Shown: positions 1 to 64,000, counted from the stretch's first letter. The stretch is 64,000 nt of DNA from Polaromonas sp. (GCA_028291985.1 JAQGNE010000061.1:9713-73712); one strand, 5' to 3'. Notes: generated by a model not told the origin, from the letters alone. Translations and numbers: made by a program.

Positions 1-17
1 ATTTCGGCACCACCGCC

Positions 18-1190
18 TTGATGCTGGTGGGCTCTGCACTGGCTTACCTGCGCTCGGTGCGCCGCATTGCACGCAACGCAGCGCTGGCGGCGTGCATATC
101 GGGGTTGTTTGTGGTCTCGTTTCTTGGCGGCCTGCCGCTGGCTGGAGACGACGTCGAGTTTCGCTTTCTGGCGCACTTGGCAACAGCTGCCGCCAGCATT
201 CTTTGTTTTTTGCTGTTAAGCGTGCTGGGGGTGTTGAAAATACGCGCTAACCGACGCCGCGCGCGGCTGTGGCTGGGCCTGTGCTGTGCGATCGTTATCG
301 GCGCTGGTTGGCTGGTCTCACCGATCACGTCGCTGTCGTTGGGTCTTTGCACTGCGTTTTTGGTGGGCGCGGTGGCGGTGGCTTTTAGCGTGCGGAGCGC
401 CATGCGTGGAGACCGGCTGGCATGGGCTGCGGTATTGGCCGTGCTGTGCATGCTGGTCGCCCTTGCAGGGTTGGGCTGGATTGCGCTTGACCGCCGGCAG
501 GCGTCCACGCTGGTCCACGTCGTCAGCGCCGTCGCAGCAACGCTTTACCTGGCGACCATGGCGACCATGCTTTGGGCGCGATATTCCTACCTGATCGTAT
601 TGCACGAAGTCATGTCGCACGGCCCCAGCTACGACGCTGTCACGCGCATGCGTTCGCATGTCGAAACCGAGCGTATGGTCGATTCGGTGTTTGCCAAGAT
701 GCGTGACGACCCGGCCCCGCTAGGTCTGCTGGTCCTGACCATCGTCAACTTTTACGCCCTCAACAAGTTGCATGGCCAGGCTGCGGTCAACCATGCCTTG
801 TTTGTGTCCGGAGGCCGCTTGCGCCGGCTGCTGCCGCCAAACGTGGAAATAGGCCGCCTGGGGCGAAGCGGGTTTGTTCTCATCATGAGAAATTGCCGGG
901 ACAGCGGCACCCTGATTGACCTTGCGCGCCTGGCGTCTTCCCGCCTGAGCCGTCCGGTACAGCTCAAGACCAGCGCAGACGCCAAGCGCCTGGAAGCACG
1001 CTGCACGGCGTGGGCCGCCGACATGGGCGTTGGCGTATTGATGGTCACGAACCGCGCGATGAGCGGGTCGGAAGCCATCGCATCGGCACGCGCCATGTCG
1101 AGAACTGCCGTGAGTTTCACCAGCAGGATCGCCTGGTTGGACCATCCTAGCGGCGAGATTGTGGAGCTGCCGGTGCTTGCGCCTGCCTAG
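18..1190 (+). CDS. Multi-TM membrane protein with degenerate GGDEF-like domain (5' partial; frame is open to the window edge)
   Basis: Several hydrophobic helices, then YDAVTRM...LLVLTIVNFYALNKLHGQAAVNHAL...EIGRLGRSGFVLIM; GGDEF signature reads GRSGF. No in-frame stop between base 3 and 18. Confidence 0.75.
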   Translation: MMLVGSALAYLRSVRRIARNAALAACISGLFVVSFLGGLPLAGDDVEFRFLAHLATAAASILCFLLLSVLGVLKIRANRRRARLWLGLCCAIVIGAGWLVSPITSLSLGLCTAFLVGAVAVAFSVRSAMRGDRLAWAAVLAVLCMLVALAGLGWIALDRRQASTLVHVVSAVAATLYLATMATMLWARYSYLIVLHEVMSHGPSYDAVTRMRSHVETERMVDSVFAKMRDDPAPLGLLVLTIVNFYALNKLHGQAAVNHALFVSGGRLRRLLPPNVEIGRLGRSGFVLIMRNCRDSGTLIDLARLASSRLSRPVQLKTSADAKRLEARCTAWAADMGVGVLMVTNRAMSGSEAIASARAMSRTAVSFTSRIAWLDHPSGEIVELPVLAPA

Positions 1191-1193
1191 CGA

Positions 1194-4100
1194 TTGAAAC
1201 TGCGCCGGCGACAGCCGATAATCGAAAGTTTTGAGCCGCTTTCCTTGTCGCTACAGCCACAACACCCATCCTCGCCATCCAGATTCCCATCACGGCCAGT
1301 GATCGATTTCCCGGAGTCGCTGCCGGTATCGGGCAAGCGGGACGAAATCACCACCGCCATACAGTCGCACCAGGTGGTGATCGTCTGTGGTGAAACCGGC
1401 TCCGGCAAGACAACGCAGTTGCCCAAAATCGCACTGGCTATGGGTCGGGGCAAGCTGAACTACCCGGTGGGTCAGCGTGCAAAGCTCATTGGCCATACGC
1501 AGCCAAGGCGGATAGCGGCCTCCAGCGTGGCCAAGCGTATCGCTGAAGAACTGAAAACGCCGCTGGGCGAGGTAGTGGGCTACAAGGTGCGGTTTCAGGA
1601 CCGCCTGAGCCGCGATGCTTCTGTCAAGCTGATGACGGACGGCATCCTGCTGGCGGAAACACAAACCGATCCGCTGCTCAATGCCTATGACACGCTCATC
1701 ATTGATGAAGCCCATGAGCGCAGCCTGAATATCGACTTTTTGCTGGGCTTTGTGCGGCAGCTGCTACCGCGCCGGCCGGACCTGAAGGTCATCATCACGT
1801 CGGCCACCATCGACGCACAGCGCTTTGCAAATTACTTCGAGTCAGCCAAGGGGCCGGCACCTGTCATCATGGTGTCAGGCCGGATGTTTCCAGTCGAGCA
1901 ACGCTGGCGGCCTTTTGAAGAATCGCGCGACCATGACCTCAACGACGCCATCGCCGACGCTGTGGACGAGTTGTGGGCCAGCCCGCACAACGCGGGCGAT
2001 ATCCTGGTCTTCCTGCCTGGCGAGCGCGAGATCCGCGAAGCTGCCGACCACTTACGAAAGCACCTCGCCCATCAGCCCCTGAATCGCCATGCGGAGGTGT
2101 TGCCACTGTTCGCCCGTCTGAGCCAGGCCGAACAAGACCGAATTTTTGACGGGCACAGCGGGCGCCGGGTTGTGCTGGCCACCAATGTGGCCGAGACCTC
2201 ACTCACTGTTCCGGGTATCCGATTTGTCATTGACGCTGGAACCGCGAGGGTCAAGCGCTACAGTTTCAGGAGCAAGGTCGAGCAGCTGATGGTTGAGCCG
2301 GTGTCGCAGGCAGCGGCCAATCAGCGTGCCGGTCGTTGCGGCCGCGTTGCTGACGGTATCTGCATACGCTTGTACGACGAACAGGATTTTGCCGGCAGGC
2401 CACGTTTCACCGATCCTGAAATCCTGCGCAGCTCGCTGGCTGCCGTCATCTTGAGGATGAAAGCACTGCGCCTTGGCGCGGTTGAAGATTTTGCGTTCAT
2501 CGAGCCGCCACAGCGCCGCGCGATTGCCGACGGTTATCAATTGCTGGCCGAGCTGGGCGCGGTGGATGAGCAGAATGAGCTCACACCCGTTGGCACTAAC
2601 CTGGCAAGGCTGCCACTGGACCCTCGCATCGGTCGCATGATTCTGGAGGCCCGGGACCGTAGCTCCCTCGACGAGGTGCTGGTAATTGCCAGTGCGCTAA
2701 GCGTGCAGGATGTGCGTGACCGGCCGATCGACAAGCAGGCACAGGCCGATCAGCAGCACGCCAAGTTCGATGATGAGAAAAGCGAATTCAGCAGCTATTT
2801 GAAGTTGTGGAAATGGCTGGATGTCAGCCGCGGCGGACACGGCACCGAGCACAAGCTGTCAAACCGCCAGTATGAAAACCTGCTGCGCGAGAACTACGTC
2901 AATATCCGGCGGGTGCGTGAATGGCGCGACATCCATTCGCAGCTGCATGCCGTGGTCGGCGAGCAGAAATGGGTGCTCAATGACAAGCCTGCGAGCTATG
3001 AGCAGCTTCACTTGTCCATGTTGTGCGGCTTGCTGGGCAACATCGGCTGCAAGAGCGAAGAAGCACCCTCAGCCCCGCGCCCCGGTGCCGAGCGGACGAG
3101 CTCGGGACAGGGCGAGTACCTGGGCGCGCGCGGTATCAAGTTTTTCCCGCACCCTGGTGCCAAGCTGAGCAAGAGGCCGGGGCGCTGGATTGTTGCGGCC
3201 GAACTGGTCGAGACCACGCGCCTGTTCGGGCGGGGCATTGCCAACATCGACCCGGCCTGGATCGAACAGGTTGCCGGGCATTTGCTGAAAAAGCAGTTGC
3301 TGGACCCGCACTGGGAAAAGAAGGCGGCCCAGGTCACTGCCCTGGAGAGGGCCACGCTGTATGGCTTGACGGTCTATAGCGGCAGGCGTGCCAATTTTGG
3401 CCGGGTAGACCCCGCCGCCGCGCGAGAAGTCTTCATTCGGGAGGCCCTGGTTGCCGGCAACTGGGACACCCGCCTGCCGTTTCTGGCCGCCAATCAAAAG
3501 CTCGTCGGCAGCGTGCAGGAGCTGGAGCACAAGGCGCGCCGGCAGGATGTACTGGTGGATGAAGAGCTGATCTACGCCTTTTATGACCAACACCTGCCCG
3601 CCAGCATCTGCAGCGGTGTCGGGTGCGAGAGCTGGTACAAGGAAGAAGCCCGGCGCCAGCCGAAACTGCTCTTTATGACGCAAGAAGAGCTGATGCGTCA
3701 TGAAGCGAGCGGCATCACCTCACAGGCGTTTCCGCGCACCTTGCGAATGGGCGGCGTCGATTGCCCGGTGGCCTACCTGCATGAGCCCGGCGACGCGAAA
3801 GACGGCCTCACTGTGGATGTGCCGCTTTTTGCGCTGAACCAGGTCAATGAAGAGCGCTGTGAATGGCTGGTTCCCGGCATGCTGAAGGACAAGGTACAGG
3901 CGTTGCTCAAGACACTGCATCAGCGGCCACGCTCCCGGCTGGTGCCATTGCCTGAAACCGCTGCCCGCATGGCCGAACAGCTCAACCAGCCGCAGACATT
4001 CGGCACCGGCTCGTTGACAGACGCGCTGCTCAAGCTGGTGCGGGATGCCACGTCGGTGGACGTCAAACGCGGCGACATCAAGCTGGAGATGCTTCCCCCG

Positions 4101-5279
4101 CATCTGTTCATGAACGTGCGTGTGGTGGATGACAATGGCCGGCAGATGGGCATGGGCCGCAACATTGGAGCGCTGAAGGCCGAACTGGGCACGCAGGCAA
4201 GAGGTGCATTCCAGGCGCTGGCCGTTTTGAAAGGCGCGACGCCGTCAGGGCCTGTTGATGCCGTCTCTGGTGAGCCAAGCAAGAAAAATGAATCAAATAG
4301 GCCTCTAGCCCAGAACCTGCGAGGGCTAGTAGCTCCTGAAATCGTAGCAAAATCAACATCTGGACCAGCGACCGTCAGCGTACCGAAAGCGCCCGCACGC
4401 TACACCAGCTGGGCCTTCGGGGAGCTGCCCGAACTGATGGAGATACGCAAGGGCAACCAGACGCTGATCGGGTTTCCAGCGCTGATCGACCTGGGATTAG
4501 AGGGTGGTGGCGCCGTCACCATTGAGGTGTTTGACGAGCCGGCGCTTGCCGCGCTGCGTCACCGTACAGGCTTGCGTCGGCTTTTTTCGCTTCAGATCAG
4601 GGAGACGTTGAAGCACCTGGAGAAAAACCTGCCAGAGCTGCAGAAAATGGCGACGCAGTTCATGCTGGTGGGACGCGGCCCGGACAACTCGGGCGGAGGA
4701 ACTCTGGAAGAGCTGCGGGCGCAGATCATCGAGGTCTCACTCGACCGCGCATTTTTAACCGATCCCCTGCCCAGCACTGAGGCCGAATTCAGCAAGCGTG
4801 TGGAAGACGGTCGCGCGCGGCTGACGCTGATCGCGCAGGAAGTGGCGCGTCTCGCGGCTGCGATCCTTGCCGAGCACGCCGTTGCCCAGCGCAAGATCAA
4901 GGAGACGCGTAACGCGGCAGAAGCAGTGACCGACACCGCGCAGCAACTGCAGCGGCTGGTGCCCAAGACATTTTTGACCGCCACGCCTTACGCCCAGCTC
5001 CAGCACTTTCCGCGCTACCTGAAAGCGATTACCTTGCGGCTGGAAAAATGGCGCAGCGACCCCGCCCGAGATACTGCACGCATGGCGGAGGTCAAACCCC
5101 AGGAGCAGCGTTACTGGCGTTTGTTTGCCGAACGCAAGGGCAGGGCAGACGCAAGGATGCAGGAATTTCGCTGGCTGCTGGAAGAACTGCGGGTCAGCCT
5201 CTTTGCGCAAGAGCTAAGGACCCCACAACCAGTTAGCCTGAAGCGACTGGACAAGGTCTGGGCGCAGCTGAGCAGCTAG
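1194..5279 (+). CDS. hrpA: ATP-dependent RNA helicase HrpA
   Basis: GETGSGKTTQLPK, HTQPRRIAA, DEAHERS, SAT, QRAGRCGR motifs; C-terminus ELRVSLFAQEL; 1361 aa. Confidence 0.97.
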   Translation: MKLRRRQPIIESFEPLSLSLQPQHPSSPSRFPSRPVIDFPESLPVSGKRDEITTAIQSHQVVIVCGETGSGKTTQLPKIALAMGRGKLNYPVGQRAKLIGHTQPRRIAASSVAKRIAEELKTPLGEVVGYKVRFQDRLSRDASVKLMTDGILLAETQTDPLLNAYDTLIIDEAHERSLNIDFLLGFVRQLLPRRPDLKVIITSATIDAQRFANYFESAKGPAPVIMVSGRMFPVEQRWRPFEESRDHDLNDAIADAVDELWASPHNAGDILVFLPGEREIREAADHLRKHLAHQPLNRHAEVLPLFARLSQAEQDRIFDGHSGRRVVLATNVAETSLTVPGIRFVIDAGTARVKRYSFRSKVEQLMVEPVSQAAANQRAGRCGRVADGICIRLYDEQDFAGRPRFTDPEILRSSLAAVILRMKALRLGAVEDFAFIEPPQRRAIADGYQLLAELGAVDEQNELTPVGTNLARLPLDPRIGRMILEARDRSSLDEVLVIASALSVQDVRDRPIDKQAQADQQHAKFDDEKSEFSSYLKLWKWLDVSRGGHGTEHKLSNRQYENLLRENYVNIRRVREWRDIHSQLHAVVGEQKWVLNDKPASYEQLHLSMLCGLLGNIGCKSEEAPSAPRPGAERTSSGQGEYLGARGIKFFPHPGAKLSKRPGRWIVAAELVETTRLFGRGIANIDPAWIEQVAGHLLKKQLLDPHWEKKAAQVTALERATLYGLTVYSGRRANFGRVDPAAAREVFIREALVAGNWDTRLPFLAANQKLVGSVQELEHKARRQDVLVDEELIYAFYDQHLPASICSGVGCESWYKEEARRQPKLLFMTQEELMRHEASGITSQAFPRTLRMGGVDCPVAYLHEPGDAKDGLTVDVPLFALNQVNEERCEWLVPGMLKDKVQALLKTLHQRPRSRLVPLPETAARMAEQLNQPQTFGTGSLTDALLKLVRDATSVDVKRGDIKLEMLPPHLFMNVRVVDDNGRQMGMGRNIGALKAELGTQARGAFQALAVLKGATPSGPVDAVSGEPSKKNESNRPLAQNLRGLVAPEIVAKSTSGPATVSVPKAPARYTSWAFGELPELMEIRKGNQTLIGFPALIDLGLEGGGAVTIEVFDEPALAALRHRTGLRRLFSLQIRETLKHLEKNLPELQKMATQFMLVGRGPDNSGGGTLEELRAQIIEVSLDRAFLTDPLPSTEAEFSKRVEDGRARLTLIAQEVARLAAAILAEHAVAQRKIKETRNAAEAVTDTAQQLQRLVPKTFLTATPYAQLQHFPRYLKAITLRLEKWRSDPARDTARMAEVKPQEQRYWRLFAERKGRADARMQEFRWLLEELRVSLFAQELRTPQPVSLKRLDKVWAQLSS
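4295..4349 (+). repeat. 55-bp double-dyad element, copy 1 (in frame within hrpA)
   Basis: AAATAGGCCTCTAGCCC-AGAACCTGCGA-GGGCTAG-TAGCTCCTGAAATCGTAGCA; perfect CTAGCCC/GGGCTAG stem. Confidence 0.85.
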
Positions 5280-5336
5280 CTGGCGGTGCAGGCCGGCGCT
5301 CGAAACGGTAACGTGAAGCTACTGTCGCCAGGCGTC

Positions 5337-5374
5337 AAAAAGGCTTTGCAACGCTGGTTTGCAAAGCCTTTTTT
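5337..5374. terminator. Bidirectional intrinsic terminator between hrpA and the DUF3309 gene
   Basis: AAAAAGGCTTTGCAA-CGCTGGT-TTGCAAAGCCTTTTTT hairpin with A and T tracts. Confidence 0.85.
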
Positions 5375-5411
5375 CATTCCGCCTCAATGGTGAGGCCGAC
5401 GGACCTGACGT

Positions 5412-5570
5412 CTAGATTCGGCCCATCAACAGCAGGACGATCAAAATGATGACCACCAGGCCAAGACCGCCACTAGGACCGTAGCCCCAACTTTTGCTGT
5501 GACCCCAGGTCGGCAGGGCACCCACGAGAATCAAGATAAGCACGATGAGAAGAATGAGGGAAATTGACAT
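5412..5570 (-). CDS. DUF3309 family small membrane protein (52 aa; absent from ORF track)
   Basis: Manual translation MSISLILLIVLILILVGALPTWGHSKSWGYGPSGGLGLVVIILIVLLLMGRI; AGGAG Shine-Dalgarno upstream. Confidence 0.9.
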   Translation of the reverse strand: MSISLILLIVLILILVGALPTWGHSKSWGYGPSGGLGLVVIILIVLLLMGRI

Positions 5571-5670
5571 GAAGGCTCCTTGTTATGTGAGCCTATTGTT
5601 GATGCTGTAGAGGTAGCCCGCCAGCAGGCACAAAGCGCAACGGCTCGTCATCCAAAGCGGACAGCTGTGC

Positions 5671-6927
5671 TTACAGGCTGGAAAGCTTTTGCAGTGCGGC
5701 CTGCAGCGTCTCATCCTTTTTGGCGAAGCAAAAGCGCACGACGCGCTGGTCAAGGCCGCTGCTATAGAAAGCAGACAAAGGGATGGCCGCAACGCCAAGC
5801 TCTGTCGTCAGCCACTTGCAAAAGTCTGCCTCGTTCAGATCGGTCACTTCCGAGATGTCAACGCACTGGAAATAACTGCCCTCACTGGGCAGCAACCTGA
5901 GGCGCGTTTTCGCAAGCCCCTGCCGAAACAGGTCTCTCTTGCGTTGGTAGAAAACGGGCAGGTCCAGGTAAGGGCGCTCATCTGCCATGTAGCTTGCCAG
6001 ACCATGCTGCACGGGTGTGTTGACGGTAAAGACATTGAACTGATGCACCTTGCGGAATTCGGTCGTGAGTTCGACGGGTGCCGCAACATAGCCGACCTTC
6101 CACCCGGTCACGTGATAAGTCTTGCCAAAACTGCTGACGATAAATGCGCGTGCCGCCAAGCCAGGAAATCGAATCGCGCTCTCATGGCGCCGACCCTTGT
6201 CGGCATCAAAAACCATGTGCTCGTACACCTCGTCACTGATGAGGAAAATGTCGGTCGGTGCCAGGATTTCCTGCAGCCTGAGCATGTCGGCTTCGGTCCA
6301 CACGGTTGCACTGGGGTTGTGCGGCGAATTGATCACGATGGCGCGGGTCTTGGACGTGATGGCCGCAGCGATCTTGTCGAAATCGGGCCGGAAGGTGCCC
6401 GGCGTCAGCGGAAGGCTCACCACCACGCCGCCGGCCAGCTGGATGTTCGGGATATAACTGTCGTAGCAGGGCTCCAACACAATGACCTCATCGCCCGGGT
6501 GCACCACGGCCAGTATGGCAGTGATGATGGCCTGCGTGGCGCCTGCGGTGACGGTGATCTCGGTGTTGGCGTTGTAGTGGCGGCCATACATCCTGGAGAG
6601 CTTGGCCGAAATGGCCTCGCGCAACACGGGAACGCCAGCCATTGGCGGGTACTGGTTAAAGCCTTGGCTCATCGCGCTGCTGACAGCCTCAACCAGTTGC
6701 GGGTCACAGTCGAAATCGGGAAAGCCTTGGCCCAGGTTGATCGCGCCTTTCTCCGCCGCCAGCGTTGACATGACGGTGAAGATGGTGGTGCCGACTGCGG
6801 GCAGCTTGCTGATCATTGCAGGCGTCCTTGGCAAGCTACCGGCGGTGCCGTCACTCAGGCCCATGTTTGCGTCATGCCCTTGCGATGATGTGCCGCGGGC
6901 CAGTGAGGCGGAGGTCTGCAGGTTCAT
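5671..6927 (-). CDS. PLP-dependent aminotransferase class I/II (YbdL/methionine aminotransferase-like)
   Basis: INLGQGFPDF, NSPHNP, SDEVYEH, SSFGKTYHVTGWKVG, VRFCFAK; start overlaps the cysB stop (ATGA); true start could be 6864. Confidence 0.92.
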   Translation of the reverse strand: MNLQTSASLARGTSSQGHDANMGLSDGTAGSLPRTPAMISKLPAVGTTIFTVMSTLAAEKGAINLGQGFPDFDCDPQLVEAVSSAMSQGFNQYPPMAGVPVLREAISAKLSRMYGRHYNANTEITVTAGATQAIITAILAVVHPGDEVIVLEPCYDSYIPNIQLAGGVVVSLPLTPGTFRPDFDKIAAAITSKTRAIVINSPHNPSATVWTEADMLRLQEILAPTDIFLISDEVYEHMVFDADKGRRHESAIRFPGLAARAFIVSSFGKTYHVTGWKVGYVAAPVELTTEFRKVHQFNVFTVNTPVQHGLASYMADERPYLDLPVFYQRKRDLFRQGLAKTRLRLLPSEGSYFQCVDISEVTDLNEADFCKWLTTELGVAAIPLSAFYSSGLDQRVVRFCFAKKDETLQAALQKLSSL

Positions 6928-7868
6928 AGGTCAAACTCGTTGAGATGGCCAGCCATGGCCTTGCTGATGAGGGAGCGGTCAAGCTTGTCGCTAAGCAACT
7001 CGGCAAACTTGTAAACAAAATTGCGCAGGTAGGCGCTGCGCTTGAAGGCGATTCGCGCCACATTGGGGCCGAAGAGATGGCCTGCCGGAATAGCCACCAA
7101 GTCGGAGTTGGTGCCATCGTCCCGCATTGCCATTTCAGCCACGATGCCAACACCAAGCCCCAGCCGCACATAGGTCTTGATCACGTCAGAGTCAATTGCT
7201 TCCAGCGCCACACGGGGCTGAAGCCGTCTGGCGGCAAACGCCAGGTCAATCTTGGTGCGGCCTGTGAATGACGGGTGGTAGGTGATCAAGGGTTCTTCAG
7301 CCAGGTCTTCCAGTGTGATGCCGTCCTTTCCACACAAGTGGTGGCCGACCGGGAGCACCAGCATATGCTGCCATTCATAGCAGGGCAAGGTCACCAGTTC
7401 GCTGTATTGCGCAAGTGATTCGGTGGCGATTCCGACCTCAGCGACCTCGTCAATCACCATCTTGGCGACCTGGTCGGGCGACCCCTGATGGAGGCTGACA
7501 TTTACTTTGGGGAAAGTCTCCCGCAACCTTGCAACCGGCTGCGGCAATACATACCGGGCCTGCGTGTGGGTGGTGGCAATGGACAGGGTGCCATTGTCCT
7601 GCGCCGAAAACTGCTCCCCGATCCGCCGCAGGTTGCCGACTTCACGCATGATCAACTCGATGCTTTTGAGCACATGTTCGCCTGGCTCTGTCACCCGTTT
7701 GAGCCGCTTGCCGTGCCGGGCAAAAATCTCTACACCGAGCTCCTCCTCCAGCTCAATGATCGCCTTGGAAACGCCGGGCTGTGAGGTATGTAGCGAGCGG
7801 GCGGTTTCGGTCAGGTTGAGGTTTCGCCGAACGGCTTCCTGAACGAATCGGAATTGATGAAGGTTCAT
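6924..7868 (-). CDS. cysB: CysB/Cbl family LysR-type regulator
   Basis: MNLHQFRFVQEAVRRNLNLTETARSLHTSQPGVSK, IATTHTQARY, DSDVIKTYVRLGLGVGI. Confidence 0.9.
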   Translation of the reverse strand: MNLHQFRFVQEAVRRNLNLTETARSLHTSQPGVSKAIIELEEELGVEIFARHGKRLKRVTEPGEHVLKSIELIMREVGNLRRIGEQFSAQDNGTLSIATTHTQARYVLPQPVARLRETFPKVNVSLHQGSPDQVAKMVIDEVAEVGIATESLAQYSELVTLPCYEWQHMLVLPVGHHLCGKDGITLEDLAEEPLITYHPSFTGRTKIDLAFAARRLQPRVALEAIDSDVIKTYVRLGLGVGIVAEMAMRDDGTNSDLVAIPAGHLFGPNVARIAFKRSAYLRNFVYKFAELLSDKLDRSLISKAMAGHLNEFDL

Positions 7869-7966
7869 ATCAAAAAGCGGCTAATAGTTCTTTTTATTAT
7901 GCATTTTCTTTGGATCTGAGCGTTGGAACCCAATACCGAGAGCAGCCATAGCCACACCCCAGCGGC

Positions 7967-8380
7967 TCAAGCCTCAACCGGTGCCAGCGCAATGTCTGCC
8001 ATCAGAGCGACCAGTGCAGGGTTTTCTCCTGCCGTTGCCATCAATTCGATGTTGACGTCGGGGTAAGCGGCTCGAAGCTCGCCGACCAGCAGGGGCAGGT
8101 CTTCGCGAGCATGCTTGCCCACGCCTAAAAACAATGGAAAAACCCGGATGGAGCGTGAGCCCGTAGCGATCAGATCGGTGGCAGCGGTGCGCAGGTCAGG
8201 TTCGCACAGTTCCAGGTAGGCGCATCTGACGGCGGCATCAGGCTCGCGCTCCCGGATGGTCTGGGCTACCGCTTCAATTGGCAGCCGCCACAGGGCATCG
8301 CGCGAGCCATGTGCAAACAAAACGATACTTTTCTTGCCATGGCTGGCAGGTGTGGCTGGGTGGCCGGCTTGTTCAGGCAT
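7967..8380 (-). CDS. CbiX/SirB-type sirohydrochlorin chelatase (short form)
   Basis: LFAHGSRD, CAYLELCEP, PLFLGVGKHAREDLP. Confidence 0.88.
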   Translation of the reverse strand: MPEQAGHPATPASHGKKSIVLFAHGSRDALWRLPIEAVAQTIREREPDAAVRCAYLELCEPDLRTAATDLIATGSRSIRVFPLFLGVGKHAREDLPLLVGELRAAYPDVNIELMATAGENPALVALMADIALAPVEA

Positions 8381-8424
8381 GGCAAAAATCGAAGTAGACG
8401 ATAAAAAAGTGGCCGCAAATGGCG

Positions 8425-9570
8425 TCAGCGCCGGATAACCAGCCAGCCGAAGGCGCCGAGCGAAATCGCCATGTACAGCATGCCGGGAGCTGCGGCAGCA
8501 AGCCAGGGCTGCCAGTTTTTCAGGTTGCCGATATAACCAAAGACATTGTTGAGCAGGAAGAAACTGATGCCGATCATGACGCCGGCAAAAACATACGCCG
8601 TTATTCCGCCAGACCTGAAGTGTAGGTAGGCAAAAGGCAGGGCCAAAATCACCATGACAAGGCAGCTCAGCGGGTAAAACACTTTCTTCCAGAACTCGAT
8701 TTCATAGCGCTGAGCGCTCTGGTCGTTAGCCTCAAGATGCTGTATGTAATTGAACAGGTCAAGGGTCCCCATGCGGTCTGGCCGTAACAATGCGACGGAG
8801 ACCATTTCTTCCGTGATGTCGGTTGGCCAGCGGAAGGTTTCAAAATCTCCGCGGGTCACCTGAGCGCTGGTGTTGGGTGCAGGCGTTTTGCCCTGACCGG
8901 TGGCGGGCGGAAACTCCGACCGGCTTGCCCGTTGCAGGATCCATGAGTTGTCGTTGCCGAAAGTCGCTGACGGCGCTTGCGTGATCGACACCATCGATCC
9001 GGTGTTATCAAATTCGAAAATACGCACGCCCTGCATCTCGCTGCGTGAAGACAGTACCTTGATGTTGGCCACATAGGTGTTGTAGCGTTGTTTCTCTTTC
9101 AGCCACGCACCGGTTTGTCCCACCGTGATCCGGCTCTGGTAGCGACCTTTCAGTAACTGGGCGGTACGCTCGCTGGCCGGCGCCAGGTATTCGCCAACCG
9201 CAAAGCTCAGCACCACGAAGAAGCCGCCCAATACCAGCAGCAGTGAAAGAGCGCGCCAGGGGTCCAGCCCGCTGGTGCGCAGGATGGTGTATTCAGAGCT
9301 CTGCGCCAGGCGGGACATCACAAAAATGGTGCCAATCAGGACAGAGATGGGTAGCAGCTCGTACAGATGGTTGGGCACCAGCAGCGTCACATACAAAAGG
9401 GCGTGCTTTATTTGATAGGTGTCAGTCGCTCCTGCAAGACCGCTGCTTTTGCCGAGGTATTGCAACTCATCAACCAGATCAAAGAACATGAACAAGGCCA
9501 GAAAGCCAAGCGCCACCAGTGCAATGGAGACTAGTACCTCGCCATAGATCAGGCGCCGTATGGTTTTCAT
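8425..9570 (-). CDS. lptG: LPS export permease LptG
   Basis: ELLPISVLIGTIFVMSRLAQSSEYTILRTSG, RYEIEFWKK; paired with lptF. Confidence 0.93.
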   Translation of the reverse strand: MKTIRRLIYGEVLVSIALVALGFLALFMFFDLVDELQYLGKSSGLAGATDTYQIKHALLYVTLLVPNHLYELLPISVLIGTIFVMSRLAQSSEYTILRTSGLDPWRALSLLLVLGGFFVVLSFAVGEYLAPASERTAQLLKGRYQSRITVGQTGAWLKEKQRYNTYVANIKVLSSRSEMQGVRIFEFDNTGSMVSITQAPSATFGNDNSWILQRASRSEFPPATGQGKTPAPNTSAQVTRGDFETFRWPTDITEEMVSVALLRPDRMGTLDLFNYIQHLEANDQSAQRYEIEFWKKVFYPLSCLVMVILALPFAYLHFRSGGITAYVFAGVMIGISFFLLNNVFGYIGNLKNWQPWLAAAAPGMLYMAISLGAFGWLVIRR

Positions 9571-10682
9571 GCCGCACTCCGCTGAGGGTTGAGAGGGTCG
9601 CTACGTCGCCCCGCCCTGAAAGTCCAGTTCGAGTTGCGCTTGAAAAGCCACGCTACCGCAGCGAGCAGGATGCCGCCGTGTAACGCAAGCAGAAAATGGC
9701 TGAAACTGATGAGGCCAACAAACACCCAGCTTTGACCGAGGCTGAGCAAATTGTTGTACACGACAAACGTCAGCAGCACCAGGATCATGTTTCCGCCGCG
9801 CCCGCCACGCGGGTTGACGCTGGCAAGCGCCACTGCAAGCACCACAAAATTGATGGCTGAAAAAACGAGACCCAGTCGCCATGCCAGCTCGCTCAGGTTG
9901 GCCCGATTTGGATCGCGTATCAGGCTCTGTGTGGACATCAGTTTTGCCGCAGTGAAACCAGCCGCTAGCGGTGCGGTTTCTCCGGTTTTGGCACCGTAGA
10001 CTGCAAATTCGCTGATCTTCAAGGACGGTTTTCCAGCCACGCTCTCGACCCGCTGACCGTTTTCCAGCAGCAGCACCTGGTCACGGCCGTGGGTTTCTAT
10101 GCGCCCTGAACGTGCGGTCGTGACAGAGCTTTTGCCGTTTTCATTGGACGCAATAAACACATTGGTGCTTGCCTTGTCGCCGCCGGAGGTGTCGCGGTCG
10201 ATAAAGAAAACGCGGTTGCCGCTGGAGGACTCCTGAAACTGGCCTGGTGCTATTCGATCGAGGTCACTGCGGCTTTCAAACCGCTCCCGCATATCCTGCG
10301 TTTGCTGGTTGGTCCAGGGCCATACAAAGAGCGAGAGCAATGCAATGATCAGCAGTACGGGCCAGGCAAACCGGAAGAGCGGACGCAGAAAAACGGACAG
10401 CCCCTGGCCGCAGGTGAACCAGACCACCATTTCACTGTCCCTGTACATGCGGGACAACGTACCAACCATGGCAACAAAGAGCGACAACGTGAGAATGGTA
10501 GGGAGACGCCCGAGCCCGGAGTAGGCCATGTACAAAACCACATCCTGCGGGTTGATGTAGCCCCGGGAAGCCTGGCCCAGCGCACGTATCAGCACGATGG
10601 TCATCACGATGGTTATCAAAATAACCAGGGTGGCACCGAAGCTGCGTGCCAGCTCCTTGCGTATGGAAGATTGGAATAACAT
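9567..10682 (-). CDS. lptF: LPS export permease LptF
   Basis: LSRMYRDSEMVVW, IAPGQFQES, ELAWRLG, NPRGGR; divergent from pepA (conserved synteny). Confidence 0.93.
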   Translation of the reverse strand: MLFQSSIRKELARSFGATLVILITIVMTIVLIRALGQASRGYINPQDVVLYMAYSGLGRLPTILTLSLFVAMVGTLSRMYRDSEMVVWFTCGQGLSVFLRPLFRFAWPVLLIIALLSLFVWPWTNQQTQDMRERFESRSDLDRIAPGQFQESSSGNRVFFIDRDTSGGDKASTNVFIASNENGKSSVTTARSGRIETHGRDQVLLLENGQRVESVAGKPSLKISEFAVYGAKTGETAPLAAGFTAAKLMSTQSLIRDPNRANLSELAWRLGLVFSAINFVVLAVALASVNPRGGRGGNMILVLLTFVVYNNLLSLGQSWVFVGLISFSHFLLALHGGILLAAVAWLFKRNSNWTFRAGRRSDPLNPQRSAA

Positions 10683-10764
10683 TGACTAGCGAGGAACCAC
10701 AGCGTTTACGGTTTGGATCTTCATATCGGCGTTCAAATTATTCTTGCAGGAAAAACATTCAATT

Positions 10765-12285
10765 ATGGACTTTGAGCTTAAAACATCGAGCCGTTCCCGC
10801 GTCTGCGCTGAAAAGTACGATGCGCTGATCGTGCTGGTCCCGCAGGATATGGTTGCTGGTGATGATGCGGCGTCCATGCTGGCTGCGTCTGCGGTAAGGG
10901 CTGGCGACCTTGAATGCAAGCCCGGCAAGCTGCTGACCACCTACAAGGCAGTAGGTATCTCTGCAAAACGCGTGGTGCTGGTCGGCGCTGGCGACGCCAG
11001 CCCGAAGAGTCTCCGGTCAGCCATGGCGGCAGCTGTCAACGCCTTGAAAACCGCGAATGTAAAAACGGTACTGGTTTCCCTTAATGCCCTTCATGCGGTG
11101 ACAGACCGGGTGCTGCAGGCTGCGGTAGTCGCCTGTGCCGACGCCGCCTATGCCTACAGCACCACCAAGCCAAGCAGCACCGCTTCAAAGCTTGGCAAGG
11201 TCACCTTTGCTACTTCGGACGCAGCGATGGTTCAGGCCGGGTTTGACAAGGGATTGGCGCTGGTCAAAGGCATTGAGCTTGCAAAAGAATGGGCGAATCG
11301 CCCCGCGAACTACGCCACGCCAGTGCTTTTGGCGGGCGCGGCTAAAGAATTGGGAAAGCTGCCGGGGTTGAAGGCAGAAATACTTGGCTCCAAGGAAATT
11401 GCCAAACTGGGCATGGGCGCTTTCCTGGCAGTATCAAGAGGCTCTGATGAACCGCCACGGTTCATCGTGCTTCGCTACGATGGGTGTGCCAAGGCCGAGG
11501 CGCCTGTGGTGCTGATCGGCAAGGGCATAACGTTCGACACCGGTGGCATCTCAATCAAGCCTGCTGCCGAAATGGACGAGATGAAGTTTGATATGTGCGG
11601 CGCAGCGAGTGTGTTGGGAACGTTCCGCGCGCTGGCAGACCTGAAACCTGCCATCAACGTCGTCGGCCTCATACCCGCTTGTGAAAACATGCCGGACGGG
11701 CGCTCTGTCAAACCTGGCGATGTGGTCACCAGCATGAGTGGACAAACCATCGAAATTTTGAATACCGACGCTGAGGGCCGTCTGGTGCTTTGCGACGCAT
11801 TGACTTACGCCGAACGCTTCAAACCCCGGGCCGTAGTAGACATCGCAACCCTTACCGGCGCGTGCGTCGTCGCACTGGGGGGCGTACGAAGCGGGCTTTT
11901 CGCCGGTGACGATCAACTGGGCCAGGCACTCATGGATGCGGGCGAATCGTCGCTTGACCTGTGCTGGCGCATGCCGCTGGATGATGAGTATGCCGAAGGC
12001 CTGAAAACCAATTTTGCCGACGTTGCGAATGTGGCGGGAAGAGCCGGCGGCGCGGTAACGGCAGCGAAGTTCCTGCAGCGCTTTTCGTCCAAGTTTTCAT
12101 GGGCCCACCTTGATATTGCCGGAACGGCGTGGAAGGGTGGCGCTGCAAAGGGGGCAACTGGCCGTCCGGTGCCATTGCTTGTCGACTATCTGTTGGGCCA
12201 GGCAACGATGCCAGTACCGCTCAATGTCAACGTGAAAGCCCGCGTCGCCAAGACGCGTCCGGTGCCCAAAACCAGGCAGGCATGA
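10765..12285 (+). CDS. pepA: Leucyl aminopeptidase (M17)
   Basis: GKGITFDTGG, DEMKFDMCGA, NTDAEGRL, WAHLDIAGTAW; start taken at MDFELK. Confidence 0.96.
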   Translation: MDFELKTSSRSRVCAEKYDALIVLVPQDMVAGDDAASMLAASAVRAGDLECKPGKLLTTYKAVGISAKRVVLVGAGDASPKSLRSAMAAAVNALKTANVKTVLVSLNALHAVTDRVLQAAVVACADAAYAYSTTKPSSTASKLGKVTFATSDAAMVQAGFDKGLALVKGIELAKEWANRPANYATPVLLAGAAKELGKLPGLKAEILGSKEIAKLGMGAFLAVSRGSDEPPRFIVLRYDGCAKAEAPVVLIGKGITFDTGGISIKPAAEMDEMKFDMCGAASVLGTFRALADLKPAINVVGLIPACENMPDGRSVKPGDVVTSMSGQTIEILNTDAEGRLVLCDALTYAERFKPRAVVDIATLTGACVVALGGVRSGLFAGDDQLGQALMDAGESSLDLCWRMPLDDEYAEGLKTNFADVANVAGRAGGAVTAAKFLQRFSSKFSWAHLDIAGTAWKGGAAKGATGRPVPLLVDYLLGQATMPVPLNVNVKARVAKTRPVPKTRQA

Positions 12286-12722
12286 CCGAGATAGCTTTCC
12301 ATTTCAATGTGAGCGACAAGCTGGCATACAGCTGCCGGCTGATTCGCAAAGCTTATGCGTTCGGCGTAAAAGTCCTGGTGACTGCCGAGACGCCAGATCT
12401 TGTAATGCTTGACGAGCTGCTCTGGACTTTCTCCGCTGCAGAGTTCATTCCACACGCCTTGCTGAATCGAGAGAATTCGCTTGCCGTTGCCCAGACTCCG
12501 GTACTGTTGACGCAAGCGCCGGATGCGTGCCCTCACCATCAAGTTCTTGTCAATTTAAGCCAGGGCCTGCCGGCCACATTTGAACGCTTCGAGAGATTGA
12601 TCGAGGTTGTGAGCAGTGAAAAAGAAGATCGTCTGGCTGCACGTGCGCGGTGGAAGCATTACGCTGACCGCGGCTATGTGCTGGAACGCCATGATCGCTC
12701 GGCCGCACAGGGCGCAGCATGA
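12282..12722 (+). CDS. holC: DNA polymerase III chi subunit
   Basis: MTEIAFHFN, LDELLWTF, FIPHA, FERLIEVV, ARARWKHYADRGY; ATGA overlap with pepA stop. Confidence 0.93.
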   Translation: MTEIAFHFNVSDKLAYSCRLIRKAYAFGVKVLVTAETPDLVMLDELLWTFSAAEFIPHALLNRENSLAVAQTPVLLTQAPDACPHHQVLVNLSQGLPATFERFERLIEVVSSEKEDRLAARARWKHYADRGYVLERHDRSAAQGAA

Positions 12723-13045
12723 GCAACGCATCCATCCCACCGCGCTTTGTCCCGACCTTGACCGAGGTGGTATATGCCTCCGCCCACCCTTCATCGCATC
12801 CTCAGCAGCAGGGCACCAACTCATCGGTGCTCATAGAGGCGGAGCTAGTAGAGCGGCTCATGCAGCGCGTTGACCTGGTGCTTGAAAGGCGTTTGCGCGA
12901 GGTCGTGGGTCAACTGATACTGGCACATACCCAAGCGCTGGGTCCGCAATTACGCGACGAGATTGAACTGGTTGTCAGGGAGTCCGTCCGGCAAGCGGTA
13001 TCCCAAGAGCTCGCCACAGGTCAGACGGGACTTGGCCAGGAGTGA
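12719..13045 (+). CDS. Conserved hypothetical protein downstream of holC
   Basis: PRFVPTLTEVV N-terminus, helical C-terminus; ATGA coupling to holC. Confidence 0.75.
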   Translation: MSNASIPPRFVPTLTEVVYASAHPSSHPQQQGTNSSVLIEAELVERLMQRVDLVLERRLREVVGQLILAHTQALGPQLRDEIELVVRESVRQAVSQELATGQTGLGQE

Positions 13046-13245
13046 CATGTCATCCAGGGATAGATATCGACCGGAACGGCCAGCGGCTTCATAAGCTCGT
13101 CAATTCCTCGGGTAAACGCGCTTATCCGGAATTGACCTAGGGCCGTTGCTAATGGTCTGGGCGCAGAAATTGCGTTAACTTCTCGCCGTTGAGCAAAAAA
13201 ATGATGTTCTCAACCTTTAACGGTAATTTCTAATCGGAGTGATTT

Positions 13246-14376
13246 ATGCAAATGAAATTAAAGCTGACTGTCGCAGCAGCATTGGCAACATTGGCTGGTA
13301 TGGCGTCGGCGCAAGATATGGTCGTCAAAATCGGCCACGTCGCCCCACTGTCCGGATCGCAGGCCCACTACGGGAAGGACAATGAAAACGGCGTGCGCAT
13401 GGCGATTGAAGACCTCAATGCCCAAAATGTGGTGATTGGTGGCAAGAAGGTTAAATTTGAAATCGTTGCCGAAGATGATGCCGCTGATCCAAAGCAGGGC
13501 ACTGCTGCTGCACAAAAACTGTGCGACTCCAAGGTCGCGGGCGTAGTTGGCCATTTGAATTCGGGCACTACCATTCCCGCGTCCAAGGTTTATAACGATT
13601 GCGGCATCCCGCACATCACCGGCGCCGCTACCAACCCCAACCTGACCAAGCCAGGTTACAAAACCACCTACCGCATCATTGCCAATGACAACGCCCTGGG
13701 CGCTGGTCTGGCCTTTTATGCCACTGACGCGCTGAAGCTTAAAAACGTGGCCATCATCGATGACCGCACGGCTTACGGCCAGGGCGTGGCAGATGTATTC
13801 AAGAAAACGGCTCTGTCAAAAGGCATGAAAGTGGTCGATGAGCAATTCACCACCGACAAGGCTACCGACTTCATGGCTATCCTGACTGCCGTCAAATCGA
13901 AGAACCCGGACGCTATTTTCTTCGGCGGCATGGACCCGCAAGCCGGCCCGATGCTTCGCCAGATGGAGCAGCTTGGCATGAGCAACGTCAAGTACTTCGG
14001 CGGTGACGGCATCTGCACCGCAGAGATCGCCAAGCTCGCTGCCGGCGCAAAAACCATCGGTAACGTGGTTTGCGCTGAAGGCGGTGCGTCGCTTTCGAAA
14101 ATGCCTGGCGGTGAAGCCTGGAAGAAGCGTTACGACGCCAAGTACCCCAACCAGTTCCAGGTCTACAGCCCTTACACCTACGACGCCACATTTGTTCTGG
14201 TTGACGCCATGAAGCGCGCCAATTCAACCGATCCAAAGGTCTACACCGCGGAGCTGGCCAAAACCAACCTCAAAGGCGTGACCACCACGATCGCGTTCGA
14301 ACCTACGGGCGAACTGAAAAACCCGGCCATCACCCTGTACGTGTACAAAGACGGCAAGAAGTCTCCTCTGAACTAA
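13246..14376 (+). CDS. Branched-chain amino acid ABC transporter periplasmic binding protein (LivJ/LivK family)
   Basis: Signal peptide, VKIGHVAPLSG, EDDAADPKQG, VVGHLNSGTTIPAS, DDRTAYGQG. Confidence 0.93.
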   Translation: MQMKLKLTVAAALATLAGMASAQDMVVKIGHVAPLSGSQAHYGKDNENGVRMAIEDLNAQNVVIGGKKVKFEIVAEDDAADPKQGTAAAQKLCDSKVAGVVGHLNSGTTIPASKVYNDCGIPHITGAATNPNLTKPGYKTTYRIIANDNALGAGLAFYATDALKLKNVAIIDDRTAYGQGVADVFKKTALSKGMKVVDEQFTTDKATDFMAILTAVKSKNPDAIFFGGMDPQAGPMLRQMEQLGMSNVKYFGGDGICTAEIAKLAAGAKTIGNVVCAEGGASLSKMPGGEAWKKRYDAKYPNQFQVYSPYTYDATFVLVDAMKRANSTDPKVYTAELAKTNLKGVTTTIAFEPTGELKNPAITLYVYKDGKKSPLN

Positions 14377-14402
14377 ATTCGAAACCAGTTTTCAGGTTTC
14401 AG

Positions 14403-14430
14403 AAAAGTCGCCGCAAGGCGGCTTTTTTTT
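14403..14430 (+). terminator. Intrinsic terminator of the Liv-type gene
   Basis: AGTCGCC-GCAA-GGCGGCT followed by T8. Confidence 0.88.
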
Positions 14431-14488
14431 GGGCGAAAACAGCTGCGGCCATAGCAACGAATGGCTATCGGACAAATACGTCGCCCAC

Positions 14489-14514
14489 AAAAAAGCCCAG
14501 GCATGCTGGGCTTT
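14489..14514 (-). terminator. Intrinsic terminator of tRNA-Ser
   Basis: Minus strand AAAGCCCAG-CATGC-CTGGGCTTTTTT. Confidence 0.8.
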
Positions 14515-14560
14515 CAGGAGCGCTTGCTAATGCGTGGAAACTCGCATCAACTCTACTTTT

Positions 14561-14650
14561 TGGCGGAAGAGGCGGGATTCGAACCCGCGGTAGGTTTAAC
14601 CCTACGCACGCTTTCCAGGCGTGTGACTTAAACCGCTCATCCACCCTTCC
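14561..14650 (-). tRNA. tRNA-Ser (anticodon GGA), 90 nt, CCA encoded
   Basis: GGAAGGG/CTCTTCC acceptor stem, CACGC-CTGGAAA-GCGTG anticodon arm, long variable arm, GGTTCGAATCC T-loop, 3' GCCA. Confidence 0.97.
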
Positions 14651-14662
14651 GCGAAGCCTCTG

Positions 14663-14691
14663 ATTGTATCAGTGGAGAAGGGGGTTTTCAA
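14663..14691 (-). promoter_or_regulatory. Sigma70-type promoter for tRNA-Ser
   Basis: Minus strand TTGAAA-N17-TACAAT, ending 12 nt before the tRNA 5' end. Confidence 0.75.
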
Positions 14692-14819
14692 AACAGTTGG
14701 GCAACAGGACGACGAGCGGATCAGGTAGCGGAAGACGAATTTGCAAAAACCCGTCCGGCCATTCGGACATGTCACGCGTTCGTGGTACGACGCCCGGTGC
14801 GGGGTGCTTCAGCGTGATC

Positions 14820-15194
14820 TCAGGTGGCGGGACTTCTGACGCGGTTCTCGCTGAGCTGCTCAAGCGTGACAGAGGACAGTGCTGCCGAATGGGTAGCCTC
14901 CAGCACGACGGGCGGCGCGATGCCTGCCAATAACGCTTCGCGCCAACGATTGACGCAAAGACACCAGCGATCGCCTGACTTCAGGCCCGCGAACCTGTGG
15001 TCGGGACGCGGTGTCACAAGGTCATTGCCGCGGGCTTTCGAAAACGCAAGGAAAGCGCTGGTCACGCGAACGCAGACGAGGTGTGAACCCTGATCAGACG
15101 CATCGGTATTGCAGCATCCGTCACGAAAATACCCGGTGAGTGGATCGTAGGAGCAGGGAACCAGTTCGGTACCCAAAACGTTCATGGCATCCAT
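14820..15194 (-). CDS. DUF2237 family protein
   Basis: NVLGTELVPCSYDPLTGYFRDGCC, LKSGDRWCLCVNRWREA, PPVVLEATH. Confidence 0.9.
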   Translation of the reverse strand: MDAMNVLGTELVPCSYDPLTGYFRDGCCNTDASDQGSHLVCVRVTSAFLAFSKARGNDLVTPRPDHRFAGLKSGDRWCLCVNRWREALLAGIAPPVVLEATHSAALSSVTLEQLSENRVRSPAT

Positions 15195-15221
15195 GTCTAG
15201 ACTTCTGATAGTTGATGCCTG

Positions 15222-16133
15222 TTAAACCTTGTTGGCGCCGACCATCTTCATGGCGGAACTGATGAGGGTTGAAACCTCGGTCATGTTGCTCGGCACAATC
15301 AGCGTCGTGGTCGCGTCAGCAGCAACTTTGGAGAACGCCTCGACCGCTTTTTCGGCCACTTTCAACTGCACCGCCTGTTCGCCACCGGGCTGCCGGATTG
15401 CCGATGCCACGAGCTCGATGGCCTTGGCATTGGCATCAGCTACCGCCATGATGGCAGCGGCTTCGCCCTGGGCATTGTTGATCGCAGCCAGTTTCTCGCC
15501 CTCCGAGCGTGCGATGAAAGCCTCTCTTTCGCCAGTCGCAATATTGATCTGCTCCTGCCGGCGACCTTCGGATGCCGCTATAAGGGCGCGTTTCTCGCGC
15601 TCTGCCGTGATCTGGGACTGCATGGCATGCAGGATTTCTTTCGGGGGCGTAAGGTCCTTTATCTCATAGCGCAAAACTTTGACGCCCCAGTTCAAAGCCG
15701 CCTCGTCGATTGCCGCCACCACTTGCGCGTTGATGATGTCTCGCTCCTCGAACGTCTTGTCCAGTTCAAGCTTGCCGATGACGGAACGCAGCGATGTCTG
15801 CGCCAGCTGCGTTACCGCGACGATGTAGTTTGAAGAACCGTAACTTGCACGCATGGGGTCGGTTACTTGAAAGTACAGGATGCCATCAACCTGTAGTTGG
15901 GTGTTGTCACGGGTGATGCAAACCTGGCTCGGGACATCCAGTGGAATCTCTTTCAAGCTATGTTTATAGGCAACCTTGTCGATAAACGGCACGAGGAAAT
16001 TCAGTCCGGGGGTCAGGGCGCCGTGGTACTTGCCCAGCCGTTCGACCACCCAGGCATTTTGTTGCGGAACCACCTTGACGCTTCGCACAATGAAGATAAC
16101 TGCCACCACAACAATGACAAGGGCTATTTCCAT
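15222..16133 (-). CDS. SPFH/band 7 (stomatin/QmcA-like) protein
   Basis: N-terminal TM, VVERLGKY, CITRDNTQLQVDG, AQTSLRSVIGKLELDKTFEER, AEREKRA. Confidence 0.93.
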   Translation of the reverse strand: MEIALVIVVVAVIFIVRSVKVVPQQNAWVVERLGKYHGALTPGLNFLVPFIDKVAYKHSLKEIPLDVPSQVCITRDNTQLQVDGILYFQVTDPMRASYGSSNYIVAVTQLAQTSLRSVIGKLELDKTFEERDIINAQVVAAIDEAALNWGVKVLRYEIKDLTPPKEILHAMQSQITAEREKRALIAASEGRRQEQINIATGEREAFIARSEGEKLAAINNAQGEAAAIMAVADANAKAIELVASAIRQPGGEQAVQLKVAEKAVEAFSKVAADATTTLIVPSNMTEVSTLISSAMKMVGANKV

Positions 16134-16205
16134 ACAATTTTCTCCAGTTAGTTCGGCAATGGGCGGCGCGATGTGCCTCCGCTTCGGCAGTGGCCAGATG
16201 GCCGA

Positions 16206-16637
16206 TCACAGTTTTTCGAGGATCAGGCGGTTGCCCATCATTTGCTTGATGCGGTAAGCGCCGGTGGGCTGGTATCCACCGGTCGTATCAGCCGGCAGCG
16301 CCGTCCAGTTAGCGCCGCGGTACTTCACCGTTGCCGTCCCATCGCTATTCCAGTGCCCAACCTCTATCGATTCGCCGATATCGATATGGACATCCCGATT
16401 TGCATTGGCCGGCTCTGCCTGTGGTGCCTTGGACTTGAACCAGTGCCACACGGCCACCGCGCCACCGCCCACAACCGCTGCGGTCATCAGCTGGCCGGTC
16501 AACCCCATGCCGAGATGGGCCGCTAGTGCAGCGGCCGCCATGCCGATACTCAGCATCAACAGGTAAAAGGTGCCGGTTGCCAGTTCGATGGCGACCATGA
16601 CACCTGCCGATATCCACCAAAGCGTTGATTCCGCCAT
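16206..16637 (-). CDS. NfeD family protein (SPFH partner)
   Basis: MAESTLWW...IELATGTFYLLM TM segment and C-terminal OB fold VKYRGANWTA; start set at MAEST. Confidence 0.88.
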   Translation of the reverse strand: MAESTLWWISAGVMVAIELATGTFYLLMLSIGMAAAALAAHLGMGLTGQLMTAAVVGGGAVAVWHWFKSKAPQAEPANANRDVHIDIGESIEVGHWNSDGTATVKYRGANWTALPADTTGGYQPTGAYRIKQMMGNRLILEKL

Positions 16638-16786
16638 TGAGTTTCCTTTGTCGAGCTTGTGCGACATTTTGAGGCAATTCGGCAGCCATGCCGGGGCATA
16701 ACGCATTATTTCCGTACACTTCCGACATTCTTGCAAGCCCTGCCTGCTGTTATTGATGCGCACCCGCGTGAAAGTGTCGAGCACCC

Positions 16787-19081
16787 ATGAAATTTCGCTT
16801 CCCAATCGTCATCATCGACGAAGACTTCCGCTCTGAAAATTCCTCCGGCCTGGGCATACGTGCGCTGGCGCAGGCCATCGAAACTGAAGGCTTCGAAGTG
16901 CTAGGCGTGACCAGCTACGGCGACTTGTCGCAGTTTGCGCAACAGCAAAGCCGGGCAAGCGCGTTTATTTTGTCCATCGACGACGAGGAGTTCAGCCCTG
17001 GTCCTGATCTTGACCCCGCTGTGCTCAATCTGCGCAACTTCATCGAGGAAGTGCGGCGGAAAAACCTTGACGTGCCGATTTATGTGTATGGAGAAACGAA
17101 AACTTCCCGTCATATCCCCAATGACATCCTGCGCGAACTGCACGGATTCATTCACATGTTCGAGGACACGCCGGAATTTGTGGCACGGCACATCCTGCGT
17201 GAAGCCAAAAGCTATTTGGAAGGCGTGCAGCCACCATTCTTCAAAGCCTTGCTTGACTATGCTGAGGATGGCTCATATTCGTGGCATTGCCCGGGACACT
17301 CGGGCGGCGTTGCATTCCTGAAAAGCCCTGTCGGCCAGATGTACCACCAGTTCTACGGTGAAAACATGTTGCGGGCCGACGTATGCAATGCTGTTGAAGA
17401 ACTTGGGCAATTGCTTGACCATGACGGTGCCATCGGCGCCAGTGAGCGCAATGCAGCGCGTATTTTCAATGCCGACCACTGCTTTTTTGTGACCAATGGC
17501 ACCTCTACCAGCAACAAGATGGTGTGGCATCACACGGTTGCGCCTGGCGATGTTGTCGTCGTTGACCGCAACTGCCACAAGTCGATCCTGCATGCCATCA
17601 TCATGACGGGCTCGATTCCGGTTTTTCTCAAGCCTACCCGCAACCATTTCGGCATCATCGGCCCGATTCCCCAGAGCGAATTCGAACCTGACGCCATCCG
17701 GGCAAAGATCCGGGCCAATCCGCTGCTCGCCCATGTCGATGCCGAGACCGTGATGCCTCGCGTGCTGACACTCACCCAGTCAACCTATGACGGCGTGCTG
17801 TACAACACCGAAACCATCAAGGGCATGCTCGACGGCTATGTAGACAACCTGCATTTTGATGAGGCATGGCTTCCGCATGCGGCCTTTCATCCGTTTTATG
17901 GCACCTACCATTCGATGGGAAAAAAGCGCATACGGCCGAAGGATGCGGTGGTCTATGCCACCCAGTCCATCCACAAGCTGCTGGCCGGCATCAGCCAGGC
18001 CAGCCATGTGCTGGTGCAGGACTCGCAAAACTTCAAGCTCGACAGGCACCTCTTCAACGAGGCATACCTGATGCACACCTCTACCTCGCCTCAGTACAGC
18101 ATCATCGCCAGCTGCGATGTGGCCGCCGCGATGATGGAGCCGCCCGGGGGCACCGCGCTGGTAGAAGAAAGCATTGCCGAAGCACTGGACTTTCGCCGGG
18201 CCATGCGCAAGATTGACGAGGAATACGGCACCGACTGGTGGTTCAAGGTCTGGGGTCCTGACAAGCTGGTGGAAGAGGGCATTGGAGAAGCCAAGGACTG
18301 GATCATCAAAGGCGAGTCACGCAGCGCCAAGACCGCCAAAAACGGCGCGAACAACTGGCACGGGTTCGGCCAGATGGCAACCGGATTCAACATGCTGGAC
18401 CCGATCAAGTCCACCATCGTCACGCCGGGTCTGGACCTGAATGGCAAGTTTGCCAAGTCGGGCATTCCTGCCAGCATCGTGACCAAATTTCTGGCCGAGC
18501 ATGGTGTGATCGTGGAAAAGACGGGGCTTTACAGCTTCTTCATCATGTTCACCATCGGCATCACCAAAGGCCGCTGGAACACCTTGCTGACCGGATTGCA
18601 ACAGTTCAAGGACGATTACGCCAAGAACCAGCCGATGTGGCGCATCCTGCCAGAGTTCTGCCAGAAGTTTCCCCGCTACGAGCGTATGGGCCTGGCCGAC
18701 CTTTGCCAGCATATTCATACCCTGTATGCCAAATACGACATCGCGCGCCTCACCACCGAGGTTTACCAAAGCGATCTGAAGCCGGCGATGAAACCCAGCG
18801 ATGCCTATGCCTATATCGCGCAACGCAAGACCGAAAGGGTTGAAATCGACCAGCTGGAAGGCCGCATCACGGTGGGACTGGTCACGCCTTACCCGCCTGG
18901 TATTCCGCTGCTGATTCCGGGTGAGGTTTTCAACCGAAAAATTGTTGACTACCTTAAATTTGCGCGCGAGTTCAATATGCAGTGCCCGGGTTTTGAAACC
19001 GATATTCATGGCCTTGTCGAAATGGTCGATGCCAAGGGGAAAACCCGTTACTACGCTGACTGTGTAGCCAAAGACGCGTGA
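16787..19081 (+). CDS. Orn/Lys/Arg decarboxylase (fold type I with N-terminal wing domain)
   Basis: WHCPGHSGG, FVTNGTSTSNK, DRNCHKS, HFDEAW, ATQSIHKLLAG (PLP Lys), PYPPGIP. Confidence 0.96.
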   Translation: MKFRFPIVIIDEDFRSENSSGLGIRALAQAIETEGFEVLGVTSYGDLSQFAQQQSRASAFILSIDDEEFSPGPDLDPAVLNLRNFIEEVRRKNLDVPIYVYGETKTSRHIPNDILRELHGFIHMFEDTPEFVARHILREAKSYLEGVQPPFFKALLDYAEDGSYSWHCPGHSGGVAFLKSPVGQMYHQFYGENMLRADVCNAVEELGQLLDHDGAIGASERNAARIFNADHCFFVTNGTSTSNKMVWHHTVAPGDVVVVDRNCHKSILHAIIMTGSIPVFLKPTRNHFGIIGPIPQSEFEPDAIRAKIRANPLLAHVDAETVMPRVLTLTQSTYDGVLYNTETIKGMLDGYVDNLHFDEAWLPHAAFHPFYGTYHSMGKKRIRPKDAVVYATQSIHKLLAGISQASHVLVQDSQNFKLDRHLFNEAYLMHTSTSPQYSIIASCDVAAAMMEPPGGTALVEESIAEALDFRRAMRKIDEEYGTDWWFKVWGPDKLVEEGIGEAKDWIIKGESRSAKTAKNGANNWHGFGQMATGFNMLDPIKSTIVTPGLDLNGKFAKSGIPASIVTKFLAEHGVIVEKTGLYSFFIMFTIGITKGRWNTLLTGLQQFKDDYAKNQPMWRILPEFCQKFPRYERMGLADLCQHIHTLYAKYDIARLTTEVYQSDLKPAMKPSDAYAYIAQRKTERVEIDQLEGRITVGLVTPYPPGIPLLIPGEVFNRKIVDYLKFAREFNMQCPGFETDIHGLVEMVDAKGKTRYYADCVAKDA

Positions 19082-19169
19082 CATGCCGGGCGACCGGCCG
19101 CCGTCGCCCCGTCGTTAGCGGGTTTGGCTCAACTGGCGCGCCCGACTTTCAAACCAGCCTTATGTCCGC

Positions 19170-20069
19170 CTAAACAGCCTCGCGCATGAAGCTGGCAAAA
19201 CGCGGAACGCCGCTTTCATTCAAGCCCCTGAAGCGGTAAGTCACCCGGCTGCCCAAGGCAGGCGGACGTCGGCGCAACTCGTCGCTCAGGCCAGTACCCA
19301 GCTTGAAGCGCAGCGGCGGCTTGCCGCTGGCGCCGGGAATTTCCACCAGCAGCGCGCCCAGCTGACCGGCGTATTTTCCTTTGCCGGGAATGTGGCCAAC
19401 AACATGTGCTTCCGCGTCATCATGGGTTTTCACCTTGATGAGGTCGTCACTGCGTCCTGCCTGGTACAGCGACGCGCCGCGGTGGAGCATCAGGCCTTCC
19501 GCGCCCGATCTGACGATTTTTTGAAGCTGACGCTGAAGGGCCGCATCGTCAGTGGCGCGCCACTGCGGTACTGCTTGCACCCACGGCTTGGCGATAGACG
19601 TGACCTGCCGTGCGATATGGGGAATCCGGCTGCTGAAAGAACCAGCTTGCGCGGGCAGGTCAAAAACCATGAAGCGCATGGTTTGCCAGTCGGCGTCACT
19701 GCTTGCGTCCAAACTTTGAGTGCGCACGGTCGAGACAGCATGGGCGAACCGGCCTCGGCCTGCCCATAGCTCGCCGTCCATCGCCACCGCCGGCCAACCG
19801 GCGGTAAACCATGCTGGCGCGATGACCGCCTCGCCGCCTCGGGTAAACAGTTTTCGGCCATCCCAGTAACCGCGAACCCCGTCATACTTTTCACTCACCC
19901 AGTAGTCATCCAGCGAAATGCCAGAGCGGTAGACCTTGGCCAGCATCAGTCCTGGCGCCTCTTGGGCGAACGCGGCTGCGGATGCCAAGGCCATCACCAG
20001 CACTGCCGATGACAGCAACAGCCATGTCGCTATACGGTTGACAGCAAGCTCTGCAGCAACAGGCTTCAT
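19170..20069 (-). CDS. Minimal ATP-dependent DNA ligase with N-terminal signal peptide (Lig E type)
   Basis: SEKYDGVRGYWDG adenylation motif, DGELW, FMVFDLP, EGLML, KVK..DAE, OB domain FKLGTG; hydrophobic leader ending AFA-QE. Confidence 0.9.
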   Translation of the reverse strand: MKPVAAELAVNRIATWLLLSSAVLVMALASAAAFAQEAPGLMLAKVYRSGISLDDYWVSEKYDGVRGYWDGRKLFTRGGEAVIAPAWFTAGWPAVAMDGELWAGRGRFAHAVSTVRTQSLDASSDADWQTMRFMVFDLPAQAGSFSSRIPHIARQVTSIAKPWVQAVPQWRATDDAALQRQLQKIVRSGAEGLMLHRGASLYQAGRSDDLIKVKTHDDAEAHVVGHIPGKGKYAGQLGALLVEIPGASGKPPLRFKLGTGLSDELRRRPPALGSRVTYRFRGLNESGVPRFASFMREAV

Positions 20070-20093
20070 CGGTCCACCTAATGAAATTTAAGT

Positions 20094-20148
20094 AAAAAAA
20101 GCTCCAGCCCATTGAACATAAGCGTTTATAGCTATCGATTAAGTAGCA
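20094..20148 (+). repeat. 55-bp double-dyad element, copy 2 (intergenic)
   Basis: AAAAAAAGCTCCAGCCC-ATTGAACATAA-GCGTTTA-TAGCTATCGATTAAGTAGCA. Confidence 0.8.
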
Positions 20149-20375
20149 TCAATCAATGTTGCAGCCATGTTAACTGATCAGCTTTCAGCGTAAAAGGATG
20201 TGACCGTCCTTGACGGCCACACGCTTGTCTGGGGAGACTGTCGCCTTCCTGCCACGTCGGCAGCTTCGACATACGTTTTCATTTCGCCTAAACCACACGC
20301 TCACAAATCAGGTTCGTCAACGGAGCGCCCGCCCGGCCGCTCCTGCTGCTCAGGCCGTGCCTGGGCGGGCTGCCG

Positions 20376-22304
20376 ATGCAAGAGCCCCAAACTTCTGACC
20401 CGCGCGCCAGGCGACCTAACCGCTCGCGTCGATGGTTCGTCGACTGGCGCAACACATCCACCCCCAAGCCGGCATTGCCAGGCAAGTCTGCCGCCGGCCA
20501 TCTGAAGGAGAAGCATTTGGATTTCGCTTACCCCCGTCCCCAGCTCGAACGTTCTCAATGGACCAGCTTGAATGGAACCTGGCGTTTTTGCTACGACGAC
20601 ACCGCATCGCTGATCACGCCTCAGCAGATTGAGGATTGGCCTATGGAGATAGTTGTGCCATTTCCCCCGGAATCGCGCGCCAGCGGTATCGGAGACCAGG
20701 GCTTTCACAAGGTCTGCTGGTATGAGCGTGACTTCGACCTCCAGCCCAACGGCGACCGCGTCATTCTGCGGTTTGGTGCGGTTGACTATGCGGCCAAGGT
20801 CTGGGTCAATGGCCAGCTTGCCGTGACGCACGAAGGCGGGCATACCCCTTTTTCGGCCGACATTACCCATCTGCTGAACCCCGAAGGCACGCAAACCGTT
20901 ACGGTGCGTGCAGAAGATGACCCGGCCGACCTGACCAAGCCGCGCGGCAAGCAGGACTGGCAACTCGAGCCACATGCCATCTGGTACCCGCGTACCTCCG
21001 GCATCTGGCAAACCGTGTGGCTTGAAGAAGTTGGAAACACCTATATCGACAAGCTCCGCTGGACGCCCAAGGTCGAAGGCTACGCCATCGGCTTTTACGG
21101 CCGCATTGGCGGCGATCCGAGCGACAACCTGCTGATCGAGGTCACGCTGTCGGTGGGGGACCGGCTCCTCGCCTGCGACCGCTACCAAGTGGTGGACGGC
21201 GAGGTAGACCGCTCGATTTCGCTGTCCGACCCCGGGATTGACGACTTTCGCAATGAGCTGTTGTGGAGCCCCGAGCGGCCCACGCTGCTGGACGCCAGGA
21301 TTCGCCTGCTGCGCGGCGGCGTCGTGCTGGACGAATTCAAGTCTTACACCGCGTTGCGCTCTGTCAACATCATGCGCGAGCGCTTCATGCTCAACGGCAG
21401 GCCCTACATGCTGCGCATGGTGCTGGACCAGGGTTACTGGCCCGACACCCTGCTCGCCGCGCCCAGTGATGAGGCGCTGCGCAAAGATGTCGAACTGGCC
21501 AAGGCGATGGGTTTCAATGGCGTGCGCAAGCATCAGAAGGTGGAAGACCCGCGCTATTTGTATTGGGCCGACAAGCTCGGCCTGCTGGTATGGGAAGAGA
21601 TGCCCTCGGCCTACCGCTTCACCCGTACCGCGATCAAGCGCACCGTCAAGGAATGGGGCGAGGTGATCGAGCGGGACTACAGCCACCCATGCATCATCGT
21701 GTGGGTGCCGTTCAACGAGTCGTGGGGCGTGCCCGAGCTGACCTCGCAGGGCACACAGCGCAACGCGGTGCAGGCGCTGTACCACCTGACCAAAACGCTG
21801 GACGCAACCCGGCCGGTGATTGGAAACGACGGCTGGGAGTCTGGCGCGACCGACATCATTGGCATTCATGACTACGACAACAACATCGAGCATATTCGCC
21901 AGCGCTACGGTGCCGAAATCGAGCCTGCGCAATTGATTGACCGGCGCCGGCCGGGGGGCAGGGTGCTCACGCTGGACGGCTTTCCGCACCGCGGCCAGCC
22001 CATCATGCTCACCGAGTTTGGCGGCATCAAGTTTCAGAAAAAATCGAAGAAGGAAGCCGGCGTCAAAAAGATCTGGGGTTATTCCGACGCCAAGACCGAC
22101 GAGGAATTTGCCACCACCTATGAGGTGCTGCTGCACACGGTTATTCATACCGCGCTATTCAGCGGGTTCTGCTACACCCAGTTTGCCGATACCTTCCAGG
22201 AAGCCAATGGCCTGCTCAACGCAGACCGCACGCCAAAAATCCCGCTCAAGCGCATTTCGGCAGCCAACTCGGTGTCGCGCACCTGGATTCCGGGGGGCGT
22301 CTGA
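20376..22304 (+). CDS. Glycoside hydrolase family 2 (beta-galactosidase/glucuronidase-like)
   Basis: SLNGTWRF, LRFGAVDY, HEGGHTPF, SGIWQTVWLE, RKHQKVE, WVPFNESWG, LTEFGG. Confidence 0.93.
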   Translation: MQEPQTSDPRARRPNRSRRWFVDWRNTSTPKPALPGKSAAGHLKEKHLDFAYPRPQLERSQWTSLNGTWRFCYDDTASLITPQQIEDWPMEIVVPFPPESRASGIGDQGFHKVCWYERDFDLQPNGDRVILRFGAVDYAAKVWVNGQLAVTHEGGHTPFSADITHLLNPEGTQTVTVRAEDDPADLTKPRGKQDWQLEPHAIWYPRTSGIWQTVWLEEVGNTYIDKLRWTPKVEGYAIGFYGRIGGDPSDNLLIEVTLSVGDRLLACDRYQVVDGEVDRSISLSDPGIDDFRNELLWSPERPTLLDARIRLLRGGVVLDEFKSYTALRSVNIMRERFMLNGRPYMLRMVLDQGYWPDTLLAAPSDEALRKDVELAKAMGFNGVRKHQKVEDPRYLYWADKLGLLVWEEMPSAYRFTRTAIKRTVKEWGEVIERDYSHPCIIVWVPFNESWGVPELTSQGTQRNAVQALYHLTKTLDATRPVIGNDGWESGATDIIGIHDYDNNIEHIRQRYGAEIEPAQLIDRRRPGGRVLTLDGFPHRGQPIMLTEFGGIKFQKKSKKEAGVKKIWGYSDAKTDEEFATTYEVLLHTVIHTALFSGFCYTQFADTFQEANGLLNADRTPKIPLKRISAANSVSRTWIPGGV

Positions 22305-23401
22305 TGATGCACAGCCTGGAGCTCACCAAGCCCGACGGACGTCGGCTGACGCTGTATTCGCGCCAGCCGATTGACCCGGCGCTGGTGGCACCCAGCCCGT
22401 TTGCCGAGCCGCTGAACGCCAGCGCGCACCTGCGGTGGCATCCGCTGCGCGGCGAATGGGTGACCTACGCGGCATTCCGGCAGGGTCGCACCTTTTTGCC
22501 ACCGCCGGAATACAACCCGCTGGCCGCCACAACCCGCGCGGACAATCCTACGGAGGTACCCGCTGGCGCCTGGGACGTGGCTGTGTTCGACAACCGGTTC
22601 CCGTCGCTGGCGGCGCTAGTGCCCGGCGCAAACCCGCCGCCACAGATGATCGTCGCGACTGCACCAGGGGCTGGACATTGCGAGGTAGTGGTCTTCACGC
22701 AGGACCCCAAAGCCTCGCTCGGAGGTTTGCCGCTGCCGCATATCGAGCTGCTGATGCAGGTGTGGGGAGACCGCACACAGCAGGTAGGTTCGCGCGATGG
22801 TATTGAATATGTATTGCCGTTTGAAAACCGTGGCGCCGAGGTTGGCGTGACGCTGCACCATCCGCACGGCCAGATCTACGCTTACCCGGTGGTGCCGCCA
22901 GTGCCAGCACGCATGCAGCAGGTCGCGCAGGAGCACTTTCAACAAGCGGGTCGTGGCGTGCTTGATCTGATGATCGAGAACGAACGCCGGGACGGCAAGC
23001 GCATGCTGTATGAAGGCCCCCATGCGGTCGCCTTTGTTCCGGTCTGCGCACGCTACCCCTATGAGGTGTGGATTGCGCCGATCAAGCCTGTGGCTGGTTT
23101 TGCCCAGTTGGGTGATGAAGAGCGCGCCGACCTGGCGCGCGCGCTCAAGACCGTGCTGTTGAAATACGACGGCTTGTGGGATCGCCCATTGCCTTACCTG
23201 ATGGCCTGGTACCAGGCGCCGACCGATGGTCAGCCCCACCCCGAGTCGCATTTGCATGCACAGCTGTACCCGCCGTACCGCACCAAAGACCGGCTGAAGT
23301 ACCTGGCTGGCACCGAAATCGCCGCCGGGTTCTTCGCGATGGATGCGCTTCCTGAAGAAAAAGCGCTTGAGCTGCAACAGGTTCAGGTGGTGCTCTCATG
23401 A
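22304..23401 (+). CDS. galT: Galactose-1-phosphate uridylyltransferase
   Basis: [38 protein letters not shown] (HPH catalytic motif); TGATG coupling. Confidence 0.93.
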
Positions 23402-24471
23402 TGAGTGCTTTTGAAAGCGTTTTTGGCGCACAGCCCCAGGCGGTAGCCCAGGCGCCGGGCCGGGTCAATCTGCTGGGCGAGCACACCGACTACAACGACG
23501 GGTTTGTGCTGCCGATTGCCATACCGCAGCAAACTACTGTAGCCATGCGCGCGAATGGCACCGGCAGCTTCAGGCTCCATGCAGCGGAACTCGGCTCCAC
23601 CGTAAGCTTCAAGCTGGGCCAGCCGCCGGCAGAGCATTTTGCAAGCTATGTGTATGGCTGCCTGGTGCTCGGCCAGGCTGAAGGGGCAGCGATCGCCCCA
23701 CTGGACATTCATGTGGCGTCCGAGGTTCCCATGGGCGTTGGACTTTCCTCCAGCGCGGCCCTGGAGGTAGCGACGCTGCGCTGCCTGCGGCAGTTGCTCG
23801 ACATGCGGCTGGATGATGTTCAGATCGCCCGGCTGGCCCAACGCGCCGAGATCGAATTTGCGGGCGTGCGCTGCGGCATCATGGACCAGATGGCATCCAG
23901 CCTTGCCGACACCCGGCTTGCGCTGCTGCTGGACACCCGCACGCTGGTCAGGCGGTTCGTAGCCTTGCCACCGGGCAGCACGGTACTGGTACTTGACTCG
24001 GGTATCTCTCGCTCGCTTGCCAGCAGTGGCTACAACGAGCGGCGCGCGGAATGCGAGCAGGCCGCGCAACTTATCGGCGTGCCGTCGCTGCGCGATGTGC
24101 AAACCCTTGGCGACTTGCAGCAATTGCCCGACCGGCTGATGCGCCGCGCACGGCATGTCATCACCGAAAACGAGCGAGTGCTGCGTGCGGTGGACTGTGG
24201 TGACGCGGCCGCTTTCGGACACCTGATGAACGCGTCACACCAAAGCCTGCGGGATGATTACGAGGTGTCGACGCCCGGGCTTGACTTGCTGGTCGACCTG
24301 CTGCAGGCGCATCCGGCTGTTTTTGGTGCTCGCCTGACGGGCGCCGGTTTTGGTGGCGCCTGCGTGGCGCTGTGCCGCAGCGATGCCGCACATGAGGTGG
24401 GGCGCGAGGTATTGAGCAGCTACAGCCGCGCCGGTCAGTCGGGCAGACAACTGGTGCCGCCTGTCCTGTAG
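23398..24471 (+). CDS. galK: Galactokinase
   Basis: [45 protein letters not shown]. Confidence 0.96.
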
Positions 24472-24548
24472 ATCAGTGATACTCAGCCGGCCGCAGCACC
24501 CGGCCTTTAGATGCCCACGGCAGGCTCTGCCTGCCTCATCGTTTTTTC

Positions 24549-25297
24549 ATGCAACCCAGCGACATCGAAACCATTGAGCGTGCAACCCTTGCAGCCTTAT
24601 CGCCTGACGCAGTGGAGGATGCCTGGGGCTGGTTACTGCCTTTTGATGGCGGAAAAATCAGCCGCTCCAGAACTGCGGTGCCCCTGGCGCATGACTTGCT
24701 GATGTGACGGACGTGGCGGTTATTGAAAACATCGAAGATCGTTACCGACGCCGTGGTCTGCTGCCTGTTTTTCGCTTGCCGTCGGCCCCAGGCTTTGACG
24801 CAATTGCGGCAGGCGCTCCAGCGAAAGGGCTACTGCGCCGACCGTGCGGTCCCGGTGCAGGTGGCACCCGCCCAGATGGTGCGCCGCATTTGCGCGTCGC
24901 CAAGGGATGAACTGGCAGACGCACCCGACACCGCATGGGCCGCGCTATTTTTAGGCGATGGAATTGACCCGGTTGATGGGGCCAAACGGGTACGGTCCAT
25001 GAGTCGCGCCGAAGGCTCTCTTTTTGCATGCCTGCGCGAGCATGGCCAGACGGTGGCTGCAGGCGCCGGCGCTTTCAGCCATGGCTGGGCCAGCGTCCAC
25101 GGCGTGCGCACGGCCACGGCCAACCGGGGCAAAGGCTACGCTTCGCAAGTGCTGGCCGCACTGGCACAGGCAGCGCTCGGCAAACAACTGGAGCGCATCT
25201 TCCTGCAGCTAGAGGAAGGAAACACCGCCGCCGAGGTTTGTACCGCCGCGCTGGTTTTGAAACCGTGTGGCGCTATGCCTACTGGCGATGCGCGTAA
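24549..25297 (+). pseudogene. GNAT family acetyltransferase broken by three frameshifts
   Basis: MQPSDIETIERATLAALSP...GWLLPFD (stop at 24705), then IEDRYRRRGLLPVFRLP, then LRQALQRKGY...HGVRTATANRGKGYAS...FLQLEEGN, then GLYRRAGFETVWRYAYW*, each in a different frame from the previous block. Confidence 0.85.
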
Positions 25298-25346
25298 CCG
25301 GGCCGTGCGGCCCTCGCTCGCCGGGGTGGTCTTCAGACCCACCGTA

Positions 25347-25402
25347 TGCTATTAACATCATAGCTTACAGTCCATGTCTTATAAGGGCTGTAGCCCTACT
25401 TT
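25347..25402 (-). repeat. 55-bp double-dyad element, copy 3 (intergenic, convergent gap)
   Basis: Minus strand AAAGTAGGGCTACAGCCC-TTATAAGACAT-GGACTGT-AAGCTATGATGTTAATAGCA; stem ACAG/CTGT covaries with CTAG/CTAG of copy 1. Confidence 0.85.
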
Positions 25403-25451
25403 TCTTAAAAAACAACGTCAAGACTGTTTTTGGCGGCTCCGGCTTCCAAGC

Positions 25452-26261
25452 CTAAGTCCGCAGGCCAATCTCAGCGGATGGCTCGGCAATGCCGCCGACG
25501 ACATGGCTAAAGCCGCCATCGACATAGGTGATCTCCGCGCTAACGCCGCCGGCCAGGTCACTCATCAAAAACGCCGCCACGTTGCCCACATCTTCGATAG
25601 TCACATTGCGACGGATCGGTGACGCCTCGGCCACCACGCTCAGGATTTTTCCAAAGCCCTTGATGCCGCTGGCCGCCAGCGTCTTGATCGGCCCTGCGCT
25701 GATGCCGTTGACACGCATGCCCTTGGGGCCCAACGACTCCGCCAGGTAGCGCACCGAGGCCTCCAGGCTGGCCTTGGCCAGGCCCATGGTGTTGTAGTTG
25801 GGCACCGTGCGAATCGCACCCAGGTAAGTCAGCGTCAGCAGGGCCGACTTTGGGTTCAGAAAGGGCAGGGCAGCTTTGGCCATGGCCGGGAAGCTGTAAG
25901 CGCTGATGTCATGCGCGATCTTGAAGCCTTCACGGCTCAGGCCGTCGAGAAAATCACCGGCAATTGCCTCGCGCGGTGCGTAGCCAATGCTGTGGACAAA
26001 GCCGTCGAAGGTCGGCCACGTGGCAGACAAATCAGTGAACAATCTGTCGATCTGCTCGTCGCTGCCCACATCGCAATCAAAAATCAGTGTGGATCCAAAG
26101 TCCGCGGCAAACTCGGTGATCCTGTCCTTGAAACGTTCGCCCACATAACTGAAGGCAAGCTCGGCGCCCTGTGCGTGGCAGGCCTTGGCGATGCCGTAGG
26201 CAATGGAGCGGTTGGACAGAACACCCGTGATCAGCAGTTTTTTGCCGGAAAGAAAACCCAT
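25452..26261 (-). CDS. fabI: Enoyl-ACP reductase FabI
   Basis: [52 protein letters not shown]. Confidence 0.97.
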
Positions 26262-26351
26262 GTTGTTGCTCCAGTGTGGGGTCAGCCGGCATGATGGCGC
26301 CGGCTCGCAAAGACGGCCAAAAGGCCAACTCAAGTAGGGCAGAATTGTCGC

Positions 26352-28178
26352 ATGCGGGATTTTTCAACTTTGTGCGTACTGGTGGTTGCAGGTCTGCTCT
26401 TCAGTGCGCCTAGCAGCTGGGCCGCGCATGCTTATGCCCAGTTTGGTGATGTGAAGTACCCGGCCGGCTTCAGCCACTTCAGTTATGCGAACCCGGTCGC
26501 ACGCAAAGGCGGTGAAATCCGGATGGTGCCACCTACCCGGCCGACCAATTTCGACAAGTTCAATCCCTTCACGCTACGCGGCACGGCCCCTTACGGCATC
26601 GGCGCGCTGATGATCGAAACGCTGTTGACAGGCAACTCGGAAGAACCCACCACCGCGTATGGGCTGCTGGCTGACGATGTAGAAGTGGCCGTCGACCGGC
26701 TTTCGGCTACTTTCAGGCTGAATGAAAAGGCCCGGTTTCATGACGGATCGCCGGTGCTTGCCGCCGATGTGCTGCATTCGTACACACAGCTGACCAGCAA
26801 GTTGGCGGCGCCGCAGTACCGTACGCTGTATGCCGAGGTCTCGTCTGTGACAGTGGTGTCCGAGCGGATAGTGCGTTTCAACTTTGCAACCCCCAACCCG
26901 GAGCTTCCGCTGGTCGTGGGCGGTATGCCGGTTTTCAGCCGCAACTGGGGGCAGTCCAGCGGGGTAAGCAAACCGTTTGACAAGATTGTGGCCGACGTGC
27001 CGATAGGTTCCGGGCCCTACAAGCTGCCGTCGGCCAATATGGGCCGCGACATCACCTATGTGCGTGACCCGGCCTACTGGGGCCAGGACATTCCTGTACG
27101 CAAGGGGCAGTTCAACTTCGACCGCATCACGTTCAAGATCTATCTGGACGAGACCTCGCGGTTCGAAGGGCTCAAGGCAGGCGAATATGACTTCCTGCGT
27201 GAGTTCATTTCCCGCAACTGGGCACGTCAGTACGTCGGCAAGCAGTTCACATCCGGCGAAATCGTCAAGCGCGCTTTTGAAAACGGTAACCCGGGAGACT
27301 TTCAGGGTTACGTCTTCAACTTGCGCAACCCGAAATTTCAGGACGCGCGGGTGCGGCAGGCTATCGGCCTGGCGATGGATTTCGAGTGGATGAACCGCCA
27401 GCTGTTCTACGGCATCTACAAGCGCGTCAATGGCTACTTTCCCAACAGCGACTTTCATGCTGAAGGCCTGCCCAAGCCGGACGAGCTGGTCTTGCTGGAG
27501 GCTATGCGAGACAAGCTCCGGCCAGAGGTTTTCGGCCCGGTTCCCGTGGCGCCCAGTACCGATCCACCCGGCAGTCTGCGCGAGAACCTGAGGCGCGCCC
27601 AGGCGTTGCTCAAAGACGCTGGCTGGACCTACCGCGACGGCGCTCTGCGCAACGCCAGGGGTGAAGCCTTCACCATCGAGTTTTTGAATGACCAGCCCTC
27701 TCTGATCCGCATCGTCGGCCCTTTTCAAAAGTCGCTCGAGAAGCTCGGCATCACCATGACCTACCGGGTGGTCGACTTTTCGTTGTCCAAGCAAAAGATG
27801 GACGCTTTTGATTTTGAAATGACAACGCTGCGCTTGCCCGGCAGCACGGCGCCAGGCGGTGAACTGTTCGAAATCTTCGGCTCGAAAGCGGCTGAAACGC
27901 CTGGCTCATCCAATATCTGGGGCATCAAGGACCCGGCGGTGGATGCGCTTTTGCAAAAGGTCGTGAGCGCCAAGACCCGGGCAGAGCTGGGTACTGCCAT
28001 GCGTGCGCTGGACCGGGTGCTGACGCACGGTTTTTACTCGGTGCCGCAGTACTACGGTGACGCTTTTCTAATAGGCTATCGACCTGCAGGCTTCGTACTG
28101 CCGCCGACGATTCCGCCGTATTACCAGCCTGATGACTGGGCCATGCGCACCTGGTCGGCTTCGCCCGCCAATCCGTAG
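26352..28178 (+). CDS. yejA: Peptide ABC transporter substrate-binding protein (YejA family)
   Basis: [55 protein letters not shown]. Confidence 0.88.
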
Positions 28179-28189
28179 AGCGACAAATC

Positions 28190-29224
28190 ATGGCCAGCTA
28201 TATTCTCAAGCGCCTGTTGCTGATGATCCCTACCCTGTTCGGCGTCCTGCTGCTGGTGTTTGCAATGGTGCAGTTTGTACCGGGCGGGCCGGTAGAGCAG
28301 ATGGTGGCCCAGCTGCAGGGGCGTGATTCCGGCGGCGAGCGCGCTGCCACTTCGGGCGCAGGCTACCGCGGCCGGCAAGGGGTGGATGCGCAGCGCATTG
28401 AGGAAATCAAGGTCTTGTATGGTTTTGACAAGCCGGTGCATGAGCGTTTTATGCAGATGCTGGGCCAGTTCGCCCGATTCGATCTGGGCAAGAGCTTTTA
28501 TCAGCACAAGGATGTTTGGCAGCTCGTCAAGGAAAAACTGCCAGTCTCGATCAGTCTCGGCTTGTGGACGTTTTTCATCAGCTACCTGATAGCGGTGCCG
28601 CTGGGCGTTGCCAAGGCGGTGAGGGCGGGCTCGCGCTTTGATGTTGTCACCACGCTGCTGGTACTGGTGGGCTACGCCATACCCGGCTTTGTGCTGGGCG
28701 TTGCGTTGCTGGTGGTGTTTGGTGGCCAGTTGCAATGGTTTCCGCTACGCGGGCTGACTTCGGCCAACTGGCAGTCGCTGGGCTGGGGAGCTCGCATTGT
28801 GGACTATCTCTGGCACATCACCCTGCCTGTGGTTGCCATGGTGCTGGGCAGCTTTGCCGTAACGTCGGTGCTGACAAAAAACTCGTTTCTGGAAGAGATC
28901 AGAAAGCAGTATGTGCTGACCGCGCGCGCCAAGGGGCTGAGCGAGCGGCAGGTGCTCTGGAAGCATGTGTTTCGCAACGCGCTCATACCCATCATCACTG
29001 GCTTCCCGGCGGCTTTTATTGGCGCTTTCTTTACCGGCTCTCTGCTCATCGAAACGCTTTTTTCGCTGGATGGCCTGGGCCTTCTCAGTTACGAAAGCGT
29101 CATCCGGCGTGACTACCCCGTTGTGCTGGGTACGCTTTACCTCTTCACGCTGATTGGTCTGTTGACCAAGCTGATCAGCGACCTTTGCTATGTCTGGGTG
29201 GATCCGCGTGTACGGTTTGACTAA
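28190..29224 (+). CDS. yejB: Peptide ABC transporter permease YejB
   Basis: YILKRLLLMIPTL, QFVPGGPVEQ, KNSFLEEIRKQYVLTARAKG, RRDYPVV. Confidence 0.92.
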   Translation: MASYILKRLLLMIPTLFGVLLLVFAMVQFVPGGPVEQMVAQLQGRDSGGERAATSGAGYRGRQGVDAQRIEEIKVLYGFDKPVHERFMQMLGQFARFDLGKSFYQHKDVWQLVKEKLPVSISLGLWTFFISYLIAVPLGVAKAVRAGSRFDVVTTLLVLVGYAIPGFVLGVALLVVFGGQLQWFPLRGLTSANWQSLGWGARIVDYLWHITLPVVAMVLGSFAVTSVLTKNSFLEEIRKQYVLTARAKGLSERQVLWKHVFRNALIPIITGFPAAFIGAFFTGSLLIETLFSLDGLGLLSYESVIRRDYPVVLGTLYLFTLIGLLTKLISDLCYVWVDPRVRFD

Positions 29225-30362
29225 AGATAGCGGTACCCAGCCGGAGACGGTCGTTGACGGTTTGCCAGCCGGGCAGACGCCTGGCGCGGAGAGACAAAAC
29301 GCGGCTGGCGACGATACACCCGACGCAGCGGCTACCGTCAGTCTCAGCCCCGGCCGCAGAGCCTGGCAGCGCTTTCGGCGCAACAAACTGGGCTTTTCCA
29401 GCCTGGTCATGTTCACGGTTTTGGTGGTGTTCAGCCTGTTTGCGGAAGTGATTTCCAACGACAAGCCATTGGTTGTCAATTACCAGGGCACGTTTTACTT
29501 TCCGCTGGTCAAGGATTATTCCGAAAAGACCTTTGGTGGCGACTTCGACACGCCTGCAGACTACCTCGACCCGTTCATCCGGAGCAGGCTGAACCAGGAC
29601 GATAACTGGGCGCTGTATCCGCCCAATCCTTATGGTCCCAGAACCATCAACTACTTTGCCAAAGAGCCGAACCCGTCCGCACCCTCGCGCGACAACCTGT
29701 TTGGCACCGACGATCGCGGGCGCGACCTGCTGGCGCAACTGATCTACGGCTTTCGCCTGAGCGTGCTGTTCGGCCTGGCCTTGACTGCCATCGGCGTGGT
29801 GATCGGCATTGCCACCGGGGCTATGCAGGGCTATGCCGGTGGCAAAACAGACCTGTTTGTTCAGCGCTTCATGGAAATCTGGGGCGCCATGCCAGAGCTG
29901 TACCTGTTGATCATTTTCAGCGCCATGTTTGCGCCCAGCGTTGGCCTGCTGCTGTTCCTGCTCAGCCTCTTTGGGTGGATGGGCCTGTCGGACTATGTGC
30001 GGGCAGAGTTTCTGCGCAACCGCCAGCTGGACTATGTCCGCGCCGCCAAGGCGCTTGGCGTCAGCAACCTGAGCATCATGCGCCGGCACATTCTGCCCAA
30101 CAGCATGACGCCGGTGGTGACTTTTTTGCCCTTTCGAATGAGTGCAGCGATTCTGGCGCTGACCTCGCTCGATTTTCTGGGGCTGGGTGTGCCGCCGGGT
30201 ACGCCATCGCTTGGCGAGTTGCTGAATCAGGGCAAAGCCAACATTGATGCATGGTGGATTTCGCTGTCAACATTTGCCGTGCTGGTCGTGACCTTGCTTC
30301 TGCTGACCTTTATGGGCGATGCACTGCGCGACGCACTGGATCCGCGAAAGGTCGATGCATGA
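29190..30362 (+). CDS. yejE: Peptide ABC transporter permease YejE (start uncertain)
   Basis: AWQRFRRNKLG, NDKPLVV, GTDDRGRD, EFLRNRQLDYVRAA, LRDALDPR. Confidence 0.9.
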   Translation: MSGWIRVYGLTKDSGTQPETVVDGLPAGQTPGAERQNAAGDDTPDAAATVSLSPGRRAWQRFRRNKLGFSSLVMFTVLVVFSLFAEVISNDKPLVVNYQGTFYFPLVKDYSEKTFGGDFDTPADYLDPFIRSRLNQDDNWALYPPNPYGPRTINYFAKEPNPSAPSRDNLFGTDDRGRDLLAQLIYGFRLSVLFGLALTAIGVVIGIATGAMQGYAGGKTDLFVQRFMEIWGAMPELYLLIIFSAMFAPSVGLLLFLLSLFGWMGLSDYVRAEFLRNRQLDYVRAAKALGVSNLSIMRRHILPNSMTPVVTFLPFRMSAAILALTSLDFLGLGVPPGTPSLGELLNQGKANIDAWWISLSTFAVLVVTLLLLTFMGDALRDALDPRKVDA

Positions 30363-30429
30363 TGCCGTTAGCAATTTCCCGGGCGGCATGCTACAGGCGT
30401 GCAAGGCTTCTCCGCGGGCAGACAAGCTC

Positions 30430-32034
30430 ATGAATCAGCCGCTTCTGGAGGTCAGCAACCTGCGCATTTCGTTTGCCGGAAAAGAGGTTGTTCACGGCAT
30501 TGATTTTTCAATCGCACCGGGCGAAAAGCTTGCGCTGGTCGGCGAGTCGGGGTCCGGAAAAACCGTCACGGCCTTAAGCCTGTTGCGGCTGGCGCAGGAT
30601 GCATCCGTCAGCGGAAGTGCGGTCTTTCAGGGTCAGGCCGGCCCGAGCGATTTGCTGGCTCTGTCGGAGCGCCAATTGCGCGGTATTCGCGGCCAGGACA
30701 TCTCGATGATTTTTCAGGAGCCGATGACGGCCCTGAATCCGCTGTTCAGCGTGGGTGATCAGATTGCCGAGGTTTTAGAGCTAAAAACAGGCCTAGCACG
30801 CATATCTGCTTGGAATGAAGCTATTGAATTGCTAGCAAGCACCGGTATTGCAGAACCCGCGCGGCGCGCGCGCTCGTTTCCGCATCAGCTCTCGGGCGGC
30901 CAACGCCAGCGCGCCATGATTGCGATGGCCCTGGCCTGCAAGCCCAGGCTGCTGCTGGCTGACGAGCCCACCACGGCGCTGGATGTCACCGTGCGGAGCC
31001 AGATCCTGGACGTGCTGGCCAACCTGCAGCGGCAAACCGGCATGGCGGTGTTGATGATCACGCATGACCTCAACCTGGTGCGCCGCTTTGCCACACGGGT
31101 GGCCGTGATGGAAAACGGCCATATCGTGGAGCAAGGAACGGTCGACGATGTCTTCCAGCGTCCGCAGCACGCCTACACACGCAAGCTGATCGACAGCACG
31201 CCAACCCGTGACGAGCATGAAGCCCGGCCTGACGCCTCGCTCCCGCCGGTGATGAAAGCCCGGGCGCTTCGCGTCAGCTATCCGGTACGTACGCCCGGCT
31301 TCAAAGGCTGGTTCAAGGCCGGGCAGTTTGTGGCGGTGCAGGATGCCAGCTTTGAGATTCCGGCTGGCCAAACGCTGGGCGTGATCGGCGAATCAGGCTC
31401 TGGCAAGTCCAGTCTTGCACTGGCGGCTTTGGGCTTGCATCCGCACAGCGGCCAGCTTGAAGTTGTCGGCAAGGGCTGGAGCGGCAGCACAGCCGCCAAC
31501 AAGGCCTTGCGACGCGCAGTGCAGGTGGTGTTTCAGGATCCCTTTTCATCGCTGTCGCCACGGATGACGATCGGTGAAATCGTCGGCGAGGGGCTTGATG
31601 TGCATCAGCCGGGGCTTTTGTCTGCCGAGCGCCGTCAGCGCGTCGTACGGGCGCTTTCCGATGTCGGCATGCATCAGACGCTCTTTCCTGGCCTGCTTCA
31701 ACGCTATCCGCATGAGTTTTCAGGCGGGCAGCGTCAGCGGATTGCGATTGCCAGAGCCTTGATCGTTGAACCTCAACTGCTGGTATTGGACGAACCCACC
31801 AGCGCACTTGACGTGACCATCCAAAAGCAGGTTCTGCAATTGCTGCAGCGCTTGCAACGGGAGCGCGGCCTGAGCTATCTGCTGATCACCCACGATGTCG
31901 ATGTGATTCGCGCCATGGCTCACCGGGTGCTGGTGATGAAAAGCGGCAAGGTCATAGAAAGCGGCACTGCGGCAGAGGTGCTGCGATCGCCGCAGCAGGC
32001 CTACACCCGTATCCTTGTGGCTGCTCCGGGCTGA
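30430..32034 (+). CDS. yejF: Peptide ABC transporter ATPase with two NBDs (YejF)
   Basis: Two Walker A (GESGSGKT, GESGSGKS), two LSGGQRQR/FSGGQRQR, two DEPT motifs. Confidence 0.93.
   Translation: MNQPLLEVSNLRISFAGKEVVHGIDFSIAPGEKLALVGESGSGKTVTALSLLRLAQDASVSGSAVFQGQAGPSDLLALSERQLRGIRGQDISMIFQEPMTALNPLFSVGDQIAEVLELKTGLARISAWNEAIELLASTGIAEPARRARSFPHQLSGGQRQRAMIAMALACKPRLLLADEPTTALDVTVRSQILDVLANLQRQTGMAVLMITHDLNLVRRFATRVAVMENGHIVEQGTVDDVFQRPQHAYTRKLIDSTPTRDEHEARPDASLPPVMKARALRVSYPVRTPGFKGWFKAGQFVAVQDASFEIPAGQTLGVIGESGSGKSSLALAALGLHPHSGQLEVVGKGWSGSTAANKALRRAVQVVFQDPFSSLSPRMTIGEIVGEGLDVHQPGLLSAERRQRVVRALSDVGMHQTLFPGLLQRYPHEFSGGQRQRIAIARALIVEPQLLVLDEPTSALDVTIQKQVLQLLQRLQRERGLSYLLITHDVDVIRAMAHRVLVMKSGKVIESGTAAEVLRSPQQAYTRILVAAPG
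30783..30837 (+). repeat. 55-bp double-dyad element, copy 4 (in frame within yejF, degenerate first stem)
   Basis: AAAAACAGGCCTAGCAC-GCATATCTGCT-TGGAATG-AAGCTATTGAATTGCTAGCA; local burst of A/T-ending codons. Confidence 0.65.
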
Positions 32035-32071
32035 AAGCGCTCACGAAATAAGATTCAAGCAGGCCTCGGGC

Positions 32072-32100
32072 TTGCTTCGACGCGTTTTACGGCATATAAT
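32072..32100 (+). promoter_or_regulatory. Sigma70 promoter of the rimP-nusA-infB operon
   Basis: TTGCTT-N17-TATAAT. Confidence 0.75.
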
Positions 32101-32115
32101 CCCATCTTCACGACC

Positions 32116-32147
32116 AAATGGGCGGGTTCACACCGCCCATTTTTTTT
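32116..32147 (+). promoter_or_regulatory. Leader terminator hairpin upstream of rimP (rimP-leader-like attenuator)
   Basis: AAATGGGCGG-GTTCACA-CCGCCCATTTTTTTT located between the promoter and the rimP start. Confidence 0.8.
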
Positions 32148-32218
32148 GGGCGTTTGTTTTTGGTGCCTGTATTTTTTTAAAATTCGATTTTCCCGCTGAA
32201 GAAACACTGCCGAGCTGA

Positions 32219-32905
32219 ATGACCATTCAAAGTACGCCTCACACCACTGATGAAACGATCAGCCAGACCGTTACCGGACTGGGGTATGAGCTTGTTGATA
32301 TTGAGCGAACCGCCGGCGGCCTGCTGCGTGTCACGATTGACATGCCCTACACGCCAGAGGCCGAGCAGTTCATCAATGCGGAAGATTGCGAGAAGGTCAC
32401 GCGCCAGCTTCAGTTTGTGCTCGAAGTCGAAGGCGCTGCTTATTCCCGGCTTGAGGTGAGTTCGCCCGGCATCGACAGGCCGTTGCGTAGCGAAAAAGAT
32501 TTCGAGCGATTTGCCGGCGAGTTGATCGACATCACCCTGAAGGCGCCGATTGGCGCGGCGGCTGTTGCCGGATCCACCATTTCGGCCAATCAGAAAAAGT
32601 TTCGCGGCACACTGGGGCGCCCGGAGCCGGACGACAAGAACACCGACCCTGCTGTTGCGGCAACCAGCGGCTGGCAGATCGTCTGGAGGGACGAGCCTGC
32701 CGTCAAGCCCGGGCAAAAAGTCAGCAAAAAACGGGTCGCCGCACCGCTGCAGGCACTTGGCTTCACGCTCGACGAAGTCCAGTCAGCGCGTCTGGCGCCG
32801 GTGGTGGACTTTAAAGGTCGCAAACCCAAAAGCGCCAGGTCCGCTGATGTGCTTACAGATGCAGAGGCAGAGGCAGATGCATCAGACGCCGGCGCGAACG
32901 AATAA
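32219..32905 (+). CDS. rimP: Ribosome maturation factor RimP
   Basis: GYELVDIE, LLRVTID, EDCEKVTRQL, RLEVSSPGIDRPL. Confidence 0.95.
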   Translation: MTIQSTPHTTDETISQTVTGLGYELVDIERTAGGLLRVTIDMPYTPEAEQFINAEDCEKVTRQLQFVLEVEGAAYSRLEVSSPGIDRPLRSEKDFERFAGELIDITLKAPIGAAAVAGSTISANQKKFRGTLGRPEPDDKNTDPAVAATSGWQIVWRDEPAVKPGQKVSKKRVAAPLQALGFTLDEVQSARLAPVVDFKGRKPKSARSADVLTDAEAEADASDAGANE

Positions 32906-32944
32906 TCAGAATATGTTGAAAAATTTGAGTGAAAGGCTTGTGAA

Positions 32945-34501
32945 ATGAACCGCGAAATGTTGATGTTGGTTGATGCCATCTCGCGCGAGAAAAATGTCGA
33001 ACGCGACGTGGTTTTCGGCGCCGTTGAGCTCGCCCTTGCGCAAGCCACCAAAAAGGTCTATTCCGGCGAGGTGGACATCCGCGTTGCGGTGGACCGCGAC
33101 AGCGGCAATTACGAGACTTTTCGCCGCTGGCTGGTAGTCCCCGACGAAGCGGGCCTGCAAAACCCGGAAGCTGAAGAACTGGTCAGCGATGCACGGGACG
33201 AAATTCCCGATATCGAGGAAGGGGACTTCATCGAAAAGCCGGTTGAAAGCCTGCCCATCGGACGCATCGGCGCACAGGCCGCCAAGCAGGTGATCCTGCA
33301 AAAGATTCGCGATGCCGAACGGGAAATGCTGCTGACCGAATTCATGTCGCGTGGCGACAAGATATTTGTCGGCACCGTCAAACGCATGGATAAGGGCGAC
33401 ATCATTGTGGAGTCGGGCAGGGTTGAAGGTCGCCTCCGCCGCAGCGACATGATCCCGAAGGAAAACCTGCGCTCGGGCGACCGGGTGCGCGCCATGATCA
33501 TGGAAGTCGACACGACCCTGCGTGGCGCGCCCATCATCCTGTCGCGCACAGCTCCCGAGTACATGATCGAGCTGTTTCGCCAGGAAGTTCCCGAAATCGA
33601 GCAGGGCCTGCTTGAGATCAAGTCCTGCGCACGCGACCCTGGCTCGCGCGCCAAGATCGCCGTGCTGTCGCATGACAAGCGGGTCGACCCTATCGGTACC
33701 TGCGTCGGCGTACGTGGCACCCGCGTCAACGGCGTTACCAATGAACTGGCTGGCGAGCGTGTGGATATCGTGCTGTGGAGCGAAGACCCAGCCCAATTTG
33801 TGATTGGTGCGCTGGCGCCGGCCAATGTCTCATCCATCGTCGTTGATGAAGAACGCCACGCGATGGACGTGGTGGTCGATGAAGAAAACCTGGCGATTTC
33901 AATCGGACGCGGCGGACAGAATGTGCGCCTGGCTGCTGAACTGACAGGCTGGAAGATCAACATCATGACGGCTGACGAGTCAGCCGAAAAGCAGGCTACC
34001 GAAACCGATAGCAGCCGCAAGCTCTTCATGGCGAAGCTGGATGTCGATGAAGAAATCGCCGACATTCTGATTTCGGAAGGCTTCACCAGCCTGGAAGAAG
34101 TGGCTTATGTGCCTATCCAGGAAATGCTAGAGATCGAGTCTTTTGATGAAGACACCGTGAACGAGCTGCGCACGCGCGCCAAGGACGCCTTGCTGACGAT
34201 GGAGATCGCCAAGGAAGAAAACGCTGAAGGCGTTTCGCAGAAACTGCGCGATGTCGAGGGCTTAACCCCCGAGCTGATCGAAAAATTGATAGCAGCGGGC
34301 ATCAACACCCGCGACGACCTGGCCGACCTGGCCGTGGACGAACTCACCGATATCACCGGCCAGTCTGCGGACGAGGCCAAGGCCCTGATCATGACTGCGA
34401 GAGCGCATTGGTTTACCGATGACGCAGCATCTCCTGATGCTGATGCGACTGCAGCAGCGAACTCGAACACCGCTGCGACCGCAGCGGTGAACGAGCAATG
34501 A
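32945..34501 (+). CDS. nusA: Transcription factor NusA
   Basis: [52 protein letters not shown]. Confidence 0.97.
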
Positions 34502-34528
34502 TCATGAAGGCCAGTCAGGAAACCAAAT

Positions 34529-37474
34529 ATGTCCAGTACCACTACCGTCGCTGAATTCGCAGCTGAACTGAATAAATCAACCAACACCCTGATCGAGCAA
34601 TTGACCAGTGCGGGGGTGGCCCAGGTGCAGGCGGGTGACCGCCTGTCCGAGGCCGACAAGCAAAAACTGCTGGGATATCTCCAGGCCAGCCATGGAACGG
34701 TTGCGCCCGAGCGCAAAAAGATCACGCTGGTCAAGAAATCCACTAGCGAGATCAAGCAGGCCGACTCCACCGGCAAGGCGCGCACGATCCAGGTCGAGGT
34801 GCGCAAAAAACGTACTTTTGTCAAACGCGACGACGGCTCGGATGGGTCGGTCGAAGACGTCCAGCCTGAACCGGCAGCCGCGCCTGCAGCGCCGGCTATC
34901 GACCGCGCTGAATTGTTGCGCCGCGAAGAAGAAGCCAACCGCCATGCCGAGCTGCTTCGCCGCCAGGAACAGGAGCTTTCTGAAAAGCGCCGTCTGCGCG
35001 AAGAGCACGACGCCCGCGAAACCGCACGTGAACAGGCCGAAGCTGCTGCTGCCGAAAAAGCGCAGGTAGAACAGAAGGCGATTGCGGACGCGGCGGCAAC
35101 AGCGGCCGCTGCTGCCGCATTGGCGGCTCCGGTTGTCAAGCCGACCATAGGGAAGATATTCAAGCCAGCGCCCGTCGTTGATGCAAAAGCGGTTCAGGCG
35201 GCCGAAGCTGCCGCCGCAGCGCAAGCCCAGAAAACCGCTGACGCTGCCACCGCACAAGCCGCAGCCCAGGTTGCAGCCAAGGCCAAGGCCACCGCCGAGT
35301 TTCAGGCTGATGCCGTAAAGGCGCAGGATTTGCAGGATCGTCGACGCAAGGCCGAGGCTGAAGCTGCTGGCATACGGGCGATGATGTCCGCGCCAAAACG
35401 TGTTTTGGTGCCGCATGTCGACCCGAAGGCTGCCATCAAGGGCACACTGCACAAGCCAGCGGTGGTTCCCGGCGCTATCAGGCCCGGAGCGGCGGGCGCT
35501 ACTGCAGCGGCACCAGGCGCTGCGGGCAAAAAAGAAGTCAAGTCGGAAAACCTGTCCTCGACCTGGAAAGATGACGCCGCCAAGAAGAAGGCGCTGCCCA
35601 CGCGTGGTGCAACAGCGACGCCCGGACGGGGCAACTTCCGGGGCGGCCCTCGTGGGCGCCGTACCAACGACCGCGATGCGCGCCCTGAATCCAGCTTTGT
35701 GGCGCCATCCGAGTTCAAGGTCATCGAGGTGCATGTGCCTGAAACCATCACGGTTTCGGAGCTGGCCCACAAGATGAGCGTGAAATCGTCAGAGGTTATC
35801 AAGCACCTGATGAAGCTCGGCCAGATGGTCACCATCAACCAGCCACTGGACCAGGACACCGCGATGATCGTGGTGGAAGAGATGGGTCACAAAGCAGTGA
35901 CGGCAGCGCTGGACGATCCGGAAGCCTTTACTGACGAAGACGTGCAGGGCGCACAGGCAGAAGCCCTGCCGCGCGCGCCGGTGGTGACCGTCATGGGCCA
36001 CGTCGACCACGGCAAAACCTCTTTGCTGGACTACATTCGCCGGGCCAAGGTGGCTTCGGGCGAGGCTGGCGGCATTACGCAGCACATCGGCGCCTATCAC
36101 GTCGAGACACCGCGCGGGATGGTGTCCTTTCTGGACACGCCGGGCCACGAAGCGTTTACCGCCATGCGTGCCCGCGGCGCGCAGGCCACCGACATCGTGA
36201 TTCTCGTGGTCGCGGCAGATGACGGCGTAATGCCGCAAACCCGCGAGGCGATCAAGCATGCCAAGGCGGCAGGCGTTCCGATCGTCGTTGCCATCAACAA
36301 GATAGACAAGCCCGGCGTCAACCTGGAGCGGATCAAGGGTGAACTGGTAACAGAGCAGGTGGTGCCTGAAGAATTCGGCGGTGATTCGCCTTTTGTACCA
36401 GTCTCCGCTCATACTGGCGCTGGCATCGACACACTGCTGGAGCAGGTCTTGCTGCAGGCTGAAATACTGGAACTTCGCGCTCCGGTTGATGCGCTGGCCA
36501 AGGGCCTGGTGATCGAGGCCCGGCTGGACAAGGGACGCGGTCCGGTTGCAACCGTGCTGGTGCAGTCCGGCACGCTGAAAGCAGGCGATGTGGTGCTCGC
36601 AGGATCGACTTATGGCCGCGTGCGCGCGATGCTGGACGAAAACGGCAAGCCGATCAAGACTGCAGGCCCGTCAATCCCGGTTGAAATCCAGGGTCTGACA
36701 GATGTTCCGCAAGCTGGTGACGACTTCATTGTCATGCTGGACGAGCGCCGCGCACGTGAGGTTGCCACTTACCGCGCGGGCAAGTTCCGCAATACCAAGC
36801 TGGCCAAGCAGCAGGCGTCCAAGCTGGAAAACATGTTTTCCGACATCAATGCCGGCGAGGTCAAGATGCTGCCGATCATCATCAAGGCCGATGTGCAGGG
36901 TTCGCAGGAAGCGCTGTCGCAGTCGCTGCTCAAGCTGTCGACCGAAGAGGTAAAAGTCCAGCTGGTCTACTCGGGCGTCGGCGGCATTTCCGAGTCCGAT
37001 GTCAACCTGGCTATTGCATCGAAGGCAGTTCTGATCGGCTTCAATACCCGTGCAGACGCTCAGGCGCGCAAGCAGGCTGAAAACAACGGCATTGACATTC
37101 GTTACTACAACATCATTTATGACGCTGTGGACGAACTCAAGGCTGCGATGTCGGGCATGCTGACGCCAGACAAGAAGGAAGAGATCATCGGCACAGCCGA
37201 AATTCGCACCATCTTCAAGGTCAGCAAGATTGGCTCGATTGCGGGTTGCATGGTCACGGCCGGCGTGGTTCGCCGCGCTGCACGCCTGCGCCTCCTGCGC
37301 CAGAACGTCGTGGTTTTCACCGGCGAACTCGATTCGCTCAAGCGCTTCAAGGACGATGTCCGCGAAGTGAAGGAAGGCTTCGAATGCGGTTTGAATATCA
37401 AGAACTACAACGACATCCACGAAGGTGATGTACTGGAATTCTTCGAGATCAAAGAGGTTGCACGTACGCTTTAA
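34529..37474 (+). CDS. infB: Translation initiation factor IF-2
   Basis: [43 protein letters not shown]. Confidence 0.98.
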
Positions 37475-37574
37475 AGAGCAGAGCTGAGCGGTGTGTTGCA
37501 GCGCAAGCCCTGGCCTGAAAAGGTCAGGCGCAGCGCCACCCACACCGTTTTTGCAACGCTTGCGATGTAATCCC

Positions 37575-37946
37575 ATGGCCAAAAAAAAATCTTCAACACC
37601 GAACCGCGGCTTTCGCGTTGCCGATCAGATCCAGCGTGATTTGACGGAGCTGATCGCACGCGAGCTGAAGGACCCCCGCGTGGGCATGGTCACTGTGCAA
37701 TCTGTCGAGGTGACTGCAGACTACGCCCATGCCAAGGTGTATTTCAGCGTGCTGGTGGGTGACCCGCAAGCCTGCGAGGAAGCACTCAACCAGGCGGCAG
37801 GGTTCTTGCGCAACGGCCTCTTCAAGCGGCTGATGACACACACCGTTCCAACCCTTCACTTTCATTTTGACCGCACCACCGAACGGGCGGCAGACATGAA
37901 TGCCTTGATCGCCAAGGCAGTTTCCTCCCGCGCTCAAGACGACTGA
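37575..37946 (+). CDS. rbfA: Ribosome-binding factor A
   Basis: [27 protein letters not shown]. Confidence 0.95.
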
Positions 37947-37949
37947 AGC

Positions 37950-38029
37950 GTACCGTTCCCCTTTGACAGGCTCGGGGTGAACGGTACCCCCTGCGAGCGG
38001 TGTGTCCGTTCGCGTTGAGCTTATCGAAA
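37950..38029. repeat. REP-like imperfect inverted repeat between rbfA and truB
   Basis: Arms CTTTGACAGGCTCGGGGTGAACGG (37961-37984) and CCGTTCGCGTTGAGCTTATCGAAA (38006-38029); alternative GTACCGTTC/GAACGGTAC stem. Confidence 0.7.
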
Positions 38030-38034
38030 CGCTT

Positions 38035-39063
38035 ATGCCGCCATCCACTGTTTCCCGCCAGAAAATTCAGCGACGTCCCGTTCACGGCGTGCTGCTGCTC
38101 GACAAGCCGCTGGGCTTATCGAGCAACCAGGCGCTGCAAAAGGCAAAGTGGCTGTTGCGCGCTGAAAAAGCTGGCCATACCGGCACGCTGGACCCGCTTG
38201 CAACCGGCGTGTTGCCGCTGTGTTTTGGAGCCGCCACGAAGTTCAGCCAGATGCAACTGGAGGCCGACAAGACCTATGAAGCCCTACTGATCCTGGGCGT
38301 TAAAACCACCACCGCTGACGCCGAGGGCGACGTGATCGAGAGGCGGGCAGTGCCGCCCATCACGCCGGAGTTGCTGGCGGATCTGACGCACCGTTTCACC
38401 GGCCCGCTGAAGCAGGTTCCGCCGATGTACTCCGCGCTGAAGAAGGACGGCAAGGCGCTGTACGAATATGCCAGGGCTGGCCGTGAAGTAGAGCGTGAGG
38501 CACGTCATATCACCGTTTTTAAGCTAAATATGACTTCAGCCCAGGATCCACTTGGGCTGGTAGCTATTAAAATCATAGTGTCATGTAGCAAGGGGACCTA
38601 TATCCGCACGCTCGGTGAAGACATCGGCGAGGCGATCGGTTGCGGCGCGCATTTGGGTTCGCTGCGCCGGATTGAAACCGGCGGCTTTACAGCCAGCCAG
38701 TGCATCAGCCTGGCCGCACTTGAAGCCATGACCGAAGCCGAACGCGATGCCCAGCTGCTACCGCCACAGTCACTGGTATCGGCTTTCCCGGTTGTCACAT
38801 TGGATGCCGACAATGCAGGACGTTTTTTAAGCGGGCTACGCCGCAGGGGCGAAGCCGGCCAGTTTGGCGACGATGCGCCACTGGTGCAGGTTTATGGCTC
38901 TGAGCCACGGGCGTTCCTGGGTTCAGCTCACATCACGGCCAATGAATTGATACCGCAACGTCTACTGAGCCCGGTTGAGGTGCAGGCGATCTGGCAGGCC
39001 GGCATGCAAAACATGCCGCCGGGCCTGCCCGTCTCGCATGCACAGCCCGCCTTGTCGGGCTAG
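38035..39063 (+). CDS. truB: tRNA pseudouridine(55) synthase
   Basis: GVLLLDKP, GHTGTLDPLATG, PMYSALK, CSKGTYIR. Confidence 0.96.
   Translation: MPPSTVSRQKIQRRPVHGVLLLDKPLGLSSNQALQKAKWLLRAEKAGHTGTLDPLATGVLPLCFGAATKFSQMQLEADKTYEALLILGVKTTTADAEGDVIERRAVPPITPELLADLTHRFTGPLKQVPPMYSALKKDGKALYEYARAGREVEREARHITVFKLNMTSAQDPLGLVAIKIIVSCSKGTYIRTLGEDIGEAIGCGAHLGSLRRIETGGFTASQCISLAALEAMTEAERDAQLLPPQSLVSAFPVVTLDADNAGRFLSGLRRRGEAGQFGDDAPLVQVYGSEPRAFLGSAHITANELIPQRLLSPVEVQAIWQAGMQNMPPGLPVSHAQPALSG
38526..38580 (+). repeat. 55-bp double-dyad element, copy 5 (in frame within truB)
   Basis: AAATATGACTTCAGCCC-AGGATCCACTT-GGGCTGG-TAGCTATTAAAATCATAGTG. Confidence 0.87.
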
Positions 39064-39144
39064 CACCGTCACTGTCGATCTTTTTCAGTTTTTATCTTTT
39101 CCCAGCTTCGAAGTTTTCCAGTTTCCAGTTCCAGAAAGCCAACC

Positions 39145-40968
39145 ATGAGTCACAAACAAATCCGCAATATTGCCATCATCGCCCACGTTGACCACGGCAA
39201 AACCACCATGGTTGACCAGCTCCTGCGCCAGTCCGGCACCTTTGCCGAGCACGAAAAAATGGTCGATACCGTGATGGACAACAACGCCATCGAAAAAGAG
39301 AGGGGCATCACCATCCTGGCCAAAAATTGCGCCGTAACCTGGGAAGGCACACACATCAACATCGTGGATACGCCTGGTCACGCCGACTTTGGCGGAGAGG
39401 TAGAGCGCGCACTGTCCATGGTTGACGGTGTTGTGCTGCTGATCGATGCCCAGGAAGGTCCAATGCCGCAAACCCGTTTTGTGACGAAAAAGGCGCTGGC
39501 TCTTGGTCTCAAGCCCATTCTGGTGGTCAACAAGGTCGACAAGCCCGGCGCTCGCCCTGATTACGTGGTCAATGCGGCCTTCGATCTGTTCGACAAGCTC
39601 GGCGCCACCGACGAACAGCTGGACTTTCCGGTCGTGTATGCATCCGGTATCAATGGCTGGTCTTCGCTGGAGGAGGGTCCGCCCAACGAACAGTGGGGCC
39701 CTGACATGTCGGCACTCTTCAACACCATCCTCAAGCATGTGCCTGCGCAAAAAGGTGATCCGGAAGCGCCTTTGCAGTTGCAGATATCCGCGCTGGACTT
39801 TTCAACCTTTGTGGGCCGTATCGGCGTGGGCCGCATCAGCCAGGGCACTATCAAACCGATGATGGACGTCGTGGTTATGGAAGGCCCGGACGGCAAGGCA
39901 GTGAAAGGCCGTATCAATCAGGTACTGACCTTTCAGGGCCTTGAGCGTGTACAAGCCACCGAGGCCGGCCCGGGCGAGATCGTACTGATCAACGGCCTCA
40001 CCGACATCGGCATCGGCGTCACCATCACCGACCCGATCAACCCAGCGCCGCTACCGATGCTGAAGGTTGATGAGCCAACCCTCACGATGAACTTTTGCGT
40101 CAACACCAGCCCGCTGGCTGGCCGTGAAGGCAAGTTCGTTACCAGCCGCCAGATCTGGGACCGTCTGCAAAAAGAGCTGCAGCACAACGTGGCGCTGCGG
40201 GTCAAGGAAACTGACGAGGAAGGTATTTTTGAAGTAATGGGCCGCGGCGAACTGCACCTGACCATTCTTCTCGAAAACATGCGCCGGGAAGGCTATGAGC
40301 TGGCGGTTTCCAAGCCCCGCGTGGTGATGAAGGACGTCAACGGTGAAAAGCATGAGCCTATTGAGCTCGTGACAGCCGACATCGAAGAGCAGCACCAGGG
40401 TGGCGTGATGCAGGCACTGGGCGAGCGCAAGGGCGACCTGAACAGCATGGAGCCGGACGGCCGTGGCCGGGTCCGGCTGGAGTACCGCATTCCTGCGCGG
40501 GGCCTGATCGGTTTCACCAACGAGTTTTTGAACCTGACGCGCGGCTCGGGGCTGATTTCCAACATCTTCGACAGCTATGAGCCGCACCGCGGCGAGATTG
40601 GTGGCCGCAAGAATGGTGTGCTGATCTCGATGGACGCTGGTGAAATTTTCACCTACGCCCTGGGCAAGCTCGACGACCGGGGCCGCATGTTCGTGCGCGC
40701 CAATGATCCGGTGTATGAGGGCATGATCGTCGGCATCCATTCACGGGACAACGATCTGGTGGTCAATGCCACGCGCACCAAGCAGCTTACCAACTTCCGC
40801 GTCAGTGGCAAGGAAGACGCGATCAAGATCACACCGCCTATCGAGCTGACGCTGGAATACGGTGTTGAGTTCATTGAGGACGACGAACTGGTCGAGATCA
40901 CGCCGAAATCGGTGCGGCTGCGCAAGCGCCATCTGACCGAAAGCGAGCGCAAGCGGGCAGGTCGCTAA
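39145..40968 (+). CDS. typA: Translational GTPase TypA/BipA
   Basis: [52 protein letters not shown]. Confidence 0.98.
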
Positions 40969-40994
40969 GTCGTTTTAGCCGGCCATTCTTAACG

Positions 40995-41049
40995 AAATAG
41001 CGCTACAGCCCTTGTAGAGCAAGGGCGAGGTGCTATACAAAAAAGAGCG
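40995..41049 (+). repeat. 55-bp double-dyad element, copy 6 (intergenic, overlaps the typA terminator)
   Basis: AAATAGCGCTACAGCCC-TTGTAGAGCAA-GGGCGAG-GTGCTATACAAAAAAGAGCG. Confidence 0.8.
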
Positions 41050-41072
41050 ACTTTACCGTCGCTCTTTTTTTT
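41039..41072 (+). terminator. Intrinsic terminator after typA
   Basis: AAAAAAGAGCGAC-TTTACC-GTCGCTCTTTTTTTT. Confidence 0.88.
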
Positions 41073-41475
41073 GACCTGCGATTACAGCCAGGGCGCCATG
41101 GAAGACGTTGTTTCAACGGTGCCAAGGTGTGTGATGTCAAGCATCGCCCAACGCGTCGGCAGCCGCTACCCTTCACCTCACTGGCCGCCTGACAAAAACG
41201 CAGGAATTTCGCCACCATTTGGCTGCCCGTTCCTCAAAATCAAAACAATTAGCCCCATCCTTTGTAGCCAAAAGCAATAGTCTGTTCGGGTGTTTCTGAA
41301 GCATTGACCGGTCTGATGTTCGATGCTTGAATGGCAAGAATTCAGGACCAGCAGGCCGGCAACAGATGAGCCAGGCAGGCGGCATGCGAATGTGCTGGGG
41401 GCAGCGCGAGGGGTTGATGAGCCGTCTTGGATCGACAACTCAGCAACCGTTGGGAACACAGACGAAAGGCGATTT

Positions 41476-42168
41476 ATGTCTATTGCACGTGTGGTGGCAG
41501 GGTGGTTTTCGAACTACGACAGCCAAAAGTCGGTTGGCTCAAAAATGAGGGCCAAGCGTATTGCACCCCTGCTGGACATGATCGAGGAGGCGTGTAAAAA
41601 GCACGGTTTGGCCAACGTGATTGATATCGGAGGGTCGGAGCAATACTGGGGAATCGTTCCCATGCAATATCTACTGGAGCACCGGGTCAGTATTACGGTG
41701 GTGAATGTTCCCGGCAGCTATTTGCCCAAGGACCACGGGCCTTTCAGGTTTGTCGAAGGCGACGGCTGCAAGCTTTCACAGTTTGGCGATGAGGCATTTC
41801 ATATCGCCCACTCGAACTCGGTGGTCGAACATGTCGGCGACTGGAGCCGCATGATCGAGTTTTCCAGGGAAGTCAAACGAGTCTCCAACGCCTATTTCGT
41901 GCAGACGCCCAACTTCTGGTTTCCGATCGAACCCCACTTCATGACCCCATTTTTTCATTGGCTACCCCGGCCCTTTCGGATAGGTCTGGTCAGGCACTTT
42001 CGCCTGGGGACCTTCGAGAAGGCAAGCTCGGTCAGTGAAGCCGTTTTCTTTGTCGAACATGCACGGCTGTTGACATTCGACATGTTCGAATACCTCTTCA
42101 AGGATGCGCGTATCCTGAAGGAGCGTTTCTTCGGACTGACCAAGTCATTTGTCGCCATCAAGAAATGA
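41476..42168 (+). CDS. Class I SAM-dependent methyltransferase-like protein
   Basis: VIDIGGS motif I variant, EGDGCKL, SNSVVEHVG, FVQTPNFWFPIEPHF; GAAAGG upstream of ATG 41476. Confidence 0.82.
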   Translation: MSIARVVAGWFSNYDSQKSVGSKMRAKRIAPLLDMIEEACKKHGLANVIDIGGSEQYWGIVPMQYLLEHRVSITVVNVPGSYLPKDHGPFRFVEGDGCKLSQFGDEAFHIAHSNSVVEHVGDWSRMIEFSREVKRVSNAYFVQTPNFWFPIEPHFMTPFFHWLPRPFRIGLVRHFRLGTFEKASSVSEAVFFVEHARLLTFDMFEYLFKDARILKERFFGLTKSFVAIKK

Positions 42169-43167
42169 CTGCTGCGGTGCACGGCCTTCTGTTGCGCCGG
42201 TGAAAATATCAAGGTATTCCTGGTCCATCTGAGGAACACCACTCGACATATGCACGGGCGCCCGAACGCCTGGCGCTTGCGCCCGATCTCTCTGGTATGA
42301 CCAGTACGAGAGCCGCCCGATCTGGCGTTGCCGCGCAAAACGTGTAATCGTTCTTGCGTCTTCGAGGGTAAAGACCGAGCCGTCATCGTTGGTGCCGATC
42401 ATGGGTGTGATAGCCATCATCCGGTGCACATCGTCGCGCGATTTATCGGGGTAAAGCGTCGCCAGTTGATCCGCCGCCGCGTTGAAGCTCATGATTGACG
42501 CCTGGGCCAGTGTGGGCGGTGTCACCTGGGTGCGAAGATTTTCAAGTCCGAACGTCATGGTCATCACGTTGACGCGGTCTATCCTCACGCCCGCGGCACG
42601 GGTTGTCTGCAACAGCCTGACCGAATCAGCGCCGAGACCCCGCAACCATCCCGGCAGGGTAAACGACACGCGAAGGTCGGGGTATTCGGTTTGCAGCCTG
42701 GTGAGCACGCGCGCCCTGCGCGCGGTAGCTTCCACGTTCTGGAGGTTCTTGCCTTCGACGTCCCAGTCAAGCCATTGAGCGCTGGAGTCGATAACCAATT
42801 CCTGCAGCAGGACGAACAACTGCTCTTCGTCCTGACAGGCGGCCTCCGCGTAAACGCCGTTCTGTCCGCCTAGCGAAACCGTGAGCTGACCGCCATCCGC
42901 GACGTACTGCCGTGCATCTGGCAAACGGGCCAGGAATGCAGAGGTGAAACTGCAGCTTCCACGCGTGATGGCAAATGCGAGGGTGGCGTTGTTCAGGCCT
43001 GCGACTCGCTTCGCTTGTGCTAGCGACTCGGCGCTCCACGCTTGAAAGTAGGGTGAAACTTCCAGTGCTTGTGCCCTTTGTACCAGGCAAGCCACAAAGC
43101 ATCCCGCTAAGACATGGCTTAGCGATAAAAGCCACGTTCTGCAACGAATCATTGATTTCAAGTGCAT
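42145..43167 (-). CDS. Secreted GH18 chitinase-like glycoside hydrolase
   Basis: Signal-like leader (AQA-LEVSPYF), LAFA, VSLGGQNG, WLDWDVEG (DxDxE), VNVMTMTFG, TPMIGTND, SYWSYQRD; start uncertain. Confidence 0.85.
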   Translation of the reverse strand: MHLKSMIRCRTWLLSLSHVLAGCFVACLVQRAQALEVSPYFQAWSAESLAQAKRVAGLNNATLAFAITRGSCSFTSAFLARLPDARQYVADGGQLTVSLGGQNGVYAEAACQDEEQLFVLLQELVIDSSAQWLDWDVEGKNLQNVEATARRARVLTRLQTEYPDLRVSFTLPGWLRGLGADSVRLLQTTRAAGVRIDRVNVMTMTFGLENLRTQVTPPTLAQASIMSFNAAADQLATLYPDKSRDDVHRMMAITPMIGTNDDGSVFTLEDARTITRFARQRQIGRLSYWSYQRDRAQAPGVRAPVHMSSGVPQMDQEYLDIFTGATEGRAPQQSFLDGDK

Positions 43168-43498
43168 GTAATAGCGCCATCGGTGTCGAACTTCTGCGCC
43201 ACCGCCAACCGCACATGATGCGCGGAGGCAGGCAAGCGCACCGCCCTGTGTAAGCTGGCAAACGCCTTTTATCTGCCAAACGCCTGAGATCTTGCCTTCG
43301 GCGCGCACGCTAATACGTAGGACAGCGACGAAACACGTGGGCTAAACTCTGCGGCTCTTCGAAACATGCAGCCGACCTTTCCCGCCTCCTCATGCCTGAC
43401 CGTCATTTGACATCGATCTTTTCCGATTTTTTTCCGGTGCATCAATGGGGAGGCAATTGCCAAGGCAGTCATACCAGCACCGGCCCGCGGGGCAGGGC

Positions 43499-44383
43499 AT
43501 GACGAAAAACGTGTTGACCCATCGCCGAGCCGTCATGCTAATGGTGGTGGTAACCCTGCTATGGTCCATGGCTGGCGTTGTGACCCGGCATCTGGAATCC
43601 GCACGCAGCTTTGAGGTGACTTTCTGGAGAAGCTTTTTCACCGTCGTATCTCTGCTGATCATCCTGCCATTTTTTCAGGGTCGCATGGTTTTCACCCGCA
43701 TACGTCAGGCAGGCTCAGCGCTGTGGCTGTCGGGACTGTGCTGGAGCATCATGTTTACAGCATTCATGGTGGCGCTGACTTTGACGACAGTTGCGAACGT
43801 ACTGGTCACCATGGCAATCGGTCCCTTCATTACCGCTTTGCTGGCCCGGATATTCATAGGCCACCGGATTCCGGGCCGCACCTGGCTTGCGATTGCGCTG
43901 GCTGGCGCCGGAATAGCCTGGATGTACGGTGGGCAAGTTGATCTGTCGAGCCAGATTGCCGGCACCCTGGTGGCGTTGCTGGTGCCCTTTGCGGCAGCAA
44001 CCAACTGGACAGTGGTGCAATACAGCCGAACCCACGGACAGAATGTTGACCTGGTCCCAGCCGTGCTGGTAGGCGCGGTGATGTCATCGGCAATCACCTT
44101 GCCACTGGCTTTTCCGTTGTCGGCGACACCACACGACATCGGTCTGCTGGCTCTGCTCGGTTTATTTCAACTCGCCATACCCTGCGTGCTCTCCGTGTTG
44201 TGTGCCGGTATTCTGAAAGCACCGGAAGTCTCATTGCTGGGGCTGCTGGAGGTGATTTTTGGTATTTTGCTGGCTTGGCTGGGCGCAGGAGAGGAGCCTG
44301 GCGCCCATGTATTGACCGGCGGGGCGCTGGTGATTGGCGCACTGGTCCTGAACGAAATAATTGCTTGGAGACAAAAATCGTGA
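43499..44383 (+). CDS. DMT/EamA family transporter
   Basis: Ten hydrophobic segments, FWRSFF, TTVANV, LLGLLEVIFG. Confidence 0.9.
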   Translation: MTKNVLTHRRAVMLMVVVTLLWSMAGVVTRHLESARSFEVTFWRSFFTVVSLLIILPFFQGRMVFTRIRQAGSALWLSGLCWSIMFTAFMVALTLTTVANVLVTMAIGPFITALLARIFIGHRIPGRTWLAIALAGAGIAWMYGGQVDLSSQIAGTLVALLVPFAAATNWTVVQYSRTHGQNVDLVPAVLVGAVMSSAITLPLAFPLSATPHDIGLLALLGLFQLAIPCVLSVLCAGILKAPEVSLLGLLEVIFGILLAWLGAGEEPGAHVLTGGALVIGALVLNEIIAWRQKS

Positions 44384-45576
44384 ACACATCCACTTTGCCT
44401 GGCGACAGGTCCGGTGCACCTGACGACATCACCGAGGTCATCGCGGAACGCCGCGGCAACGCCGGGCTGATCACCTTGAACCGGCCCAAGGCATTGAACG
44501 CCCTGAACCTGCCCATGATCCGGGCTCTCACGGCGACGCTCCTTGCATGGCGCGACGACGCTGCCGTGCAGCTGGTGGCGATTAGGGGCACCAACAAAGC
44601 GGGGCGACCTGGCACGCCGGACGCCCTGTTTGGTGGTTTTTGCGCCGGCGGAGACATTCGGTTTTTTCACCAGGCCGCACTGGCCAACGATGCACTGCTG
44701 GAAGCTTTTTTCACCGAAGAGTACACACTTAACTACCTCATACAAACCTACCCGAAGCCCTATATCGCCTTCATGGACGGCGTGGTGATGGGTGGCGGCA
44801 TGGGTTTATGCCAGGGCGAATCGCATTCGGCTCATCGTGCGGGCAAGGTCCGCATCGTGACCGAACACACCAAGATGGCGATGCCCGAAACCAATATCGG
44901 GCTTTTCCCGGATGTCGGCGGCGGTTATTTCTTGAGCCGCTGCCCGGGTCATGCGGGGGAATACCTTGCGCTGACGGGTGAGGCCATCGGCGCACAGGAC
45001 GCCATTGGTTTTGGACTCGCTGACGTCCAAAGACCCGCTGCCTCGCTGCCAGAACTGTGGGATAAGTTAGGTACTCACCGGACTGAGACACAAAATGCCG
45101 CAAACGCATGGGTTGCTACTGAATTCATAGCTGAAGCCCCTGGTACAACCAAGGACACCGGCACGATTGATCAATATTTTGGGCTTTTGCGAGTCAAGCA
45201 TATCGTTGACGCCCTTGAAAAGTCACCCGACCCGTGGGCCGTCAAGATGGGCGCGGTTTTACGCAAGCGCTCCCCGCTCATGCTGCACGTCGCGCTAGAG
45301 CAGATTCGCAGGGCGCGCGGCATGTCCCTGGCGGACAACCTGTGCATGGAGCGCAAGATGGTGCACCAGTGCTTTAACCTGCGCCCGGGAACAGCCAGCG
45401 AAACGGTCGAAGGTATCCGCGCACTGGCGGTTGACAAAGACTACACACCAAAGTGGTCCCCCGGACGTATCGAAGATGTCAAACCCGGCATGGCCGATGC
45501 GTTTTTCGCCAGTCCATGGGCACCCGATGCGCATCCCTTGAAAGACCTGCACGACCCGGGTCAGACGCGTCTATAA
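44380..45576 (+). CDS. 3-hydroxyisobutyryl-CoA hydrolase-like crotonase
   Basis: TLNRPKALNAL, FCAGGD, FFTEEY, GVVMGGGMG, AMPETNIGLFPDVGG, EGIRALAVDKD; GTG start overlapping the DMT stop. Confidence 0.9.
   Translation: MNTSTLPGDRSGAPDDITEVIAERRGNAGLITLNRPKALNALNLPMIRALTATLLAWRDDAAVQLVAIRGTNKAGRPGTPDALFGGFCAGGDIRFFHQAALANDALLEAFFTEEYTLNYLIQTYPKPYIAFMDGVVMGGGMGLCQGESHSAHRAGKVRIVTEHTKMAMPETNIGLFPDVGGGYFLSRCPGHAGEYLALTGEAIGAQDAIGFGLADVQRPAASLPELWDKLGTHRTETQNAANAWVATEFIAEAPGTTKDTGTIDQYFGLLRVKHIVDALEKSPDPWAVKMGAVLRKRSPLMLHVALEQIRRARGMSLADNLCMERKMVHQCFNLRPGTASETVEGIRALAVDKDYTPKWSPGRIEDVKPGMADAFFASPWAPDAHPLKDLHDPGQTRL
45114..45168 (-). repeat. 55-bp double-dyad element, copy 7 (antisense, inside the crotonase ORF)
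   Basis: Minus strand AATCGTGCCGGTGTCCT-TGGTTGTACCA-GGGGCTT-CAGCTATGAATTCAGTAGCA. Confidence 0.75.
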
Positions 45577-45585
45577 AAACCCGGT

Positions 45586-46026
45586 TCAGTAGCCGTCCGC
45601 AGAACCTGCAGGCACCACAGTGATGGGGCCTTTTGAGGTGATCAGGCGCCACAGGTTGTTGTAACCGTCACCGTATTTGTCGCCGGGCTCCTGGTCTTCA
45701 GGCCAGAAGTAAAGCGGCTTGCCCTTGAAGGCCCACTGTGACTTGCCGTCGTCCCGGGTGATGATCTGATAGTCGGCGTTGGCGCGTGCGCCGGCAGGTG
45801 CGTAAAAAGGCAGCCAGTTGCGCGCGCACTCATCGTGGCAGACAGACTTTCCGCTGGCTTCCACATCTCGGTCAAAAGTGTAGAGGGTCATGTCCTTGAA
45901 GTCGGTCAGGACACCGTTTTTCAGCTTGGCGGGTGCAGTTGCCATGGCCGGAGGTGCGCTGGCGCAGCCATAGGCAAGAAAAGCGGTCAACGCAATGACC
46001 AGGTAGGTGCGGAAACAGGTGTGCAT
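45586..46026 (-). CDS. Lipoprotein with Y-X4-D repeats (COG4315/Lipoprotein_15-like)
   Basis: Lipobox-like AYGC, MTLYTFDRD, C...CARNW, QWAFKGKPLYFW..D..PGD..GDG...W. Confidence 0.88.
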   Translation of the reverse strand: MHTCFRTYLVIALTAFLAYGCASAPPAMATAPAKLKNGVLTDFKDMTLYTFDRDVEASGKSVCHDECARNWLPFYAPAGARANADYQIITRDDGKSQWAFKGKPLYFWPEDQEPGDKYGDGYNNLWRLITSKGPITVVPAGSADGY

Positions 46027-46153
46027 CGGCGGGCGTGCTGGTTGATGACGACAGGGACGCGACCTCGGCTGCCAAAAGATCAGCAAGCCCCGAGGCCAGA
46101 CGGGGAGGCTCAAGTATGGCGCAGCCGCGGATTTCTTGCAGACGTTAGTCGGT

Positions 46154-46723
46154 TTAGCGGCTTCTCGACTTCATGGCGCGTTCGACTTCACGCTTGCCTT
46201 CCCGGTCTTTGATGGTGTCCCGCTTGTCGTGCTCACCCTTGCCCTTGGCAAGGCCGATCTCGCATTTGACGCGGCCGGCTTTCCAGTGCATGTTGAGCGG
46301 GACCAGCGTGAAGCCTTTCTGCTCGACTTTTCCCATCAAACGTTTGATTTCTGCCTTGTGCATCAACAGTTTTTTGGTGCGCACCGAGTCCGGACGTACA
46401 TGGCTCGAAGCAGTGCCCAGCGGATTGATCTGGCAGCCGATAACAAAAATTTCGCCACTCCGTATCACCACATAGCCGTCCGTCAGTTGCACCTTGCCCT
46501 CGCGCACCGACTTGACTTCCCAGCCCTCGAGTACCATGCCCGCCTCAAACCGCTCTTCAATGTGATAGTTGTAGAGCGCCTTCTTGTTATCCGCAATACG
46601 CACAGCAGCGGCCGCAGCCTTGGCGCTGAGTTTGTTGATCGTGCCGTCGCTGATCTTTCCGGCTGGCTTTCCCGAGCTGGAAGCGGCGGTTTTCTGAACA
46701 AGGGATGCTGCTTTGGTGGCCAT
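46154..46723 (-). CDS. smpB: SsrA-binding protein
   Basis: [39 protein letters not shown]. Confidence 0.97.
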
Positions 46724-46777
46724 AGGTAACAGTTAGGGTCGTCAGGGGCTAATACAATCGGCCGAGCCTTCGATTGT

Positions 46778-47224
46778 ATGAAAACCGTTCACAAAACCGT
46801 CCTGATCTGGTACAGCGCCGCAGAAATGTTTGCGCTGGTCACCGATATTCCGAGCTATCCCGAGTTTTTGCCCTGGTGTGACGAGGCCGAGATAGTAAGC
46901 AGCAATGCGAACGGCATGGAGGCGCGGATCGGCCTGGCATTCGCCGGAATCAAGCAAAGCTTCACGACCCGGAACACCCATGAAGCAGACCGCAAGGTGT
47001 GCCTCAAGCTGGTCGATGGACCGTTCTCGAAGCTCGACGGGCAATGGGATTTTGTTCCGGTGGGCGCGGGCGGTGAGCGGGCCTGCAAGATTGAACTCAA
47101 CCTGCGTTACGACTTCGATAATGCAGCGCTTGCCACGCTCGTCGGCCCAGTGTTCGACAAGATTGCCGGCAGCCTTGTAGATGCTTTTGTCAAGCGTGCA
47201 GGCAAGGTATATGGCGAGCCTTGA
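46778..47224 (+). CDS. ratA: RatA/PasT (START-fold) protein
   Basis: YSAAEMFALVTDIPSYPEFLPWC, QSFTTRN, LVDGPFSKLDGQWDF; divergent from smpB. Confidence 0.92.
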   Translation: MKTVHKTVLIWYSAAEMFALVTDIPSYPEFLPWCDEAEIVSSNANGMEARIGLAFAGIKQSFTTRNTHEADRKVCLKLVDGPFSKLDGQWDFVPVGAGGERACKIELNLRYDFDNAALATLVGPVFDKIAGSLVDAFVKRAGKVYGEP

Positions 47225-47284
47225 GCATTTGGCAGTCTCCCAGAAGCTGGCGCCTTAACGGGCCATGCCAAAACCATCCTGACT

Positions 47285-47614
47285 GTGAAAATCGTTGTTG
47301 TCCATTCCCCAGCGCCGCGCCAGGTGCGGCAGTGGACGCTTGACTTCGCAGCCGGAGGCACGCTGCTTGATGCCTTGCATGCAAGTTCCATCTTTGACGA
47401 ATTTCCGGAGCTGGCTGCCTCGCCGCTGACGGTGGGGGTGTGGGGAAGGCGCGCCGATGAGCGCTACCGCTTGCACGACGGAGACCGCGTTGAAATTTAC
47501 CGTGCTCTCAAAGTTGATCCGAAGCTGGCGCGCCGGCAACGGTTCATCAAACAGGGAAGCAGGAGCGCCGGTTTGTTTGCAGGTACACGGCCAGGCGCCA
47601 AAGCGGGTTACTGA
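47285..47614 (+). CDS. RnfH/RatB ubiquitin-like protein
   Basis: VGVWGR, LHDGDRVEIYRALKVDPKLARRQR. Confidence 0.9.
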   Translation: MKIVVVHSPAPRQVRQWTLDFAAGGTLLDALHASSIFDEFPELAASPLTVGVWGRRADERYRLHDGDRVEIYRALKVDPKLARRQRFIKQGSRSAGLFAGTRPGAKAGY

Positions 47615-47647
47615 AATCTTTTTGATGCCAGCGCAAGGCGCGAGACC

Positions 47648-48181
47648 CTACTTGCAGTTGGAATCGATGATCTCTTGCACCCGCTTGGTTTCAGCGGCAC
47701 GCCTCGCATCGTCAAAGACTTCCTGCTCGCCTTTGGCATTGGTTCCGACCATACGCACGCCTGACTTCAGGGTGGCCATACCGCTTTTCGCACGGTCGCA
47801 ATTCTCAGCCCTGGCCTTGGCAATCTTGTCTTCCTGGGCCTTCTTGGCGGCGGCTTCCTGATCTTCCGCCTGCTTCTTTTTGGCTTCCAGTTCGGCATCC
47901 TTACCGGTCAACTTGGGCGCACTGGCTTTCGCAAGCGGTGCGGACCCTGCCGGCGCCGGCTTTGCCATGGTCTCGTCAGCCGCCGGCTGGGCTGTAGGGC
48001 GAACGCTTCCCGCGGGACGCTTGAGAATGTTCTTTTCCTGGATGTCGGCAGGCGGAGACCGGTCGCTGAATACCTTGCGTCCGTCCTTGTCTATCCATTG
48101 CCACTGCGCCATGGCAGACAAGGAAAACGCGGTTCCGGCAATCATCAGAACCAGGGATTTTGATGCGAGTTTGAAGTGCAT
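47648..48181 (-). CDS. DUF4124 domain secreted protein
   Basis: Signal peptide AMA-QWQWIDKDGRKVFSDRSPP; C-terminal ENCDRAK. Confidence 0.85.
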   Translation of the reverse strand: MHFKLASKSLVLMIAGTAFSLSAMAQWQWIDKDGRKVFSDRSPPADIQEKNILKRPAGSVRPTAQPAADETMAKPAPAGSAPLAKASAPKLTGKDAELEAKKKQAEDQEAAAKKAQEDKIAKARAENCDRAKSGMATLKSGVRMVGTNAKGEQEVFDDARRAAETKRVQEIIDSNCK

Positions 48182-48331
48182 CTTCGCAGTGTACTGTTGT
48201 GTCACCCGCATTTATTGGGTGTGCCGTGCAAGGGCGGCATCAATACAACGCGGCGCGGGCAAAACGCACGTTCAGGCAGGCCCCGAGCGTAACTTGTGCA
48301 AGGGTACAATCCGATTTTTGGAGCTTTCCCT

Positions 48332-49801
48332 ATGCGCCTACTAGGCAAAGCGCTCACCTTCGACGACGTATTGTTGGTGCCAGCGTTCTCCCAGGTCCTG
48401 CCAAAGGACACCTCGCTTTCTACCCAGTTTTCCCGAAATATCCGCCTGAATCTGCCGCTGGTTTCCGCTGCCATGGACACCGTGACCGAGGCCAGACTCG
48501 CCATCGCCATCGCGCAGGAAGGCGGCATTGGCATCGTGCACAAGAACCTGACGCCCCAGCAGCAGGCAGCCGAAGTGGCACGTGTCAAGCGATATGAAAG
48601 CGGTGTTTTGCGTGACCCGGTTGTCATCACACCCACCCATACGGTACGCCAGGTCATGGCACTTAGCGAGCAGCTGGGCATATCTGGCTTTCCAGTCATA
48701 GACGGGGGCCGCGTGGTGGGCATCGTGACAGGGCGGGACATGCGCTTCGAGTCGCGCATGGACGTGCCGGTCAGCACCATCATGACGCCGCGTGAACGCC
48801 TGATCACTATTTCTGAAACCGCATCCCTTGAAGACGCCAAGGCGCTGCTGAACAAGCACCGGCTAGAGCGCGTTCTGCTAATCAATGACAACTTCGAGCT
48901 CAAGGGTCTGATCACCGTCAAGGACATCACCAAACAGACAACATTTCCAAACGCTGCCCGTGATGCGCGCGGCCAGCTGCGCGTGGGCGCAGCGGTTGGC
49001 GTGGGCGACGGCACAGAAGAGCGTGTCGACGCGCTGGTCAAGGCAGGCGTCGATGCCATCGTGGTCGACACTGCCCACGGACATAGCAAGGGCGTGCTCG
49101 ACCGTGTTCGCTGGGTCAAGCAGAACTACCCGCAAATCGATGTCATTGGCGGAAACATTGCCACCGGTGCAGCAGCGCTGGCGCTGGTTGAGGCCGGCGC
49201 AGACGGCGTGAAAGTAGGTATCGGCCCGGGCAGCATTTGCACCACCCGCATCGTCGCCGGCGTGGGTGTGCCGCAGATCATGGCAATCGACAACGTGGCT
49301 ACTGCACTGCGCGGTACCGGTGTGCCCCTCATTGGTGACGGTGGCATTCGCTACAGCGGCGACATCGCGAAGGCAATCGCCGCAGGCGCCAACACCGTCA
49401 TGATGGGCGGCATGTTTGCGGGCACCGAAGAAGCCCCGGGCGAAGTCATCCTGTACCAGGGCCGTAGCTACAAAAGCTATCGCGGCATGGGGAGCATTGG
49501 CGCCATGCAGCAGGGCAGTGCTGACCGTTACTTTCAGGAGTCGAGTACCGGCAATCCCAACGCCGACAAACTCGTTCCCGAAGGTATCGAGGGCCGCGTT
49601 CCTTACAAGGGTTCGATGATCGCCATTGTTTTCCAGATGGCTGGCGGGCTGCGAGCCAGCATGGGCTATTGCGGCTGCGCCACCATTGACGAGATGCGCG
49701 ACCGCGCTGAATTTGTCGAAATTACGTCAGCCGGCATTCGCGAAAGCCATGTCCATGATGTACAGATCACCAAGGAAGCGCCGAACTACCGCGCTGAATA
49801 G
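48332..49801 (+). CDS. guaB: IMP dehydrogenase
   Basis: [21 protein letters not shown] pair, [18 protein letters not shown]. Confidence 0.98.
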
Positions 49802-49928
49802 TGACGCCGGGTTTTGTGACTGCGTGTCATTGCGCTGCCCGCCAGGTGGCGCATTTTTTATGCGGCGTCACTGCAAAAACTGCTGTTTCCCCAAACTCAT
49901 TGTGATCCGGTAGCAATTTTTCTATTCC

Positions 49929-51551
49929 ATGCAACACCAGAAAATCCTCATTCTCGATTTTGGCTCCCAGGTCACGCAGCTCATTGCGCGCCGCGTCCGT
50001 GATGCACATGTCTTTTGTGAGGTGCACCCCTGCGATGTGACGGATGACTGGGTGCGCGAATATGCCAAAGATGGCAGCCTGAAAGGCGTCATTCTGTCCG
50101 GCAGCCACGCCAGTGTTTACGAAGAAGCAACCGACAAGGCGCCACAGGCCGTATTCGATCTGGGACTTCCCGTCCTGGGTATCTGCTACGGCATGCAGGC
50201 CATGGCCCACCAATTGGGTGGCGTGGTCGAAGGCGGCCACAAGCGCGAATTTGGTCCGGCGGATGTCCGCGCGCGCGGCCACACGGAGTTGCTCAGAGAT
50301 ATATCCGACTACACCACCGCCGACGGCCACGGCATGCTGGATGTGTGGATGAGCCATGGCGACAAGGTCACACAAATGCCGCCCGGCTTCAAGCTCATGG
50401 CGTCGACCGAGTCCTGCCCGATTGCCGGCATGGCCGACGAGGCGCGCCGTTTTTACGCACTGCAGTTTCACCCCGAGGTCACTCACACCCGTCAGGGAAA
50501 TGCGATCCTCAAACGATTTGTGCTCGATATCTGCGGCACCCGGCCTGACTGGATCATGGGCAACTACATCAGTGAAGCGGTTGAAAGGATTCGTGCCCAG
50601 GTAGGCGACGAGGAAGTCATCCTGGGCCTGTCCGGCGGGGTTGATTCATCGGTGGCGGCAGCGCTTATTCACCGCGCCATTGGCGACCAGCTCACTTGTG
50701 TCTTTGTCGACCACGGACTGTTGCGGCTTGATGAAGGCGACATGGTCATGGACATGTTTGTTGGCAAGCTCCACGCCCGGGTAATCCGCGTTGATGCAGT
50801 GGACCAATTTCTGGGGCAGCTGGCCGGCGTGAGCGAACCGGAAGCCAAGCGCAAGATCATCGGGCGCGAGTTTGTTGAGGTATTCAAGGCAGAGGCCGCG
50901 CGGCTCAAGGCCGGACTGGACGGCGCCTACAAAGGCGCCAAGTGGCTTGCACAGGGAACGATTTACCCCGACGTCATCGAGTCGGGCGGTGCCAAAAGCA
51001 AAAAAGCGGTCGTCATCAAAAGCCACCACAACGTGGGTGGCCTGCCCGAACAGCTTGGCCTGAAGTTGCTGGAACCCCTGCGCGAGTTGTTCAAGGATGA
51101 AGTACGTGAACTGGGTGTAGCGCTCGGGTTGCCGCATGACATGGTCTACCGCCACCCGTTTCCTGGCCCAGGTTTGGGGGTGCGTATTCTGGGTGAGGTC
51201 AGGAAAGAATATGCCGATCTTTTGCGACGGGCAGATGCGATTTTTATCGAGGAATTGCGCAACTTCAAGGACGCTGAAAGTGGCAAAAGCTGGTACGACT
51301 TGACGAGCCAGGCTTTTACGGTGTTTTTGCCGGTAAAAAGCGTGGGTGTCATGGGCGATGGCCGCACCTACGACTATGTCGTGGCTTTGCGCGCGGTTCA
51401 AACCAGCGACTTCATGACAGCAGACTGGGCGGAGCTGCCGTATGCGCTACTCAAGAAAGTATCGAGCCGGATCATCAACGAAGTGCGTGGCATCAACCGG
51501 GTGACCTACGACGTCAGCAGCAAGCCGCCAGCAACGATCGAGTGGGAATAA
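49929..51551 (+). CDS. guaA: GMP synthase (glutamine-hydrolysing)
   Basis: [48 protein letters not shown]. Confidence 0.98.
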
Positions 51552-51768
51552 GTCACGACCGGCACGCGCGATGCCGGTTGACAGGCATGCTCCTTACTTC
51601 CAACCTGATTGCTATGGCGCTCCAGGTCAAGCGTACCGGGCCGTCATGGGATTTCGCGTGAGCAGCTATGCTGTCGCCACGACATATTCAATGGCGTTTG
51701 CATCCGCTCGGAAAATTGCTGCGTAACCGTTTGTCAGACAGTTTTCCTGACACGAGGATCGAGGCTCC

Positions 51769-52352
51769 ATGCTTGCCGCACCTGTTCCTGACAACGACGA
51801 CGAGCGACTGAGCGCCTTGCGCGGCAGTTTCTGCGCCTATGCGCCACGTGAAGAGCGGTTTGACCGGATCACCCGCACCGCCAAGTGGTTGCTGGAAGTT
51901 CCGATTTCACTGATCTCGGTCATCGAGCAGGACGAACAGGGATTTCGATCGATACAGGGAGTGGAGATTGACCACATGTCGCCTCAGGTGTATCCGGATC
52001 TGGCACGCGTGCCGACCTGGAACTATGTGGCCGTGCACTGCACGGCCAAGGCCGGGTTGATCGAGGATGCCAGTGCGAACGATGCGCTGCTCAAACAACT
52101 GACTGGCGACCACGAGCCGGCATACGCCGAACAGTGGCGTGCCATCGGGCCGGATTTTGCCGACAAGATGCTGGCAGGCATCGTGGCTTTCAGCCTGGAA
52201 GTCGTCTCGCTGCAATGCAATGCAAGGTCAAAATCAACCAGCACCGGCCCGAAGCGCGCGTGGACTTGAGAGCCCTGTATGCGGCTGGGGACGACCATCA
52301 GCGCGATCTCGTCAGCTGGATGGACACTATTGAGGAAAGCAGGGGGCGCTGA
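51769..52352 (+). pseudogene. Chimeric remnant: GAF-domain N-terminus fused to the C-terminal half of a PaiB-like FMN-binding protein, with a frameshift
   Basis: DERLSAL...EERFDRIT...PISLISVI (GAF) switches at about 51976 to SPQVYPD..RVPTWNYVAVH (PaiB); TGCAA x3 at 52211-52225 shifts frame before KVKINQHRPE. Confidence 0.8.
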
Positions 52353-52353
52353 T

Positions 52354-52605
52354 ATGCGATCGTTGTTTGGGGTCTTGAGTCTTCTCGTGGTGCTGGCGCT
52401 TGTGGGCGCCCTGGTCAAAAAGCAGCTGGCTTCATCGCGCCAGGCCGTGCCGGCTCTTGCGGTTCCCGCCCACGCGGCTGGCAGTGACGCTTCAGCGCCC
52501 GCTGCGGCAACGGTGCGCGAGCAATCCCAGCAGATTCAGCAGCAGTACAAGCAGGCGCTGGAGCAGGCCATGCAGCAACCGCGCGCGGTTCCCGACGAAA
52601 AATAA
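52354..52605 (+). CDS. Small hypothetical protein with N-terminal membrane anchor
   Basis: MRSLFGVLSLLVVLALVGALVKKQL...QQQYKQALEQAMQQPR. Confidence 0.75.
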   Translation: MRSLFGVLSLLVVLALVGALVKKQLASSRQAVPALAVPAHAAGSDASAPAAATVREQSQQIQQQYKQALEQAMQQPRAVPDEK

Positions 52606-52610
52606 GAGTC

Positions 52611-54082
<1,472 letters not shown>

Positions 54083-54211
54083 CGGCAACAACCGCGGACC
54101 GCAGCTTCCTACAAACGGCTGTGAGCATGTCCCACGTGGCCTCAGCTTGCCTAGCATAGCGTGCCTATTGTCCGCATCACGGTCTCGCTCCGCCCAAGCC
54201 AACACATACCC

Positions 54212-55075
54212 ATGAAGGTCCATCACCTCAACTGCATATCAACCTGTCCGCTGGGTGGCCGCCTGATGGACGGGCGGACGACCTCGCTGTTGCGCCGTGG
54301 CCAGCTGTGCTGCCATTGCCTGCTGCTTGAAACTGCTGACGGCTTGGTTCTGGTGGACACCGGGCTGGGGCTGGAGGATGTCCGTCATCCCAAAAGTCGT
54401 TTGAGCGGCTTTTTCCTTGCCTTGCTGAGCCCGGACTTCCGGGAAGAGATGACGGCGGTCCGCCAGATCGAACGGCTCGGGTTTTCGGCGCAGGATGTCC
54501 GCCACATTGCGCTGACCCACCTGGACTTTGATCATGCCGGCGGCCTGGATGACTTTCCGCTGGCCACTGTTCATATGCTGCAGCTGGAACGCGACCACGC
54601 CGTGCTGCAGAAGACCTGGCTGGACCGGCAACGGTTTCGCCCGCAACAATGGTCTGGCCGCGCCCGATGGCAGGTTTATCCGGCAGAGGGCGGCGGCGAC
54701 TGGTTCGGCTTCAGTGGCGTGCAGCAGCTCAATGGTTTGCCGCTCGAGATCGTGATGGTGCCCTTGATCGGGCATACGCTGGGACACGCCGGTGTCGCGG
54801 TGCGCAAGGGCGACAGGTGGCTTTTGCAGGCGGGTGATGCCTATTTTTATCACCAGGAAATGAACCTTGCCCACCCGCACTGCACGCCCGGCCTGCAGAT
54901 GTATCAGGTGATGATGCAAAAGGACCGATCGGCACGATGGGCCAATCAACGGCGTCTGCGCGAGCTGAAACGCAACTACTCGGCGATGGTGGATGTCATC
55001 TGTGCGCACGATCCCACCGAGTTCGAGCGGGTTGCCCGACGCGCGTTGCAGGCACCCGTTTCAGGCAAGGGCTAG
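54212..55075 (+). CDS. MBL-fold metallo-hydrolase
   Basis: LVDTG, THLDFDHAGG, GHTLGH, AGDAY, CAHD; start set at MKVHHLNC. Confidence 0.88.
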   Translation: MKVHHLNCISTCPLGGRLMDGRTTSLLRRGQLCCHCLLLETADGLVLVDTGLGLEDVRHPKSRLSGFFLALLSPDFREEMTAVRQIERLGFSAQDVRHIALTHLDFDHAGGLDDFPLATVHMLQLERDHAVLQKTWLDRQRFRPQQWSGRARWQVYPAEGGGDWFGFSGVQQLNGLPLEIVMVPLIGHTLGHAGVAVRKGDRWLLQAGDAYFYHQEMNLAHPHCTPGLQMYQVMMQKDRSARWANQRRLRELKRNYSAMVDVICAHDPTEFERVARRALQAPVSGKG

Positions 55076-55144
55076 CCTTGACGCCTGATAAGTCCTGCTG
55101 CTACCAGATAAAACCTAAGCAGCAAGATCGCTTTACCCCAGTCT

Positions 55145-55477
55145 TCAGGGCAGCTCCGAATGACCCCTGGCCGCCTCCAGCTCCCATGGGCTTGCCTCAA
55201 TATTGGGTCCGTCCGGATACGCCTCCGGATTCACTGGCACGCCGCCCGATGGCACCGGCTGAAGTGCTGGGCCAGGCGTCACCAGAGACTCCACCTGCGG
55301 CAGGTTTGCCGCATCGTTATCGAAGCGCAGTTTCTCTCCAGAGGCTGCTTGCGGCTCATCTGCCGCATCGCTGTGCCCACCGGCTTCCGCGCCCAGCGTC
55401 TTGCTTGGGTTGCTGTCACGCGGATGGTTTTCATTGCTATCGTCGGCCGTCCCTGGCCCTATGCTGGCGTTGCTCAT
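55145..55477 (-). CDS. Acidic, Pro-rich hypothetical protein (110 aa)
   Basis: GAGGA Shine-Dalgarno before MSNASIGPG; fills the gap between the MBL gene and ldcA. Confidence 0.55.
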   Translation of the reverse strand: MSNASIGPGTADDSNENHPRDSNPSKTLGAEAGGHSDAADEPQAASGEKLRFDNDAANLPQVESLVTPGPALQPVPSGGVPVNPEAYPDGPNIEASPWELEAARGHSELP

Positions 55478-55612
55478 GGGTGTCCTCGTAAAGGTTTGCA
55501 TGTAGGGACACAACGCTAGGCAGCCATCCACGTCAGTAGCGTCGGCCTCTCTGCGCTCAAGATGTAGGACGAACCGGCAGGTGGCAGGCGTGGCCGATGG
55601 GATACTCGGGAG

Positions 55613-56605
55613 GTGAAAAAGCATATTTACATTTATTCCCCTTCCAGCGCCGTGCGGGACAAAAGTGGCTTCAAGCGGGGCGTGGTGCGTTTGAAGTCCA
55701 TGGGTTATGAGGTTGAGGTCGATCCGGACGCGCTTGCGGTTCATCAGCGATTTGCCGGTACCGACGAGACACGCCTGGCGGCGATTCACCGCGCTGCCGC
55801 TAGCGGCGCCGACATCGCGCTCATCTCGCGCGGTGGATACGGCCTGAGCCGAATCCTTGGCGCCATCAACTACAAGGCAGTGTCCAAGGCCGCAGCTGGC
55901 GGAACCCGGTTTGTGGGCTTCAGTGATTTCACTGCGTTGCAGCTGGCACTGCTGGCCAAGACTGGGGCGACAAGCTGGGCCGGCCCTGCGCTGGCGGAGG
56001 ACCTGGGTGCAGAAGACGGGCCGGACGACATCATGCAGGCCTGCTTTGAGGACCTGGTGTCAGGTCAGGCAGAAGGCACCGGCTGGCGCCTGCCCAAGAT
56101 TCGCGCGATGACGCCAACCGACAACGGCAAAACTTCAGTTGATGCTAGTTTTTCGATAGCAAAAACCGCAGCAGCGACAAGACGAACCGGCGATTTTCAG
56201 GTCAAAAATGCAACCTTGTGGGGTGGCAGCCTGGCGATGCTGTCCTCTCTGGTCGGCACGCCTTATTTGCCGGCAGTCAAAGGTGGCATTCTGTTTTTGG
56301 AAGATGTGGCTGAGCATCCCTACCGCGTTGAACGCATGTTGACCCAATTGCTGCATGCCGGTGTGCTCGCGCAGCAAAAAGCAATCATCTTCGGCCAGTT
56401 CACGCATTACAAATTGCAACCACATGACAAGGGTTTCAAGATGAGCAGTGTCGTGGAATGGCTACAACAGCGGGTGAAGGCCAGGGTATTAACAGGCCTT
56501 CCGTTCGGTCATGTGCCAACCAAGGTCCTGCTTCCGGTAGGCGCTACCGTCAGCCTGGTGGTTGAAGAACGTGACGCCTTTGTACTGTGGGGTCATCAGC
56601 ACTAG
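55613..56605 (+). CDS. ldcA: Muramoyltetrapeptide LD-carboxypeptidase (S66)
   Basis: SPSS, SRGGYG, GFSDFTA, LWGGSL, FLEDVAEHPYRVERML, FGHV. Confidence 0.93.
   Translation: MKKHIYIYSPSSAVRDKSGFKRGVVRLKSMGYEVEVDPDALAVHQRFAGTDETRLAAIHRAAASGADIALISRGGYGLSRILGAINYKAVSKAAAGGTRFVGFSDFTALQLALLAKTGATSWAGPALAEDLGAEDGPDDIMQACFEDLVSGQAEGTGWRLPKIRAMTPTDNGKTSVDASFSIAKTAAATRRTGDFQVKNATLWGGSLAMLSSLVGTPYLPAVKGGILFLEDVAEHPYRVERMLTQLLHAGVLAQQKAIIFGQFTHYKLQPHDKGFKMSSVVEWLQQRVKARVLTGLPFGHVPTKVLLPVGATVSLVVEERDAFVLWGHQH
56143..56197 (-). repeat. 55-bp double-dyad element, copy 9 (antisense, degenerate, inside ldcA)
   Basis: Minus strand AAAATCGCCGGTTCGTC-TTGTCGCTGCT-GCGGTTT-TTGCTATCGAAAAACTAGCA; head and tail in the same register as other copies. 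Confidence 0.55.
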
Positions 56606-56665
56606 CTGCAAATTTCGATTTTTGCGGCTGGGGACAGGTCTTACCGACCAGGCATGCAACGGGAA

Positions 56666-57007
56666 TCAACGTCGCCTGCTGGCTGGAGTGGCTGTCAGGC
56701 TTTCGGGCAGCAGATGCTGAAAGAGGTTGGTGATGTCGGCTATCTTTCGGCTGGCAATCGTTTCGCCATGCGCGCTGGACAACACCGCCATCAACTCGCT
56801 TCGTACGTACCAGAGGCCTTGTGCGTCGAGGGCATAACGCACACGGCGCGCAATCCCGGACTGCATGTCGGCGTCGCACTGGCTCAGCTCCATCAGCATG
56901 CGATCGCGTATGTGCTCGGTGCGGTCGCTCATGAACTGCGGTGTAATCTCGGCTCGACCGAGCAGCGACATGCAGCTGCTTTTGAGATTCGGGAAAAATG
57001 AGATCAT
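56666..57007 (-). CDS. Hypothetical protein (113 aa)
   Basis: EHIRDRML...IARRVRYALDAQGLWYVRSELMAVLSSAHGETIA; plausible helical domain; start uncertain. Confidence 0.7.
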   Translation of the reverse strand: MISFFPNLKSSCMSLLGRAEITPQFMSDRTEHIRDRMLMELSQCDADMQSGIARRVRYALDAQGLWYVRSELMAVLSSAHGETIASRKIADITNLFQHLLPESLTATPASRRR

Positions 57008-57280
57008 GGAAGCGACCTGTTGAAGATTTTGTCCTAGGCAGCAGTGATGCATTCGAACCCTGTAGTACGTCTTGCCTGATGACTGCGTACTGCACCATAT
57101 AAGTCTTACGTTCATGCTCACTTACAGATGAGCCGCAGGCGTCACTTCTGGTAACAAAATGTGAAGTCTTTTAGTGCCGAATTCTCTGCACAGGCACGGA
57201 GATGCCACCGACAGCATGACGTGAGCCGCCCGTCAAGCGGCATCATTTACCATGTTTCAACTCCTTAACCCAGGCCAGCC

Positions 57281-58741
57281 ATGAGCAGTATCAGCCAGAC
57301 CAGTACCACCGCTTTTCCGTCCCACTACATCAACGGCAAGTGGGTGCAAGCCGCTTCAGGGCAGTTGTTGCCGGTGCATGATTCCAGTACCGAGGAACTC
57401 ATGGCCACGGTGCCCGCCGGCACGGCAGAAGAAACAAACAGCGCCATCGCGGCGGCGCGGACCGCTTTTGAGGGCTGGTCGCAGCTGCCGGTCGAAACGC
57501 GCGCCGCCTATCTGGACAAGATTGCGGCTGGCGTCAAGGCTCGTACCGATGACCTGGCCATGGCCATAGCCCGCGAGGTTGGCATGCCGTTGAAGATGGC
57601 CCGCGCCATTCAGGTAGGTGGGCCTGCCTGGCATTGGGGTAACTTTGCCAAGGTAGCCAGGGCATTCGAATGGGAGAAAACCGTTGCCGGGCCGACGGGG
57701 AGCTCATTGGTTGTACGTGAGGCGATAGGTGTCGTGGGTTGCATCACGCCGTGGAACTTTCCCCTGAGCCAGATCACTCTCAAGATTGCCCCGGCAATGG
57801 TGGCGGGCTGCACCGTGGTGTTAAAGCCCAGCGAGATTGCCCCGGTCAATGCGCTGATACTGGCTGAAATCATCGACGAAGCAGGGCTTCCGCCGGGCGT
57901 GTTCAACCTGGTCAACGGCCTCGGCCCCGTGGTCGGCGAGGTCCTGGCCACCCATGCTGACGTTGACATGGTGAGCTTTACCGGATCAACCCGCGCCGGC
58001 AAGCGTGTAGCCGAGCTGGCAAGTCAGTCGGTGAAGCGGGTGACGCTGGAGCTCGGCGGGAAATCCGCAAGTGTGATTTTGGAGAGCGCCAACCTGGAGG
58101 CAGCGGTTAAGGGCACAGTGGCTGCCTGCATGCTGAACAGCGGGCAAACCTGCTCGGCACATACCCGGATGCTGGTGCCGGCCAGCCGGTATGACGAGGC
58201 GAAAGCATTGGCGCGCGCTGCAGTAGAGCGCTTCAGCGTTGGCCCGAGCCTGGCTGATACCAGCAAGCTGGGACCGCTGGTCAGCGCCGCGCAGCGCGAC
58301 CGGGTGCTGGGATTCATCAACACCGGCATACAGGAGGGTGCAGACGTGATAGCGGGCGGCCCACAAACGCCGCCGGGCAAAGGCTACTTTGTGCAACCCA
58401 CCATTTTGGGCATCAAGCCGGGGGACACCCTGGCGCAGGAAGAGATCTTTGGGCCTGTGCTGGTGGTGATTGCTTTTGATGACGAAGAACAAGCCGTTGC
58501 CATCGCCAACAACACCATTTATGGCCTGGGCGGCGCGGTGTGGGCAGGAAGTGACGAGGCCGCGATCAAGGTGGCGAGGCGCATTCGCACCGGGCAGGTT
58601 GACATCAATGGCGGTCCGTTCAATGCCAGCGCACCATTCGGTGGCTACAAGCAGTCAGGCAACGGACGGGAAAACGGCGTTTATGGACTTGAAGAGTTTC
58701 TTGAATTCAAGTCGCTCCAGCTTAGGCCGGCGCCCGCCTGA
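57281..58741 (+). CDS. Aldehyde dehydrogenase family protein
   Basis: [49 protein letters not shown]. Confidence 0.96.
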
Positions 58742-58844
58742 GATACGACGCTGTTGCAGCGCCCCAGCCACATACCGATGTATCAAAGCCCCCGATTTGA
58801 AAGGTGTGTGATTTAATTCATTAAAAAGGACACTGCAGCACTCA

Positions 58845-59759
58845 ATGGCCGAAGCTACCGTCGTATTTGCCGACCTCAATGGAAGTACCGGCGTTTTTGA
58901 ATTGCTCGGCAATGCGAAGGCGACGCAGGCCATCACCCGGCTGACAGGATGGATGGGCCGGGTCTGCACCCTGAACAATGGTCAGGTTGTTAAAAACCTG
59001 GGTGACGGCGTGCTGATGGTGTTTACCGAAAACACCGATGCCATCGACGCGGTGATGGAAATGCAGCGGGTCCACACCGAGCGTATCAAGACTTGGCCTG
59101 AGTCATTTAAGATGCGCCTGCAAATCGGGCTTTCACGCGGCGAGGTGATAGAGCAGGGCGGTGACTTTTTTGGCGATGCGGTAAACGTCGCCGCGCGTCT
59201 TTCTGATCTTTCAGGTCCAGACCAGATTCTGGGCACCGAGACAGTCATCCATGAACTCGAACCCAACGGGCCAGTGCGTTTCAGAAGCCTTGGTAGCATG
59301 GACATCAGGGGCCGTAACGAGGCCTGCTTGGTGTACCGCGTTGAATGGCAGAACGAGTTTGGCAGCGAATTTTTCACACTGCCTGCCAGCCTGAATGCGA
59401 TGTATCCGATGAAGACGACATCTAACACTGCTGCCATCCGCCTGTCATGGCTGGATGTCAACGCGACCTTCACGCCAGCGCAACTGCCCATTCATATCGG
59501 ACGCGATACAGAAACCCAGTTTGTCATCAATGATCCGCGCGTGTCGCGCCTTCATGCCAAGATATCGTGGCGCGCTGGGAAGTATCACCTGGAAGATGTC
59601 AGCAGCTACGGCACCTGGCTTCGTTTTGCTGAAAACCAGGCCGTAATCAACCTCAGGCGCCAGGAATGTCCGCTGCTGGTCAAAGGCGAGATGGCCATGG
59701 GCGCACCGTTTGAGGACTTCACCGTGCCGACTGTAGTGTTCACTTTTCAGGCGACTTGA
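58845..59759 (+). CDS. Class III adenylate cyclase domain fused to a C-terminal FHA domain
   Basis: VFADL, VKNLGDGV, DFFGDAVNVAARL; IGRD...SRLHAKI...LEDVSSYGT. Confidence 0.9.
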   Translation: MAEATVVFADLNGSTGVFELLGNAKATQAITRLTGWMGRVCTLNNGQVVKNLGDGVLMVFTENTDAIDAVMEMQRVHTERIKTWPESFKMRLQIGLSRGEVIEQGGDFFGDAVNVAARLSDLSGPDQILGTETVIHELEPNGPVRFRSLGSMDIRGRNEACLVYRVEWQNEFGSEFFTLPASLNAMYPMKTTSNTAAIRLSWLDVNATFTPAQLPIHIGRDTETQFVINDPRVSRLHAKISWRAGKYHLEDVSSYGTWLRFAENQAVINLRRQECPLLVKGEMAMGAPFEDFTVPTVVFTFQAT

Positions 59760-59905
59760 TGCGGTGACGGGAAAGCCGGTGGTCTGCGGGTGGTAATAGC
59801 TGGCGGGAGGGCTGCTACATGTCGCCGGACCGTTACCGCTAACCGCCTATCTCTGATCGTTGACCGCTACGTGCTACGCGAAACCCTGAGGTACGAAGCT
59901 GTGAC

Positions 59906-59960
59906 TGCTATGCATTAGATAGCTATAGGCCCTTGCGTTCAATGGGCTACAGCCACTTTT
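59906..59960 (-). repeat. 55-bp double-dyad element, copy 10 (intergenic, convergent gap)
   Basis: Minus strand AAAAGTGGCTGTAGCCC-ATTGAACGCAA-GGGCCTA-TAGCTATCTAATGCATAGCA. Confidence 0.87.
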
Positions 59961-60048
59961 TCTGTAAATTTCATCGGTATGGATCGTCAGCCGGGGTTAG
60001 CGGTCGACATCATCCGGTCTGCTGCGCTGTCCGCAGGCGAGATGGCGA

Positions 60049-62223
60049 TCAGGCTGCTATGCCTTCAACGTCAAGCCTTTCCCAATGGCGATGCAGCGCC
60101 ACGGCTGCAATAAAGTCCTGAGACACCTGCCCGTCGATCACTTTTCGGGAATCGGCAATCACCATGCCGGCTGCTGGTGTTGCCACCACTTCCAGGTTTT
60201 TGCCCAGCGCAAAACCAAGCGCTGCAAACAGCTCCACACCCTCGTTGATGGCGCATATCGGCTTGCAATGCTTGTAGGCTTCCATGACAAAGTGCATGGC
60301 ACTGCCCATGCCGCGCAGGGCTTCAATATGCGGCGCACCACCGGGAACGATGACCGCGTCGAACATCACCGAAGGCATGGTGCAAAACGTATGGTCCACT
60401 GGCATCTGGCGGCCGCCGGCGGTGCTCACGCTGCCGAGCTGGTGACTGACAGTCTTGCACACGGCCCCCGCACTGGCCAGGTCCAGCATCAGGCGTTTGA
60501 CACTGGCGGGTTCGACCCCGTCAGCGACCAGCACGGCTACCCGGCGTGTTTTCACATGGGTTCCAGGCTTGCTCGCCATGCGCAGGCTGGGCTCTTCGTC
60601 CAGCTTGTTGGCGATGCGGTGATCGCGAAAGCCCAGACGACCCGCTGCGGCCTTGGGGTCGGGTGTACCAATGCCCAAAGGCGCTGCCACACGCGAGGCC
60701 AGCTTCATGTCGACATGTGCCAGGTTGTCAACGACACGCTGGCGAATGTTCACCTGCTCCACACGCGACAACTCAAATCGGAAGGCTGCGACGATATGGT
60801 CTTTTTCAGCGTTGCTCTGGCTGTTCCAAAACAGCGTGGCCTGCGAAAAGTGATCATCAAACGACGGACTTCTACCGCGACTTTTTGAGGAGTCGGTCAC
60901 CTCCGGCGACTCCTTGAAGCCCTGCGCAGCGCCGTCAATCCGAAACTCCGAGCCATTGCCCAGGGTGTTTGGCTCATACGCCACACGACCTTTCAGGATA
61001 GTCTGGCGATGGGTTCCATCGCGCTGGAAATTGTGCATCGGACACACGCTGCGGTTAATAGGAATCTCGTGAAAGTTGGCCCCGCCCAATCGCGAGCGCT
61101 GGGTTTCGCTGTACGCGAAAAGCCGGCCCTGCAGCAAAGGGTCATTTGAGAAATCGATACCAGGCACCAAATGGCCCGGATTGAAGGCAATCTGCTCCGT
61201 CTCGGCAAAAAAGTTGTCCGGGTTCCGGTTCAGGGTCAGCCTGCCAATCAACTGCACAGGTACCTGTGACTCGGGAATGAGTTTGGTCGGATCCAAAATA
61301 TCGAAGCCGAGCTCTCCCTCTTTTCCGGCGTCGATGATCTGAACGCCCAACTCCCACTCAGGAAAGTGTCCGCTCTCGATAGCTTCCCATAAATCACGCC
61401 GATGAAAATCAGGGTCCTTACCAGCAATCTTCTGGGCCTCATCCCAGGCCAGTGCGTGTACGCCCAGCTTTGGTTTCCAGTGAAACTTCACAAAGTGCGC
61501 ATCCCCGCCCGCGTTGATGAATTTGAAGGCGTGAACCCCAAAACCCTCCATCATGCGAAAGCTTCGCGGAATTGCGCGATCGGACATCGTCCACATCAGC
61601 ATGTGGGTCGACTCCGGCATCAACGATGCAAAGTCCCAAAAGGTGTCGTGCCCGGTGCTAGCCTGCGGCATGCCGCAGTTCGGCTCAGGTTTGAGCGCAT
61701 GCATCAGGTCTGGAAACTTGATCGCATCCTGAACGAAAAACACCGGCATGCTGCAGCCGACAAGGTCGTAGTTGCCTTCCTGGGTATAAAACTTGACCGC
61801 AAAGCCGCGCGCATCCCTTACGGTGTCGGCCGAGCCGGCCTGACCGGTCGTCGTCGAGAACCTGACGAATACTGGTGTTTCAACACCGGGATCCTGCAGA
61901 AAACCTGCTGTGGTGTAGGGCGCCATCGACTTGTAGGGCTTGAAGAAACCGTGAGCGCCAGAGCCTCTTGCGTAAACCGCGCGTTCAGGAATGCGTTCGT
62001 GGGCAAAGTGGGCAAGCTTTTCCCTCAGTATGAAGTCTTCCATCAGGGTAGGTCCGCGCGGGCCTGCCTTCAGGGAATTGTGGTTGTCGGTAATCTGCAA
62101 GCCCTGATTGGTCGTCAACAGGTTGCTGGACTCTTCCCGGCTCGACTCCAGCTGATGGAGTTTGTTTTTTGCGCTGTCGTTGTTTTTGGCACTGCCAGCG
62201 ACCTTGCGCTTGGTTGTTAGCAT
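60049..62223 (-). CDS. katE: Large-subunit (HPII/KatE-type) catalase homologue with C-terminal DJ-1-like domain; distal catalytic residues substituted
   Basis: [38 protein letters not shown]-terminal [11 protein letters not shown]; but VYARG replaces VHARG and VGCS replaces VGNN. Confidence 0.92.
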
Positions 62224-62294
62224 GTAATTTCCGCTTCGTAAATGGGTAGAGCCAGGGCGGCTGCTTGGGCATCGCCGGTCAACGCCTTGGCTAT

Positions 62295-62561
62295 TTATTG
62301 TTCGGGCGTGCCCTGCAGTAGCCGGGCTAGCACCAGCACCGCCATGAGCGACAGGGCGCTTAAAAAGACCCAGCCAATCATGTCTTGCGCCAGACTGGCT
62401 ACTGCATCAGGCAAAAGGAGTGAGAAAGCCAGCGACGCTGCGGTGGCCATCAGCAACACCAGAAATAACTCCAGGTAGTCACTGCGTGGTCCGGTGTCGG
62501 GCTGACAGAAATCGCGGTCGTCACATGCCGGTTCCGACATGCCCTCCACCGCAGATTTCAT
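62295..62561 (-). CDS. Small two-TM hypothetical protein
   Basis: YLELFLVLLMATAASLAFSLLLP...IGWVFLSALSLMAVLVLARLL; start uncertain. Confidence 0.55.
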   Translation of the reverse strand: MKSAVEGMSEPACDDRDFCQPDTGPRSDYLELFLVLLMATAASLAFSLLLPDAVASLAQDMIGWVFLSALSLMAVLVLARLLQGTPEQ

Positions 62562-62797
62562 GGTGTTGCCCGATACTGAAATTGGAGTTGACGAAATCCC
62601 GAGCCGTAATCGGGCGAATGCACCTAGGGTAGAGCCTGCTGGCCGAAAGTGGGTGGCAAAAACGCCGGCACGACTGTAAGGTCCTGCTGTACTTGATGTA
62701 AGACATTGCTTACTGCTGTCGAGCGCCAGCAGGTGTTGATCTCTTTGTATGGGATACCAGCGCAAGACTGGTGGCCGATACTGGGTGAAGGTGCGGC

Positions 62798-63757
62798 CTA
62801 GCCAGCGCCCAAGCCTGTCCGCAACTGCCTTTGGTATTCCGCCTTTTTCATCTGGAGATAAGCGTTTCGATCTACTTCATGGAGCTGCAGTTTGTAGCGC
62901 TCAGTCGCGTCAAACCAGTGTTCGAAGCGGGCTTCCGGCACTTGCAACGGCGGTTTATTCGGTGACGCAAGGTAGGCTTCAATAGCCAGGTAATAACGCA
63001 TGGTGTTGCGCTCGACCGCGCCGCGCATTCCCCCCACATAAGGCGATTTTTTGTCGGCGCCGTTGACTGTGAAGCCAACTTTGCCGTTACCAACCGTGGC
63101 CAGGTATCCCTGCATGGCCAATCGTCCAGCAACGCCGTAGCCATAGGAATAGCGCAAATGCATGAAAGTCTTACCGCCTGCCACGGGTATTGCCTCGAAC
63201 TCTATGCGGTAATCGCTTGTGCCAACCGGGCCTTGCGCCGCATTCAGTTGGATAGCCAGATAATCCGGCGCTGAAGCGGCGAGCTTCATGGCAAATTCAA
63301 GCGCAAAGGTGTCGTCAATGGCTTGCGGCGTTTTCTTGCCGATATTGACCCGAAGCATTGACGGGGTCGCCTGCGCGCCAGCCTTGCAGTACTTGGTGTT
63401 GATATGCAAGATCATGACCTCGCACCATTGCACTGGGCTTTTGAAGGCAACTGCTACGGTTTCGAACGGCGCGTTCAGCACGGCGTAAGCGTCGCCGCTG
63501 ACTGTCGATCGGCTCTCGGCAGACTCCAGAAACAAAGGCCGGCTGAAATCATTTTTGGCAAGTCGATCTTTCAGTTCGGCATACCGAAGCTGCAGCGCCC
63601 CGGAAGCGGCCGACGACGGGGCGGGAGAGGGCAGTTGTGCGGAGGCCAGCGAATGGGTGCAAGCCAAAGCCAATGCGCCTGATGCTTTCACGACCGCCAG
63701 CGCAAAGCGTCCGTATCGCCTAGCCACAGTTGCTTGCCTGTCGTGCCCCCATCGCAT
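62798..63757 (-). CDS. Secreted hypothetical protein (start uncertain)
   Basis: Signal-like ALALACTHSLASA-QLP, Pro/Ser linker, globular domain with WCEVMILHINTKYC, GPVGTSDYRI, GAVERNTMRYYLAIEAYL. Confidence 0.75.
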   Translation of the reverse strand: MRWGHDRQATVARRYGRFALAVVKASGALALACTHSLASAQLPSPAPSSAASGALQLRYAELKDRLAKNDFSRPLFLESAESRSTVSGDAYAVLNAPFETVAVAFKSPVQWCEVMILHINTKYCKAGAQATPSMLRVNIGKKTPQAIDDTFALEFAMKLAASAPDYLAIQLNAAQGPVGTSDYRIEFEAIPVAGGKTFMHLRYSYGYGVAGRLAMQGYLATVGNGKVGFTVNGADKKSPYVGGMRGAVERNTMRYYLAIEAYLASPNKPPLQVPEARFEHWFDATERYKLQLHEVDRNAYLQMKKAEYQRQLRTGLGAG

Positions 63758-64000
63758 TGCTGTTGGACTGATGACGAAATCATGGATGTGCATGCAGCCA
63801 GTTTGACAGCTGAAGCGGTCTTTCAATTCACCAATTCCGGACAAGCTCTGCCGTCCTACAGCAATACAGGCCATCAAGCGTGCTGTAGGCTCACTGCCTG
63901 TAACTGCCAGCAGCTAGCGATTCAAGCAACTACTGGACTTTTGCACGCGCGGGCCGCGTCACGCCTTTTTTAGCGGGTGCGGCCGGTGCAACACCTTGTG

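Follow-up and report, generated by a model that had tools for sequence, protein, structure and literature searches.

Monofunctional catalases are the textbook case of an invariant active site, made up of a distal His, a distal Asn and a proximal Tyr. The same fold, with its Tyr-ligated heme, is used for reactions besides H2O2 dismutation by the coral allene oxide synthase and by the catalase-phenol oxidase of Scytalidium. Both of these proteins retain the distal His, and in allene oxide synthase a small catalase core stands alone, with no C-terminal domain. In HPII (KatE), a clade 2 large-subunit catalase of Escherichia coli, His392 is the partner in a His-Tyr cross-link; this cross-link and heme d, with which His392, Ser414 and Gln419 are associated, both require turnover. 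To our knowledge, no HPII variant with Tyr in place of the distal His128 has been engineered.

The HPII variant carrying Asn at this position (H128N) is inactive (PMC9687031). [quoted passage not shown] The Comamonadaceae catalases of PMC10308234 are functional enzymes, and Polaromonas enzymes figure as typical members of clade 2 in a review of catalase evolution (PMC3523812). Full-text literature searches for natural catalases without the distal His, or for a 'catalase pseudoenzyme', returned no description of either. In this work we analyze a KatE-type gene located in a 64,000-nucleotide stretch of Polaromonas sp. DNA (hereafter, the window), and we report that the distal His has been lost on at least 13-15 independent occasions in the Comamonadaceae subfamily to which its product belongs.

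The gene is a full-length, stop-free open reading frame (ORF), and its product matches the Pfam catalase core model with 582 bits over model positions 1-382 of 383, so that the core is full-length. Catalase-rel (PF06628) is matched with 82 bits and the Hsp31/DJ-1-like Catalase_C domain (PF18011) with 65 bits, and DJ-1_PfpI is matched as well, yielding a domain order of core, wrapping region and Hsp31-like C-terminal domain. This complete large-catalase architecture, combined with the absence of the distal His, sets the protein apart from the small catalase-related hemoproteins of the allene oxide synthase or mini-catalase type. Its score against the NCBIfam equivalog 'catalase HPII' is 1025.7 bits, below the cut-off of 1102. 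The C-terminal domain aligns with the NCBIfam PfpI model (model positions 2-123 against residues 562-682) and carries the elbow Cys of the DJ-1/PfpI/Hsp31 superfamily within the motif KPICAINEG. Of 193 subfamily rows, 185 keep this Cys, which other large-catalase clades lack. The partner residues of the superfamily are replaced: Ala follows Cys657 where PfpI and Hsp31 have His, and the position equivalent to DJ-1 Glu18 is, by eye, a Ser. Family scores for the domain also fall below their cut-offs (36 bits against 139 for TIGR01382 and 20 against 131 for TIGR01383). The coordinates of the gene, of the residues discussed below and of the neighboring genes are collected in Table 1.

Table 1. Features of the catalase-like gene and its surroundings, in window coordinates; residue equivalences refer to E. 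coli HPII.
Feature	Coordinates	Strand	Basis
Large-subunit (KatE/HPII-type) catalase homologue without distal His and Asn, 724 aa	60049..62223	-	ORF, Pfam, NCBIfam, HPII alignment
Catalase core domain PF00199, residues 37-422	60958..62115	-	Pfam
C-terminal Hsp31/DJ-1-like domain, residues 558-717	60073..60552	-	Pfam, NCBIfam
Cys657, nucleophile-elbow position of the C-terminal domain	60253..60255	-	Pfam/NCBIfam alignment
Ala74 at Asp118 of the FDHERIPER motif	62002..62004	-	row comparison
Tyr84 (TAC) at the catalytic distal His128	61972..61974	-	codon and HPII alignment
Thr125 (ACG) at the main-channel Val169	61849..61851	-	codon and HPII alignment
Cys157 (TGC, 61755-61753) and Ser158 (AGC, 61752-61750) at Asn201/Asn202	61750..61755	-	codons and HPII alignment
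Asn348 at His392	61180..61182	-	row comparison
Arg367...Tyr371, proximal heme-ligand Tyr and partner Arg, both present	61111..61125	-	same in all 194 rows
Small ORF of ~95 aa, hydrophobic in places and by eye a probable membrane protein	62295..62582	-	upstream of catalase
Conserved upstream neighbor, putative protein without Pfam match	62798..63877	-	tblastn, 55-73% identity
Nucleotide cyclase fused to an FHA domain, convergent downstream neighbor	58845..59759	+	Pfam

The window protein can be aligned by phmmer with HPII across residues 9-717 (E = 1e-239). Of the residues that characterize clade 2 large catalases, the distal His and the distal Asn are both replaced, with Tyr84 standing for His128 and Cys157 for Asn201. 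A reading of the window made beforehand from the sequence alone (the sequence-only reading) had claimed these replacements, together with those of Asn202 by Ser158 and of Val169 by Thr and a 73-residue spacing between Tyr84 and Cys157; alignment and codons agree on the residues, and the spacing is as claimed. The same reading had described an uninterrupted ORF of 724 residues with the proximal Tyr region and the heme-contacting arginines in place, a description borne out by the ORF, the Pfam matches and the HPII alignment. The heme-binding set expected of such catalases is complete, Tyr371, Arg367, Arg81, Arg121 and Arg378 corresponding to HPII Y415, R411, R125, R165 and R422, and Ser123 (HPII Ser167) and the equivalent of HPII Asp181 are present too. 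The best-scoring chain in the PDB (1ggj_A) has Ala at Asn201 in the alignment, and catalase-phenol oxidase is among the PDB matches of the window protein (E = 1e-175).

An independent JGI metagenome contig of 2636 bp (L090) contains the same coding sequence with three nucleotide differences and a single amino acid change (T206S). Tyr84, Cys157, Ser158 and Thr125 all recur in this contig, so the replacements are not an assembly error; the objection on that ground that the sequence-only reading had raised against itself is contradicted. Among the 120 closest database proteins, Tyr is found at the His128 position in the four nearest, which share 79-88% identity with the window protein and come from four different metagenomes. 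These four have Asn-Asn at Cys157-Ser158 and Ile or Leu at Thr125, the nearest of them (88% identity) having Asn-Asn and Ile. Together with the window protein, they make up a five-member Polaromonas clade with 100% support, and Cys157, Ser158 and Thr125 are private to the window strain and contig L090. The Tyr codon is TAC in the window strain and TAT in the other four members, so the residue has been preserved through synonymous turnover. What had been taken for one cluster of distal substitutions therefore stands in part: the change from His to Tyr is old and clade-wide, whereas those from Asn to Cys, Asn to Ser and Val to Thr are found only in this strain. In the same way, of the two motifs for which a clade of homologues had been envisaged, the Tyr of the first is common to the five-member clade, but the Cys-Ser motif is limited to the window strain and L090. 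The Tyr clade departs from columns conserved to at least 90% at eight positions only, seven of which lie in the pocket or channel. At columns conserved to at least 95%, the window strain has private changes (N201C, N202S, S234T, S414A and D417E) that are mostly located around the heme, and it shares five more changes at such columns, all conservative, with some Tyr-clade members.

The history of the distal His was traced on a tree of 194 sequences from Polaromonas, Variovorax, Ramlibacter, Xylophilus and Caenimonas, with Bacteroidota sequences and the own-genome paralogue as outgroups. The His is absent from 28 of these homologues, which have Tyr (16), Asn (9), Phe (1), Cys (1) or Ser (1) in its place. 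Fifteen changes are needed on the tree, and well-supported branches force at least 11 (FastTree) to 13 (IQ-TREE). By parsimony, the His column has changed 18 times, whereas the median for core columns is 2 and the neighboring columns of Val127, Ala129, Ser167, Arg411 and Tyr415 have changed 0-1 times. Among the seven amino acids that a single nucleotide step separates from His, just Tyr and Asn occur, and from these it takes one more step to reach Phe, Cys or Ser. From 151 evenly sampled genomes of the genus Polaromonas we scored 84 orthologues, 69 with His, 10 with Asn, 4 with Tyr and 1 with Ser, so that 15 of 84 (18%) have lost the His; no internal stop was found in any strong orthologue match in these 151 genomes. 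His-less variants are rare outside the subfamily, since only three of 60 cluster representatives (50% identity, motif covered) are without His, and one of the three stands for the cluster to which this subfamily itself belongs. A single origin of the His-less state with later spread was also considered, and rejected by the AU test (delta lnL 1645, p = 2e-5).

The residues that stay and those that change after the loss of His fall into two sets (HPII numbering). Each of the 28 His-less rows keeps R125, R165, S167, D181, R260, H275, D405, R411, Y415 and R422 unchanged. By contrast, D118, T168, V169, N201, N202, F207, V221, H392, S414, T418 and S421 are near-invariant in the 165 His-bearing rows and vary in the His-less ones. 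Asp118, without exception in the 165 His-bearing rows, has become Gly, Ala or Ser in 7 of the 15 His-less origins, and never Glu. Asn201 has changed to Ser in five origins, and to Cys in the window strain; Thr418 has changed to Ala in seven, Phe207 to Tyr in four and Val221 to Leu or Ile in 12 of the 15. His392, found in 163 of the 165 His-bearing rows, is Asn in 9 of the 28 His-less rows, representing five origins, and position 169 holds a residue other than Val in 9 of the 15 His-less origins and in 4% of the His-bearing rows. Across 11 phylogenetically independent His/non-His pairs, such changes occur only on the His-less side (pair counts, His-less against His-bearing: Asp118, 5.4 and 0; Val169, 5.8 and 0; Thr168, 5.2 and 0.1; Asn201, 3.9 and 0), and control columns remain flat. 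Among the convergent changes we looked for a newly gained pocket His that might compensate, and found none. The route of inactivation is always one of distal-side substitutions that spare heme binding, never one of heme-ligand loss or stops. Relaxation at His392, Ser414 and Gln419 would be compatible with a loss of turnover and the retention of heme b.

Selection was assessed by estimating omega with a maximum-likelihood codon model (GY94) across equally divergent sets; pairwise NG86 estimates of dS are saturated or undefined for many pairs. Overall omega is 0.051 in the Tyr clade and 0.046-0.069 in four His-bearing sets of similar depth, and the corresponding values for the catalase core are 0.026 and 0.022-0.037. 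The core is the most constrained region of the protein, the C-terminal domain having an omega of 0.049 in the Tyr clade. In most Tyr-clade comparisons dS is above 2, and hence saturated, with dN at just 0.05-0.15. The loss of His must therefore be old, and, because synonymous sites are saturated, absolute omega is unreliable and the weight rests on the comparison with equally divergent His-bearing sequences. The sole unsaturated Tyr-clade pair (L086/L088; dS 0.66) has an omega of 0.079, and a His-bearing pair (L009/L012; dS 0.675) one of 0.071. The dN/dS check proposed by the sequence-only reading, made on the Tyr clade against the His-bearing sets, thus points to purifying selection, far from an omega of 1. 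Random decay of the Tyr clade, which that reading had argued against, is excluded: its omega equals that of His-bearing relatives, the heme-binding residues are invariant and the departures are confined to pocket and channel. Core omega is 0.038 in a separate Asn clade (L010, L017 and L020), whose member L010 comes from Polaromonas jejuensis NBRC 106434, a type strain in culture. Evolution is faster in some of the other His-less lineages (omega of 0.18 for a Ramlibacter pair and 0.36 for the Xylophilus pair L069/L071), so the losses of His need not share one fate.

The genome to which the window belongs (3.58 Mb, 97% complete) encodes a canonical large catalase on contig C46 and a KatG on contig C24; the second canonical catalase that had been suggested as a check is therefore present. 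The C46 protein is 54% identical to the window protein and reads VHARG, GNN and RFSTVAG. A second catalase was found in all nine of the other His-less genomes checked, in eight cases a canonical large one and in the ninth a small-type protein of ~500 residues, and the gene is the only strong catalase in 12 of 30 His-bearing genomes. Within the genus sample, another monofunctional catalase accompanies the gene in 12 of 15 His-less genomes and in 28 of 68 that are His-bearing (one-sided Fisher test, p = 0.0066, a value that ignores phylogenetic non-independence). Two of the three exceptions have KatG, and the third, G149, in which no other catalase was detected, is a genome of 89% completeness.

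The surroundings of the gene are shared between both kinds of copies. The conserved upstream neighbor, ~320-400 aa long across loci, precedes His-bearing and His-less Polaromonas copies alike, and the cyclase-FHA gene is syntenic in both; since the flanking genes are the same, the window gene is the orthologous katE locus and not an extra copy. An origin of the His-less copies as extra paralogues is ruled out by this shared synteny. In the Tyr clade, the small ORF falls between the conserved neighbor and the catalase: a gene of 85-95 aa lies directly upstream of the catalase in L085, L086 and L088, and its counterpart in L090 is 99% identical. It yielded no tblastn match in the remaining loci and no Pfam match. 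Elsewhere on the contig we named by eye an AsmA-like gene, an NAD(P)HX-dehydratase-like gene and a histidine phosphatase, which offer no functional clue.

The reading that we favor, at a probability of roughly 0.7, is that of a pseudo-catalase retained for a role other than that of a catalase. Catalase turnover is very unlikely, given that the His is gone, here along with the Asn, and that HPII H128N is inactive; it is by analogy with this variant that we infer a loss of catalase activity in the window protein. With the distal acid-base His changed to Tyr and, in this strain, the distal Asn to Cys and the channel Val to Thr, the protein should be unable to go through the usual two-step cycle of compound I formation with one H2O2 and its reduction by another. 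In this genome, removal of H2O2 falls to the canonical large catalase and KatG. The protein most likely still folds into a tetramer and binds heme, probably as unmodified heme b, because the heme ligand, the arginines, the channel Asp and the beta-barrel core are constrained as in active relatives. Inactivation spares heme binding and involves no stops, and the core is constrained like that of active enzymes, which together indicate that selection keeps a folded, heme-loaded protein. Taken together, the lost catalytic residues, the strong conservation and the repeated loss indicate that the gene probably works now as a heme protein with another job, and would be selected for something besides H2O2 dismutation. 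One candidate role is a stress-protective, chaperone-like activity of the Hsp31-derived C-terminal domain; another is a function newly gained by the remodelled heme pocket, in ligand binding or redox chemistry, at which the convergent replacements hint. A C-terminal chaperone role alone would leave the constraint on the core unexplained, since the core should then relax and it does not. The idea put forward in the sequence-only reading of a scaffold that merely supports the DJ-1-like domain fits poorly for a related reason, the catalase core being the most constrained region. Its other suggestions, a bis-Tyr or Cys-influenced heme and a heme store or sensor, would be further candidates.

A tentative and, in our judgment, unlikely alternative is a neofunctionalized heme enzyme or sensor, its distal pocket remade to accommodate another substrate or ligand. 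Such a protein might perform peroxidase- or oxidase-type chemistry or bind an organic hydroperoxide, sulfide or NO, in a pocket where Tyr or Asn lies above the heme, Asp118, Asn201 and Thr168 have given way to smaller residues and the channel is altered; in this strain, the Cys beside the Tyr would bring with it thiol chemistry or a cross-link between the two. A core as constrained as that of active enzymes, the invariance of the channel Asp181 and of all heme contacts in the His-less rows, and the location of seven of the eight Tyr-clade departures in the pocket, with this strain's private changes mostly around the heme, are all consistent with it. So is the convergence of separate lineages on the same replacements, with only Tyr or Asn as first-step replacements of the His, and the related catalase-phenol oxidases show that the fold supports other chemistry. 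The recurrent replacements (Asn201 by Ser, Asp118 by Gly or Ala, His392 by Asn, and Phe by Tyr) could be adaptations that serve a new chemistry and not merely traces of loss. However, packing constraints alone can give identical replacements, the replacements of Val169 are heterogeneous and resemble relaxation, no acid-base residue has been gained in the pocket, and the His position is still drifting in some lineages (Tyr to Phe, Asn to Ser, and Cys); Cys157, moreover, is private to one strain, so that conservation is no gauge of its importance. We hold it equally doubtful that the distal-His-less large catalases constitute a recurrent, previously unrecognised class of Comamonadaceae heme proteins with a pocket rebuilt for a new ligand or reaction, in which, here, Tyr84 and Cys157 would lie opposite one another across the heme and might be joined in a cross-link or make up a thiol-based site for redox chemistry or the sensing of H2O2.

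Far less probable still is a working catalase or peroxidase in which Tyr, Asn or another residue has taken over from the distal His. Purifying selection as strong as in active catalases and the presence of the channel and heme-binding residues would be expected of such an enzyme, but H128N abolishes activity in HPII (PMC9687031), the distal Asn is also gone in this strain, Asp118, Thr168, Val169, Asn201 and His392 relax only after the His has been lost, and the His-less copies occur preferentially alongside another catalase. Scarcely credible, finally, is a decaying pseudogene or assembly artefact whose ORF has stayed open by chance: the independent assembly with the same residues, a clade-wide Tyr with a dN of only 0.05-0.15 and an omega of 0.05 in spite of saturated dS, invariant heme-binding residues and stop-free strong orthologue matches across the 151 genus genomes all argue against it, even if the privacy of Cys157, Ser158 and Thr125 to one strain and the redundant catalases in the genome are what decay would predict.

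A subfamily that has repeatedly discarded an essential His and kept its heme-binding core under normal purifying selection would amount to a natural replicated experiment on the worth of a catalase scaffold without catalase activity. As such, it bears on the second, chaperone function proposed for large catalases and on the origin of pseudoenzymes from redundant paralogues. It also has consequences for annotation: every one of these genes bears the label 'catalase', and metabolic or ecological inference would tally them as defence against H2O2.

Among known systems, the window protein is close to HPII, with which it shares ~55-60% identity over residues 9-717, the domain order, the proximal Tyr and Arg, Ser167, Asp181 and the propionate arginines, and from which it differs in having Tyr for His128, Cys for Asn201 and Asn for His392. 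Unlike the substitutions of the engineered distal variants of HPII (H128N/H128A and N201A/H), those seen here are natural, old, recurrent and under purifying selection. The CAT-3 type has the same domain architecture and a documented non-catalatic activity that could outlive the loss of catalysis; CAT-3-type proteins are, however, active catalases, and a chaperone role for the window protein is a candidate by analogy. No sequence feature ties it specifically to allene oxide synthase or to catalase-phenol oxidase. The His-bearing KatE orthologues of Polaromonas, Variovorax and Ramlibacter, from the same subfamily, resemble it, with 62-78% identity, the same length, the same Cys657 and, in Polaromonas, the same flanking genes, but they almost always keep Asp118, His128, Thr168, Val169, Asn201, Asn202, Phe207, His392 and Ser421.

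The strongest co-variation with loss of the distal His was found at the position equivalent to HPII Val221 (column Q177 of the alignment), where substitution by Leu or Ile accompanies His loss in 12 of the 15 independent origins, compared with 11.5% of the His-bearing rows. The coordinates of this codon and of the other features discussed here are compiled in the table below.

Features of the catalase gene, its neighbours and the second large catalase of the same genome
Feature	Position	Strand	Remarks
Codon of alignment column Q177 (HPII Val221)	61693-61695	-	motif HA[V/L]KPEP
Codon of Cys657	60253-60255	-	motif KPICAINEG; nucleophile-elbow position of the C-terminal Hsp31/DJ-1-like domain
Protein without Pfam domain, ~260-360 aa	62798-63877	-	upstream of katE
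Small ORF with hydrophobic stretches	62295-62582	-	between the 62798-63877 gene and the catalase
Nucleotide cyclase domain fused to FHA domain	58845-59759	+	convergent to katE
Canonical large catalase (L001)	G000:C46:34386-36458		own genome; second large catalase beside the katE of the window

The gene for the protein lacking a Pfam domain lies upstream of katE in Polaromonas whether or not the catalase has the distal His. The small ORF that separates it from the catalase is found in the Tyr clade, a five-member Polaromonas clade with Tyr at the His128 position; the products of both genes may work together with the catalase. On the other side of katE, the cyclase-FHA gene is syntenic across Polaromonas.

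The open frame of the second, canonical large catalase spans about 910 aa, with an apparent Ala-, Ser- and Pro-rich N-terminal extension of about 200 residues preceding the catalase core, and the open frames of its orthologues in related genomes are likewise long (810-1130 aa). A cultured type strain, Polaromonas jejuensis NBRC 106434, encodes a catalase (L010, NZ_BCYO01000025.1) with His replaced by Asn and Asp118 by Ala, alongside a small-subunit catalase, and it offers a handy organism for experiments on such variants.

Two catalase cluster representatives of other clades, P0151 and P0267, also lack the distal His: one of the pair (689 aa) has Pro at this position, and the other (483 aa) has Phe, and Ser-Asn in place of the Asn pair. 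Catalases without this His thus occur outside the Comamonadaceae subfamily as well, if rarely.

Of 193 members of the subfamily, His-bearing and His-less alike, 185 keep the Cys657 of the C-terminal domain. Because the residue that follows it is not His and the position equivalent to DJ-1 Glu18 looks like Ser, any activity at this site is uncertain. Outside the subfamily, Gly, Leu, Ile, Ala or Ser occupies the Cys657 position in HPII, in the second large catalase of the same genome and in almost every representative of the other large-catalase clades.
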